From positions 10,675-74,674 of the forward strand of contig JALMLS010000626.1 in assembly GCA_038496445.1 (NCBI GenBank): 64,000 nucleotides of DNA. The letters are read 5' to 3'. The notes under the pieces are model-generated. The model was not told the DNA's origin. It searched no databases and saw only the letters and a program-made list of their open reading frames with translations. The translations under genes and the position numbers were made by a program. The stretch is from Trichosphaerium sp. ATCC 40318 (lineage: Eukaryota > Protista > Tubulinea). Positions 1 to 64,000 of the stretch are shown here, one piece after another (position 1 is the stretch's first letter; each line of letters begins with the position of its first letter).

Positions 1-1119
1 AACTCTGGTACTGTAAAAAACGTCTGAATAATAGGCGCTGGATCAGCCACTAGATGAAAAACCGAGTTAGCACATGTTTTAGAGAGGGAGGTAACCCAAA
101 GGCAAAGGCAATTGGTAGAGCGTACATCCTGTTGTTTCTATCATAATGTAGTCAAATTCTGATTTCCTCTTTACCAAGTCTCCAAGAATTTTAATTAAAT
201 CACCACGAACAGTACAACAGATACAACCGTTGTTCATTACTAGAATCTAATATAGCGTGAGAAATAAACGGAAAAACTCAGAAAAAACAAAGTTTTTTTT
301 TCTCCTCCTCACCTCTTCAGCTTTATTAAACTTTCCTTTTACAAGAGCATCATCGATTCCTATTTTACCGAATTCGTTCTCAATAACTACGCAAAACGTT
401 ACTACGCACGTACACGGAAAAGAATGTGGCGTACCGGCAATTCGTTTGCCATGGTTTTCTTCTAGTACGTAGTTGAGGAGTGTCGTTTTACCACTTCCCA
501 AGAATCCTAAAGAAGAACAAAAAAGGTGAGGGACGCTAGTTTTTCTCACATTCGGTACCTGTGATTACAGTAACCGGAATGGTGGCATTTGCTACGTTAA
601 TCGCTGCTCCTTGGGTACAAAGTGCCTCACATAATTCGTAGACAATACGAGTTTGATCGTGTAGGAGCTCGATTGTGGTTTTTAACAGTTGAAGAGGATC
701 TTCGTCGACCTTCTTTGGTCCTATAACAATAGCGCGGCAGTAACTATTGACTATTAGGTTTGTCACGAAGCAAAATAAAGACATGTGTACCCTCCAGCTT
801 GAACTATAAGGTTTCTGATTGTTCTATTACAATTGTAAGCGTAGGTAGGAGTACACAACTGATTTGTACCCAACCCAGTTGTTTAATGTTTCCTTTGACG
901 CTGCACTGGATACAATGAGCGATGCTACGTGGTCTTTGATAGCTTTGTAAACTAAAAACATCAACGAGGTGTCGTATAATACTAATACGTACCTATACTA
1001 ACCTCAGATACCACTGCTGCTAATTTAGGTTTGTTTTCTTCAGCAGGTTCTTTAACGCTATTCGCCAAATTGATGAATACTGTGGATGCAGAAAGGAGTT
1101 CAAAGACAAGTGCTTGCAT
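1..1119 (-). CDS. COG0523/CobW-family P-loop GTPase (zinc metallochaperone, ZNG1/CBWD-like) with N-terminal extension; 3' end runs off the window
   Basis: Spliced: IPVTVITG|FLGSGKTTLLN..KRIA|VIENEFG..NNGCICCTVRGDL..IMIETTG|LADP. These are Walker A, CxCC and ExxG motifs. Start at 1119 or 1164 is uncertain. Confidence 0.9.
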
Positions 1120-1323
1120 GAGTTTCGAGCTGTAAGACAAATGGTGAATCTTTTTGAAAAGCATTTTTCGCCAGGGCGATCAAAAAAACCCTGGAATAGT
1201 TTTATACCGCCACAAGGTATTTTTTTTGAGATAATTCAAATTAAAATAAAGACAATACAAGGTTCGAATGCGTTTGTTTAGAATTTATTCAAAATGAAGC
1301 AGTCGCTCATTATTACAAGGTCA

Positions 1324-1952
1324 TTAACCCAACAAGTTTGGAAAACGCAACTCCAATGTGGTACCATCAGAGAATTGAGTGTTTTGGCGGACAGTAGCGT
1401 TTGGGTCGAGCTTATGTTTCTTTCCGCTACGGTGACAGTGAATAAAGCGAAATATATGCGTTTGGAGGTGAAAAAAAAAAAACCAAAGCATTTCTGTTTT
1501 AGTTTAAATAACGCGTTTTTGGGATTTTTGAAGTCACGTGCTCATAAAAAAAAGGAAAAACCACCAATCCGTACTTTTTGTCTACGCCGTAGATCTTGTC
1601 TGCTTTGGATTGAGGACCAGCTTGAGATTTCAAGTCATCAATAACGACTTGAAATTTTTCTTCTGCGCCTACGTCAACGACATATTTCGAGGTAGCGGTC
1701 CATCTAATAGGCTTAGAACAATACCAATACCTTTATTTACCTTCCAGTAGTGGAGAAACCCTACGAGAAGTGTTAGAAGCAAGTTTTTCTGTTCAAACAA
1801 AATTCTTGAGAGTAACATACCTGTACCCATCCACAAGTGATTTCTAGACGAATCTCGTCAGTACCGTCTCTTCTACACGAGTTCAGTTAGCAAATTTAGA
1901 CCAACGAGTGGTGAGAGGTATGTATGTACCTGTAACTTGCGTTAAATGCCAT
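1324..1952 (-). CDS. Small (~95 aa) hypothetical protein, possibly ubiquitin-like beta-grasp fold
   Basis: Five exons with GT-AG introns splice in frame: MAFNASYR|RDGTDEIRLEITCGWVQ|GFSTTG|RWTATSKYVVDV..KIYGVDK|NGKKHKLDPNATVRQNTQFSDGTTLELRFPNLLG*. Confidence 0.6.
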
Positions 1953-2670
1953 TGAAAGCGAATAGGTGTTGTATGTGTTGTTATGTATTTGAAGCTAAGG
2001 CTGGTGAACGACGCACATGTCGTCCAGTTATTTCGCGAGATAGCCTCATAGTACCTTTAAAACACTTACACACGCGTATTCACTGAGTTACACGCCCTTT
2101 CTGTAGTAACCGACAATACTACATGCTTTCACAGGCAGCATTCTTGCGTAGAACGTAATGACAGCGGTCAAACCCAGACCTCTTTTGGCTTTTAGGGATG
2201 GTGTATAAGCGTGTTTTTGCCGCATTCGCATTCAGCAGGTGTAGTTCTGCTGTTTACGAAGTATAATACTGCAAATTTGTCGGTTCATAGTAATATTACT
2301 CAATATCACGTGATTCCGCTATTATGATAACATGGTGACATCTACGAAGGAAGCGCTATAAAAATACGAGCAGTTTGCAGCATATTCACAAAAGGTTGTT
2401 CCTTATCTCGTTGCAGCCTACTTGCTCATCTCATCTTTAGTACTCTTTGATTTCTTAGTCTTTTTGATTATCGGAGGTTTCTCAATTCTGGAAAAGGGTA
2501 GAACAACTTAGGATTGAGAGTAGTTTCTCCAGAGAGTGTGCACTCTCTAAAAATGACGTTATACTGCTTACAACATTAAAAGGGTTGTCAAGTATTTTAC
2601 ACTACGTATGGCGTCATATTTTTAGGAGATTTACACGCTTCCTTGAATCACAAGCCAAAAAACGCCACAG

Positions 2671-3714
2671 GATGGAGAGCATCTCATCAAACTCTTTTTC
2701 AAGTGTTTATAGAATAGGATGTTCTATAGGTATTGGTGCTACGTCGCAAGTATACAAGGCAGAAGAGAAACGAAGCAAAAAAAAACTTGCGCTCAAAATA
2801 ATTTACCCACATTTCTTTCGTGATCACGAGGACCTAGTACAGGCTGAAATAGAGGTTTTAAGCAATTTTAGACACAATAATATTGTTCGACTTGTAGACG
2901 CACACTGCCACAAAGGTACACGCCTACCTGCGCTAGTATATTATTAATTACTTTCCTTTAACATAACATTGTCTTTTTTAGATGTAGTAATGCTTGTACT
3001 CGATCGCGCTTTGCTTAGTCTTGATGCATTCTCAGCGACTTATAAACTACCCACAATACGCATAAAGTCTATTATGATGCAATGTTTAGAAGGATTACGA
3101 TATATGCATGGCTTGGGTTATGTACACAATGGTAAGCGTTTCACATCTTCCGATGTTTCTGAATAACATCCGAGAAATTTCTACGTTGTTGTCATCCTTG
3201 CTAAACGTTATGTCTAGACGTTAAGATGGGTAACATTCTTATTGGCGCCAATGGAACTATAAAATTGACAGACTTTGGGAACTGTTCTTTGATTTCAGAT
3301 GCTCAAGAAGGAAAAGTAAGACGAAGAGGAACACTTGAGTATTTGGCGCCTGAAATTTTTATTCACAAAAGATGGTCTGATAAACGTGATATATGGAGCC
3401 TTGGTCTGACATGTTTTCGATTGGTTACAGGGAATCTTCCTTTTAAAATATTGGATAATGATTTACCATCTTTTGTCATGGGGTTGACGTTATTATACAA
3501 GACAAAGACATACGATTGGGATTCTTTTCAAAACCAATACAAAAACTTAAAAGATGATCTTGTTTTATTTTTACAACATTTACTTCATCCCGTACCTGAG
3601 AGGCGTGCTTCAGCGGAAGAGTGCCTCGATATGGCTTGGCTTGGGGTGTCGTTAGACAGGGTAAAGGATAGACATTGGTTTAAAAAACGAGCTGTACATA
3701 AATTGACGAAATAA
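2671..3714 (+). CDS. Ser/Thr protein kinase (non-RD; catalytic loop HNDVKMGN)
   Basis: IGIGATSQVYKA, ALKII, HN|DVKMGNILI, DFG, GTLEYLAPE, DIWSLG motifs; 2 introns. Confidence 0.92.
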
Positions 3715-3884
3715 CTAAAAGACAATCCTGTTTTTTTTCTTCCTTTTTGACTTGAAGTCAGCCATGTTAAACTGTAATCCAACTAAAATAATGCCACTGA
3801 GCTATTAGTTGATCTGGAGAGTATATAACAGCATTGGTAGCGCCTGTAAGGCATATGTATGATTTATAAACTGCAATGTGGTAA

Positions 3885-6528
3885 ATGCTGTTTAAAGTAG
3901 TTCATGGGCACCAACGTGCGTAGAGATTAGTAAATACGCGCTTTCTGTATGTAAATAAGGTAGTGTGCCCAAAGAAGCGTCAATACTCGTACAAGCCAAC
4001 TGTAGCGTTGTATTTGGTGAATCAAAGGAGTTTCTTCGATATGACACTTGGGGCGTCGTTAAAAGTATACACACTCGATGACTGGTACGGCATTTCTAAT
4101 GAGAAAATAAACCGACATGGCGCAAGACCAATCCTTGAAAAGTAAGCAAATGCAAGCGATTGAGCTTGGCTTGAAAGTAATTTTTTTCAAAAATATAGAT
4201 ATGATCATTGTCTTCCTACTTGTCTTCAAACTTTATACAACGATTATGAATGGCAATCCTGGGAGTTCTTGTACGAAAGTGTTTACACCTATTTTGTATA
4301 AGTGTTTTGTCCGTGTTGACACGCAGCAGGCACGTGCCTGACGGATTTTGGGATAAAAGAGATCACGAGATTGGTAAATTTAACTCAATGGCTAAGACGA
4401 TTGGCGTTAAGACTATGGATGATTGGTATCATGTAAAAAAAAGAGAAGTGCAGCTATTAGGTGCCAGTGGAGTGATACAAGTAAAGTACATGTCGAGAAC
4501 CATTTTTCTCATCTTGTCTTGTACTAACATTATCTTTTTTTTTCACAGTTACAAAGGATCGTATGTTCTGGCGTTGACAAGCATATTTTCAAATTTTGAT
4601 TGGGAGCCATGGAAGTTCGCGTGCGTAGTTTTTGGCACTTTTCGCCTGGTCTATAAAAATGAGACATCATTACCACATGTGTTATTGAAAGCTGAACAAC
4701 TAGTAATACTGAATTTTGCCTTAGAAATAACAATAAGTTGTGGTGGCTTCAAGCAGCTGTAGAGATGAGAATCCAACCTGTGGCAAAAGAATTACGTGTT
4801 TTTATACTAGAAGATTGGTATAAAATTAAAGATGAACAGGTTGCTATAATCGCACCTGACTTGATGCACAAGTACTATTTTTTTTTTAAGTGTCTTTTTT
4901 ATTTTTTTTACGTTTATCCAATAGACACAATACGTTACAGGGTTTAGTATCAAATACATTCAAACACTATGATTTTAAGGAATGGGGAGCGAGGTAATTC
5001 ATTGGTATTTAAACACCCAAGCTTTTTTTTGGATTGAAATGTAAATCGAATTTTTTTTTTGCTTTTTGTTGGTCAGTACTTCTTCTTTCTTCTTGGACAT
5101 CTGACCATGGTTTTCAAACGCGAATGAGGGTAAAAATTAATCTATTTGCTATTTAACTTTGGTTCAGGCAAGTACCTCATAGTTACTGGCATTCACTTTC
5201 AAATAAGCGCGAGCATGTTGAAAGGATTGGTGAAAAATTGTATCTAACAACTCTTGATGATTGGGTTGGTATACCAATAAAATTATTGATGTCTCATGGA
5301 GCATCAGCATCTATATCGAGCATGCTCAGATCCATATATCCTGAATTTGAGTGGGATGATATGTACGGAGAGGAACCTTTAAATTTTCAAAAAAGTGGAA
5401 CATTTTATTCTTGGTTTTTTGACCTAACTTGCAAACAGCGAGCCAAGGTTCAAACATCAATCTGGATTTTGGCGGAATACATCAAATCAATTAAAGTATT
5501 TGACAGAATTAAAAGACAAACTGCAATTGACAAATCCAGCTAGATGGTAAGTACTGCTTTTTTGAACAAATCAAGATTTATTTCTGCCTGAGTTGCCGTA
5601 TTTGTGTTTTATTGACAACAGTAAATAGGTACACACTATCCAAGGAACAAATAGCTGGTGGGGGAGGCTCAGGGATCCTTAAATTTTTCCCTAGATTCGT
5701 CACGTTACTTCATCCAAACTACAACTGGAATTGGCCTGCCTTTTCAACTAAATTCAAAACAGCTAGCCAAAAGCACGTTAACACTCATTTTCACTATATC
5801 CTTATGGGAGCACGTGATATAACTTACTCATCTTAGTTGGCTTTTACAATGTACTCAGTGGCTATTTGAAGGTTATGAGGTACATCAAGAGCACTGCGTA
5901 GGCTCCAGAAGGTCTTCTGGTGTTCAAGTGACTGTTGATGTATTTGTGTCTGCTTTTAATGTTGGCTTAGAATACCAAGGTAATTTCTTGCTTACCTTTA
6001 AAACCACCTTGGCTCATGTCAACTTTTAGGAGAACATCATTACGAAGACTTACATTGTAAAGGATCTGTTACGGCTTACGAAGCCAGAGACTTTGAGAAA
6101 CTTGAACTTTGTAAAAAATCAGGTAGCTCCAAAGAAATAAGACTGGCTTCACTATTCTGACGCTCATTGTTACAACTGTAGGAATAACTATTGTACCTGT
6201 ACCATACTGGTATGTTTTAATCGAAAAGATTTCAGTCACGTGACTTTTTTTAGGTGGAAAGGTGATATGGAATCTCTGGCTGCAACAATTGTATTTTATA
6301 AACCTAGTGTTCCACTTAAATATCCTAAAGGTGTTAAACCTCTTGTAGATTTACCACAAGAGTTATTTCGCCCTTCAAAGAGTAAGAACACTCAAAAGCA
6401 TGTTTGTACTCAGCTAATGTTTTTTTTTTTAAGCTATGATGGCACCTTCTATAGAAGGATCTAGAGTGGTACACATAAACACAGAACAGCAATGGCGACC
6501 ACTATCATTCACACGAAAACCAGTATGA
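3885..6528 (+). CDS. Trp-rich repeat protein (5 x ~65-70 aa LDDWY repeats) with C-terminal PD-(D/E)xK / DUF559-like nuclease domain, copy A
   Basis: Repeat cores LDDWY, MDDWY, LEDWY, LDDWV, ARWY, each followed by W..W.F. C-terminus VDVFVSAFNVGLEYQG|EHHY..RDFEKLELCKKS|GITIVPVPYW|WKG. Confidence 0.82.
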
Positions 6529-6667
6529 TTGACATATTTGTGATAAAGTAATATTAAATAAACGCAACTTGCTAAACCTAACAAGCCACGCCTCATTACT
6601 TTTTTTCAAAACAAAACGTAAAAATAATAAAACAAAAACTTATATTTACATGAGGTCCTAAACCCCT

Positions 6668-9600
6668 TTAGTATGAAGATTCATCATCCTGCTTCATATA
6701 GTCCAGAATTGTTCTCTTAGGAGGTTCTTTTGTTTTAGGTTTTGTCTTTGTTTTATGTGATGTTTTACGCTTTGGTTTTGTTGAACTATAATATTCTAGT
6801 TTTTCTGTCTTTTCTCTTGGCAGATATGGTTTGTGTTTTGGCTTTTGTTGGGGTTTTGGTTTTGGCTTTTCAGCGATTACCCACTGGCTTAGAGTATCTT
6901 GCTTGAGCGGATGAGCTTTTATCTTAGACGATTCTCCATCAAAACCTTTAAAAGACTTGTTAGTGATGAGGTATGAACACTGTCTTTTCAATAAAACTTA
7001 CTTTTTGAAAAAGCATAAAAAAATAGAGATACAACTTGACAAGAAAAGGCTTTGCCAAGTAATCTTCTTGCTTCCTTTACTGTAATCATATGACGTTCTA
7101 CACCTAATTTCTTTCTTTTCATTGAATAAGACATATTAGGATCAACAGATTGACCTATCCATTCTGCATCGAACCCTTGAATACTACAACGTATAAGTTT
7201 ACAAAAAAAAAAAGCAAAAAAAAGTCTTTACTCCAAAACTGTGGTTGTGTTGCTGTTCTTGTTGTCTGAAAGATAAAATGTGTATAAACAAGTTTTTCAT
7301 AACAAAATAACATGCGCACATTTCCACGTGCTTGATTTTCAAACACTCAACCTTTCCTGTTTTTGTTAAAACTGGGTTATATCGACCGAGTTTATTTCTG
7401 GCTTCATCAGTCATCACTTCTGCAGCAGTTATTCCTGTCCATTTTAGATAGTTCCCTGTTGTTATAGCATAAGCCTTACTACCATCCATGTATTTACCCT
7501 AGGGGTCAAATATTTTAGAAAAGAAGTGAGCAACAAAAAAAAAAACAAGTTGTAATTTTGGCTCTAAAAACTCAACCCACATGTCTTCGCTCTAGTTAAA
7601 TGATAACACAAACATAGTTTTAAACTTTTCTTAAATACAAGTACAGTAAATAATATTTTGAAATACTGAAAGCCATGAATGGCTATACTGAACCAAAAAA
7701 AAAAAGAGTTACCTGTGATAGAATGTCGTTGATCTCAAGAATTGCATTATCTACACCACTACTTGCGTCGAGTCGGATATTACTCCAGTAATAGCGATTA
7801 CGTCTAGCAGCGCTGTAGTGCTTGGCATCAAGCTTAACTGGGGGAACACCCAAGATGTCAGTTATCTTTTGTTTTGAAGCCTTGGACACTAATTCAAAGA
7901 GTTGGTGATGGCGAACTGGATGGTTTGCAGACAAACTTACTGCTTGCTACGTTTTCTACCAAGAAGTATGGAAATCCAGAAATACTTGCTATCCAGCCTA
8001 TTATAACTCTCACGTGAGCAAAGTTGGCTTTCGTGTCTGCATCACCAAACCCCTTTTTTTGCTACAAAATATCTTAACAAAAAAGAAAAGAGATTCTTTT
8101 AGCGACGCACACCAAGGCAAGATAGTGCCGAACAAGGAGGGGACGCTATGACAATATCTATATCTTCTTTATACTTTACTTTTAAATCCTGTAAGACTTG
8201 TTGTGTTATCTCTGTGACGTCATTCTTTACCTTTACGAAAACGTCCTTCTCGTATCCACTAAGAAAAATAAACATCAAATAATTAACTATAAATCCATGA
8301 CATACTATACCAAACACGCCTTCTCTATGGCCCTATTCATAACCACATGACACGCTGGGTCAATTTCAGAATAATAAAACCGCTTGATCTGTGTAACAAT
8401 GAGAACGACAAGCAAATGACGGAGAACAATATGGTTTAAGAAAAAAAAAACGTACAAGTACATCCGCTCTTATAAGTGACATTAGTGCGCCACCCATGCC
8501 ATCAAATAATGATAATATTACATAACCCTCTTTAGATTGAAGAGATCGTTGTGGTTGGTCACGACTTATGTACCCCTGACTAGGAGTAACATCTTCTGGC
8601 TGCAAAACAAATTCTACTTCTTCGAAATCGAAGGTCTCCATTTTCACTGCACTCTGAGTTGCTGCAACATCTCCTTCATCTTCTTTGTCTTTGTCTTCTT
8701 TTTCTTCTTCTTTGTTATCACCGTTTTCAATATTCCTTTTATTTTCCATAATTACTTCGTCTACAACAATATCTTCAAGTGTATCAGAGTTATGTCTTTT
8801 TGGAGGCGGAGGAATTGGCTTTGATACTTTTCTTCTTTTTTTCTTTTTTTTGTTTATACAAGCAGTTGGTGCCTATAACTTTATCAACAATAAATGGCAG
8901 TGAAATCAATATACCTTTCGTTTTGTTGACTGAGATACTGCTGTAAATAAATGTGGCCAGTCACCTTCTAATATTTTAAAGTCATGAGGACGAGTACGTT
9001 TAGTTTCTTCATCCCAAATATGTGTACAAAAATATCCCTCTCCGTTTGATTTTTTTTTAGTCTCAGCTTCTTCCTTTGAAGATGCCAAATAAACTATTTC
9101 GTGCATGTGACTTAACGAGTAATGAGTAGAATCAAACTCGCCAATGATTAGTTCAGTCACATCATCTTATAGAAGACAGAGTAAGCCACGTGTTAACAAG
9201 GATAAAAATCCAAAAAAAAAACGTACTTTCTGGAGTTTTCATTTTTGGCGTTATTTGGTCTGTAGTGTACATTTTACGTATTTTAACATAAGGATCCTCG
9301 TTAACGGCCAACGGATTTATTATTTCCGCTACGAACCGTCGGTTTAAACGAATTTTAAACTTGTTTATGTAAATTTCGTTCAAAACGTACTGATTACGCC
9401 AAAAATCGGTCTACGTCCTCTAATAGATATCGTTGCTCTATTAAAAAGTTATTAATTGTTAGTGTGCTAAAAAAGAAATCCCGCGCGTTATAAAATTATA
9501 TATCGCTATCTGTATAGCGTTGAACAACTGACGTACACATTATATGCTCGAAAAACAGTGTTTGTGTCAAGATTTTTAAAAGACGCATGATACGTGTGTC

Positions 9601-9679
9601 CTACGTTCTGAGGATGTAACCAGTGGCTTTTAGGCACTAATTTATCGCCTAGCTTAAATTCAGCCTCCCACTCAGCCAT
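6668..9679 (-). CDS. C5 cytosine DNA methyltransferase with DNMT3-type catalytic domain and N-terminal BAH-like domain
   Basis: Motif I ILSLFDGMGG, II YSEID, IV ASPPCSALS, VI LVENVAS, VIII KLDAKHYSAARRNRYYWSN, IX/X EIIQGF..RRLLGKAFS. N-terminal region HTYHASF..PIFGVITEII..YVKIRKMY..ELII..YFCTHIWD. Confidence 0.88.
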
Positions 9680-9844
9680 ACCACAATATTAGTTCACAAC
9701 GGGCGAAAAAACACCTAAGTGTGGCCATCAAAACAACATTCAACGAGTTTTGATTTTTTTTGACATTTCTACCAACTTGTAACGGAGTTGAATTATGTGA
9801 TTGCACACAATGTACAACAATAAACACGACTTTATTACGATGTT

Positions 9845-11776
9845 TTACACATTTGTAAGTGAAGCACATGGAGGAAAAACAATGGAATTTTTCGACATTT
9901 GTTGCAAGTGCTTTCGACCCCTTGACTTTTTTTTTTCATTTAATACATTTACTAAACATTCTTACCATGTTCTTGCCCTATTCGACATTTTACTTTCTAA
10001 AAATCACGTGAGTAGAAGTCAAATAAATGCGATAACGGAAAAAAAACGTACAGAATTTTCTTCCAAAACTTTGGTGGATTCTCCTTTTTCTGTTGAATGT
10101 GAGGCTTCAAAAATAGTTGTATCTTTTTGAAACCATCATATAGCTCACGAATACGTTTATCCCTGTACTGAAGCTTTTTCTTAAGAGCATCATTTATGAC
10201 AGGTTTATCACCTCCTTTTCTATTATTCCATGGCTTTGTCAAGTCTATGTAATGCATACTAAACTCCTTATCTACTATAACAGGTAACATCATAAAGCAA
10301 TACGAGAATATATCTTCATTATTTTGAACACGTGTTGCATATCTATGCCTACAGAGCAAAATTAAAAGGCTATTCAAAAAAAAAGACCAATCAATAACAA
10401 AAGTACCTAAACAGCATCCAATCGTACACTATTACCAAGTACAACATTTCAATAGCAGATAAAGAAGTATGTACTAACCCATCTGCCCAAAGTGACATAC
10501 GCACTAAAGAAACAAACAAAGGTGTCCTTAGGTAACATGTGAGCAAAAAAAAAAAAAAAAAAAGTTGTCACCAAAAAAAACACTTTATGACTTTACCTAT
10601 CCCAACCCATTACGCAATGAATAAGTATTCCATAATTTTCTTTAGATAACGTATGCAGTAACTAATGCAATTAAATCACTAAGAAAAATACTTTAGGAGC
10701 TAAAAACAACATACCCGAAGAAGATGGTTTTTTGTCAATGGAACTATTTGTACACATGTTTTATCAACTATTAAACCTATAGAAACAAACTATTGAATAT
10801 GGTGATTTATGATAAAGACAAAATCAATTGAAAAAAAAAAGTGTTATGAGTGCTAACCATCAAACAAATCTTGTAAGTTTTTTTTTCCAAAGAATGAAAC
10901 CCCTGGATATGGCATCGCCATTACATCGAACCCAGCATAAGCACCAGTGCTATCAGTTTGTTCACTTGTACCCATCTTAACACCGAATAGTTTAAATGTA
11001 TTCTCCGTCATCAAATCCGCAATAGCCCTTTTATTATGAGTCAACACAAGAAACCACTTGGTAACTGAAAAAACAAAAAAAAAAATACCCAACTCCAAGT
11101 GACAATAATAAATTAGCTTCATCCTTTCTGTGGAGAGATATACTTGATGAAAACCGCTTTTGTTGATCTGCATCATCAACATCTAGAGCTGTGAGTCGAT
11201 TTTATGGTAGTCGCATTGTACCTGGTGCGTTTTTTTTTGATTTTGTTCCAACTACACCTTTCAGTTTATTGAAATTAGCTTGTACTGATCCTTCTAGTTT
11301 CTGAGCCAAACTTGCACTTCGACAAATGTACTTGTTACCAAAAAGCAATACAGGTGTGGCAAAACGGCAGCGAGTCTACTATGGAGTCAGGCGGTGCGTA
11401 GTTTGTATGTGTTTACGCACTCTAGCGAATCTGGTGCCTATAATTTGATTGCGGAGCTTTAACGCCTCATCTTCGCTTGAATCCACCTCTTTTTGCCGCG
11501 GTACTATGATTGCGAGTGGATAAGTACCGCACAGTTTCCCGTCTCTGTTACTAACTATATCGCACTGGTAATCGCGAGAAAATAGCTCAACACAATACTG
11601 GTTGGCTTCTAGAATCTGTTTACACAAATAAGTTAAAAATATCAATGTTAATTTGTTGCCGGTACTTCAACGTTGCTGCCATTCCAATTTGTCATAACAT
11701 TCTTGTTGTACCCCAAAAAATAAAGCAGTACGTCTTCCAACCTCTGTCCCCATATATTACTTTTGTTTGGTTCCAT
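9845..11776 (-). CDS. MTMR14: Myotubularin-related phosphoinositide phosphatase, MTMR14/Jumpy-like
   Basis: HCVMGWDR|TPLFVSLVRMSLWADGLVHTSL..YDWMLF (CX5R motif); NRDGKLCGTYP; DLMTEN. The 3' end is approximate. Confidence 0.88.
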
Positions 11777-11908
11777 TGCCACTATATGAGCGTACTTGAT
11801 AAGCGTAGTAAATAGTACAGCTGATTGTCTTCACTGAAAAAACCAAAAAAGTCAAGGTTATTAACTCAGCACCTGTAAAAGACAACCCCTTACATTACAA
11901 CTTATAGC

Positions 11909-13594
11909 ATGTCACTTTCTTTGTTCTTGTTGAAGAACGCTGGAGCCAGCGACAAAGCAGAAGAGTCATGGACAGAAAAATTGGGAATAAAAGAGTTACG
12001 TACTCCAATGGCTTGGACGCCTAAAGATCAAGCCAACCAGATGGAAGAGTTCTTCGAGATAGATGTTTTAGCTGAGGAAGAGAAAATGAGGAAAAAGAAG
12101 ATGAAAAGGCCTCGAGTTAACTACGAGGAGGATATTGACGCGCTTAACCTAATTCCACCAAAGAGAAAGCTTGAAGAAACTCAAAATGCTCAAGACGACG
12201 CTAAGACGCCACAAATCGATACACCACCGGCAAAAAAACAAAAATTAAACCCAGTAGAAGAAGAAAGAATGTTAAAAGCTATGGCAGTCCTTGAACGCGC
12301 AGAGGAAATAAAAATGATGCCAGAGGACACCCAAGCAGCAGCTACAAAGAAGGATCGAGACAAGCGCAGTTTATTCGTTGGTAATGTACCATATCACACC
12401 AGAATTGGCGAATTAAAGAGTGTACTGGATAAGTATGGACAAATTGAGAATATTAAATTTATAAACGTCCCATTCTTCCACTCACGCGAAATTCAAAAGT
12501 ACGTCCAACCAATGCAATAACGAGCACCTCTTGTTCAAAAAAATGCTTACAATTTTTTGTAGAGTTGATGCTGAGCTTAAAAAGTCAGTTACAAAAGATG
12601 CTATTGTGCGATACTATGAAGAAGAAGCAGCATTAAAGACTGTTGGTACATCAAAGCCTTTCTTTGTAAACAAAGAGAAATTGAGATTGGATAAAGCAGT
12701 ACCAGACGTATGATTCGTCGTTATGCGTTTTTTTTGATGTGCTAACATTGTACTAGACAAAATCGTTTAGATGCGCTGTATTCATTGGTGGTCTACCACC
12801 ACAAGCATCAGAGACAGTAGTACACTCTTTATTCACTCAATGTGGTAAGGTTAGTGAGGTTAAACTAAAGCGTGATAAAAGATACCGCGTTTGTGATGGA
12901 TATGGACATATCATCTTCAAGGTAATTAGGAAAAAAAACTTTGAAAAAAAAAAAAAACTAAAACCTCCACGACGCATACCTATCCATCTAAGTACTAAAA
13001 CCATTTTAGAAAAAGACATCGGTTGAAAAAGCTTTAGATCTACATATGGAGTACGTATATACACATACACATTAGAAACACGCTAGTGTGGTTCAAGATC
13101 TTTTTTTTGTTCATTTTTTTTTTTTAGACTTGAGTATCCGGGAACAAGATACAGATTACGTATATCTCGATACAAGCAATCCCCAGCAGCTGCTTTAAGT
13201 GGTAGAAATATGAAAAACATGACTAAAAATGAAAGAAGACAGATTAATGAATTAACAGGCAAAGGACCACAAAGACAATCACGTACGACTTTTCTTCGGA
13301 GTTTTTTTTTGCTTCACGTTTTTGAGTTAACGGACTTTTTTAGGGTGGACGCCTGGAGATGGTAAAAATGCCCGCGACGCCGGTAAAGGACACTACGAAA
13401 AGTGGTATGGTGCAAAGAAGAGAAACCATAATAATTCAGGTACAGAAATGGTTTTTTGTTTCCTCATTTCATACCACCTTTGTTCTTGCCTGTTGTTAAC
13501 CAATGGTTTATTAGGAGGACAAGATAGAAGAAGAGGTAGTGGTCCTAGAAAATACAAGGGTAAACGTAGGCTCAATAACCCAGTGGTCTTGTAG
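11909..13594 (+). CDS. Two-RRM nucleolar RNA-binding protein (Nop12/RBM34-like)
   Basis: RSLFVGNVP (RRM1), AVFIGGLP..CGKVSEVKLKRD..DGYGHIIF (RRM2); acidic/basic N-terminus and basic tail. Confidence 0.75.
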
Positions 13595-13783
13595 AAACAA
13601 AAAATATGACAATACAAAATACTTTAATTGTATTTCCTTGTTATTAGTGTCTTGCTACATGAAGTTTACAAAGATTCATCGCCATCATGCACTACCAATT
13701 CGAACTTTTACTGGTTAAATCTCCAACTGTGAGGGGCATCAGGGTACTCAGAAAGGTATTTTTTTTGTTCCTTGTTGTTTATT

Positions 13784-15281
13784 TTACAGTGAAAAGTTAA
13801 GCAATTTTGTTAATTGCTCGTTATGGTAAGGAACAAACTGATGACAAGGTGTTATCAAGTAGTTCTCGTAAATACAATTAATAGCCTCAAACTGGCAATA
13901 TGCAGCTGAACAGACACATAAGTGCCAAATTTGGTGAGAGTTGAACTACAAACAAAACTTAGCAAAAAGATGACATGCGAAAGTTGAGCGTACAAAGTAA
14001 TCAAAGTTACCAGGATAAAATCTTTCAGGTATATGAAGGAGGTATAATACAACACCTCCACCATAAAATAAGTACATTAACCCAAAATAACCTCCACCAC
14101 TCATGTGACCACTTGGGAACAAAACATAAGCGTGCACCATAACTAGCACTCCTTAAACAAAAATAAGCTTCACGTGCGCTGTTGTCAAAAGCAATAAACA
14201 AGAAGAGTATCGTTACCTGACGCGCCGTGGAATATGTTTAAACCCATCCTAATCCCAGCGTATTTGCCAGTGCTAAAAATTGGGAAAAAAGGCCTAAAAA
14301 AAAGAAAATTGATTTAGCGTTAAAGATGACTATATGGCATTGTTTGGTACACTATAATAGAGGCAAGGCCAATTGATGAGAACATAATCGTGTAGAACAC
14401 TGTAAAAGTGGTAAGTAACAGCAACCTTTTATGGCAAACAAAACAATTTTATAAACAAAATGCTGGCACTTTGGGATTTCCCAAAAGCTCATACTATACC
14501 GAGAATGTATTACAACAACTCAATAAAATGTGTTCATACGTACTCATCCAGTTTGGAATGCAATGAAAGCCAAAATATACAGGTGGATAAAAACTTGCTG
14601 AAACTAGACGAAGAAAGAAGTTAGACAAAAGCTTCTTGTTAGGGTTCATGGGTACGTACCCAGAACGCCAATACCACAATAATCCAATGTAGCCGTTGTC
14701 TTAAAAATGTGTTTGGAGTGACAGTGGAAAGTATGATACAACACGGAACAGCAAAGTGTCACCTTGAAAGTAAATGAGAAAAAATTCAAAAGTAACGTTT
14801 TGACATGCGTCACTTACCATTGTCCCGGATAAATATATTGCGTATAGACCTCTTGTAATGGCGTTCGCACCAACCAATTGAGTATTAAACACGTGCCATG
14901 CAAGCACAGAAAAAAATAAAATACCGCCCAAATGTGTCCATATGTTGCCCGTTTCATTGTGTATTCTGAATATCGACTGCAAACAAAGTTTGAAGCTAAA
15001 ATAGCGGCGATAACCTGTAAAAGTACTTAGTCGCGTATACTATGTATGAAATGGTTGTAATACACCTCTTATCGCTAAGGAATAGGTTTTTACGCTTGTT
15101 ACGTACCTGTAAGAATATGTTCATAGCGGCAACCAGGAGGCACTTGCCAGTACGTGTGTAGTTCGAATTTAGATGTTTTTCCTTCCTTTTGAGGATCAAA
15201 GTCGCTACACGCGCACTGAATATTGCTAATCGCCGGCCCATGTTGTTGTAAACGCGTTCGCGTTGTTTTACGATTTTTCAT
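13784..15281 (-). CDS. PAQR/adiponectin-receptor (haemolysin III) family 7TM protein
   Basis: SIFRIHNETGNIWTH, LDYCGI, IPERFYPGNFDY, SHQIWH motifs. Confidence 0.93.
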
Positions 15282-15900
15282 AGCTCACCAAAGTGTTAAT
15301 TATTAATTTTGAATATTTTTCAATTTTTTCAGTTTGATGCTGTGTGCAAAAAAAAGTATCAGAGGCTTTTCGCGGCATGGTAAACATTCTGTAACGATAC
15401 ACCTAGTACTGTTAAACGATAGCCGACGTATAAACACAGTATAACGTTATCGACCCTAATTACGACCGCGTATTCCGGTGACATTTTAATAAAGTTCTCT
15501 ACCGTCTTTTAATGTTGGTTGTACGGAATATTGTGGAATGTCATCGGAGCACACGGTCCTTTTCAGATTAAAATTAGGGGCTGAAAAAAACACTTGACCA
15601 AATTAGTACAAGCAAATCGTACTGGGGTGTTATCTTCTAGTATAATCATATTACATCATTTAGAACCGAAAACATCGGAGTCTACGATTGTAATCGTACG
15701 TTTTTGTTTTGAAATAAAAAAACGTTAAGAAAAGTGCTTCTAGCGCTCTACTAGACCACTAAAATACAACCCAATCACTTTTAGTGAACCAAAAAAAAAG
15801 CAAAAAAAACGGCCATTTGATTTTAAAATTAATGTAATTTCGTACATATTTTTTTTACAGCAAAGGAAGAAACGGAGTTACTTCGGTTCCGGTCTGTTTC

Positions 15901-17848
15901 ATGGCTTCCTCTATTGAAAGCTTGGGTAACAGATTGTTATATCCTCAAACCTCTAGTTCGGAGCGGCGCAATAGCCTAGTGTTAATACCAGGTTTGTTAA
16001 CGGGTGTATACGATAGCCATCTAAATACTTTAGCTCCATGTAAGCCAACGCCAGCTACTTCCTCGCAGATCGTAGCCCCAGGCTCACCACAAATACAAAA
16101 AGCGCAACCTACGCAACCTAAAGAAAGTTCTAGCAGTCGGCATGTCACACAAATCAATTTAAAACAAAAACAAACAAAACAATTCTTGCTTTACTAATTT
16201 TTTCATCACGTTACCGGTTTCTAACTACCCTATAGCTCTAGAAGTACCAAGGAGACTACAACGAAAAAACGCAAACAAGTTCGGAAAGCTTGCGTGCCTT
16301 GTCGAAGAGCGCATGCAGGTTGTGATGAAACTAGACCTTGTAAGCGATGCGTAAGGTTAGGTGTACAAGACTGCGTCGACCACGTCCGGAAAAAGCGGAG
16401 ATACTTTCGTTGTCAACCTACACCACAGGAGAAGCATTCAGCGTTCAGTGCGTGGAAGAACAAAAACGTTTTTTTATTTTCTTTCCGAATGGAGGCATCA
16501 ATGTTTTTTTGATAATACTTCTACGTCTTCTCATTCGCGTTTTATACGTCCGTAACGCACGGACGCCAATTTTCCGGTATCGCCTTGGGCTTGATTTTTT
16601 TCGAAATTCGCTCCAATTTATTCTAAAATGCGAATCTACGCAAAAAATGCTATTATGTGCCGTTTTATCACTTGCTAGCATTTCTATGACTGACCACTAA
16701 CAAAAAATCTTAGAACCTCCTCCATTTGACCCTAACAGCGTTCAAGATGCTGGAAGACCAAGGAACTATGGGGACAGCGGCTTTCTACCAACACCACAGA
16801 CCTTTACAGCAGCACAACTCAAAGAAATCATAGATCCTATAAACGCAAAAGTGCAAACTATATATCGTGATTTAATGACATTAAAGACCGAATTACAACG
16901 CGAAAGACAAAAGTCACATCAACTCGAGCTAAAAGTTCTTGACCTGGAAGAAAGGAGTTTTAACGCTCCAGAGGATCGTACGTTAACCTATTTACGCTTT
17001 ATTCTTCTCGTTATTATAATTCTTGACGCATTGATTCGTGAATCGTGATCATACGCTTCGTTTTGTACTATGTATGCGCTGTATAAGCTAATTCTTTTAT
17101 TTATTAGTCGCTAAAGCAAAATGGAGAATATCAAATAGAATGCTTGTCGAGTATACCCCTAAATTCAAGTCTATGCTTGGTTACTCTAAAGAACGCTTAG
17201 ATAATTTTAGTTGCCACGATCTTTTTCCACCGTACGTTATTATAAAGAAGGCCAGGCCGGGGTTTTTTTTATCGCATTTTTTTTTCGCTTCAGTTGTTCT
17301 TTTTGGGATGTTTTTCCGCTTTGGTGGCCACTTGTTTTAGCTAACTCGTGAATATAGAGATTTTCAACCGTTTGCGGATCGTTGCTATCAGCAAATGAGA
17401 AATATGTTAGAGCAAGGTATTCCAGCAACATTAACAACAGAAATGCTGTTTGTCACGAGTAAAGGTGATATTGTTCATGTACGCTTTAGGATACTAACCA
17501 GATGTGTTTTTTTTTCTTTTTTTCAAATCTCAGAAAATTTTTATTTGTCAATAGAGACTTTTTCTGTTTTTTGTTTCTTTTGCCCTTGCTCTTTCTCATT
17601 TTTTAAAATAGGTTGGTGTAACATGTAACATCGAGAATCAGGATGGCGTACCAGTTTATTACGTTATGACTATTAAATTTATTGGCTTGCCAAATGCAGC
17701 AGTAAGATTTTTTTGAAGTTTTTTTTTTGTAACATTTTGTTGTTAAAATTTTTATCAGCAAGTCAACCGTATTGTCGCCGGAGAAGCGGATATTTTCAGA
17801 CAGTATTTAATGGAAGGCGATACACCCACTCTTCCTGGTGCCTTGTAA
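15901..17848 (+). CDS. Zn(II)2Cys6 transcription factor with coiled coil and C-terminal PAS-like domain
   Basis: KACVPCRRAHAGCDETRPCKRCVRLGVQDCVD; coiled coil LMTLKTELQRERQKSHQLELKVLDLE; PAS-like FKSMLGYSKERL..CHDLFPP. Confidence 0.88.
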
Positions 17849-18206
17849 ATTAAAAAGTGTAAAATAAGATAATTAGACTTCAACGCTCAACAACAAACAT
17901 AACGCATTTCTTAATCAACTCCGAACAATTGACTTATTTGTTCTTTGCTAAAGTACAACATACTCTATGTTTACACTTATTCCTTACATTATAATCACGT
18001 GCGCTGAGCAGTTTGGTATTTCTCCGTGTGACACGGCTGCCTGATCTACCGTATACGTAGGTATAGCTTTAGATTACACCTTTTAGTGGTACAGACAAAA
18101 ATGGAGGCCAAACTGCGAACTTGTTTCATAGTAACATGAAATTTGTTACTCAGCAAAAGTTCTTGAAAGGTCAGGTTTTTTTAGTTCTGTTACTATAAAA
18201 CTACCA

Positions 18207-18728
18207 ATGGAGTCAGCAGGGAAGAAAAGAAAGATAGATTGTACGCGCGAAAGGTTTCTGTGCTCACCATTACTGAAAATAGCGAAAAATGCGCGTTTAA
18301 TAGCTGCTTGTATCTATTTGTAACTGTTGTATACGATATTGTCGCACTACACTACAAAATACCCTTAACTATTATTAGTGGCATCTATGCATGATAAAAT
18401 GCACATTGAAGGTAGCATAACTACCATTTCTGCTGATGTAACAAATTACGTTTATATTTCACTCAAATCAGGTGAAACCCTCGGTACGCGTTATTATAGA
18501 TTGTGTTTTGGCGTCGTAGATCGTCAAACATCAAAAAAGCACAATTGTAAAACAAGAACTAAGTTTTGGACTTTAGGCTTTCGAGGAGACATAAACAAGC
18601 AGCTTGCACGTATTGTATACAAAGCCTTTGAAAAAGGATGGCGTGCAACTTTTCTCATAAAACAACCACCTGTCAACACCCACGGCAAAGATTATTATCC
18701 TCTGTTGAGTATTGCTTTACAAAGATAA
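18207..18728 (+). CDS. Small hypothetical protein with N-terminal NLS-like KKRK
   Basis: MESAGKKRKID exon plus a 116 aa open exon joined by a GT-AG intron. Confidence 0.55.
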
Positions 18729-18826
18729 AATGTACAAAGTTTTTGTAAAATTGGTGCTGTACATGCCAGCCTTAACATGTTACGAAGTTAAGTTGTACTT
18801 GTGGATAAACTCAGAAAATTACAACA

Positions 18827-19570
18827 ATGCTTAGTAGACTAGCGTGGAGAGCAAATATAGCGTCAAGCAGTCGTACCAATTTGTAAGAGTTAATACAAAC
18901 AAAAAGTGGCTACAATTCGATTTTAACCTCGTACTTTGCATTTTATAAGCTAATTAAGCTATACTGCCGACGTAATAACATAAAATTAGGCGTAGAAAGC
19001 AAACCCACAAAACTCAAACAAAACGCGTTGTTACCCTACGATTACCTGCTCGTGATTATTGTCTTGCGCATGGCACGCCTATTCCAGAGGTTAATGGTAT
19101 AGTGACATGTAGATGTAAACACAGCTTCCCAGGCGAAGGACAGATGTGGGTAACAGCCCCAATGAACATGTGTGGCGCGCCTGGATGCCCTAATCCGAAT
19201 TATTTTATCGATGAATCAATTAAAAAGCATGGTTCACTTGCAGCAGCTCGTCAAGCAGTGTTTATTGAAGGTAATGCCTCAAAGAAAAAAGAAGAAACAA
19301 AAGCATTGGGCAAAGGTGGAGACAATGTAATAAGTATTGGTGAAGCTACTGAGGAGGAAAAGATACAAATTAGAAAACAAGCCTTGGAAGCAGAGGCAAA
19401 GGAAAAAGCAAGTTTAGATGCTGTTGTTGTAAAAAAGAAGAAGAAAGTCAAGAAGAAAAAAATAAGAAAATTAAAAGATTCAAACGTGTAGAAAAAAACA
19501 AAGTGTCAGTGTGCGTGAGCACCTCTTTTTTAGTTATTTTATTGATAACTTTTCTCAGAGTGAGAATTGA
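18827..19570 (+). CDS. Hypothetical protein with presequence-like N-terminus, Cys-rich motif and Lys/Glu-rich tail
   Basis: MLSRLAWRANIASSSRTNL| spliced in frame to ..DYCLAH..TCRCKH..MCGAPGCPNPNY.. Confidence 0.6.
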
Positions 19571-19719
19571 CATTAGTGAATTTCTCATATACTAACATAG
19601 TGTTGATGTATAAAGCATTTATTGAATTGCTTACAGGTTATTTCTTGCAAGCACAACTACAACATTGTTGTACAACTTTTCCGTAAAAGGGCCTGTTGTG
19701 GAAACAAGTGTTTTCAATT

Positions 19720-21879
19720 TTACTCTGCTTTATTGTAGATCCAAGCGCGGCTTTCAATTGCTTCCTCACGTGCAGGAGAAGCAGTTATCTCTGTAATAAG
19801 TGATTTTACCTCGTCTCCTGTCATGGTTTTTTTGATTGTAGCGTGAGCTTTAATCTTTGGGAATATCCTTTTTTGTAACGTTAGTGTGATGTGACAGGGA
19901 GTGACAAAAAACGCCAGAAACAGGGTGAAGTTTTTTCTTCTTCTTCGTTTTCTACTTCACAAAAAACCCAAATTGAGTTCTAGTGACGCCATAGAGATAA
20001 GAAGACATATGAAGTGTTTTAAATGATAATGGCGAGAAAATTTCTTCAGGAGATAAAAACCCCACTCAGTTAAAATGAACGCACCTGACTAAATCCATCT
20101 TCCTTGGAATCTTGCTCTTATCTATGACAATAATACGTTTTCCGTTAAATTTACTGACTTCTGATGGTACACCATCGTCCCATAGCCAATGTGAGGCGCC
20201 TTTATTGTCTCTAGACATAACATTAAGATAATTCTGTATGCCTTTTTTTTTGATTTTTTTCATTCAAACAAAAGCAATGGATATGACGTACAGTGGGAAG
20301 ATTGTAGTTTTTTGAAGAATTGTCCAGTTAGCCATAGTAAGTGAGTATATGTAGAATAAGCCTGGTATTTTCTGAGGACCTTCTCCTTGTAAAACCTAAT
20401 AAAGAAAATTAGTATTTCTGTACAAAGCTTAGAGCTTAAGGTGACGTGCCTTCACACCGCGTGCAGGTATCAATGGACCACCAATGGATTTGTCAGCAGT
20501 TTGTATAGCATTGGTAATCAGGGCATAGAGTTGTCCGTTTGTTGCAATACCACTGATATCGATATTCCAACCTTGGTGAGGACTACTGTAAGCAACAAGT
20601 ACTGACGTGGCACATGTGCAAAAAAAAAATCAAGTTTTTTTTACCTTTGTTTTGTGCAGGGTATAATACGGTTATTTCTTCATCTAAGATATTGGCCAAT
20701 TGGTATATCATAGCAGTCTTTTTTAGAAATCTCATAGGACGTGCGCAGTTCTGTATTTCTTCATCTCTAAAAAAACACGAAGAAATCAGTTAAAATGAAC
20801 AAAAAAAAAAAAAAAGAAAAAAAAGAAGCTCGAATTCGATTTTTTCCTACAGCCCCACACTACCAAACAACGCTGTTACTACCACAAGCGTATGTAATAA
20901 ACCCATATATACACCACAGTACCATATATATATGGTAGTACGACGTAGGGAATAGTAGATCAGTAAACTGTTGAAAAAATGTCTACAAAAAAAAAAGTTT
21001 TACTAACGTACCCACGAATTATCTTACGAGCCATAGGGCTCTCTAAAATAGCAGCTGTTGGAGCTGACATACCAAACAAGAATTCGCTGACACCCTCAGC
21101 GAGGTCTATGCCGTAGTTTGTACATAGTTCCTTGTATTTGTCATAAAGGGTCTTTGGTGCTTCGTTTAATGCTTGCGTAGACTCCGTTAGTACAAAGCGA
21201 AGCAACTCAGCGTATTCGTTTGCAAGTTCTACTGGAACCTCAGCGTTTTCTAATAGTTTTTAGCTAAAGAGCGCTGTTGTAGGTTAAATAATACTAAAGG
21301 AGTAAAGGAGCGCTAGGACTACCTTTGTGTTCATGTTTAAACAATACACTGAAGGGTTTGAGGAAAAAAGGAAAAATTCTCCGTTTGGCAAAATTTTTTA
21401 CAATTTTCTCGAGTCTGCAGTTCGCCTATGCTATAAAAATGCTTTGGCGTAGTAGTACCATTGCCTCGCCCTTTGGTAAACTGCCCATACCTCGTTGAAT
21501 GCAAGCCCCCATCATGTCCAACGTTGACAAGCAAAATCGCGTAAATTGCTGTACGACAACGCCAAAGTCCATTCCTTTTAAGTACAAGCTACTAAGTGTC
21601 AATTTTTTGTCATTGTTTTTGTCTCGCTGCGCGTACAGTTTTTTGATAGTGCGTGCAGCGACTATAGGCAAATAGTGTGGAGAATCAGGCTTCGGTAACT
21701 CCTCAGCACGTAGATCTTCGAAAAGCGAATAAATCTGTTGTAACAATGCCATTGTTGTTGTCCAGTTGAACCTTAGTACGTATGAGGTTATTCGACGCAT
21801 TTTGTCTTTTGGTGTACCTTGGGTCCTTTGCAGGCTGCTCTACAAGCTTGCATATTTGTTCCCATTTGTTCCCACTCAT
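19720..21879 (-). CDS. Conserved hypothetical protein resembling an actinobacterial/fungal family of unknown function
   Basis: Spliced ..ILDEEITVLYPAQNK|GWNIDISGIATNGQLYALI..WLWDDGVPSEVSKFNGKRIIVI.. Family resemblance is from memory only. Confidence 0.7.
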
Positions 21880-22825
21880 AGTTCACCGTTAAAAGTTGCG
21901 ATTAAGACTGCTGCACCTAAGTTGGGTTTTTAGTCTGCAAGTCATCGTGTCTAACCCGAACAATAATTCTCATGCTATGTGGTGTTGGGTATGATACATT
22001 AGGGTCTTGTAATAGTTCGCATTTGTTCACATTTGTTTCGAAAATATGGGAGTGGGAGCGAGTAGAGGCCCCTTGTTCGCTTTCGGTGGGGCCCGTCGCT
22101 TCCCTCGGGACAAGAATCCGACCTGCGCTCACAAACTATCAGCCATTGGTGGGTGTGACGTGAAATTTTGTAAAAAAATTCGAACTAAACGCCAACAAAA
22201 TATGCGAACAATCCCGGTTTACCATTTAATTCGAATACGTTTTAAAATGCAGTTTTTTGTTGTGAGCAAGTTATTTCTTGCAAGCACGAGACAAACTCGT
22301 GATTGTTTTGAGATAAAAGGAAAAAACCGAGAAATGTACTGAAATATACAGAAATTGAGAATCGAGAACAAATAGTCTATGACCTCTGAGAATGTAACTC
22401 GGCATGTATTATCTCGTCTTCGACCACAGATCCAAAGAGTCTCACAACATCAAAATCGTTAGTGTTTCAAACAAAGAATAGTATTTAGCCATTGCAGGTT
22501 GGGTGATCTAGGTATTCTATTTCTGTACTTGTGTTTGTGTGTTTTTTTCCAATAAATACAGCAATGATGAATACAAGGTGTTTGAATTCAAACTTACCTA
22601 ATGTTTTTGACCCAAATAAGTTTGGATTTGTCATGACAATATGATGAAGCTTTTTTCGTTCAAGGTGAGCGTACAAGTCCGACACTTTGTCATATTTATC
22701 CTTTGAATTCAATTAAAGAGCGTGTTTTGTAAGCCTTGATATTAAACAGGGCAACATCCACTTTTGTTTTGGTGTTGATTTTATTATTCATTTTGTACAG
22801 TTGTGTTTTTTTTTTTAAGTACAAG

Positions 22826-25800
22826 TTATTTTTTTTTGATTTTTGCCAGCAAAGCAGCACCTTTACATAGAATGTCAGTAAAAAATATCCAGAAACAAAA
22901 TTAAGTTACAAGAAAAAAAACTTACGCGCTCTAAAAACTTTGGATTGAAGGTAGTAGGAGCCGCCTTTTTCAGGGTCGTTTTTAGAATACAATTCAGTGT
23001 ATCTCTGCAATAAAGATTAGTTAAAGTGTAACAACAACAAAATCCAACAAACAATGATACTCGTAGTTTTAAAGGTTGAAAAAAAAACCCTACAGTTCTT
23101 TGGGGCACAAAGGATTCACGAACTTCGTTTAACATAGATGAACGTGCATCAGGTTTTTCCAGAAAAAAAAAAGGAAATGCATTGAATTAACGTTTCCAAC
23201 GAACCTTTTTAAGCAGTTCCTCTGTGATTTCTTCTCCAGGCTCAATACCCAGAATAGACATGGCATCATTAGGCTTCATCTCTTCACCTTTAAGTAAGCC
23301 ATCAGCTTCTTCTTCTTCAGGTGCGTCTTCAGCCGCTTCACCAGCTGCAGTATCAGCAGTGGCGGCTTCAGGCTCGTCTATTTCAACCTCGACTTCTTGT
23401 TCCTATTGAAGAAAAAAAAGATTAGATTTAAGACCAAACATAAATGAACAAAGCGATTATCACCAAAGAAAGAAAAAAATAAGAATACTTACCACTTCTT
23501 CCCACTCATATTCTCCTTCTTCAAGCTCATCCTCTTCGACAACAATGTCATCGATATTGATCTCTTCAAGCTCTATTTCTTCTTCAACTTCAATAGCAAT
23601 CTTTTCTTCATTGTCTGCCTTGTCAGCCTCTGGCTTAATCTTAACTCTGAATAAAGGATCTTTGGCTTCTAGATCAGCAAGCACCTCATCTACTGTCCGT
23701 TTAGTGTCTCCACTGGCTATCCGTTTAAATCTTGTTCTTTCATCCGCAGGATCTGGCCTTACCAGGGCTCCAAACCACATAATGATAGAGAAAGAAAACC
23801 TTTCAAACAATGATCCAAAAGTATTTGTAATTTGTGCCACTTGAAGGTCCTTCTTTTTCTCAGGTAGCTTTGTCTCATTCTCTGATGATACAACACCAGT
23901 TGGTGCCTGTGTAGATGCTGATGCAGTTTTGGTTTCAGGTTCAGAATCTGCAGCAGGAGTTTGATCTGAAGGCTTGTCAGACTTGTCTTCAGACTTCTTT
24001 TCAGCCGGTTTGTCACCTTCAGGCGCAGGTTGTTTAGGTTCTTCAGCTGCTACAGAAGGCTCAGATCCCTTGCCATCAGCTTTAGGAGGCGATGACACAA
24101 CTGTTTCTGCCTTATCTTCAGGTGTAGCTACATCATGTTTGGGCGTCTCGGGTTTAGGTGCCTTAGTTGCACTCTTTGATGTTTTTGGCTCGGTAGGAGC
24201 TTCCGCCTTTGTTTCCACCTTTGTATCAGTCTTTGTTTCAGTTTTGGGCGTAGGAGTAACCTTAGGCTTGTCTGGCTTGGCTTTATCTTCAGTTTGCTTT
24301 GAAGGTTCATCAGGTTTTGACTCTTCTTCCTTGCCTTCTTTCGGTTTTTCTTCTGACTTTTCACCGACATCGTCAACAGATTCTTCAGGTTTTGCTTCTT
24401 TTGCCTTGGCCTCTGCCTTAGCATGTTTTTGCCAGTCCGGTAGGTCTGCTTCAGCTTTTGCCTCAGCAGCTGCATTAGCCTGTTTTTGCCATTCTGGAAT
24501 TTCTTCTTCCTTTTCTTCCTCTTCAGGTAGATCAGGAAGGCCCATACGTTTCCGTTTAGCTCTAATCTTCTCCTTGTATACTTTTTCAGCTTTTTTCTTT
24601 AATTTCTCAAACATCATCTGGCGACCTATTCAAGGAAAGTGTCAGTTTTGAAATGAAAACTTTGGCTTTTTTTCTTTGTTCGTACGGGCTTCAAGTAACT
24701 CTTTCTTTTTGAGTTCCTTTTCCATTTTTTCTTGCTCTTTTGCTTTCTTTCTATCCTCTATTTCTTTACGCAATAACTCAAGCTCCATTTGTCTCTCTTC
24801 TATACGACGTTGCCTTAAAAGAAAAAAAAATTAGCCAAAAAAAAAAACAAACACAAAACGAAGAACTCTCTAAACCCAAACTTACTGAAAAGCTTCTTTT
24901 TCTTTCTCCGCTTGTTCAGCTTGCTTCCTAGCAAGTTCATCGATTATTTCATCTTCGGTCTTCTCTTCTTTACGTTGTTGAGCCTTCAGCTAAAGAAAAA
25001 GAAATTAAAAAAAAACCAACTTATGAAAGAATTTGAAAAAAAAACTACTAAACACGTACTGCGTCTTCCTTGGCTTGTTTCTCTTTAGCTTCCTTTTCCT
25101 TTTTTAGTTCCTTGTTAACTCTCTTATAAATACGATCCACCCTAAGCTCTGGGCTTTTAAGTGCTTTCTTTGCATCTTCAAGACGTTGCTGTTCTCTAGC
25201 CCGTTCGTCTTGCACCTTTTGATATGCCTTCACTAATTCTTCGTTCTGTTGGTCCTCTGGATCCTCTTCCAAACCTTTTCCATGTTCACGTTGCTCTTTA
25301 ATAGCATCAAGTTGACTTTGGTTGCGTTTTGCCAATATTCGCTTGACCTAAATTTACTACAATCAATACTGCATATTTACAGTAAAAAAAGCGTACCATC
25401 TTTTCTTTGAGCCTGACTTGTCTATAAGAAAAATCTTCACGCTCAAGTAGTTCTTCTAGCTGACTAGTAGCATCATGTCTAAACAAAAATTAACAACAAT
25501 CAAATAAAGAGAGAAAAAAAATTAACTAAAACCATTTATCAAGCAATACGTACCGCATGTCAGCTATGTCTCCAGTCAAATCAGACTTGTTGAGTATTTC
25601 TTCTAATTTTACAATCTCGTCTCCGAGCCTTGGGTAGATATTATTACGATAACATGAAAAGATAAAGCACTTGGCGTCAAGTCATGTTTTTTTGTTTGAA
25701 AACACAAAAAAAAAGTAAGATAAATTTCAGCGTACCCAACCCTGCCAAGGCCAGAAACAACAGCTGTTAACTTTGGTCCAAGATAGCGATTTACTTTTGT

Positions 25801-28274
25801 TTCAATATCTTGACATAGCGTAGCCTGAAGTTCAATAATCTTACTTTGCAATTCACTCATCTTTTTACTCAATTCATTAATCTCATTCTCAGTTTTGTTC
25901 AAATCAGAGGACGAACTCTTCAAGTTCAAAAATGTGGACGTCAATGCTTGTGTTTTCTTCATGAATTGTTGCTTCTCTTCATAAATGACTAAAATCTCCT
26001 TGTACGTAGGATGTGATAGAAATTCAGATACAGATTCAGCTGGGAGTGATTGCATAATAGATACAAAGTCGTGTTTGGTCTCAAGGTGAGATACTTGTTG
26101 CTGTATTTCTCTAAGGCGCAGGTACTCATTTTTTAAAATTTGGCCATCTAGAATAACATACTATTAGGATAAACATAATATAATAAAAACAAAGTGTAAC
26201 TGGTTCGAAGTCTTTTTTTTTTCCCTTCAAAAAAGTTTGCAAGTACTAACCGTTTGCAGTAGAATACGAGGTAGAGAAGAGCGTAGTTTTAATATTTCTC
26301 CACATCGCTTTGGCCACTTTAGTTGTACCTTGCTCAAATGGAAAAAATCCTGTAAAAGAAATAAGAAAGAGCATGTGAGAGCAGAGAGATATATACAAAA
26401 AATGAAGTAAAAGTGGCTCCTTGTATTGGTTTGCAGCGCACACACCTCACACGCATGTGCAATTTGATGCTGCTGCTGCAGGAAGCATATTGCTTAATCA
26501 GTAAACGTACCGCTGTGTGACATTTTATCGTCTGCTTCTTTTTTGGCAAAACTAGCAGCTGTACGTGCTCTGCTGTTTTCAAGAGTTTTCTCATATCCAA
26601 CCTTTGCAACAGATGGTGCTGTACACTCTTCAACAAAAAACTGAAAAAGCTGCCATGCAGTCTTTTTCTTAAGGTTTGTGTCAATGAACTTATCTGCCTC
26701 TAAATCGCTTATACGTCTAAGTTCTGATCTTCGATTTTCAATAGAGTCAAGAGTTTTAAGTACACCGCTCAAGTTTCCACCATTTTCTTTCAATATCTTG
26801 TACATTTTCTTTGCTCTTGTTTCTCTGTCAAGCATTTCTTTGTACTCTTCCATATTTTCCGTGAATGTATCAAAAGCAGGTTCTTTATAACTGCTACGAA
26901 TCTAAAAAATTGTGAAAAAAAATTGATTGTATTCAAAAAAAGAAAAATAAAGCACGTACCAATTCAAGTAGTGTTGATCTGAAAAAGCCTTGTTCTACTG
27001 GTTGTGAAGCATAGTTTTTTGGTTTGTTTAAATAATGGGATTCAATAACTTTATCTACCCACTGGTCTAGATACTTGTCATCATTCAATAACTTTTCTGC
27101 TTCAGCTTCAAGCTTTTCATGAATCAATTTTGACAACACAGACTTTCTATTATACAATGAAGCTCCTTCATACATCTTGAGCTTTTTTGTGGCTTTTTCG
27201 ATACCTAAAATAAAATTAAAAATTGAATCTCTAGATAACTAACATTGCAAATGACAACGTTTGTTTAAACTTTCAATACGGAAAAAAAATCCAAAAAAAA
27301 AATAAGATTTAAACAACAAACCTTCTTCCAACTCATTGAGCTTATAACTTTCCGTCATTGAAAGCTTTTGTATGTTCGCTACGATACACGTCAATATAAG
27401 GCAAGCTTAAAAAAGAAAAATGATTTGACGTACGTCGGTCATTATAATCAGGAATTTCGTTTGGGAGGAAATCTACGCTATTAATCTCAGGATCATATGT
27501 TTTGAACCCTTTTAAATGATGCTCCAGCACCGACCTTTCATTAACCTGAAGGAGAAAAAAAAAATCAATACAGTGACATATTTTTTGACTGAAGACAAGG
27601 TTTTCTGCATACTTCTGAACCCAGTGATCTAAAGTCTTGTCTCTTGTTAACAAGCTTTTCGTTTATAGCTTGCCACATCTTATTACGATCGGGAGAAAGA
27701 CCATTCTTGAGTATGACGTAAGAACCAAAAGAAGAAATAATTCGTCTTTTACGCACGATTCTTTGTTTTGAAAGTATTGCGTCTCTTTCAGCGTTTAGCG
27801 AAATGATTTGGTTGGACACTTCTGCAATCTTGGTATTGATTTCATCCTCTACAAGGTTTGTTTGTGCAACCCATGATTCTTTCATAATACTGATGAAGCC
27901 ATTGCTTTTTTCAGAACCAATGCGTTTCACTACCCTTAGCTTAGCGTTTTGTAGCGTAAATTGTTGTAATCGCTACCTTTCCGCAACAATCGCGTCCTAA
28001 CCCTCCATTTACTCGGTGGAAGACCTATGCGAGTGCCAATGTTGAGCGGCACGGCGTATTTGTATGCTTCGATTGGAAACGCATCTAAAACTCGTCAAAA
28101 TTGATACTACAATAATACAACGCACCCTTCGCAGCTGTTTCTGAAAAAAATGTTCTGTTTGGGTTATCACGACTTTTGTTATTGTGGTAGTCGCGCAGCC
28201 TGCTTCCCGCTGACCGAAATACGCGCTAAAGCGTCAGTAAAGTTTTAATGGCCAAAATATCGTACCAAGAACAT
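22826..28274 (-). CDS. Giant (~1,300 aa) coiled-coil/low-complexity protein with mitochondrial-type presequence and C-terminal Pam16/Tim16 J-like domain
   Basis: About 20 exons splice continuously in frame from MFL|RVFRSAGSRLRDY.. to ..MKPNDAMSILGIEPGEEITEELLKK|RYTELYSKNDPEKGGSYYLQSKVFRA|RAALLAKIKKK*. Confidence 0.8.
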
Positions 28275-28401
28275 CCAGTCAGCGTACTTTGTCACCCAGG
28301 TATCACGGCATGAAATACGTGAGATGAACTCAAAATCCGCTTGGCATTCGCTTAAAATATTTGAAAGCAACTTAAGAAAACAAAAAAACCGAACCCCAAC
28401 C

Positions 28402-29031
28402 ATGTCAGAGCCATCATCCAATAAGCCGGCTGTAAAGTCCATTCTCAAAACAAAAAAAGAGAAGCAACCAAAGAAGTACGTAAATTGAGGCTGCCAAAAA
28501 CACCTCCAAGCGTAGCTAGTTACCGATCAAACTTAAATTTTGCCCAAAACATTACATAACGTAACTTACCGTTTTATTGGTTAATTTGCTGTAAAAATCG
28601 CTAACACGCTAGGCCTGGTATAGTTTGGGATGAAGAAAACCTCACAGTAAACGAAGCCAACAAAAGTGCCACAATGAAAATTGATGAACCAGAAACACCA
28701 TACCATTACTTGTCTGAATCTGAAGAAGATGAACTCGAGGAGGATCAAGAAAAAGAACAGGTGCCCAAATTCCACTAGTTTTAGTTATGCCGGCTGACGT
28801 TAACGACCTTAGGGCGAATTGAACGTTGACGCATTGCAAGCAAAGCTCATGGTAGCTGCAGAAGCGCAACAGAAAGGAGAAGAACTTGCTGGTGAGGAAG
28901 CAAACATGAAAAAAGAAGCAGTAAAACGTGATGAATTCGAACGCAAGCGCAAAGCCCATTATCGCTTAGAGCCTGGTGTATTAACAAAAAAAGCAACAAA
29001 AGACAACACCAAGCATAACAAAAACTTGTAG
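28402..29031 (+). CDS. PPP1R2: Protein phosphatase 1 inhibitor-2
   Basis: KSILK (SILK motif), IVWDEENL, KIDEPETPY, FERKRKAHY. Confidence 0.93.
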
Positions 29032-29281
29032 AAATACTCCTTACCACCTCACTACTTCCAATAATGCTGCTGGGTACAAAATGAGTTCAAGAGGCATTCT
29101 TGTTGCACGTGAGTTAACCTTGTAGCCTATACACCAACAAGCGCATTCTATTATACGGCCTTGTTTATCGTAGCTTCGTGTACATAGTTGTAGAAGGCCA
29201 TTCAATAAAAACGAAAACTGTTTTAAGTTATTTGATTTGTATTGACTGTATCTTAGAATTCTGTACAATCGATAAGCAAAT

Positions 29282-30318
29282 ATGACTGAGACCACTGAAG
29301 CATCCTTGAAGGTTCAAATACAACTTTTGTTTAATTTTTGCTTACATTTTATCTAGATACGCCTGTTTAATGGTAAAACGCACTCAGAGACCCTACGGTC
29401 TGATGATACTCTACTTGTACAGTGATTATTATTGTGTAGCTGATTAATTGAATCTAGGTAGTAAAAACACTTGTCGAGAGCCTTATTGGTACTGATGGTA
29501 CAATAATTGCAAATTTGTAAACGAACAAGACGTTAATTTTATCTCTTTTCTTCAGACTTCATGATATCGGTCCCATACCCACGCCGTATATTCGCCAATG
29601 AAGAGTTAGCCACCACAACGTTAAAACAAGCCGGACTAGCACCAAAAGGCATGGTAATCATCCAAAAAGGCGCGCAAGCACACCGCTCTTACAATGACAA
29701 CTATCTAATACCTCAACAGGAATTACCACTGACATAGTGAAAGGAAAAGGAGCTCATATCCCTCCAGGCGTGAAGCACATCCATAGTGAGGTACTAAACG
29801 CCATTTGAAAGATAAAGATAACGCTGTAATTGTTGAAATGTCATTAAAATGGTAAAAAGTATTAATCCACTTTATAGCAAGAGTATAACAAATATAAGAG
29901 CACACCAAATAGATTGATAGTTGTAGATTTCTCTGCTGTATGGTGTGGACCTTGTAAAGCAATTGCGCCAGTATTTGAGTCGCTAGCGAAGGAATACACA
30001 GGGTACTAATACTTTTTTTTTTTGAATGTTTTTTTTTATGTTCTATTCTTTCTCCGACCCACCAGCTTCTTACCTGTTACTATTTAGTGTCACCTTTCTT
30101 CATGTTGATGTTGATCAAAACAAGGGCCTTCCTGACGCGAGTGACGTTAGGTAACTAAACAACAACCTAAAACAATTTGTATAAAATTGAGTTACTAATT
30201 TTTTTTTTGCAAAAGGGGCATTCCTACGTTTAAATTCTTCAAGAATAATTCAATGATTACAACATTTTCTGGCGCAGATGCAAACCGTTTAAAAAATGAA
30301 GTAAAGAGACTTGCGTAG
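29282..30318 (+). CDS. UBX domain-thioredoxin fusion protein
   Basis: SLK|[34 protein letters not shown] (UBX), then [18 protein letters not shown]..|[10 protein letters not shown] (thioredoxin). Confidence 0.85.
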
Positions 30319-30578
30319 ATGTACTAGCTTTGCAGTAAAAAAGCACTAAAACAAACGATTATAAATTGTACTAAAAAATCTGCTATCAGTTTCTCCTTTT
30401 TTTTTTGTAGACACAATGACACGCTACCCGGTAAAAGCATATTCGAACACTTGAGACCACAACACGTGTTACAGCAGTGCGAAAAAATTGTGATAGATTG
30501 GAATAGCAATTATTTTGACCGACACATCAATATTGACCAAAACGCATTTAATAACGTACCTTTGTATCTTTCATCAAT

Positions 30579-31622
30579 ATGCTCTTAAAGCGCTCGATGG
30601 CACGTGTAACGAGTGTAAAGACCATCAAAAAAGCTTCAAGTAGGACTAGAGGCGTGCGTAATATGACTGTGACAGAGTTTAAGGACAAGGTTGTGAAAAT
30701 ACCACCGGGTACGCAAATCGACTGGCCTACAGATCTCGCCAAACCTTCTGGAGACAGAATTAACGCCATAATGCAATATTGGTTTGGCAAAGACGAAACA
30801 GGAGCAGAGCAGCTAAAACAAGGCTTGTGGTTCACAAAAAGTGATAAAGTTGACAAGTACGCGTTATACCAAGTTATATTGATTCAACTACGCGAAAACA
30901 AGCGTTTAAACTACTTTTCGTTTGTTAACCTATCAATGTTTAGAGAAATAACTGAAAACTTCCTGTATGATGTTGTAGAACTGTGCAAAAAGGATTCCAC
31001 GTTCAAATTTGACACACCTAGAACATCTCTAGCACGAGTGCGTATACTAGTTTTTTCAGACACAAAAAGTTACACGTCCATCACTAATGAGGCCATAAGA
31101 TTGTTCTTTTCGATCAGTTCACTAGGAATATATTTAGAGGAGATAGAAAATCATTTTATTTCGATGGTATAGCATTGATTAATGCTAGACACGTACGTTG
31201 TTTGTTCATTGTGCTTTCTTCAAAAACCCAAAAACATAAAAAAATTGACAAGATGATTATTATATCAAGGCCCTCGATAAAAATGCAGATGATAGTGTTC
31301 CACCATTACAAAAATCTTTCTTCTATATGCCCTTTATGCACTCAGAAGATTTGGGTAACCAAGAGCATTGCGTAGAGTTGTTTCAAAAGGTACATACTTT
31401 TTGAGGTTTTTCCCTTTGTTTTTTAACTCAGAGCAGGCTGCAGACAAACACGCAAGTGATGAGGATTTAAGAAAATATTTTATGAACTCTCACTCATTTG
31501 CGGTAAAACATCATGAAATTATAGAAAAATTTAGCCGCTTTCCACACAGGAATGAAATCTTGGGCAGGGAGTCAACACCTGAAGAAATAGAGTTCTTGAA
31601 ACAACCAGGAAGCAGCTTCTGA
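30579..31622 (+). CDS. DUF924 family protein
   Basis: IMQYWFG..LWF, IVLFDQFTRNIFRG, FFYMPFMHSED, HHEIIEKFSRFPHRNEILGRESTPEEIEFL. Confidence 0.92.
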
Positions 31623-31874
31623 GAACAAACAAAATTTTACTTACAAATCATCATAATAAAAAAGAAGAAAATTTTGAGAAAGCAAAGGAAGCATAACAAA
31701 ACATCCAACAATTTTTTTATTTATTGTTACTATTTAGTTAGTCAAACAAGTTTTTAACAACTTGATACTTACCACTAAAGCTGTACATGGCCCAAAACTG
31801 AGAGAGCGTTGGGGTTTTTTCATAAAATGTTAAAAAGAAACTAGGTGCCAACAGTAGTTTCTGTAGGAGGCGTA

Positions 31875-33922
31875 CTATTGTACCATTACAGCTAAAGGAT
31901 AAGTGCCAATTGGTTGGTTTTTTAGTGTAACCAACATTTTATATTGGCCTGGCGAACTAGGCGTAAATACGATTTGATACTGTCCATTACCTAAACAACA
32001 AAAAAGTCAACAAAAAAAAATTAAAAAAACCAAGTATTGGTTGTGTACCCATATTTTGAAAGCGGGTATTGTAATAATTAGCACCAATGGGTGACTCCAT
32101 ATTAACATCAAAACGAGCTACAGCATCTGTCATATTGCCCATCTTGTTTTTGGCAAAAATATTGACAGTAACAGGGTTCTGACTCCTGGCTGCACTAGCA
32201 ACCTCAGCTGTACAACTAGCTGGATCAACACCTACATTAAACATCAACTTTAAACGTAAAAACCCCAAAAAACAATTTAAGTAAGTACCATCAAAGATTT
32301 GAATAGGGAATGTAAAGTGATCCTTAGAATAGATTCTAATCTTAACTTGGTGCTCTCCTTTGTCAACAGGAACAAATTGAATATTGTATAAACCAACACC
32401 AATAGGCTAATGTAAAACAACTTAATTAACGATTGATGAACAATGTTGTAAACAACAAACAAGAAAAAAAACAGAAGAAAAAAATACCTCAATTCCGATG
32501 TCTTGAATGCGTTCACCACCTGGTCTGATGATAGTAGGTGTAATGTCTTGTTTACGACGTAGATTCGTTGCAACTTTTTGAGGATCTTTTACTGTGAGCT
32601 TAATTTCGTAAAGCTCACCGACAGCACCTTACAAAAAGAGTTAGCTTTTTTCAAAATTTTGAAAATTAATAGCAAAAAGTACCTGATGGACTGGCTTGAA
32701 GGTTAAAATCGAGGTCAAGTCTAGGAACAGTCTACAAAAGCATTCAGTTATAATTACCACAGTTATCAACAAACCGTACATCTTCCCAATCTGGACGACT
32801 AACATTTTTTTCGTCGTTCAAGTTAGCGAATCCTTGTCCTACTTTAGCCAATAAATTCTCTAAATCAGCTGCATCTGCATCAGCGCTTCTACAAATTTGA
32901 TAACGTGAGTAATTCATAAATAGGTAATAAGAATAGTATGAGATACCTTGCTGGCTGTTTAATTTTATGAACTGGCTCCTTTGGCATCCTTGCTTCTGGT
33001 TGTGCCTGTATTCAGCATTTAACAAAAAAAACTAGCTCCGAAAGCATGAGATTCTAAATGTACCTTCACTGGTTCCATCAATTGACTCATTAGATCTTCT
33101 AACTCGTCTCCTGCGGTGGCATCCTTACCTTGCTACAATGAATGTTAGCTTAGAAGTGTCTAGCTGTTTCTCGCACTCGCGAAGGAGGCACCATAACAAC
33201 GCTTGCGCGTTGTGGTTGTGGTTGGTGTACTTGTACAATGCTAGCTCTTTGTGCTCCGCCATTGTGTTGGGTATATTGCTGTGGTCCTGGATTGATACTG
33301 TATTGTTGTGCAGCTGGATTATGTTGCGTGAATTGCTGAGGTTGGACTACAGTGTATTGTTGTGCAGCTGGATTATGTTGCGTAAATTGTTGAGGTTGGC
33401 CAGCAGCGTAATGCGATGCTTGTCCTCCACTGTGAGAAAAAAAGCGTTAGCCACTAGCGGAAATTGCTTTTCTTATTGTCTTTTTTGGACAAATTGTGAC
33501 ATACTGCATCGATTGTTGATGTTGAAAGCGCGGAGACTGATTTGCAAGGTCACCCAATAGTTGGTCGTTCAGCTCGCTCTTTTGTTGACCGTGTGAGGCC
33601 AAAACATCGGTACGACGCCGTTCTGTAATGTTTTAGGAGATACAAACCAGCTTACAGGGACTTACCTTCTACAACTTCTCTTGGAGGTCTAGTTCGCTGC
33701 TTTGAGTAGTGTTAGTTGCGTGGAACGTAGGTAAGCAGAGATACAAAACTATACGGCAATTCGAACGTTTAAAAGCTGATCAAAGGTGATCAGAGCAACA
33801 GTAGCTCTAAGAGAACCCAAGATGCGCATTTAACGCAAGCAATCCAAAGTAGTACTTACCACAGGTGCTGCAGGCTCTTCTAGAGCGAGACTAGCAAGAA
33901 GATCATCTAATTCGTCAGTCAT
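31875..33922 (-). CDS. LD-motif, Gln/Pro-rich protein with C-terminal filamin-type Ig repeat(s)
   Basis: MTDELDDLLASL and ADLENLLAKV motifs; C-terminal VDPASCTAE..VNIFAKNKMGN..GNGQYQIVFTPSSPGQYKMLVTL. Confidence 0.75.
33299..33400. repeat. Two-copy ~54 bp coding tandem repeat (QPQQFTQHNPAAQQY units)
   Basis: tgtattgttgtgcagctggattatgttgcgt(g/a)aattg(c/t)tgaggttgg occurs twice. Confidence 0.85.
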
Positions 33923-34065
33923 TGTTACAAATTTAGTTGTTGGGCGAAGTTAAGTTCCGTTTAAAGTACTTTACTCAAAAAAGTCTTTTTTGAATTGAAA
34001 ATAATTTTTATTGGCATTTTTTTCTTCACCACAATATGTGGTCTGTAAGCGAAAACACATTTATT

Positions 34066-37000
34066 CTATTGTAGTGCTTCGAAATTCTTGCGTTGTTTGG
34101 TTGTGTTCTCGAGTTCTTTCGTCAAATCCTCCAGCTAAAACAAACGCCGTTAGTTTTGACTCTTTACTACTAAATGTAACCATTACCTTTTTATTGTCGT
34201 TGTCTTTGACTCTTTGTGGAACTCTGTCGATGTAGTTCTGAGATGATTGCTTCTTCTTGATTCCATCAACTTGCTTTTGAACTTTTTGCAATATCTTATC
34301 AATACGCTTTAGTTCACCTTCAAGGTTAACTAGACCCTTCAAAACAACACAAAGATCGAGATCAGGGTTAGGAACAGTGACAGCAGCACCGGCAGGGACA
34401 GCTGCATCGAGTGCAATAGTAATATCTGCACTGTATGATAGGACTTGGACGATGTCATGGAACTGCTCGTACTTTGTCTTAATTTCCTCAGAATGGCACG
34501 AGATGACAAGTGGTGTCGCTGGTTTACGGAGCTAGTAGTTACAAGTCAATTTTACACTCTGGATTTATGTCAAAAAGGCTACATACCTTTAAGCCGTACT
34601 CAGCTCTCAATGCGCGAACAGCAACAACTGACTCCATGATGTGTTTCATGGATGCTTCGATTTCAGGTTGAGCACGTTCTTTGATGTAAATTGGGTAAGC
34701 AGCAACAGAGATTGAAACGCTCTTCTCGGTGGAACGCTTAGGTAGGCGTTGCCTAGAAAAACGATTAGAAAGACATAATGAGGCCCTAGAAGAGTCGAAA
34801 AAATAGAAATAACTACATACCATAGCTCTTCAGTGACGAAAGGCATGAATGGATGGAACAAGCGCAAGGCTTCTTCCATGCAAGTGTACAACGTTTGCTT
34901 TGTCTCATTTTGTGCTTCAGCATCCTTTGCATCCTTACTGTACATAAGAGGCTTGATTGCTTCGAGGTAGATTCCACAGAACTCGTAAAGCCAGAAGTTG
35001 TATGAAGCAGTTGTAGCTTGAGGGAACTCGTATGACTTCCATCCTTCCCCAGCTTCTTGTGCGGCGTTATTGAGCTTGGACATGATCCACTTGTTGATGA
35101 GAGTGTTGGCAGTTGTAGGTGCACTGTCGCTAGGTTTGAAATCTGCTCCACAAAATTCGAGACCAAGCTTGACAGAATTCCAGATTTTGTTGCAAAAGTT
35201 TCTGTAGGCAACAACACGCTTAATATCAAGGTTGATAGCACGACCTTTAAGTAATAATTAATAACGTGATTGATCTCATAATCAATATTACCTTGGCTAG
35301 TGTATGCACATAAAGCAAAACGAAGAGCGTCTGTACCACACTCGCTGATACCTTTTGGGTAAGATTTTTTTTGACCTTCCTTTGCGATTTTAATTTCTTT
35401 CTCTGGTAGATTACCGTTGTTCAACGTATCGTGCAATCCTTGTAACGTGATACCTTTTTTAATTCAATTAGTGTCAGAACATACGTATTGTCGCTAAGGA
35501 AGCCTAAAAAGTGTACCTTCAATAACGTCGATAGGATCTATAACATTACCAAGACTCTTACTCATTTTACGACCTTGAGCGTCACGAACCATAGCGTGCA
35601 AATAGATTTGCTTAAAAGGCAATTGGCCAGTAAGCTTTTGACCCATCATTACCATTCTAGCGACCCAGAAGAATAAAATATCGTGACCAGTCTCAAGCAA
35701 CTGTGTTGGGTAGAACTCCTGAAGCTTCATGTCAACAACAAAGAACTAAGACTATGTATAATTTTCCGTACCTCCAAATCCTTTGTTTTTTCTGGCCATC
35801 CTAGTGTTGAGAATGGGAATAATCCAGAAGAGAACCATGTGTCCAATACATCAGGATCTTGTTCAAGTTTCAATTTGTCAGTTCCGAATTTCTTGACAGC
35901 TTTAGCTGTAGCTTCTTCAAGCGATCTTCCAGAAACCCAGTTTTCGCCGTTAGTAGCCTATAATAATGCGTTAAGATTGGGTATATATACCAACAATAAA
36001 ACATACGTCAGGGGCATCTTTTCCCTCAACAGTAACTAAATAGGCAGGAATTCTATGTCCCTAATAAAGTCATAAATAAGAATGTTAAAACGAGTCGAGT
36101 GAATAAATACTGTTCCAAGTACGTACCCACCACAATTGTCTTGAAATACACCAATCGCGAATATCACCTAACCAACGGTTCCTAAAATAATTATAAATAA
36201 AACACATCAAGAGAAAAATGGTACCATGTAGCAACGTGGTTTGGAGGCAAAATCTCGAGATCACCGTTTTCAACAGCGTCAACAGCATCCTTAGCCATTT
36301 TCTTACAGTTAACCCACCATTGAGGTTTTAGTAAAGGCTCAATGTAATCACCTGACCTTGAACATTTTTTCAAAATCATCTTATGTGGCTTGACACCTAA
36401 AAAAAATAATCAAAAGTTTTGTTTCATTATCAAAACCAAAAAAACCCACAAAGACACATACCTTTGTAAAGACCAAGCTCGTCAAGAGCCTTTATAACAG
36501 CCTTACGTGCTTCCAATCTAGGCATACCAGAGAATTGGGCGCAAAGCTCGTTGAGGGTACCATCATCGTTTAGGATGTTCAAATCGCATTTTAAACCATT
36601 ACGTTTACCACAAGAGAAATCGTTGAAATCGTGAGCAGGTGTAATCTTAACAGCACCAGTTCCTTTTGTTTTATCAACAAGGATGCCATCGCCAATAATT
36701 GGCATTTCGTGTCCAGGGAGGAATGGATGGACGAGCGTTTTGCCAATAAGGTGCTTGAATTTATCATCAGGATGAACAGCAACAGCAACATCTCCAAGCA
36801 TGGTTTCTGGGCGTGTTGTAGCAACAACTATTTCTTCGTCTAAAACATAAAACATAAGAATAACTGTTTTTGGAAACGGACAACAATTGCTCTTTGATTT
36901 TGATTCAAAAGGTAATAAAAGAGTGTAACTTGCCTGAGTCTTTTACTTTGTAAGCAAACTCCCAAATAGCACCAACTTGGATTGGATATTTGGTGCCAGG

Positions 37001-38174
37001 GAATGACTTCTTGGTGATTTCTTCAATTGACTCTTCATCGACTTCAACATCAGAGATTGCAGTGTTTAGCGCACAACTCCAGTTGACGAGTCTCAAATCT
37101 CTGTAAATGATACCTTCGTCATGGAATCTAACGAAAGCTTCTTGAACAGCCTTTGATAATTTCTACAGAACCAAGAGTAAGCACAATAAAAAATAAACAT
37201 CGAAACTCGAAAATTATGTTGTTGGTTTTTTTTTGTCACTGCAATGTTTTTGCTGTACAACAACGTACATCGCTCATGGTGAATTCTTCACGGTCCCAAT
37301 CAAGAGACGAACCAAGACGCTTCAACTGCGTGGTAATACGATCACCATACTTTTGTTTCCATTCCCAAACTTTCTTTACAAACTCTTCTCTACCGAGATC
37401 ATGGCGCGTTTTCTTTTCTTCTCTCATGAGCTTCTTTTCAACAACAGTCTACAAAGAAATTATTACTACAGCCTCAAGTGACAGTTGTATTTTTTTTGCC
37501 ATTACCTGCGTTGCAATACCGGCGTGATCAGTACCAGGTACCCAAAGTACACGTCTGCCGCTCATACGGTGCCAGCGACATAGAGCATCTTGTACAGCAT
37601 TGGTAAGCGCATGACCAATGTGGAGCGAGCCAGTGACGTTAGGTGGTGGAATAACCATAACAAATTGTCCAGTTGGTTCTTTTCTAAGCTGCGTAAGCGT
37701 ATTCCAAGGCGAACAGAAAGCGTACATGTATTCTGGTTTGAATACGCCTAGTTTTTGCCACCAATCATACCACGCGGATTCTACTTGAGGTGGGTCGTAC
37801 GTGTCAGGGAAATCAGTCAAATCTAGGACATATTAAACGAGAAAATAATTTTTTTATTTTATTACCTTTTTTCTCTCCTGGTACAGTCTTGTTAATGTAT
37901 TCGCGGCGTAATCGGATAGCATCTTCCTTCTTCTACAAAAAGAAATCACAAACAGAAAAAAAAAAGGTTCGAATCGCACCTTCTTTGTCTTATTAGCAGC
38001 AGCTAGCTTCTTGGCCTCGGCTGCTTTTTTTTTAGCTTCAGCTTTCTTCTTTTTGGCTAATTGTTGTTGCTTTTTGCGTTCTTTACGCTGTTTATCCAAC
38101 TCGAGCTGTTCAGGAGTCTTCTCTGGAGCCTTTTGAGGCTCCCCTTCAGGCTTCTTCTCTTTGGTGTCCGACAT
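34066..38174 (-). CDS. VARS1: Valyl-tRNA synthetase (cytosolic type)
   Basis: [54 protein letters not shown]. Confidence 0.98.
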
Positions 38175-38480
38175 CTGTTTGATTTGAACAAGCTATCAAC
38201 CTCCCAGAGAATTCTGCGTAATTTCCTTGTTGTACACAAATTCTTTCAAAGTCTTCCACTACTGAGATATTGTTTAGAAAGTATTCACTGATGCAATGCC
38301 TAACTGTGACCACTGTCGTTAAGGCTGGAAGTTCAAATTTTACCAAGAAGCTGAGCTGACACTGAGAGTACAACAAAACAGCGGAGTTTACTTTACAAGA
38401 TCAAGTACTTTTTTTTTCTTTTCTGCGTCACGTGAAAACGTTGACCGGGCAAACTCTTGAGAGCAGGTAATAAAGCTTGA

Positions 38481-39140
38481 TCAAAGAAGAGCAGCGCCCA
38501 TACACATAAGAGCACCACATACATAGGTACCAAGTGCCCCCAAAGCACGGCCAATCGGTGGAACTTTTCCTTCCTCTTGTTCTTGACGTATTCGTTAGCT
38601 AAAGACACCAATGTATTTTGTAAGCATTACCTAGGATAGCTTTGACATGAATAAATCTGCAGGTGGTAAATAAAGCAATTACACCACTCAGCCAAGCCTA
38701 ATCAATGTCAGCGAAGTTGCTTTTTTTGTTTGATTTGGGCCTAGAACGGTGAATAAAAGTGTCACGTACTGTTGGTCGTGACTTGGTTTTAATATCTATG
38801 TAGAGCATCTATTGCTTGTCAAGGAGCTTTTGTATAGCGACAAAAAGAACTAGTAAAGACGTGTAATGCGGTTTCACGCCGAAAAGGATACAATTGCCGT
38901 AAAGACACCAGCATACTCAACGAAATTGCCGTGAGCTCTAACTGCTTTAAACACCGGATCTCCTTCTGGCATAGTTTCGTCACTGGTGGCGTGAAAGTTT
39001 TGGTACTGTAAGCTGCATACAAATTTGTAAGGCTTGCAAATTACGCGCTGTACGTACCGTTTTAGAGTACAGTTCAGTCCGAGGCCTACTGTGCCTAAGC
39101 CCAGCAGCGTGGCACAAAATTGCGCAATACTCCATGACAT
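38481..39140 (-). CDS. MAPEG family membrane protein
   Basis: KAVRAHGNFVEY and CRFIH motifs with four hydrophobic segments; contains a U12-type intron. Confidence 0.85.
38809..38891 (-). other. U12-type (minor spliceosome) GT-AG intron
   Basis: 5' site GTATCCTTTT; branch site TCCTTGAC about 9 nt before the 3' end; no pyrimidine tract; removal keeps the frame (FTAI|MLYID). Confidence 0.85.
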
Positions 39141-39286
39141 GTGAGGTTATGGCATCCGTGGAGTTCACTCGCATTAACGGCAAAAAGAAATACGAAGACG
39201 TTTCGTAGCAGGTCTTTTTTTTTTTTTTTTCACAAACAAAAGTTTCAAATAAAGGTCCAATAATAAGTAACTAGCGCAAGAGGCCA

Positions 39287-42200
39287 ATGGAATACTTTAA
39301 GGACCGTAACGCCAACAACCCTGAGTCTTTAATAGACATTACAACTCGGCGTGCGTTTTCTTATTGACATTAATAGTCACAAAACGTTTAAATAACACCT
39401 TAGGCATCCTCAAGGAGATTATTATCGATACCAAAACTGCAGATGATTTTGCTGTACTTGTACTAGACTCAGTAACGACGCCAATAGTCTCTGCTTGCTG
39501 TAACATGAAAGAGGTAACGAGGGCGGGTATCGCAGGTCCGTGTGGTTAACTAATTTACTTTTTTTTGTTTTCGGTTTACACGTTGCTCAGACATTTGCCC
39601 ATGCGCACCTTCGTCGTTTTATTGCAACAGCGATTGTTAATTCTTCCGTAGTTATCGAAAGTATTGATAAGAAGCGCCAACCACTTCCTCGTGATGCCAT
39701 ATACTTTGTGGCGCCTACCAAAGCGACCATTGATAGTATAAACAAGGATTTCGAAAACGCATCTCGTCCACTCTACAAAAAGATACATGTCTACTTTACA
39801 GCGCGTACGGTGCAACAAAACCAATTGTACCCTAATTACTGACATGAATGCATTTAGATCTAAGCGAAAGTTTGTTAAATGTCCTCAGTCAATCTCGTGC
39901 AATGGCATACATTAAGACTTTCAAGGTTTGTAGCTCTTACAGCTTTACAATCAAAGTTGTCACCTGTTCTTATTCTCTTTATTTTTGTAAACGTCTAACA
40001 CAACAATATGTAGGAGGTAAATATGGAGTACTTGGCGGTAGAAAGACAAGTCTTTCATTTGAATATGGACAATAGTTTTTTTAACATATTTTCTCAAGTA
40101 CCATCGCAAGCTGAACGCAAACAAACGTACACAACAATAGCTACACGTGTAAGTTAACCTAATTCTTTTTTTTTTTGCAACAAAAACTGAACATATTTCG
40201 TTGCTAACAATCCATTACATAGCTTGCTTCTGCATGTGCCAGTTTGAGTGAATTTCCGTCTATTCGTCATTCTAAGTCTACTGCTGCTTCTAGTATAGCC
40301 AGTCAGGTACGTTATTACTAAATCCTTGTGATGTCCTTCACTCACGGTTTTTTTTAGGTATCTAAGAGCTTGGAGACTATGAAAAATACTATTGATAAAC
40401 CTCTTTCGACTAAGTCTACAATGCTCATTCTAGATCGTACTGAGGATCTTGTAGCACCATTGGTAGGGTTTTTTACGCTTTTTCTTCTCGTTGTTGTAAT
40501 AAGGTTAACACTTTTCAGATACATGACTTTACTTTACAAGCGATGGCAATGGATCTATTACCAATAGAAAAGAATATCATTCAATGGTCTTACAATGCTC
40601 AAAACGGTGAGGAGGTAGTGAAAGAGTCTATTCTAGATGAAAAGGATCCTTTATGGACTAACATAAGGTAATGTATTATTCTCCAAGCGAGTTTTTTTGT
40701 TGACATTTTTTGTTGTATTTTAGACACCTCCACATTTCTCAGACTAGTAAGTTCCTTGAGGAAAAGATTATGCCTTTGATTGTCAACAATGCTGTAATGA
40801 ATAGAAGAAAAAATAAGCAAAAAGAATCGATCACTGGCGAGGTACGTTTGAACTAGTTACTTCAAAAAAAAAAGTTTTTGACAGTGTTGTTCAGAAAGGA
40901 AAGGTATCTGCAAGCGAACTGGAACAAATTCTTCGTTTTTCTGCAAAGTACAACAAGTACTCTGAAAAGGTAATTTATTTGGTCTCTTCTATTTTTAATG
41001 GCTGTTTTTGGGCGTTTTGACGCTGGTTTTTATTAATTTGTTTTTGTTTAGTATACTCAACATAAAGAACTTGCACGTCAGTGTATGTCAAGTTATAAAG
41101 AAAAACAGCTTAGTGCTGTTGGTAAACTTGAGCAAAATCTTGCAACTGGACAACGTGTTGATAATAATAAGCTAAGCACGTTTAACGTAGAAAGAGATGG
41201 TAAATTTGAAGATGCATTAATTAATGTTGATATCTCGTACGTGTTGTTTCGAGGCGCCACTCAACATTATAACAATGTGAATAATTTTTTTTTAACTTTT
41301 TTTAGGCAATCTGACAAGTTGCGATTATTACTCTTACTCCACATAACTGTGGATGATAAACTCACTGTCAACCAAATTATGGAAGATACAAAGAGCTCAT
41401 CTCAAACCAAGGCGCTCATAAAGAGCATCACAGCATTGAAGCGTTTATCCAAAATAAAGGTATGTGTAGACTTACCTAAAATTTTATTCTCAGTCATCAA
41501 CATAAACTGGCAGCTGCCTTTTTTTTTATCCAAAGCTTGTGCACTTTTTAGGCCATTTGTGTGAGTGGTGAACAACTTTTTTAGTTCTTTTTTTTGTACA
41601 ATAGAAGACGCTAAAACTTATATGTATTATTAAAGGATCACAAAAGAAAGACAGGAAACAATTGGCAGTATGTTCTCTCAAGATTTCGTCCAGCTGTTTA
41701 TGATATATTAAACGACCTTGCGGATGATAATTTAGATACACGTTTGTACCCTGGTCTCAATAATTTCATACCAACAAGAAATGAAGGTAAACGAACAAAT
41801 TCCGATGTCACTTTTCAAGATTGTCTATTTTTACATTAATCTAGGTGCCAAGGCACAGAAAAAAAGTAATACTGGTGGCGGTAAGAGCAAGCGTTCTAAA
41901 AAGCTTGGTGGAAAATATGACACTGAAGAGAAGGTTGACGTGCGTTCAGATTATGTTTTGTTCAAACCAAACGTCTTTTCACAATCACAAAAAAAAAGCC
42001 TGCTTTATTATTGCTTCTCACACTATCCTTTCACTAGTCAACCTTCAAGAGTGATGCACCACGTATTATATGCTTTGTAGCTGGTGGTATCACATACGGT
42101 GAGATACGTTCTGTTTATGAACTATCCAAGCGTCACAGCATTCCTATTTTTATTGGTACACGTTTTTTTTTTCTTGTTTCTTCAAAAAAAAATCTGAAAT

Positions 42201-42354
42201 GCTGACTCCAAACTTAGGTTCAACAGAAATAATAACCCCAAAAAGGTTTGTAAACCTTCTTGAGTCACTACAAAAGGATGCGCCAGTGGGAGAACGCGCG
42301 ACACCACATACTGTGCCAGAATCTTCCGAGTCATTTACAAGCGACTTTAACTAA
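39287..42354 (+). CDS. Sec1/Munc18 (SM) family protein
   Basis: VLVLDSVTTPIVSACC, KRQPLPRDAIYFVAPT, LILDRTEDLVAPL|IHDFTLQAM, LEQNLATG, CFVAGGITYGEIR. Confidence 0.95.
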
Positions 42355-42767
42355 ACAAGGTAACAGCTAAAGGCAAATGTAGACTATCAATTTTTTTTGG
42401 ATTAAACTTGAATAAAAAGTGGATACGAAAAGTTACATAGTTCGTGTTTTTTACGATAAACCGAAAATAGGTTATTCACAACTAGCGTGATAGTTCCTTT
42501 CAGTAGCGAAGGTGTGATTTACAACAAACAATTTGTTCCATAATGATATCATTTTAAGCTGTCAATTTTTTTTCCAAGTAGTCTGCAGTATTTTGTGGTT
42601 TAAAACAACGCCAGCCTAGTTTTTAGTAGTGGCGCTATTATTCAGGGAACATATTTGTGTTCGTTAGGGCTCAGTTTGTTTGTGTTTACAGCCTTGTTTC
42701 AATTGTAATTTTATTTATTCAATTTTGGGTTTTTTAGAGTGATGAAAGTTGAAAAAATTTATTTGTG

Positions 42768-43818
42768 CTACTGCAATGTACAGGCCCATGCTACAGCGTC
42801 TATACAGATAGCAAAAGTTCGTGATTTCAGTGCCATTGTTTCTTTAAAACCATTACATGTCCACTCCCATTCAACGAGGCGTTCAATAGCTAACATGTTT
42901 CTAACCTCCTTTGTTACAGCTGCCCAACGAGCCTTTTCGTTGGCACGAACGGTAAACCGCCAAGCTCTCCCTTTTTTTCTCGTGTCCAGCATCTTTACCC
43001 ATCTGTAAACTCCATTAGGAGAATGAAGCGTAGAACTAAAATATTGCTGTGCACACATAAAGTGATTTTATGTTTTTACATTTTTTCACACACTTGATCT
43101 CGCTTACCTCGAGAGTGATCTATATGTGGAGTAAGCGTTCGTTGGTCTCTTTCGTTTTTCGCTTGAAAATACGTTCAGGGCTAACATAAACGATTCGTGA
43201 TTGCTACAAGCGCGTAAGCATAATGGTGACTTTGCTATTACCGTTACGTTACTTGAAACAATTGCTCATGAAAGCAAATTTCTCTTACAGGTAAAACGCC
43301 AAGTTGTAATACTGTAGCCATGCACAGAGCGTAAAGCACTGGTCGAGTATTCTTACCGCAAAACTTTCTCAAACACTCGTCATACTCCAAATTGAAGAGC
43401 TCCAGTGGATCCTAGATTACAAAACATGAAGGTTAGCCTCCGCTGTTTGCCGTAAAAACATTCACTTTGGAATTAAAAAAAAGCGAACAAAAAAAGATAT
43501 GTGTCGTTTCGGAAACGGAGGGATCCATCACGTGATTAAAAACTATGCATAGTTTGCTTTTTTTGTTTTGTTTTGTTTCGTTTTTTTTTGTACCAAACTT
43601 CGTACGGTTGGTTTCTGTTCTTTGTTCTTTTTTTCGTTACACGTGTCTAGATGTATTTTAGTCATGGTGCTCAGCTCAGGTACGCCCAAGGAAGTAGGAT
43701 GTAAAACCGTTTCGAAAGGATTCATTGGTGGTTTAGTTGGCTGAAAAGACAAAATTTTGATTGGAAATGAGTTGGTTAACTTAATGGTCTCGACACGTGG
43801 TTGTTCTCTTGTTTTCAT
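42768..43818 (-). CDS. Hypothetical protein
   Basis: Four exons with GT-AG introns join in frame (MKTREQP..KPTVRSL|DPLELF..LFQ|QSRIVYVSP..|..IDAVAWACTLQ*). No family recognised. Confidence 0.55.
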
Positions 43819-44705
43819 TATTTTTAAACAGTACCATTGTTTAAGGTTAAATAATAGTACCTAGCACAAGCAGTCAAAGAAGGAGGTAAAAAGATTTTGT
43901 TTTGCCAGCCAATTTTCGTTGTACACAATAAATTGTGATTCTTTTTTTTTCACTAGTTGTGTGGAGAATCTCTGCGATTTGAAACAACGTTTAAGGTCAT
44001 AATACGATACCTGATAGATGGGAGACCCCTATAGGAGCGTTATCTAGCTCACAAAAGCACCTCAGTTCGATTCTTGTTTAAATTAGCTGGCCCTTCCTGT
44101 CCGGAGAGCTTTTTCACGAAACACTTTGCCCTAGCGCGTCTACGACGCCTCTGTGGTTAAATAAGCGCTGCCCTCACTACTTTGAATCGATGGGTGCTTC
44201 CTTTACCAAGCGGGTGGCGAGTTACATTGTCAGCCATAAGATAAACACTATGCTTACAAGTACGGCAAAATTTATTTTTCAATAATAGAAAAACGATAAA
44301 AAGGTAAAAGGCTACACGATTCTTTTTAATATCACGTGCCTTGAGCGTGTATCTATCGTTTTTTCAACGTATGAGGGCGACTTGAATACATGAAGGATTC
44401 GGAGTGTTTTTAGCCCGTTAACTTATGATACAAGTTGTTTAGCCTTTTGGGGAGCTATCTACGGAGAGGTATTCTTGCCGTGATGCCAAAGGTGAAGTAG
44501 AAACGCAATAATGAAAAAAATTAAATCAGCGCAATGTGTATTGGTGTATTGAATCATCAACAAAAAATACAATTGCAACTTGCGTTAACGGGATTAATTC
44601 AAAACTAGTATTTTTTTTTTGTTTTTGTTGTCCAAGCGTTCACATTATCTGTGAACTATATTTTGGTTGTATTTACTAAGTATATAGCTAGTATCTACAC
44701 AATAT

Positions 44706-47395
44706 CTATCGCTGTCGCTGGGGCCATTAGGTGCTTTGTTGATCCCACCCCTAAAACCGATTAATATTAAAAACAGCCTGAGCACACTTTTTTTTTGCTA
44801 ATGATTACCTAGCGCTTCGAGAGGGTCCACTGTTGTCAAGGGGGTTGTGCCAATACCTTCAACCAACCTCATTGATGTATCAACAGCATTGATCGTTGCA
44901 GCTAGCTGCTCTGGTGTACCATCCCACCAATAAGGTATTAACACGAGCTTGATACCTACGAGATTACTCTTAGTAATTTTCGTTTTACTAATATTTTCCG
45001 TACCTCTATCTGTGCATACTTGTAACTTCTCTGCGTCTCTACAAACTTGAAGAGCTAGAGGAGGGCTGTGTGGGGTCACTTGATCAAGAAAATGTTGTTC
45101 ACCTGTACAAAATGAATAAACTGAACTAGTAAAAGACTCTTACCTTGATACTCCAATGCAATATCGTATGTTGGTATAAACACATCCACAGATAGTGAGC
45201 GCCCTGTAGAAGGTCTGATACCGATAATATGTTCTTCTAGAATCGCTAAAGGAGCTAGCAAGCGACGGACGCACTGAACCATGTACCTGTCATAATTTTA
45301 ATCAAATTAGAAAAAAAACAGTCGGAAAAGAAAAAAAAAGGTGAACTGTACCTCTGCTTTGATTTTTTGTTAAACACGCTGAATTTATCCCATTCCCAAT
45401 CATGATTCATGCCAGAGAATCGTAGCATCCTTGGAAAGTATCTCCGAACGCCTGCACCGCCAACACTTACAATGTCTTGCTCTGACACTCGATACCTTAA
45501 AAAGCTATGAGACTTCTTTGTTTTGCTGCCATTCGCTGTACCATGCTTCTGGGCTATCAATTCTTAGTTGCTTTTTAGCTCTCGTGAAGAAATTCTCGAA
45601 AGATCCAGCTCGCAACCAGTAGTCCGTTTGGTGTTTTTTACTATTAAATAAATTTATGTGTCAGTTTTGTTTTACTTTTAAAGCGGTATGCTTCGTAACG
45701 CACGCAAAATTCCATGAGTATCTATGGTAAACAATACGTAGAGCATTTTGAAATGATGATCCAACGCTAAAATATGTTGTCAGTGACTATAGGTAACGAA
45801 AGCTAAAGAGGCACAAAACTTACGCTTTTATGGTATTAAACATAGGTGCGACATCATTGGACGTAGCGTTGTACCACCCACTGAGATCTTTTATATCCAG
45901 TTTATATGCTAGAGTATCGAATTCCTTGCGCGCTTGAGATATCCAGACGCTCTGGGTAGGCGTACTAAGAGGAAAAAGGCAAGTCAGCAAATAGGTTAAC
46001 AGAACTAGGTAGTTTTCCCAAAAAAAACGTGTACATAAACTTTTCACGTTGCCAAGCTTCTTTTGGGTAGATTGTTTTCAATGCACTGTATATGGAGCGG
46101 TCATATCTGAATAATAAACAACGTCAATAGGGTAGTTCAAGATTGTTAAAAACCAAGAGATTCCAATGAAAAACCTTACTTTTCTAAAACAGGTTTTCCT
46201 CCTACAGCATTTATATCTTGTGGTAACAAGTTATACCACCCTTCAATATTACTTATATCCAAAGTTTGTTTAATGTCATCAAAGAGCGCTTTTTGGTTTT
46301 TCTTATCGTCCCAGTAACCACGTGCGTTACGTCTAAACAACATCAAAAAATGCAGGAAAAAAAAAAGCAAAGTAACATACGCAAATTTATGTTCTTTCCA
46401 ATCAAGCTCAGGGTAAAGATTTGACAATGTCAAGAATATAGAGTCATCATATCTGGCGAGGACGGATTGACCACCTCGTTTGGTAATATCTGCATGGAGT
46501 ATATTATACCAGTCTGTGAGTACTTTGACGCCAAGTTCTTGACCTATTTGTTGCATCTTTTTTTTCCGCAAGCCCTCGTCATCCCAAAAACCACGTGGGG
46601 AATTACTGAAATAATCAGAACGTTGTATGCAAAAATGGTTCATTTTGTTGCCAACAATAAAAAATATTGACAAGAAAACAGTAATGTTACTTCATATTAA
46701 TTAAAATCACGTGCCTGAACATATCGATAATCCATTTCTTTCTTGGATACATAGCACACAGTGTTCTGTAGATTGATCCTTGGTATCTATCAAACACTGT
46801 AAGAACATCTCAGGTCAGTGCTTTTAATCTATTTGCACCTGTTTGTCAAGATGCTTTGTGCACCGTGTTCGGTTAGATTTTTATAGGTTACACTGTACCA
46901 ATCATCTAGTTCTTTAACGCCAAGGCTCTGTCCAATACTGTCAAATTTATCTCGTTGGTTTTTAATACTATTCCAGTGGTATTGAGGAACATTCCTGGTG
47001 CGTTGTTAGCATCTTTTAAGGTGTCAAGCGAAAAACGAACTTGAATTTCCATGCCCAAGAGTGAAGTGGGTACAAGTGTAATAAGACTCGAGATATGGAA
47101 CCATTGTACCTACACAGTTACCATTAGCGTCTTGCTGTGTAGAAAAACTATAAAATGACATACTTAGTTGCTAGGACAGCCCCATGCTGCGCAAATCGCT
47201 CAGTTGATACGCTGTACCACTCATCTAGGTGCTTTACGTCCAACCGTTCGCCAATTGCATCTAATTTCGCTCGTTGATTTGTTTTACTATCCCAAAAACG
47301 ATTTCTGGCGCGCCTGGGCGCGAATTAGCATATACATAAGATAATAAGTTACAAATACGCTTACGTACCCTACTGTACGCATGCTTGCGCGTCAT
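44706..47395 (-). CDS. Trp-rich repeat protein (6 repeats) with C-terminal PD-(D/E)xK / DUF559-like nuclease domain, copy B
   Basis: Repeat cores LDEWY, LDDWY, LTDWY, IEGWY, LSGWY, EAWY. C-terminus LSVDVFIPTYDIALEYQG|EQHF..RDAEKLQVCTDR|GIKLVLIPYWWDG. Start is uncertain. Confidence 0.82.
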
Positions 47396-47493
47396 GACCA
47401 CGTTACCTAACAATGCGAAGATATTTTAGCACGTGTGGCAAAATAAAACTAGTAACACGGCTGATGGTACTTTTTTGGGCGCACACTTAACTT

Positions 47494-47513
47494 ATTGCAC
47501 GTGCACGTGCAAT
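47494..47513. promoter_or_regulatory. Perfect 20 bp palindrome containing two CACGTG boxes in a divergent intergenic gap
   Basis: attgcacgtgcacgtgcaat lies between copy B and the ADPRH start codon. Confidence 0.4.
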
Positions 47514-47629
47514 CAAACACACTTTGCTTTCGCTAATGAAAAAGATTTACAGTAAACAAACGCTTTTTCGCGTGCTTAAGTGTTTATTGTTAAAAAAACA
47601 ACGCAAACACGCACGCACCACGTAATACA

Positions 47630-49653
47630 ATGGAAGTGGTACAACAAAAAGGTACAATAGCAAAAGTGGTTGGTTCCACTAATATTTTATACAGAGGTAA
47701 GTATGCTTGAGCGTTTCGTGGCATCTATTGTATTGGCGGGCGTAGGAGATGCTATAGGTGCGTTATTACTCGGTTTTACGATTGTTATTTATGACAACCG
47801 CTACAGGGTATCACAATGGCGCCTGGGAGTTTGAATATTCAGGTACTTTGATTTAATACAAACATAAACAATTAATTTAATAACGGCGCCAGGCATCCAG
47901 GTTCACAAGGAGTTGAAGCGTAAGTACGGCACAACTGATGATATAGAAGTCGAATCTCTAACGGTATCCGATGATCAGGTAACATCACAAACCTGTAATT
48001 ACAACTCATTGAATGGTTTTTTGTCCTCCTAGGTGATGCACCTAGCAACTGCAGAAGCTCTTGTTGGTGCGATTTTTAAGAAAATGTTGGCTGACAGGAC
48101 GTGTAGAGTCACAAAATGCTGAAGAAAGAGAAGACGTTTACAAGGCATTAGCACGTCACTATGTGCTTAGTTTCGATGATATGGGAGGTCGTGCACCAGG
48201 TACGCCATCACGAGAACAGTGTTAAATTGACATAATGCAGGCCCAACTACAGGTTTGTCAGTGAGTCAATTACAACGGGATACATGGGACAGTGCGCTTT
48301 TTTTCTTTCTTTAATTCTCTCCTTACGTGCTATTTCAAATACGTCGGTAGGTATACGGTATAGCCCCAGTGGTGGAGGATGTGGCGCATCTATGAGATCT
48401 ATGTGCATCGGCTTGTTTTACTGTGGTGAAGCACAGGTATCAATTCTTTCTTGAAGACTCCATTTTATCTCACTCTTTTAACAGCGTGATCAATTGATAG
48501 CTGTAGCTATTGAAAGCGGTCGACTAACACATAACCACCCTACTGGATTCTTTGGCTCATTAGTATCGTAAGTACATACAGGCTCTAACGAGATGTATAA
48601 AGAAGCTAACTGATTTTTTCTATCAAGTGCCTTATTCACTTCATATGCTATTGAGGGTATTCCTGTTGTAGGTGCGGTTTTTCTCATGTTTTCTTGAAAT
48701 GGAGTTGACACGTTATATTGTTTAGAATGGGGAAGATGCTTATTACGTTTGTTGCCAAGGGCATACGCATATTTGAAAACAATGGAGAGAGATTGGGGTG
48801 AATACCAAAAAGACTTACGTGTCTTTGAAAGGTACTGGATAGAATACCTCAATCTCCGATGTATTGCTAAAGATGTAAGTTGAAAGTACTACTTACGTGC
48901 TTATCTATACTTACAAAACCTGCCTAAGAACGAAAATGTCCCTAAGTTTCCAGAAGCTTATGGTGTAAAGGAACGAGACGCTTATTACAAATCTATCTCA
49001 TATGCAGGCTGGGGTGGTATGTATACTCAAAACACATGTCTTCTTTTACATAGTACTAATACTTGGAAATAAATAGGTGCTTCAGGACATGATAGTGTCA
49101 TAATTGCATACGATGCTTTGTTAGGAGCTGGAAATGATTTTGGAGAATTGCTTAAACGAGGTGCTTTGCATGGAGGTGATAGTGATTCTACTGGGTACCC
49201 TTTTGTGGCAGTCTTTTTTGAACTAACTGATATTAAAGTGTCATCGCTTGTAGCTGGTGGGGAGCTATACATGGTTTTAAAGGCAAGTCGAAAAAAGCAA
49301 AAAAAAACAACAAGTTGTTGAAGTCTGCTGTTGACTTGTATCCGTAGGTGTCTCAGGGAAAAATTATAAGAAGCTTGAGTATCGATACAGAGCACAAGAG
49401 GTACTGCCAATAAGATTAGATAACTGTTTTTGTATTAATGGCTTCGCAGTTGGGAATCTTGTTTTACAAGAGACATGCTGAGCGTCTTGGTTGTAATAAA
49501 GATGATAAGCTTCCAGAAGATTTAATTGCTTTGCCTCCAAAGCGAGGACAAGATGCTGATCTCGACGTTTTGATGAGCGAAGATTCAATAGACTCAGATA
49601 AGACTGAAGAAATCAATAAAACATCAACTGGAGATAAAAAAGAAGAACATTAG
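47630..49653 (+). CDS. ADPRH: ADP-ribosylarginine hydrolase (ARH1-like)
   Basis: LAGVGDAI|GY, TVSDDQ|[46 protein letters not shown]; about 15 introns. Confidence 0.93.
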
Positions 49654-50002
49654 CTTGTTTGCAAGAATTACAGTAAATAAACCTTTCGTGTTCAAAGACT
49701 GAAACCGCTCGAACTTGAGTTCTTTGTTCGTCGTGCGGTTGCTAAATAAACAACAAGTTGTACATACTAGGAACTCGTTTTACGTTTTTAGTTTTTGAAG
49801 GCAAGACCAAATTGGGCGCGTCGTTATCAGTGCTACAACCTTCTACGCATAATGCTATGTTACCCAATGGCGTACGATTAGAGTATAACTCGTTAAGCGA
49901 CATTTGTATTCTTTTGTTTTGTTTCAGTGTTGGGAAATGTGATTATTTATTACAAAAAAGAAACCTTACAACGCGTTTACACATGTACAAAGACTTAGTG
50001 CG

Positions 50003-52906
50003 ATGACAGAACCTCCATCCCAAGCATACACAATAGTTACAACCATTGGGCTAGCCTGGGAAATAGTTTTCTCGTTAATTGCTTGCGCATGCGTCGTTTG
50101 TAACACTTTACGTACAAAATACGATGGAAAGTGGTGGGAGGTTTTTTTCTACGCGCTGGTTGCCGCCCACGCAATTTGTACGTCACCTAGCAGCTACATT
50201 TTCACTTTTCTTGTCACGCAAATTTCCAGTTTTACTCTATTTCTCTCGTTATGCGCCACACCGCGTTAATACCATGTAATACTTGGTAACAATAACCGTC
50301 TGAATATCCTTTAGTAAATTCTGTCTTCTTATTCTTGTCACGAGACAATTTAGAAGCAGATATACTGTCTCTACTACCACCAGCCATATGGGTGGCGATT
50401 TGTATCATATTTATAAATTACTGGTACGTTTTTCTGTTTTTTTATGAAATGTTTTTGGCCTTTTTGTAGGTTCTTTCTTTTTTTGTTTTTCTCTACGTAC
50501 AGACACATGGATAACAAGATGACTCCCTTATTTTTTTTATTCTTTTAGGGCCAGGATTAAATTTGAATCAATACGTAAGCAAAGGTGGTTTTACGCCACA
50601 GCAGCGACTTCTTTAGTAACAGTATTGATAGTGATTGGCGTACAGGTTCGCCAAAACAAAAAAAACTCTTTGAAAAAACTTAAGATCAACAAAGTCTTTA
50701 GGTACTCATTTTCGAGTTACTACACGACGAGGAGAATACAAGTATGATTTACAGCGTATCAGCCGGCTTTCTAGCCGTTTTTTATTGTATTATCGCTGCA
50801 ATCACCCTCACATTTGCTGTTATTGTTTGGCCGCTTTTGAATGTCTCTATACATGGAAAATCAGCGGTGAGTAACTCCTCGCTTTTTTTTACCTTGACGC
50901 TGCTCTATGAGCGTAGCACGACAATTCCGATTTTTTTCCAAATGTGTCAAGTGTCATCCACATTTTGTTGTTTTATAAACTTACAAATTGATTGTAGTGG
51001 ATCACTCTCACATGTTTGTTCTTTTTGTGTACATTATTCCGTGCTATAAATGATTTCTTGGGCGGTGTAATAAAGCTGCAGTATCCACTAAATCCAACAA
51101 ACTCAAACGCAGCTCTTTTAATCCAAGAAGGTGCAAATCATTTACAACAAGAAAAAAGAAAAAAATTACTAGAGGTAATACTGATATCATTGCTGTAGGA
51201 ATACCCCAGATGTGCCTTATTATACTAAGATCCTCGTATATATTTAATATGGCAACTATTGGCGGAGATGAAGCACAAAATTCACGTGTACCTTCAGTAA
51301 ACAGTTACGGGAATGGTACGAACGGTACATCTATTATTTCATCGTCGAAAAAGATGCCCTTAACAATTGTTTTGCCTTATGTACTTGTAGATATTATCTC
51401 CCTCAGAAACTCCATGAACGGTGATGGCAAACATACTAGTCAACGCGCAGGACCTCATAATCCAAAATACGACGAAAAAGATTACTTGCTAGGACCTGAT
51501 GACAATACATCAAAACTCGTTGTTGGTACGGAATTCGTAAGTAACTGAAGGCGTTTAAACTCAATTTTTCAGCACTACGCGATGATCCTAGTGTAGGATT
51601 CATAGATATGGACAGTCTCAAACTAGTCAAGAAAGTTGGGAAAGGAGCTACTGGCCAAGTGCGTCTCATTGTTCTAACCAATACCCAAAAAACTTGTTTA
51701 ACTCTTTACTAGGTGTGGGAGGGCGTATGGGATGATACCACACGCGTGGCTATTAAAACATTAATGGAGAGGTCCAAGAGGTATGAAAAATTCGGTTTGA
51801 GATTTTCTAAATAAACTGGCAGTCGAATGAAAGAAAAGGATGCAAGAAGTCTCATCAAAGAAATAAAATTATTGAGCAGTGTACAACATAATAACATAAT
51901 ACGATGCTTTGGAGCATCTGCTCAAGCTGAAACAGTATATCTAGTAATGGAATTCGCACCAGGTCAGTTCTACAGCCCTTTAGGAGCTTTTTTTGTTGAA
52001 TTTTGAAAAAAACTTTATGCCCTATACCTACGTAGCTTACACGTGATTTTCTAACATGAATTTTAATACTTGCTGTAATCAATACTTACCCCACATAGGA
52101 GGTAGCCTTGGACAACTATTGGATAAGAAAAATAAACTCCCTAGAGAAGCTATTGTACAAATTGCTTATCAGACAGCTTCGGGCTTGAGTTATCTCCATT
52201 CTCCTAAAATAAGCATCATTCATCGCGATTTGAAGCCTGATAATCTACTTGTACGCACAGGAGGCACTCACATCCCATCTATAACTCACATCGCTTTAGT
52301 TTGGTGCAAACAACGAAATTAAAATAGCAGATTTTGGAAGTGCCAAACTTGAAAGAAATACAAAGCGCTTCACGCTAAATCCTGGATTTACGCCAATCTA
52401 CACAGCGCCTGAAATGGGTAGAGAGTTTAGTGAAGATGGCGTACAGCCTGATTACGGCTTTGCTGTTGATGTTTATTGTACGTTTGCCCATTTTGAGAAA
52501 AGAGCAGTAGGAGCTTACTTTTCCAAAGCGTTTGGAGTTATATTGTACCAAATGATAACAGGCAAGGAGCCCTTTGAAGGAAGGCAATTTTTAGAGGTAA
52601 GACAAACCACGTAGAATGTAAGGAAATTTAATAGGGATTAGGTTTTTGTGGCTATGGTCAATAACAACCTCAAACTACTTGATGAATTTGTTATCCCAGA
52701 TGAATTCCCAGAGCTTGGTGAATTAACTCAAAGGTACCATTGGTTTTATTAGCTAGCATACCATTCTTTGTTTTTCGGTTGGGTGCTTACCTAAGATTAT
52801 TAGCTGTATAGATCCCGATCCAAATGTTCGAATGACAAGTAAAGCTATTGCTTTATCTCTTCAAGAAGATTATAAACAAGCAAAGTCCTTTGTTATAGAA
52901 TTGTAA
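50003..52906 (+). CDS. Multi-pass (about 7TM) membrane domain fused to a TKL-type protein kinase
   Basis: About 7 hydrophobic segments at 50003-51250 splice into VGKGATGQ|VWEG..VAIK..IIHRDLKPDNLL..DFG..YTAPE..DVY|SFG. Confidence 0.85.
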
Positions 52907-53254
52907 ATAGAAAAAAACAAAATAACAATTTTGATTACCACGCTTCACGTTCATTTATTGTCGTATCTATAAGCCACTGCGCCAAAAGCGTATTAACTCA
53001 CTCGCTATCGGAATGAGGTGAACCCTTATACTACATTATGTATGCAATCAAACGCATTCTGCAATCACGATTATTGCTTTAACAAGATAAACTAAGCTGT
53101 AAAACACTCATGTTAAATCAACAGTAGAATAAGCATTAAACCTGGAATGGTGCATTGGACAATTGTCCACTTGCACTAGAATGACTACTCGAGCTGGTTG
53201 GTAATCCAATTACTAGACATTTATGCAGAAAACTGATTTTAATCAATTGATTTA

Positions 53255-55252
53255 TTACTTCATTTTATCCATGAACTGTTGAGCAACCTTTGTTGCTGTA
53301 GCAGCATCAGCTGCTTCAGCAATTACACGGACAACTGGTTCTGTGTTGGATTTGCGTAAGTGCACCCACCAATCTGCGAAAACGAATTAAAACAAAGAAC
53401 AATAAAAAGAAATATAAAACATACCTGCAGTGTCTATTCTAGTACCATCAACACTTGATAACTTTGCGTCTGGGTTTCCCCTCCATTCCTTTGCTACAGA
53501 TTCGATGACTTCATCAGCGTTACTTGTCACTGGAACCTATAAAATCAATTTATTAAGACTCCAAACCATTTTATAAAACAAAGCTCGGTTTACCTTCAAT
53601 TTTACAATCTCCCATTGTGGTAAGGATGCTTTAAGTTGGCTTAACGTTGCATCACCTTGACTCAATAGTTGAAGTGCTAGTGTGGCAGCTTAAAGGTAAA
53701 CAATGTAAGCACGTATTATCCGGAACAAAGGTCGTGTAGTATTTACCAACAGGTGCGTCTCTGCCAATATGTAAGTCAGGTAACATAACTCCTCCATTGC
53801 CCTAGGTTTTTTTGTGAATATAAAACGACTGTTTGGTCTACAAAATTCGTACTTCTCCACCAATGACAGCCTTGATCTCTTGCATCTTTTTAGCGACATG
53901 AATTTCGCCAACAGGTGTAGCAAATGTTTCGCATCCGTATTCCTTCGCTATATCATCCACTGCACGTGATGATGATAAATTCTTGCACACGGCTCCTTTC
54001 TTATGCGCCAAAAAGAACTTTACAGCCATAGCGAGCGTATACTCCTCACCTTAAATAAAGTCAACACAAACAAATGAAAAAATCGATTAACACACCGATA
54101 GGGACACCCTTTTCGTCAATAAACACACAGCGATCAACGTCAGGATCAGTGGCAATACCTTACACTTGATTAATAACAATAACAACAGGAAGACAACTGA
54201 GTAAACGAGTACCCAAGTCAGCGCTGTTTTGTTTTACAGCGTCACAAAGTTGTGATAAGTGAGACGGAATTGGTTCTGGCATATGTGCAAACACGCCTGT
54301 AGGGTCTGTATTCAAAGGAATCACCTGACACCCTAGAGTCTCCAGTAACTTTGTCATGATAGGACCTCCTGCGCCATTAACCTGTGGGCGCATTGTAAGC
54401 ACTTTGGCGTTGAGATAAAATATTTCGAAAAAAAAAAACCAAAAAGGGTTGTGCTTGGTACGTACTGTATCTAATACAACCTTGAACTTTTTAGCTGCTA
54501 TTTTAGTTGTGTCAATATAAGGTAAGGCCAACAGCTTTTTGATATGAATATCGTTAGCGTCTGTAATGCTTTCAGAGTGTCCATAAGTTGTTGGTGGAGT
54601 GACATATGTGAATTCACCAGCGTCAGCCACTTTTATAAATTCGGCTACCTTCTCTGGGGAGATAAACAAGCCATCTACGCGAATAACCGATTTAGAAAAA
54701 GAAATAAAAAAATTTGTTGTTCACTTCATTCACGTACCTGCGTCCACAAATTTGAGCCCATTCCACTCCACAGGGTTATGCGAGGATGTAATGATGACGC
54801 CACCAACAGCAGAGTAGTGTTGAACCATCACTTGGACAGTGGGCGTTGGTACAATGCCAACTTCTACCTACGTTGTAAACAACGTAAGAGGGTAGCTACG
54901 TAAAAGTACTTTGAAGCGACATACCGTGTCATAACCCATAGCGTTCAGAACGCCAATTACTACTGACGTAACCCAATGACCTAAACGGTTAAAAACAGGA
55001 ACAGAAGCAACAATCATCTTTGTGACGAAGTTTACAAACATACCTGATACTCTCGAATCTCTGCCAACAATAATTTTTCCATTTGGTCGCGTTTTACGCT
55101 GTACAGTAGCAAAAGCGGCCACATATTTGTTAATTACAACTGGTGTTAGTGACTTGCCAGCAATGCCACGTACTCCAGAAATGGAGACCTAATATGCACA
55201 TCAGACACTTATTTAATGCGTGTAGTACCATTAATGGCGCTTTAGAACTCAT
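53255..55252 (-). CDS. Alpha-D-phosphohexomutase (GlmM/PMM-PGM-like)
   Basis: SISGVRG, VGRDSRVS, ITSSHNP, TDPDVDR, VIGGE|GNGG, HLRKSNTEP motifs. Confidence 0.95.
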
Positions 55253-55299
55253 TGTTATGTTTGGTTACGCTAAAAAATATATCCAATTTATTTTTTTTT

Positions 55300-58105
55300 A
55301 ATTGGGCGGGGCGCTTGCGGGAGATAGTCAATGCAAATTCGTCGGCGACAGAAAAGGCGAAACAGCGATACCAAAGGGAACAACGGAGGTAAAAAGCAAC
55401 TACAGAGACTGAAATAAGAGAAAATAAAGCGATTTTGATGAGCTCGAAAGTTTTGTTTTTTTTTTTGATCAAAAATATCCACAAAAAAAGAAACCGTACA
55501 GACGCTACAAACTGAGAAAGGGCGCACCAAAGGGGTTAAAAAACCCAACCGCGAGTGGTTTATGACAAAAAAAGGGTGGTACAAAGCGCGCGGGCGGGTA
55601 GAACGCGGCAAACAAACCTTCGAAAAGTTTTTTTTTTACCCACTGTGGATATTTGTACCGGCTTTGAAGTGAGTAATAACGGTGTTGAACCAAGCCAGGA
55701 CCACGAAAACTCGATATTTTCGGGAAAGGGAGCCAGTCTTTCAACCGTGTAGCCTAATGGAGGCGTAAATGGAGAAAAGACTATGAGGCATAAACCAAAA
55801 TCAGATTCCCCCAAAAACGCTAGGCGATTTACCTGCGCGGAAGGACAAGGAAAAATTTTGAGTGAAATGCGCCTGCAGAAATCGCATCTCTTTCCCTTGG
55901 CATAATCGAGAAAACAAAAAAGAATCGGTCGAACGCATAAAAAAGTGCATTTGAAGAAAATGCAGCAAAACGCGACGTCCGAAAGCCCTTTTGTTGTACC
56001 CGATGAACGAGCCCACAGGGAGTGCACGGTGACCATGGGTTCCGCCCATCGTGCAGCACATTTACGGTGACTGACTATCACGCCTGAGCAACACTCCCAA
56101 AATACAGGAGTGCGCTCAAGTGTGACGGTTAAGCACGAGGACCTAGGATGCTGTCGTCTTCTACCATATAAGCCCCCTATGAAACATGCGTACAAACATA
56201 GCAACATAGCAACATAGGCATTGGTAATCGACTTGTGGCTCCAACACAACCTTTCGTCTGAGGTGATGACAATGTGTGTTCTGTAACTACAGAACACTGT
56301 TTATCAAGGCATAACGAAAAGGGTAGTCTGTATTCTTCTATCGCAAGAAAAGACACTTTTGGACCAAACACGTGGTTCTATTGAGTTTTTGAGCGTTTTT
56401 GAGCACATGACTGTAAGTCCTCTTTGCTATGCGATCCCTCTTACTTCCTACTGGAAAGTAGACATGAGCATTTTAGTTGCGCTTACGCACACACACACAA
56501 AAACCACGAGTATGGCTACTCTAGCTTTCTTATGTGATAGAAAAGGCCGAGTTAAGCTCGTCTCTTAGTATATCCATCGATGACGATGCCAGTTGGTTGT
56601 TGTTGTGTGTGGTAATTGCAGCTTTAATACTTGTCCACTCCCAGAATGAAGAGTTCTCTTCTATCATTATAACGCACGTTTTAGTACGGAGCGTAGAAAT
56701 GTTAATCGAGTTCTTGGGTTACGAGACTGTACTCTCAAAGATACAGCAACACAACCACTTCAATAGTGTGTGATGTTAGTGACACAAAATACTCTCAAGT
56801 ACTTTGTATCATTAGAACGCAGACATTGTTACAATACAATATTGTCCTGAGTGGATCAATGTTTATTGTACAACGTGGACACCTGTACTCCTCCTTCATC
56901 TTATCTCTGTCATATGAAACGACAGATTGATAAAGAGATGTCGATCGAGTCATTGTCAATTAGACATGTTGAAAATTGAGCTTGTAGCCCTGAGTGGGCA
57001 AACAGTTCAATACAACATGAGTTGAAGCCCTGAGTGGGCAACAACTACTTGTGTACAAAACCACATGTTCTCTTCTAGCATTAGAACACTCGTTTGGAGT
57101 GTAGAAATGCTAATCGAGTCATGGTCAGCCGAAACTTGGCTCCCTCTTCTAGCATTAGAACACTTTATCACAATGTGTAGAAATGCTAATCGAGTAGCAA
57201 GATTTGGCAAATTCACGGTTCCTAGTATGTGCAAGTCACATCACCAAGAGCACGTGAATAAAAGTTGAAGCCCTTAGTGGGCAACAACTACCAATATAAA
57301 CACATGTTCTCTTCTAACATTATAACACCTCCAAAAAAGGTGTAGAAATGCTAATCGAGTCCAGAGTTATACAGCTCTAAGTATGTGCAAAGTCACATGC
57401 TTAGGTTGAGAGAAAGGAATCAAAGTGTTCCAGATATTTCAACAGAAGCTGTAACAACATATCCAAAACACCCAATGGAAAGATAAAGTATCAAGTACTT
57501 GGGTAATAATAGATGTGAGCCTGAAGCAGAAATGTGAAAGGCAAACTTGACGGAAAGGCACACAAGCCAAGTACATCAATAAAAGCAAGTGTAGCAAATT
57601 GCTACAACTTGAAGGCTTAACAAGGAAAGGCACAGTTCAAGTACTTGAATAAGTAAAGAAAAACCAAAAAAAAAAAAAAAAAAAAAAAAAAAGAGTGTAT
57701 GAAAAATGATGCAGTTGCAAGCTATTACCGACGATGCCTCAAGGGCTACTCAGTAAAAAAAATAGGCATGACTCATCAAGAAAAGTAGTCCTTTAAAAAG
57801 ACACAACCCTATGCTGTTGTGGCAATGTGCTCTATGAGCATCTCTTGCCATAAAAACCATAACCAAGACACATCAGCTTCTTCTCCAACAAGAAAGGCTG
57901 GTGTTGTCCGGCACCAGGTATTTGTGATGTTCATCAAAAAGACCTTCGTCTATATATCCTCCTTGAAAGAGAATAGGAATAAAGATTGAATGGTTTCTTA
58001 TGAAGTTCATTCTTCAAAAAACCACCTAAAAACCTCAACCACCTTTGGTCTGATGAGAATTTATTTTAAATGCAGCTATCTGCTTTAAAACTCTGATGCA
58101 AAAGG
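55300..58105 (+). other. rDNA upstream spacer / 5' ETS with repeated hairpins and a long poly-A run (~57667-57692)
   Basis: Non-coding, lies immediately before the SSU 5' end, and contains duplicated inverted-repeat modules. Confidence 0.7.
56653..57400 (+). repeat. Repeated hairpin modules in the rDNA spacer
   Basis: CTCTTCTAGCATTAGAACAC-N-GTGTAGAAATGCTAATCGAG at ~56655, 57069, 57144, 57308. GCCC-TGAGT/TTAGT-GGGC at 56987, 57027, 57270. Confidence 0.85.
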
Positions 58106-60755
58106 TACCTGGTTGAGCCTGCCAGGAGTGATAAGCTTTCTCGAAGGATTAAGCCATGCAAGCTCAGCAAAGAGGTATCCTCGGAGCCGCAAACGGCTCC
58201 TTAAAACGGTCGTAACCCACCCGACAAGACTAATAATGGTCACGTCATTTTGCACACAGGAACTTGTTTCCTAAACGCACTATAACCAAAACTCGTGGCC
58301 TCCCCCGCGGATAACCGGGATTAAAGGAAACCTGCGGCTAATACGTAATGCGCCTAGCGCTGCCGATGGGCCCCTCTGCTGCAAGGACCCATCGGTCGCA
58401 TCCAACGCTCAGGAGCGGACGATCACCCGATCCCATCTTGGTTCGCCAAGGGAAGCAGCCTCCCCTTAGGAAGCGGCGTCCGTACTCCGTCGGGAAGAGC
58501 GGCGTTGGGGCATGCGATGGAGTTATGAGGAGTTCTCTCTGACTAGACATGTTTCTAAAAAAAAAAGTTGAAGTTTACATAAGTGAAACTAGGTGAAAGA
58601 AAAATGAACATTGTTCAAATCTCGATCCTTCGCTGAATGTGCTTCTTCATAAAGATCATATCGATATAAAGTTGAGAGTTCTCCCCCTCCACGAGTCGGA
58701 AGGGCGGCCGACCTATCAGCCAGGCGGTAGGGTAACGGCCTACCGCGGCAGTGACGGGTAACGGGGAACTAGGGTTCGGTTCCCGGAGAAGGGGCATTAG
58801 ATACGGCCCCTGTACTTACGGGTAACAGCAGGCGCGTAACTTGGCCATTGATTGCAAATCGAGCCAGCGACTGAGTGTAACGAGGCCGGCATTTAAACCG
58901 GTCGTCGCAATGAGGGGCAACTGAATGTCGCCCTGAGAAACTATTGGAGGACAAGTTGGGTGCCAGCACCCGCGGTAACACCCACTCCGAAAGCTTATAC
59001 TTTTGCTGTTGCTGTTAAAGCGCTCGCAGTCCAAACAACGACACAGCTGAGAGGGACAAGGTTTAGATATAAGAATTTATTCTTTTGAACAAACCCCCCG
59101 ACTCTTTTTCATCGCCCGACCAGGCATAAATGGCTTCGCTCAAACGCAAGGTCAGTTTAGGCTTCGGCCGCTATGCCACCCACCAGCATCCTGGAATTGG
59201 GCTTTAAAAAAACAAAAAACAACACTTTACCAAGTGCGACGCTCAAGTCTCATTTTAACTAAGTATGAACAATATCCTGATATGCAAGTCTGAGTGAAAA
59301 CTCATGTTCTTCATTAAGGGAATAAAAACATTGTGAATTACAAAAAGTACTTTGAGGAAAAACTTGAGTTAGTCTTCACACTAATAAAGAACACACGATT
59401 ACTAGGTGCGTACGGGGTAGAGAGTGTGGTATCAGCGAGGAGTGAAATCTTTTGACCTGATCCAAACTACCCGAAGCGAAGGCGCTCTGCAAGGGCGTGG
59501 CCGGTGATCTAGAACGATGGTGGAGGGAGCGAAGCGGATTAGAGACCCGTGTAGTCTCCACAGTAAACGATGCCGACTGAATGGGCGCCGGGCAAACCAA
59601 GGCTCGGGGCCCGTTCCCACGGGAAACCGAAGTAATCGGGCCCAGGGGGGAAGTATGGTCGCAAGGCTGAAACTTAAAGGCATTGACGGAGCAACACCAC
59701 CAGGCTCTGGAGGCTGCGGCTCAATTTGACTCAACGCGCGACAACTTACCGGGATCGGACGCTCTAAGGGGACGAACAGACTGAAGGGTCTTTTCCGAGT
59801 TAGCTAACGGTGGTGCATGGTCGTTTTAGGCTCGTGGACTTATCTGTCAGGTTTATTCCGATAACGGGCGAGATCGCTACTGTCACATTGATTCCCCCGC
59901 CTCGTGCGGGACCCCTGTGCAGGACTGACGGCGAAAAGTCGTAAGAAGCGGCGGCTATAACAGATCCGGGATGCCCCCAGATATTCCGGGCCGCACGCGG
60001 CCTACACTGCTTAGTTCAACGGGTTCCTGGGCCGAACAGGCATCCGGGCAAGCCCTGAAACCGCCAGAACACTTCTTCACGACAGCGAGTTAAACCTCAG
60101 ATTTTATTATCTAAATACGACTACACTTAAACGCACCTTCGGAAACTACCACCTTCATAACAAAAGTCTGTCCTGAACCTAATATAAAGAGTTAACCCCC
60201 TCGTCGAGGCTTTTTAGGAAGTTAAATTCCTTTAATGTTAAGATGAGAAGCGCTGTTAGATGAAAACTTACATCTTTGGACTTGTTCCTTAGTGTAAACA
60301 TTGAAAGAGCTGTGGATCGTTTCAAATTAACAAACAAGGTTTCTTCTTCACTTAAATGCTTTGACTTGGAAGATTATATCTTTACCAAGGCAAACTTTAT
60401 TATGAAGCAAGTTTCTGCAATGTTCATAAAAAATACATGAAAGCGCACCGTGTGGTCGATTTGGATGTTAAGTGTGCTCAATGCTGCTTCTTCGAAAAGA
60501 CACATGCGTGCTTAGGGACTGGTTGCTGTAACTGTAGCCACGAACGCGGAATGCCTCGTACAGGTGTGTCATCAACGCACCTGGAATCTGTCCCTGTTGC
60601 TTGTACACACCGCCCGTCGCATCGACCGATGTGGGTGCGAGTGAGACCAGGGGGGACGACCGGCTTGCCGGTTATCGAACCTGCTCGAACTTGCGCTCAT
60701 AAAGGATGATGAAGTCGTAACAAGGTTTCAGTAGGTGAACCTGCTGAAGGATCAA
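58106..60755 (+). rRNA. Small-subunit (18S) rRNA, highly divergent, ~2.65 kb with large inserts
   Basis: tacctggttgagcctgccag, gattaagccatgc, gtgccagcacccgcggtaa, gaaacttaaaggcattgacgg, tgtacacaccgcccgtc, aagtcgtaacaagg..gaaggatca. Confidence 0.97.
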
Positions 60756-60995
60756 TACTATTGGTATTAAACCCTTAGAAGCAATTAAACCAACTTTTAA
60801 CCAAGTTTAAAAGAAAAAATTGGAGTATCAGCTCTGGTTTGGTAAATCTAATCTTACCTCGGTAAGTGAAGATGCAATCATCCTCTGCTGTGGTGATATC
60901 TTGCATATCTGCCAGCTCCACAACCGCCATTTTGGCAAACCAAAACACAGTCGTGGCACGACTATAAAGAACGTCAAGATTTTCGAAAGAAACCA

Positions 60996-61160
60996 AACCT
61001 TGTCGGTGAACGGTTAGGCACCTCCCCCGAAGAAGGCCATGGATCACTATGAAACCAGCCACCGGAATCGCTCTCATCTGAAGGTGGCATTGCCGAATGC
61101 CTCAGGCCGCGTTCTGTATTCTCACGAATCACAGGCAAAGGAGCGTGACTCAGCGACGCC
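60996..61160 (+). rRNA. 5.8S rRNA, highly divergent
   Basis: GC-rich island between AT-rich ITS1 and ITS2. Its 3' end gactcagcgacg can pair with the LSU 5' end cgtcctgagtt. Confidence 0.75.
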
Positions 61161-61364
61161 AGCAAAACAAACACTAAATTTATTTGGTGCTGCGTATGGT
61201 GTACACACTTAATCTTCTAAAAAAAGAAAGTGGTTGCCACAACTAATTAATAAATTGCCGGAAGTGATGTTCCTCCAGAACTCATGCCTAGCTTACTTAA
61301 GCGAAGCTTTAGAGCGAAGGTTGGTTTACATACTGAACTGAAAGCATTAAAAAAAACACAACTT

Positions 61365-64000
61365 GCGTCCTGAGTTACACTTGGCGACCTGCCTAAGTTA
61401 AGCATATCATTGGGGCAGAGGAAAGGAAACCAAAAGGGACTCCCTGAGTAGCGGCGAGCGAAAGGGGACAAGCTCAAGCCTGAATCCGAGCCTAGCATCG
61501 GAGTTGTGGGCTAAGGCGTGGTGGCTCTTCCAGACGTTGACGGGAATTACGCACGAGTCGTAGCCGTAGAGGGTGCGAGCCCCGTACGCTGTCAACCGAG
61601 GAAATAGAGTCCCATCGTCCAGGAGTAGTATGGTTTGGCCGTGCCATACGAAGTTACCGGGAGGTTACCCGGCAAGGCTAAGTATCGGGAGGTGGCCGAT
61701 AGCGCACCAGTACCGTGAGGGAAGACTGAAACAGCACTCCTCGATAGAGGGTTAAAAGACCCGAAGCCGGCAAGGGTACAAATGGCACGGAGTACGTAGG
61801 TGCCCTGCACCTAATCTGCACATGGCAGACGCTCTTGTAGCGAGGGAAAAGCGACCGGGGCCTTGTGCCCTGGAAGATTATAATGAAACAAAACGTCGAG
61901 GGGAAGGTAACATAGAAGTGACTAACACAAAAAAGTCATACTGGCTAACTGTGCTGTCCACACCATCCTACAAGCTGAAAAGCATAAAAACGTGGGTTTG
62001 GTTGAAAGGACATCAAAAAGCACTTTTAAACCTTTAAATGGCGTTGGTTCACTGAAATTACTGAAACCTCCGAATGTACGTCTTCTTCCGAAAGGAACGA
62101 AGTTCGTCATTCATCGTCCACAACCTCAATGAGGCTCTATGCCCTTATTGGGCCATGGCCTCCGTGTATCCCGTCTTGAAACACGGATCAAGGAGTTCGC
62201 CGAGCGTGCGAGGGTGAGAGATCAAACCTCCAACCCGCACAGAAATGAAGCCAAGGATAAGCTCCTAGGCCGTCAAGTTCTTTATATAAAAACAAACGTA
62301 TTACAGTCACATGTATAAGTTTGCAAAGATCGACATAAAAAACCGACTATGCTATTATCATGTTTTTGTTACGCAAGTAATTAAAAACACGTCACACCAA
62401 AGTAGATACACTTTGCCATCTCCGGCGTTGTTCTCTTGGCAGGCGATAGTACGTTGGGCGATACCCGAAAGGTAGCGATCTATACCCGAAAAGGGGGAAG
62501 GCGGGAGAAATCCCGCTGGACGCCCGTAGCGTTGCTGACGTGCAAATCGCTCGCCGGACATTGGGTATAGGGGCGAGAGACCAAACGAGCTGCCAACGTA
62601 GCTGGTACCGTTCGAAGTATCCCTAAGGATAGAGGGGGTCCGTGACGCCGGTCTCGTCTCGTAGAGCCACTGGAAAGAGGTATCGGAGGCCAAAGTTGCC
62701 ATCGACCTATTATCAAACACATAAGAGGCGACCGACTACAGGCCGAATGGCTGTAGTCACCGAGACGGTGGACCCCTATTGGGCCGGTCTTGATAAGCAG
62801 GACTGACGAGACGGTTTTAAACGCGAGCAGCAGCAAAGGCGCCCGAATAGGCAGTAACCAAGACAACGAAGGCGGTGTTCCAGTTTAGACAGCTGGAAGG
62901 TGGACATGGAAGTCGTCATCCTCTAAGGAGTGAGTAACTTCTCACCAGCCGAATTGGGACGCGCCGAAAATGGATGGCGCTAAACTGCCTTAGCCGCCGC
63001 TGCGCGATCGCCCCGGCTCGGCCCAGGGTGCGGTAGGACGGCGTGCTGGTGGCGTAGAAGGGGGGCGGTGGCGTCCACCCGGAGCCACCAGCAGTGATGA
63101 TCTTGGTGGTAGTAGCAATTGGAGCCTGGTGAAACAGTGTTTATCACAGCCAGGTCGCCCAAGTGGGGAAGGGTTTCGCGGTGATGGCATTCAGCTGCGA
63201 GTTAGCCGGTCCTAAGCCAGCTCCTAATAGAGTATACTGTTTGATGCTGGCAGACGACACCTTGTTCGGATGAACTTTACTGTTTTCTGAAGACTGGTGG
63301 AAGTCTGCGATGCTTTCAACTCGGCGAAAGGCAACCTGGTGAGTAATCCAGGGCATGGGTAAGGAGGATGCATTTGCTTTAGAAGTGGCAACACTGAGAG
63401 AGAGAGCGCACGCGAGCAACCACACTTCTGCGGGGCCTTCTCCCGCGCCTAAGCTATTCGAGGGAAACTCCCCGGAGCCACGTAAAGCGGCGAAGGGAAA
63501 GAGTCGAGGGTAGCTAATGGGAAAGCACTTTTGCTTTCTAGGGGTGTTGGTGAGCTCGTTCTCACGAGGCTGCTCCTCTCCGAAGCCGACACTTTCGGGT
63601 GTTCAGTGTCCTCCAGGCTCATACCGTACCGAAAACCGCATCAGGTCCCCTAGGTTAGTCACCTCTGGCGCTGCACGGTGTAAACGGCGTAAGGGAAGTC
63701 GGCATACGCGGCCCGTAACTTCGGGAAAAGGGCTGGCTCTGCTGACCGGGACCCGGGACGACGTGCGTCTGCGCTACTTCAGTGTAGCCCCTTCGGGAAC
63801 GGCGCACAGTCCCTGCAAAGAGGTCCACAAGCGGATCATGGCGGAACTCTCAGAAGCTTAGAGAACCCAACTGTTTACTTAAAACTTAGCCCTTTGATAC
63901 CTCCTCTGAGGTCTGACAAAGGGTGACTCCTGCCCAGTGCTTTGAAAGTTGCGGTGCTTAATTTCACCCAAGCACGGGTTAACGGCGGGAGTAACTATGA
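61365..64000 (+). rRNA. Large-subunit (28S) rRNA, 5' part, truncated by window end
   Basis: ttaagcatatc, agtagcggcgagcgaa, gtaccgtgagggaa, ccgtcttgaaacacgga, cgtaacttcgggaaaagg, aacggcgggagtaactatga. Confidence 0.97.

Follow-up and report, generated by a model that had tools for sequence, protein, structure and literature searches.

A Pam16-type J-like domain at the end of a 1323-codon gene in Trichosphaerium sp. ATCC 40318

In a stretch of 64,000 nucleotides of DNA from the marine protist Trichosphaerium sp. ATCC 40318, referred to here as the window, the exons for a Pam16-type J-like domain are spliced onto a long series of upstream exons and belong with them to one gene. This gene lies on the minus strand, where 19 exons and 18 GT..AG introns between positions 28274 and 22826 yield one open frame of 1323 codons. 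With the J-like domain joined to about 1260 residues without detectable relatives, the gene has an unusual domain architecture that is real and new within a known kind. Pam16 itself is a small, single-domain protein that is present in nearly all eukaryotes, and few parts of the mitochondrial protein-import motor are as uniform. The best explanation, and one that is considered probable, is that the one gene gives rise to one long protein of 1323 residues with the mitochondrial role suggested for it below.

Gene structure and transcript support

The initial annotation, made from the sequence, had described about 20 exons splicing without a stop over 22826-28274, and the present model bears out both the count and the coordinates. 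The frame begins with an ATG at 28274 and closes with a TAA at 22828-22826, and its introns, all GT..AG, measure 40-200 nt. The 3' end of the transcript falls near 22778, where contigs from three public sequencing runs (X1, X3, and X4) stop at 22773-22778 and then continue into adapter sequence; this gives a 3' UTR of ~48 nt and, together with the exon model, places the whole gene at 22778..28274 (minus strand, as are all of the features given below).

Exon 1 (28266..28274; ATGTTCTTG, residues 1-3) is inferred from the sole ATG that opens the downstream frame. It is separated by intron 1 (28226-28265; 40 nt, GT..AG) from exon 2 (28126..28225; residues 4-37, starting RVFRSAGSRLRDYHNNKSR), which is positioned by frame continuity, and intron 2 (28085-28125; 41 nt) then leads to exon 3 (27977..28084; residues 37-73, ending PPSKWRVRTRLLRK). 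An X1 contig lies over 27977-28043 of exon 3 and is spliced across intron 3 (27930-27976) to position 27929. The next block, exons 4-12 (25397..27929; residues 73-669), consists of exons 4-8 at 27929-27613, 27545-27434, 27378-27322, 27204-26960, and 26901-26511, and exons 9-12 at 26349-26251, 26147-25736, 25628-25554, and 25478-25397; introns 5, 6, 7, 9, and 10 within it are seen in contigs. Exons 13, 14, and 15 (25347-25060, 24989-24886, and 24813-24686) and the start of exon 16 (from 24625) together encode residues 670-870 (24543..25347). Introns 13, 14, and 15 are crossed by one X3 and one X4 contig, which run from 25345 down to 24170 or 24393, and contigs join exons 12 to 16. The last three introns, intron 16 (23403-23492), intron 17 (23005-23204), and intron 18 (22861-22925), are also defined by RNA-derived contigs.

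The three runs come from two studies, and 13 of the introns are confirmed in their spliced contigs; the other five (introns 1, 2, 4, 8, and 11) are based on frame continuity and splice consensus only. (The runs have no recorded library type and were treated as cDNA because their contigs lack introns.) Among the contigs of these runs there is no RNA cover over exons 1-2 and no contig that spans the whole gene. The joins from the KEPT-rich exon 16 to the acidic exon 17, and from there to exons 18 and 19, lie within single contigs; the intron 16 junction is present in X3 and X4 contigs (in X1 there is a loose end), and introns 17 and 18 are each found in X1, X3, and X4. Since contigs join the big upstream exon to the Pam16 exons, the latter do not form a short gene of their own in the data at hand. 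An independent short gene was the outcome that, according to the initial annotation, would have refuted it; instead, the three runs have the Pam16 exons spliced onto upstream exons. Codon-usage log-odds for exon 17 are +49.6 in frame versus -5.3 and -68.3 in the other frames.

The gene might be an artefact in which chimeric contigs or read-through transcripts have merged two adjacent genes, given that chimeras can occur among Logan contigs and that X1 has some odd low-depth joins. However, this explanation is already largely refuted and must be regarded as extremely unlikely: three runs from two studies share one canonical GT..AG junction that links exon 16 to exon 17, this junction keeps the frame, no stop occurs in the 41 codons ahead of M1262, introns of 49-200 nt are too small for a promoter or UTRs, and the J-like exons as a separate gene would encode only 62 residues. 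An annotated long protein ending in Pam16 does exist in Acanthamoeba castellanii (Pam16B 'fusion', XP_004368030), but there, as its authors demonstrated with transcript data, an annotation error had joined ankyrin/SET exons to a product that is really normal-sized (PMC5747110). The Acanthamoeba protein was set aside as unrelated; transcript data break the Acanthamoeba join, but support the join here.

The depth of the contigs allows a different kind of objection. In X3 and X4, contigs over 22778-24199 (the last ~1.1 kb) have a depth of ~40 versus ~14 for those next upstream, a roughly threefold step that could stem from 3' bias or from a transcript limited to the 3' part, contig depth being in any case unsuitable for ranking parts of one gene. 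A shorter transcript would suit a gene fusion with a small working product, in which an internal transcription start within exon 16, or post-import cleavage, frees the last 200-225 residues as a normal Pam16 while the upstream part acts separately. Such a product would be in keeping with the C-terminal module, in which hydrophobic helix, linker, and J-like domain follow one another as they do in canonical Pam16, and with a J-like domain that is very near to canonical Pam16. However, the depth step is explicable by 3' bias, and below it the only in-frame Met before M1262 is M1125, which lies in the middle of the hydrophobic helix; moreover, this helix does not fit the Pam16 N-terminal profile, and both the frame and the acidic tract run on across intron 16. 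A small product is judged to be unlikely, and a single long protein is the preferred reading.

The J-like domain at the C-terminus

Canonical Pam16 has ~110-150 residues and docks on the translocase by a hydrophobic segment at its very start; its J-protein partner is Pam18/Tim14, and the HPD tripeptide is needed for Hsp70 stimulation. The references for the comparison are yeast Pam16 (PDB 2GUZ chain B), human Magmas/PAM16, and Pfam PF03656. The protein encoded in the window ends in MKPNDAMSILGI...NDPEKGGSYYLQSKVFRARAAL, and the domain in question (residues 1262-1323; 22829..23279) is formed by the end of exon 17 (23279-23205), exon 18 (23004-22926), and exon 19 (22860-22829). It is thus split by intron 17, and profile and structure searches were made with separate exon pieces, the joined 1323-residue model serving for frame, length, composition, and SNP effects. 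Exon 18 alone matches PF03656 at profile positions 77-104 of 127 (E 1.3e-8; 35.4 bits, cut-off 30.3), and in the PDB it matches yeast Tim16 (2GUZ_B) with an E of 1.2e-6 over residues 26-53 of that chain. As in Pam16/Tim16, J-like helices II-III with the signature NDxxKGGSxYLQSKVxRA are present and the HPD motif is absent, the aligned position being SKNDPEKGGS. MKPNDAMSILGIEPGEEITEELLKK has the right spacing for a putative J-like helix I (profile ~52-76); the 27-residue piece alone has no match in Pfam or the PDB. The matches of exon 18 show that the last 62 residues have the sequence of a Pam16/Tim16-type J-like domain without HPD, and the Pam16 identity that the initial annotation had given to the C-terminus is upheld. 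This sequence is highly conserved and very close to that of canonical Pam16. Pam18/Tim14 has a related J-type fold, as reflected in a weak match to 2GUZ_A (E 0.21), but the protein here has neither HPD nor a transmembrane-like segment, and its Tim16 match is better by about five orders of magnitude.

The remainder of the protein departs from the canonical form. Unlike Pam16/Tim16, the domain ends a protein of 1323 residues, profile positions 1-76 are unmatched, and the nearest hydrophobic helix is 130 residues upstream, with a strongly acidic tract in between. With E values up to 10 allowed, neither exon 16 nor its hydrophobic region matches the beginning of the Pam16 profile (positions 1-50), and the J-like exons have no canonical Pam16 first exon nearby. 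(That the hydrophobic helix is a displaced Pam16 N-terminal segment is speculative: the AQI...R.F spacing is alike by eye, but the profile lends no support.) The description of the gene as a "giant Pam16" is therefore borne out in part: the J-like domain is that of Pam16 and the size is about ten times the usual one, but a canonical Pam16 N-terminal segment is unrecognisable. A giant protein with a Pam16 J-like domain is a better label than an enlarged Pam16.

The missing N-terminal segment is also compatible with a repurposed J-like paralogue that works outside of import, with an ordinary Pam16 encoded elsewhere in the genome and a Pam18-like partner that functions, for example, in mitochondrial genome maintenance or expression, or outside the mitochondrion. 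There is a precedent in Trypanosoma brucei, where TbPam16 and TbPam18 serve mitochondrial DNA replication and not protein import (PMC11349236), a point on which the initial annotation was correct; these are, however, small integral inner-membrane proteins with no link in sequence or architecture to the extension seen here. Such a paralogue is further favoured by the position of the presequence-like start on exons 1-2, which lie outside the RNA cover. Against this, the J-like domain is conserved rather than divergent, there is no second Pam16 signature in the 64,000-nt window, and there is no pointer to any other process. A repurposed paralogue is thus thought to be quite improbable, and the reading retained below is that of one long protein with a mitochondrial role.

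Composition of the upstream region and a possible role

The start of the protein, MFLRVFRSAGSRLR, is Arg/Ser-rich, as had been noted, with a net charge of +11 over residues 1-72; its first 14 residues include 4 Arg and no acidic residue and have a high helical hydrophobic moment. Codon-usage log-odds are ~0 for exon 2 alone and +6.8 for exons 1-3 together, versus -12.8 and -14.4 in the other frames. These features suggest a putative presequence-like N-terminus, located on the exons without RNA cover.

Residues 73-669 form an alpha-helical region with heptad-like segments at residues 90-135, 481-512, and 545-600; a single-sequence AF2 model of exon 8 is all-helical, at low confidence (pLDDT 51). 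Residues 670-870 look like an E/K/R-rich charged helix that resembles a single alpha helix, with 50-60% E+K+R in 50-residue windows over residues 726-875 and no heptad signal there in a crude scan. The KEPT-rich tract within exon 16 (residues 871-1100; 23853..24542), which is defined by its composition (57% K/E/P/T, including 30 Pro), is probably disordered. It is followed by a hydrophobic/amphipathic helix (residues 1098-1131; 23760..23861) assigned from hydropathy and from AF2, which predicts one helix here with a pLDDT of 64-72 (56 for the hydrophobic/acidic piece overall, modelled without an alignment). The core of this helix, FSFSIIMWFGALV (residues 1119-1131; 23798-23760), is where the protein has its sole hydrophobic peak (mean 2.02 over 13 residues; best Kyte-Doolittle mean 1.24 over 19 residues), and the segment is too short and too weak for a membrane span. 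The acidic tract (residues 1176-1261; 23280..23627), also defined by composition, has a net charge of -38 and passes from exon 16 to exon 17 across intron 16 without interruption. All of the elements that had been proposed for this part of the gene, namely coiled coils, KEPT-rich tract, short hydrophobic segment, and acidic tract, are found in the 1323-codon model.

In the preferred explanation, an arginine-rich, presequence-like start would be followed by ~600 residues of helical/coiled-coil structure, ~200 residues of E/K/R-rich helix, a probably disordered KEPT tract of ~230 residues, the hydrophobic helix, the acidic tract, and finally the J-like domain, and this protein would be imported into the mitochondrial matrix. 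The J-like domain, like that of canonical Pam16, could then pair with the J domain of a Pam18-type protein, and would therefore regulate mtHsp70 rather than stimulate it. For the C-terminal module, the hydrophobic helix may serve as an attachment to the inner membrane or the translocase, and the long rod-and-linker extension may place or anchor this module relative to the binding partner of the N-terminal domain. A more specific proposal is held with very little confidence: that this is the organism's only Pam16, with the motor regulator permanently within a 150-kDa rod-and-linker protein whose N-terminal domain couples TIM23-PAM to another matrix structure, such as the nucleoid or the mitoribosome. 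If the protein is the sole Pam16 of its lineage, it would constitute a natural experiment on the tolerance of the motor for so large an appendage; as a paralogue, it would be a second case, after the trypanosomes, of a Pam16-type protein in a new use. The giant protein would offer a handle on what else the Pam16-Pam18 pair can couple to and on whether a long extension works as a spacer.

Relatives and strain variation of the extension

The ~1260 residues upstream of the J-like domain appear to have no detectable relatives. When every sizeable exon was compared with Pfam and NCBIfam, a true match was obtained for exon 18 only, the rest being coiled-coil noise. An exhaustive HMMER search of 1.84 billion representatives returned a single match to exon 8, which is spurious: the protein is a bacterial one of the NB-ARC type that carries a long array of repeats, and five repeat matches inflate its score; the sole metagenome locus for the same exon is bacterial, with the match antisense to a flagellin gene, and is a false positive. 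Word-index protein searches with the C-terminal part of exon 16, exon 17, and exon 10, which have a length filter that shuts out full-length relatives, were empty. Two pieces compared with look-alikes in the ESM Atlas gave no usable match, and no exact match of the 385-residue ORF is recorded in public assemblies.

Differences between strains are distributed unevenly along the protein. All six SNPs at residues 215-716 are synonymous, including all five of those within exons 4-12 (residues 73-669), while at residues 947-1137 there are 9 non-synonymous versus 2 synonymous SNPs (8 and 2, respectively, for the differences at residues 947-1092). These counts show that the N-terminal region is under purifying selection and that the KEPT linker is changing rapidly. 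A transcript-supported Pam16 domain with a 1260-residue extension under purifying selection would indicate that the J-like domain is usable as a module on a large scaffold. The KEPT tract also contains short tandem repeats of 12 nt and, behind position 23949, an in-frame insertion of 3 nt between strains.

A spliced gene ending in a Pam16-type domain

The giant gene was modelled by reading stop-free stretches and then trying GT..AG combinations. The resulting minus-strand model has 19 exons and 18 introns (40-200 nt), with a start ATG at 28274, a TAA stop at 22828-22826 (-), and an ORF of 1323 codons that is open throughout, matching the coordinates and the "about 20 exons" of the initial annotation, which had proposed a giant Pam16/Tim16. 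Logan contigs from four runs with the same species label were compared with 22650-28550 of the window. The library type of these runs is unrecorded; since their contigs are free of the introns and terminate in adapter sequence, they behave as cDNA. An intron was counted as confirmed when a contig joint had CT..AC ends (minus-strand GT..AG) or when adjacent pieces lay within one contig. This confirmed introns 3, 5, 6, 7, 9, 10, and 12-18; introns 1, 2, 4, 8, and 11 were not seen among the contig rows listed. Among these contigs, none spans the whole gene, and none covers 28044-28362, so we infer the first two coding exons from the sequence: they supply the sole ATG opening the exon 3 frame, and codon usage in exons 1-3 weakly favors that frame (+6.8 vs about -13 in the others). 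Donors are strikingly uniform, with GTACG starting 10 of the 18 introns (22859-28265). The shortest confirmed intron is 47 nt; two unconfirmed 5' introns, if real, are 40 and 41 nt.

Two contigs, one of 942 nt from public run X3 and one of 1109 nt from X4, show splicing from exon 16 to exon 19, following the path 24199/24052..23492 (exon 16), 23401..23205, 23004..22924, and 22858..22778. The exon 16/17 junction is also present as a loose end in a contig of a third run, X1, and further X3 and X4 contigs join exons 12, 13, 14, 15, and 16. Given these joins, the Pam16 exons (the end of exon 17 plus exons 18-19) do not form an independent short gene in these data, the outcome that the initial annotation had set against its own proposal. 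The frame is kept across the exon 16/17 junction, the acidic tract starting in exon 16 runs 41 codons into exon 17 up to M1262, and exon 17 scores strongly as coding in this frame (codon table trained on exons 4-15). As a standalone gene the Pam16 exons would encode just 62 residues. A canonical first exon of Pam16 was not found near them in any frame, and no second Pam16 signature was found within the 64-kb window. This is one spliced gene, whose long protein terminates in a Pam16-type J-like domain.

Domain identity and protein anatomy

The exon 18 piece alone matches Pfam Pam16 (profile positions 77-104) with E 1.3e-8 and 35.4 bits, above the curated cut-off of 30.3, and it matches yeast Tim16 in the structure 2GUZ with E 1.2e-6, while the partner Tim14 gives just 0.21. 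Exon 17 closes with the putative first helix of the J-like domain (aa 1262-1323), which is correctly placed and by itself too short to score. The motif NDPEKGGS stands in place of HPD, which argues for a regulatory, non-stimulating domain. The protein carries a family-defining domain but has neither the small size of canonical Pam16 nor its N-terminal segment at the protein start. No published description of such an architecture was found in the literature; the only published case, a "fused Pam16" of Acanthamoeba, is an annotation error according to its authors (PMC5747110). The significance would be far greater if the giant protein were the organism's only Pam16.

The protein begins with an Arg-rich stretch (aa 1-72, net charge +11), whose first 14 residues include 4 Arg and no acidic residue and have a high helical moment. 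There follow a helical region (aa 73-669; heptad-like segments span 90-135, 481-512, and 545-600), an E/K/R-rich helix (about aa 670-870, 50-60% E+K+R) similar to a single alpha helix spacer, a probably disordered KEPT-rich tract (aa 871-1100, 30 prolines), the protein's only hydrophobic helix (aa 1098-1131, core FSFSIIMWFGALV), which is too weak for a membrane span, and the acidic tract (aa 1176-1261, net charge -38). In the available searches the upstream part is without detectable relatives. Outside the J-like domain, gene pieces gave no Pfam/NCBIfam family match; exhaustive HMMER with exon 8 found no relative beyond one bacterial repeat protein, rejected as spurious; word-index protein searches (exon 16 C-terminal part, exon 17, exon 10), whose length filter excludes full-length relatives, returned nothing; and Atlas searches with two pieces gave nothing usable. 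A metagenome scan with exon 8 yielded a single match, which lies on the strand opposite a bacterial flagellin gene and is a false positive.

Strain differences and possible function

The RNA contigs derive from strains that differ slightly. In aa 215-716, all six differences from the window are synonymous, 9 of the 11 in aa 947-1137 are non-synonymous and are accompanied by an in-frame 3-nt insertion, and none was found in the Pam16 exons. One real protein would be expected to show this pattern if its N-terminal domain is constrained, its C-terminal domain conserved, and its linker fast-evolving. Within the KEPT tract, one X1 contig steps back 120 nt (24127-24246 (-)); this may reflect another strain's in-frame duplication of 40 residues, or short internal repeats that misled the assembly.

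The presequence-like start could direct import into the matrix, where the J-like domain would pair, in the manner of 2GUZ, with the J domain of a Pam18-type protein. The C-terminal module may be kept at the inner membrane or translocase by the hydrophobic helix, and would be anchored or spaced relative to a partner of the N-terminal domain by the rod-and-linker extension. The main alternative, though improbable, is that an internal start or cleavage frees the last ~225 residues, in which a hydrophobic helix, a linker, and the J-like domain follow one another in canonical order, to serve as an ordinary Pam16; the three-fold greater depth of 3' contigs fits release of such a product but fits 3' bias as well, and contig depth is advised against for such use. 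Somewhat less probable still, by analogy with trypanosomes (PMC11349236), the protein would be a repurposed paralogue.

Neighboring genes

A divergent gene at 28403-28775 (+), starting only about 128 bp from the giant-gene ATG, is a homologue of protein phosphatase inhibitor 2 (IPP-2; PF04979, E 8e-11); its first intron (28477-28613) is confirmed by X3 and X4 contigs, at their loose ends. Exon-sized ORFs match a class I aminoacyl-tRNA synthetase editing domain (34646-36855, -), a phosphoglucomutase/phosphomannomutase domain (54163-54669, -), and a protein kinase domain (3226-3711, +), and look like ordinary housekeeping neighbors. At 58106-64000 (+), the same piece of DNA carries a eukaryotic SSU rRNA gene of unusual length (2652 nt vs 1831 model positions) and, behind it, the beginning of the LSU rRNA; GC content climbs to about 50% in this part.

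What the first reader, a model, noticed from the sequence alone, without database searches (positions are those of the whole stretch)
58106..64000. GC-rich rRNA cores interrupted by AT-rich inserts: possible fragmented cytosolic rRNA
Seen: abrupt AT-rich blocks at about 58230-58300, 58550-58680, 59035-59110, 59205-59400 and 60065-60505 (SSU) and 61880-62140, 62275-62410 and 63225-63300 (LSU). They resemble the ITS in composition and several are closed by stems (ctctctgact/agttgagag; ctcaagt/acttgag). The ~440 nt insert near h41/h42 is unusually large for that site. Known: Euglena and trypanosomes excise extra spacers from LSU rRNA, and the D7a hidden break is AU-rich. Inference: either excised spacers giving a multi-piece SSU and LSU, or very large retained expansion segments.
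Basis: partly seen in the sequence, partly recalled or inferred. Interest (0 to 1): 0.7.

Follow-up and report, generated by a model that had tools for sequence, protein, structure and literature searches.

The report
Ribosomal RNA genes with spacer-like inserts
This amoeba-like protist's nuclear ribosomal RNA genes carry eight AT-rich inserts that are as rare in RNA-derived assemblies as the ordinary discarded spacers, so its small and large ribosomal RNAs are probably made as several separate pieces; a small-subunit RNA in pieces has not been described for a cytosolic ribosome.

Summary
Window 58106-64000 is a nuclear rDNA unit: SSU 58106-60757 (2652 nt), a weak 5.8S, and an LSU cut by the window end. 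GC-rich cores (57% GC) are interrupted by AT-rich blocks (36% GC, the same as ETS/ITS and the flanking genome). All blocks sit at known variable sites (V2 twice, V4, V8/h41, D2, D3, D6). No intron family matches them.

New here are Logan contigs of four public runs. In them the blocks have about the same word depth as ETS/ITS, which is 100 to 1000 times below the cores. Deep contigs of one run start and stop at block borders. No deep contig joins the cores across a block. Depth also steps between neighbouring cores.

I read the blocks as extra transcribed spacers that are cut out and not re-joined (about 0.6). That gives an SSU of about five pieces and a multi-piece LSU. Retained expansion segments remain a real rival (about 0.3), because only contig depths were available, not raw reads.

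The scan has noted the same feature on other rDNA copies of this genome: s1-400896 and s1-390542 read it as pieces, s1-372616 as expansion segments. The organism fits Trichosphaerium sp. (unproven). A gel, a northern blot or long-read RNA would settle it.

The parts
57666..58105 (+). 5' external transcribed spacer (at least this much); begins at an A-tract at 57655-57690
   Evidence: X1 contig 1 runs from about 57666 into the SSU without a difference; X5 contig 17 crosses the ETS/SSU border. GC 36%.
58106..60757 (+). SSU rRNA gene, 2652 nt including the blocks; 1636 nt without S1-S4
   Evidence: Rfam RF01960, model 1-1831, 1033 bits; sum of cores.
58229..58300 (+). S1, AT-richer block in V2 (h8-h9 area)
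   Evidence: GC 42%. X2 depth 2242-4115 against 7e4-4e5 beside it; X5 contig 18 crosses it at depth 459.
58546..58682 (+). S2, AT-rich block in V2 (h10/h11 area)
   Evidence: GC 31%. Lies in the Rfam insert region. X5 contig 19 at depth 109; one X2 contig of depth 500 joins 58523 to 58683.
59035..59400 (+). S3, the whole V4/ES6 region: two AT-rich parts around a 95-nt GC-rich island (59110-59204)
   Evidence: GC 39%/57%/31%. X2 contig 59091-59244 at depth 3673 and 59304-59440 at depth 705 against 2e5-9e5 in the flanks; X5 contig 20 at depth 175.
60065..60505 (+). S4, 441-nt AT-rich block at V8 (h41), just 5' of h42
   Evidence: Rfam: 456 nt where the model has 23. GC 37%; MFE z -3.5. Depth: X1 5.6-8.2 with a gap at 60105-60244, X2 346-728, X5 41.5.
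60758..60994 (+). ITS1
   Evidence: Lies between the SSU 3' end and the 5.8S. GC 39%. X1 has no contig on 60769-60941.
60995..61158 (+). 5.8S rRNA, very divergent
   Evidence: RF00002 27.8 bits, below the gathering score of 42. Its 3' end pairs with the LSU 5' end, duplex -28.1 kcal/mol, z -5.0.
61159..61364 (+). ITS2
   Evidence: GC 36%. X2 depth 5517-6254 at 61219 and 61349.
61365..64000 (+). LSU rRNA gene, 5' two thirds (cut by the window end)
   Evidence: Rfam RF02543, model 1-2268, 980 bits.
61880..62140 (+). L1, AT-richer part of D2/ES7; its 3' limit is uncertain and may be near 62065
   Evidence: Rfam alignment. GC 41%. X2 depth 5390 at 62024 but 31413 at 62103; X5 contig 24 (62065-62207) at depth 577.
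62275..62434 (+). L2, AT-rich block in the loop of a D3 hairpin
   Evidence: 155 nt where the model has 15. GC 30-33%. X2 depth 3072-16096, X5 bin 372. The X9 deep contig starts at 62435. Similarity to relative L019 ends at 62434.
63225..63330 (+). L3, block in the hairpin loop after GGUCCUAAG (D6/ES15 site)
   Evidence: Rfam alignment. GC 44%; MFE z -4.1. The X9 deep contigs end at 63239 and restart at 63378. Adapter-tagged ends at 63219 and 63337 (X5) and 63329 (X2).

Best explanation
The AT-rich blocks are extra internal transcribed spacers. RNA polymerase I transcribes them as part of the pre-rRNA. They are then cut out during processing, like ITS1 and ITS2, and the ends are not re-joined.

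The mature SSU rRNA would then be about five separate RNAs, roughly 123, 245, 352, 664 and 252 nt (1636 nt in all). The 5' two thirds of the LSU would be at least four RNAs plus the 5.8S. The pieces would be held together by the helices at whose tips the blocks sit and by ribosomal proteins.

Shown here: the gene map, the composition contrast, the positions at variable sites, and the low abundance of the blocks in RNA-derived contigs.

Inferred: that this low abundance reflects excision, the exact ends of the pieces, the lack of ligation, and the enzymes involved.
For: 1. Composition. The blocks have 36.3% GC, the same as ETS/ITS (36.6%) and the flanking genome (37.9%). The cores have 57%.

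2. Depth in Logan contigs.
- X2: blocks 346-4115 (L2 up to 16096), ETS 1203-3469, ITS2 5517-6254, cores 2e5-1.1e6.
- X5 (RNA on record): blocks 41-577, ETS 155, ITS1 13-23, large cores 6e4-5e5.
- X9: blocks 0-7, cores 24-2381.
- X1, which matches the window with 0-1 differences per contig: S4 interior 5.6-8.2 with a hole at 60105-60244, as in ITS1, against 495 and 29 on the two sides.

3. Where contigs lie. The deep X9 contigs run 59409-59647, 59651-60010, 61354-61746, 62435-63239 and 63378-63799, starting and stopping at or within about 80 nt of block borders; 59647/59651 is a break inside SSU-4 and 63799 is the laid stretch's end. Low-depth contigs carry the ETS and the blocks.

4. No deep contig skips a block. 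The only such joint is 58523 to 58683 at depth 500.

5. Depth steps between adjacent cores. X5 contig 60039-60619 has mean depth 41.5, which caps SSU-5 words at about 270 against about 1.4e5 in SSU-4. This is hard to get from one continuous RNA.

6. No intron family matches at E up to 10.

7. Precedent. The Acanthamoeba hidden break is an AU-rich segment in a GC-richer LSU (PMC9502406). Extra ITSs sit in expansion-segment sites, including ES15, which is the site of L3 (PMC9082867).

8. If the genome is Trichosphaerium sp., its 22 SSU copies differ by less than 3% (PMC10521059). Hidden copies with very different inserts are then unlikely.
Against: - Only assembled contigs could be laid, not raw reads. 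The tool states that per-contig depth cannot rank parts of a gene and that a filter drops human-like contigs, so holes prove nothing.
- X1, X2 and X9 are only guessed to be RNA.
- X2 has zero depth inside S2, in the ETS at 57948-58060 and at the h44 tip (60664-60682). Its rDNA therefore differs patchily from the window.
- In X5, a contig inside mature SSU-5 (60590-60729, 10 differences) has depth 58, no higher than the S4 contig. Part of the low-depth signal may therefore be DNA or a minor rDNA copy.
- All block sites are classical expansion-segment sites, and AT-rich expansion segments are expected in an AT-rich genome.
- The GC-rich island inside S3 is odd for a spacer.
- A multi-piece cytosolic SSU has no precedent: Euglena keeps its 18S expansions (PMC9082867). 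From my own memory, the long SSU of Phreatamoeba (Hinkle 1994) was reported intact; that paper was not held.
- Border pairing is not above chance for most blocks.
Confidence: 0.6

Rival explanations
1. The blocks are ordinary, if large, AT-rich expansion segments kept in continuous mature SSU and LSU rRNAs. Their AT-richness follows the mutation bias of a 38%-GC genome. The low depth would then be an artefact of contig-level depth, filters, and differences between rDNA copies or strains.
For: - All blocks sit at known variable sites: V2, V4, V8, D2, D3, D6.
- S4, L1 and L3 fold better than shuffles (z -3.5, -2.5, -4.1).
- A relative has a GC-rich, GAAA-capped hairpin array at the L2 site, which looks like a retained segment (L019).
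- Long SSU genes are known in Trichosphaerium and other Amoebozoa (PMC3145751).
- Euglena retains its 18S expansions (PMC9082867).
- RNA-library contigs do cross core/block borders (X5 contigs 18-21 and 24).
- Holes in X2 and the depth-58 contig inside SSU-5 in X5 show that depth can mislead.
Against: - In four runs from four studies the blocks have the depth of ETS/ITS, not of the cores. This includes X1, which matches the window almost exactly.
- A retained segment should be 100 to 1000 times more abundant than the ETS of the same organism.
- AT bias in libraries does not give factors of 100 to 1000.
- Depth steps between neighbouring cores are not expected of one molecule.
Confidence: 0.3
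2. The blocks are present only in a minority of silent rDNA copies, such as this chromosomal copy beside protein genes. The expressed copies would lack them or carry very different inserts.
For: - The window copy has private letters: 59731 T, where X1, X5 and X9 read C.
- At 62737 and 62755 the window has the minor type in X2, X5 and X9.
- One X2 contig joins 58523 to 58683 (all).
Against: - No deep contig lacks a block.
- Other rDNA copies of this genome carry the same kind of blocks (scan notes s1-372616, s1-400896, s1-390542, not checked by me).
- If the genome is Trichosphaerium sp., its 22 SSU copies differ by less than 3% (PMC10521059).
- X1 and X2 contigs of the blocks match the window with 0-2 differences.
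Confidence: 0.06
3. The blocks are introns (group I, spliceosomal-like or bulge-helix-bulge type) that are spliced out, with the rRNA re-ligated into continuous molecules.
For: The blocks are rare in RNA relative to the cores. rRNA introns are common in Amoebozoa (my own knowledge).
Against: - No intron family matches at E up to 10 over 58000-64000.
- No deep contig joins the two sides of any block. The single joint has depth 500 against 2e5-7e5 beside it.
- The blocks lie at helix tips of variable regions, not in the conserved cores where rRNA introns usually insert.
Confidence: 0.04

Closest known systems
Extra internal transcribed spacers of the euglenid and kinetoplastid LSU rRNA (Euglena 14 pieces; trypanosomatid LSU-alpha/beta plus srRNAs)
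   Same: Spacer-like inserts at expansion-segment sites. They are transcribed with the pre-rRNA, removed without ligation, and the pieces are held together by base pairing (PMC9082867, PMC6411936).
   Different: In those lineages only the LSU is split. The Euglena 18S expansions stay in the mature RNA (PMC9082867). Here the SSU would be split about four times. The organism is an amoeba-like protist, probably an amoebozoan, not a euglenozoan. The pieces have not been seen on a gel.
Hidden break or gap of 26S/28S rRNA (Acanthamoeba 55es1, protostome D7a/ES19, rodent D6/ES15)
   Same: An AU-rich segment in a GC-richer rRNA is excised at a variable helix. Acanthamoeba 55es1 is 63-86% AT against 41-49% for the whole LSU (PMC9502406). 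L3 here sits at the D6/ES15 site that rodents use (PMC9082867).
   Different: Those cases have one break per LSU and none in the SSU. Here there are at least three LSU sites in the part of the gene seen, plus four SSU sites.
Unusually long, continuous SSU rRNAs with large expansion segments (Phreatamoeba/Mastigamoeba balamuthi about 2.7 kb, Pelomyxa, Euglena)
   Same: SSU gene far above 1.8 kb, with the extra length confined to variable regions. Long SSU-rDNA is known for Trichosphaerium (PMC3145751, PMC11575492).
   Different: In those cases the inserts are reported as part of the mature RNA (Euglena: PMC9082867; Phreatamoeba: my own memory, paper not held). Here the RNA-derived contigs put the inserts at spacer-like abundance.
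Fragmented organellar rRNAs (apicomplexan and Chlamydomonas mitochondria)
   Same: An SSU rRNA that works as several pieces.
   Different: Those are organellar, with scrambled gene pieces transcribed separately. Here there is one collinear nuclear rDNA unit.

Membership tests
Eukaryotic nuclear rDNA unit (SSU-ITS1-5.8S-ITS2-LSU) | Full-length match to the eukaryotic SSU rRNA model | tested here: met
   RF01960, model 1-1831, 1033 bits, 58106-60757.
Eukaryotic nuclear rDNA unit (SSU-ITS1-5.8S-ITS2-LSU) | 5.8S between SSU and LSU, pairing with the LSU 5' end | tested here: met
   RF00002 reaches only 27.8 bits (below 42) at 60995-61158. Its 3' end forms a -28.1 kcal/mol duplex with the LSU 5' end, z -5.0.
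Eukaryotic nuclear rDNA unit (SSU-ITS1-5.8S-ITS2-LSU) | Eukaryotic LSU downstream on the same strand | tested here: met
   RF02543, model 1-2268, 980 bits, 61365-64000, cut by the window end.
Fragmented cytosolic rRNA with extra internal transcribed spacers | Spacer-like inserts at variable (expansion-segment) sites | tested here: met
   Rfam alignments place them in V2, V4, V8, D2, D3 and D6. Their GC equals that of ETS/ITS.
Fragmented cytosolic rRNA with extra internal transcribed spacers | Inserts absent from the mature RNA (present only at precursor level) | tested here: inconclusive
   Contig depths of the blocks match ETS/ITS and are 100 to 1000 times below the cores in X2, X5 and X9. 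S4 is also low in X1. These are contig means, three runs are only guessed to be RNA, and there are filter holes.
Fragmented cytosolic rRNA with extra internal transcribed spacers | Discrete mature 5' and 3' ends at the insert borders | tested here: inconclusive
   X9 deep contigs end at 59409, 60010, 62435, 63239 and 63378. Adapter-tagged ends lie at 63219, 63337 and 63329. Contigs cannot prove RNA ends.
Fragmented cytosolic rRNA with extra internal transcribed spacers | Pieces not ligated; several rRNA bands on a denaturing gel | not testable with these tools
   No deep joint was seen across any block. A gel or northern blot is needed.
Retained rRNA expansion segments | Located at known expansion-segment sites as helix extensions | tested here: met
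   The h41 stem around S4 is poorly matched.
Retained rRNA expansion segments | Present in mature rRNA in the same amount as the core | tested here: inconclusive
   Depths argue against it, with the caveats given above.
rRNA introns (group I, group II or other spliced elements) | Match to an intron family or its core structure | tested here: not met
   No intron family at E up to 10 over 58000-64000.
rRNA introns (group I, group II or other spliced elements) | Abundant ligated exon junctions in RNA | tested here: not met
   The only joint is 58523 to 58683 at depth 500 in X2. There is none at the other blocks.

The most novel reading that the evidence does not exclude
This protist builds its cytosolic small ribosomal subunit from about five separate SSU rRNA pieces, made by removing four spacer-like inserts at V2 (two), V4 and V8. 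Its LSU is likewise multi-piece. This would be the first multi-piece cytosolic SSU rRNA. The whole V4/ES6 region would be discarded, and the decoding-centre domain (h42-h45) would be carried on its own RNA of about 250 nt.
Probability: 0.5. Interest if true: 0.85.

Novelty: new variant of a known kind. Interest (0 to 1): 0.68.

Why it matters
rRNA made in pieces by removing extra transcribed spacers is known for the LSU of euglenids, kinetoplastids, Acanthamoeba, insects and some rodents. I found no report of it for a cytosolic SSU (search; PMC9082867 says Euglena keeps its 18S expansions).

If true, it shows three things. The 40S subunit tolerates breaks in the 5', central and 3' domains. ES6/V4 can be discarded altogether. 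New processing sites can arise repeatedly at expansion-segment sites.

There are practical consequences too. RNA from this organism would look degraded (low RIN). 18S assemblies from transcriptomes would come out as partial pieces. rRNA-depletion and barcoding assays would behave oddly. The case is easy to test, because the likely organism is in culture.

Tried and rejected
1. Introns: the Rfam E-value scan over 58000-64000 found no intron family. Open frames inside the blocks are short, 68 codons at most.

2. Closing stems as a signal: duplexes between the two borders are not above shuffled controls, except for L1 and ITS2.

3. Structure z-scores do not separate blocks from ETS/ITS.

4. Relatives:
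- A metagenome scan with the odd 530-loop 20-mer gave 18 loci, all only 67-92% alike in short core stretches, so no close relative.
- A search with a spurious ORF on LSU-3 gave one relative contig (L019).
- A second search on SSU-4 gave nothing.

5. Fetching RNA-run contigs through spurious rDNA ORFs failed: four ORF look-ups were not on record.

6. Organism guesses dropped:
- Amoeboaphelidium: the FD01 primers are absent from the window, and the paper does not describe such rRNA.
- Mastigamoeba: it has no mitochondrial genome and is GC-rich (my own knowledge).
- Rosculus/Sainouroidea: fits the GC content (PMC10770858), but other scan notes call the organism marine.
- Trichosphaerium sp. ATCC 40318 fits better: 37.69% GC, 22 dispersed SSU copies with less than 3% divergence, long SSU (PMC10521059, PMC3145751, PMC11575492). 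It remains unproven.

7. The Hinkle 1994 paper on the long Phreatamoeba SSU is not held.

The stretch was kept under 6000 letters.

Full report
WHAT IS THERE

Rfam finds a complete eukaryotic SSU rRNA at 58106-60757 (2652 nt, model 1-1831, 1033 bits). It also finds the first two thirds of a eukaryotic LSU rRNA at 61365-64000 (model 1-2268, cut by the window end). Between them lies a very divergent 5.8S at 60995-61158. It scores 27.8 bits, below the gathering score of 42. I accept it because its 3' end pairs with the LSU 5' end far better than shuffled sequence does (-28.1 kcal/mol, z -5.0). The rest of the window (1-58000) holds no other Rfam family and carries ordinary intron-containing protein genes. 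This rDNA unit is therefore chromosomal and lies beside protein genes.

THE OBSERVATION

| Segment | Coordinates | GC |
|---|---|---|
| S1 | 58229-58300 | 42% |
| S2 | 58546-58682 | 31% |
| S3 | 59035-59400 | 39% and 31%, around a 95-nt island of 57% |
| S4 | 60065-60505 | 37% |
| L1 | 61880-62140 | 41% |
| L2 | 62275-62434 | 30-33% |
| L3 | 63225-63330 | 44% |

Pooled, the blocks have 36.3% GC, ETS/ITS 36.6%, the 57-kb flank 37.9% and the cores 57.0%. Some expansions are GC-rich (58336-58545, 62985-63100, 63390-63620), so the organism has two compositional kinds of extra sequence.

Rfam alignments place every block at a classical variable site:
- S1 and S2 lie in V2.
- S3 is the V4 region.
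- S4 has 456 nt where the model has 23, in the h41/V8 hairpin just 5' of h42. The h41 stem is poorly matched.
- L1 lies in D2/ES7, and L2 has 155 nt in place of 15 in a D3 hairpin loop.
- L3 lies in the hairpin loop after GGUCCUAAG, the D6/ES15 site.

Pairing of the two borders beats shuffled flanks only for L1 (z -2.4) and for the known helix across ITS2. S4, L3 and L1 fold better than shuffles (z -3.5, -4.1, -2.5). So does the ETS (z -4.4), so structure does not discriminate between the readings. No intron family matches at E up to 10.

RNA EVIDENCE

One run search and one laying were allowed, and only Logan contigs were on offer. The tool warns that a contig has one mean depth, that depths of all laid contigs are summed, and that a filter drops human-like contigs. 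What follows is therefore indicative, not proof.

Summed word depths:

| Region | X2 (897 M letters, RNA by guess) | X5 (RNA on record) | X9 (RNA by guess) |
|---|---|---|---|
| Large cores | 2e5-1.1e6 | 6e4-5e5 | 24-2381 |
| ETS | 1203-3469 | 155 | 0.8-3.6 |
| ITS1 | no clean value | 13-23 | no clean value |
| ITS2 | 5517-6254 | about 1400 | 0 at 61219 and 61349 |
| Blocks | 346-4115 (L2 3072-16096) | 41-577 | 0-7 |

In every run the blocks sit at the level of the spacers that are known to be discarded, 100 to 1000 times below the cores.

X1 matches the window with 0-1 differences per contig, so it is the same strain. There the interior of S4 has depth 5.6-8.2 and a hole at 60105-60244, just as ITS1 has a hole at 60769-60941. 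The contigs on either side have 495 and 29.

Where contigs lie:
- In X9 the deeper contigs run 59409-59647, 59651-60010, 61354-61746, 62435-63239 and 63378-63799. They start and stop at or within about 80 nt of block borders; the 59647/59651 break lies inside SSU-4, and 63799 is the end of the stretch that was laid.
- Separate contigs of depth 3.6-6.7 carry the ETS and the blocks.
- In X5, low-depth contigs cross the borders ETS/SSU, SSU-1/S1/SSU-2, SSU-2/S2, SSU-4/S4/SSU-5 and L1/LSU-2. The blocks are therefore present in an RNA library joined to the cores, as precursors would be.

No deep contig joins two cores across a block. The only such joint (58523 to 58683, X2) has depth 500. This argues against splicing with ligation and against abundant insert-free gene copies.

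Depth also steps between neighbouring cores. The X5 contig 60039-60619 is identical to the window over 60506-60619 and has mean depth 41.5. That caps SSU-5 words at about 270, while SSU-4 just upstream is near 1.4e5. The same direction is seen in X1 (29 against 495), X2 and X9. One continuous RNA should not show such steps. Separate RNAs of different size and conservation, recovered or depleted differently, can.

A weaker point: RNA-type runs hold 0.50-0.70 of the sampled words whatever their size, which is close to the core fraction of 0.67. Runs of unknown type reach 0.73-0.84 (one holds only 0.61), and X1 holds 0.89.

WEAK POINTS OF THAT EVIDENCE

- X2 has zero depth inside S2, in the ETS at 57948-58060, at 59731 in a universal core stretch, and at the h44 tip (60664-60682). 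Both the filter and local sequence differences therefore make holes.
- In X5 a contig inside mature SSU-5 (60590-60729, 10 differences) has depth 58. Part of the low-depth signal may be DNA or a minor gene copy.
- The window copy is itself a minor type at 62737 and 62755, a compensating pair where the other letters dominate in X2, X5 and X9. At 59731, X1, X5 and X9 read C.
- A hidden abundant copy with inserts more than 10% different would mimic excision. I think this unlikely: the cores of X2 are almost identical to the window, and its block contigs differ by 0-2 letters.

THE ORGANISM

It is not given. Notes of this scan call it a marine amoeba with base-doubling mitochondrial editing.

The window fits Trichosphaerium sp. 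ATCC 40318:
- The published genome is 70.87 Mb at 37.69% GC, with 22 SSU-rDNA copies on different scaffolds differing by less than 3%, and many giant-virus genes (PMC10521059).
- The genus has long, divergent SSU genes (PMC3145751).
- A congener's gene of about 2430 bp aligns to ATCC 40318 over only 70-75% of its length (PMC11575492), which is about the core fraction here.

I could not prove the identity. If it holds, the figure of less than 3% argues against hidden divergent copies.

A contig of another assembly (GCA_041156705.1, L019) is 91.5% identical over 62434-62890. It then continues with GC-rich, GAAA-capped hairpins where the window has AT-rich L2. A relative thus has what looks like a normal retained segment at that site.

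READING

Best (about 0.6): the blocks are extra internal transcribed spacers, removed and not re-joined. This gives an SSU of about five pieces (123, 245, 352, 664 and 252 nt; 1636 nt in all) and an LSU of several pieces.

Rivals:
- Retained AT-rich expansion segments, with misleading contig depths (about 0.3).
- Blocks confined to silent gene copies (about 0.06).
- Spliced introns (about 0.04).

COMPARISON WITH WHAT IS KNOWN

Extra ITSs at expansion-segment sites split the LSU of euglenids and kinetoplastids, and hidden breaks split the LSU of insects (ES19) and rodents (ES15) (PMC9082867). In Acanthamoeba the break is an AU-rich segment (63-86% AT) in a GC-richer LSU (PMC9502406).

In Euglena the 18S expansions are not removed (PMC9082867). 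My full-text search found no constitutively split cytosolic SSU. The mechanism would therefore be of a known kind, but its application to the SSU, at four sites, would be new.

EARLIER NOTES OF THIS SCAN

The same feature was noted on other rDNA copies of this genome. s1-372616 read it as expansion segments, without reads. s1-400896 and s1-390542 read it as pieces. These are unchecked AI notes and probably lean on the same public runs, so I do not count them as independent support.

Noticed in passing
window 58958-58977: The universally conserved 530-loop reads GTGCCAGCACCCGCGGTAAC, with C where nearly all life has G, and AAC in place of AAT. Standard 515F-type primers would mismatch. The 18 metagenome contigs with the same 20-mer are only distant rRNAs, 67-92% alike in short core stretches.
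   Followed up: partly
window 57796, 60495, 61351 and 58640, 60485: The motif AAAA[AG]ACACA lies in the ETS, at the very end of S4 and at the very end of ITS2. In the last two cases TGCGT of the next mature part follows. There are 3 hits on the + strand of 6.5 kb of rDNA, none on the + strand and 3 on the - strand of the other 57.5 kb. S2 and S4 also share TGCTTCTTC[AG][AT]AAAGA near their 3' ends. This may be a shared processing signal or may be chance.
   Followed up: partly
window 62736-62755 and 59731: The window's rDNA copy is a minor type. At 62737 (T) and 62755 (A), a compensating pair in a hairpin, C and G dominate in X2, X5 and X9. At 59731, X1, X5 and X9 read C where the window has T. 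This fits several slightly different rDNA copies in one genome.
   Followed up: partly
window 60655-60690 (tip of h44): This is a GC-rich, hypervariable hairpin. X5 has a version with 7 changes in 19 nt that look compensatory. X2 has almost no depth here (6.8), although 60642 has 8e4. The cause could be a filter hole, a divergent copy or a further break; it is not resolved.
   Followed up: no
L019 459-627 (contig of assembly GCA_041156705.1): A relative is 91.5% identical over window 62434-62890. It carries GC-rich hairpins capped by GAAA where the window has the AT-rich block L2. The insert at this site has changed character between relatives.
   Followed up: partly
window 60995-61158: The 5.8S rRNA is so divergent that Rfam scores it below threshold (27.8 against 42 bits). 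Its helix with the LSU 5' end is nevertheless intact.
   Followed up: yes
window 57655-57690: A run of about 25-35 A lies about 420 nt upstream of the SSU. The X1 contig that runs into the SSU begins there. It may mark the start of the transcribed spacer, or it may only be a place where contigs break.
   Followed up: no
window 59110-59204: A 95-nt GC-rich island (57%) sits inside the V4 block. It shares the low depth of its AT-rich flanks: the X2 contig 59091-59244 has depth 3673. The whole V4/ES6 region seems to behave as one unit.
   Followed up: partly
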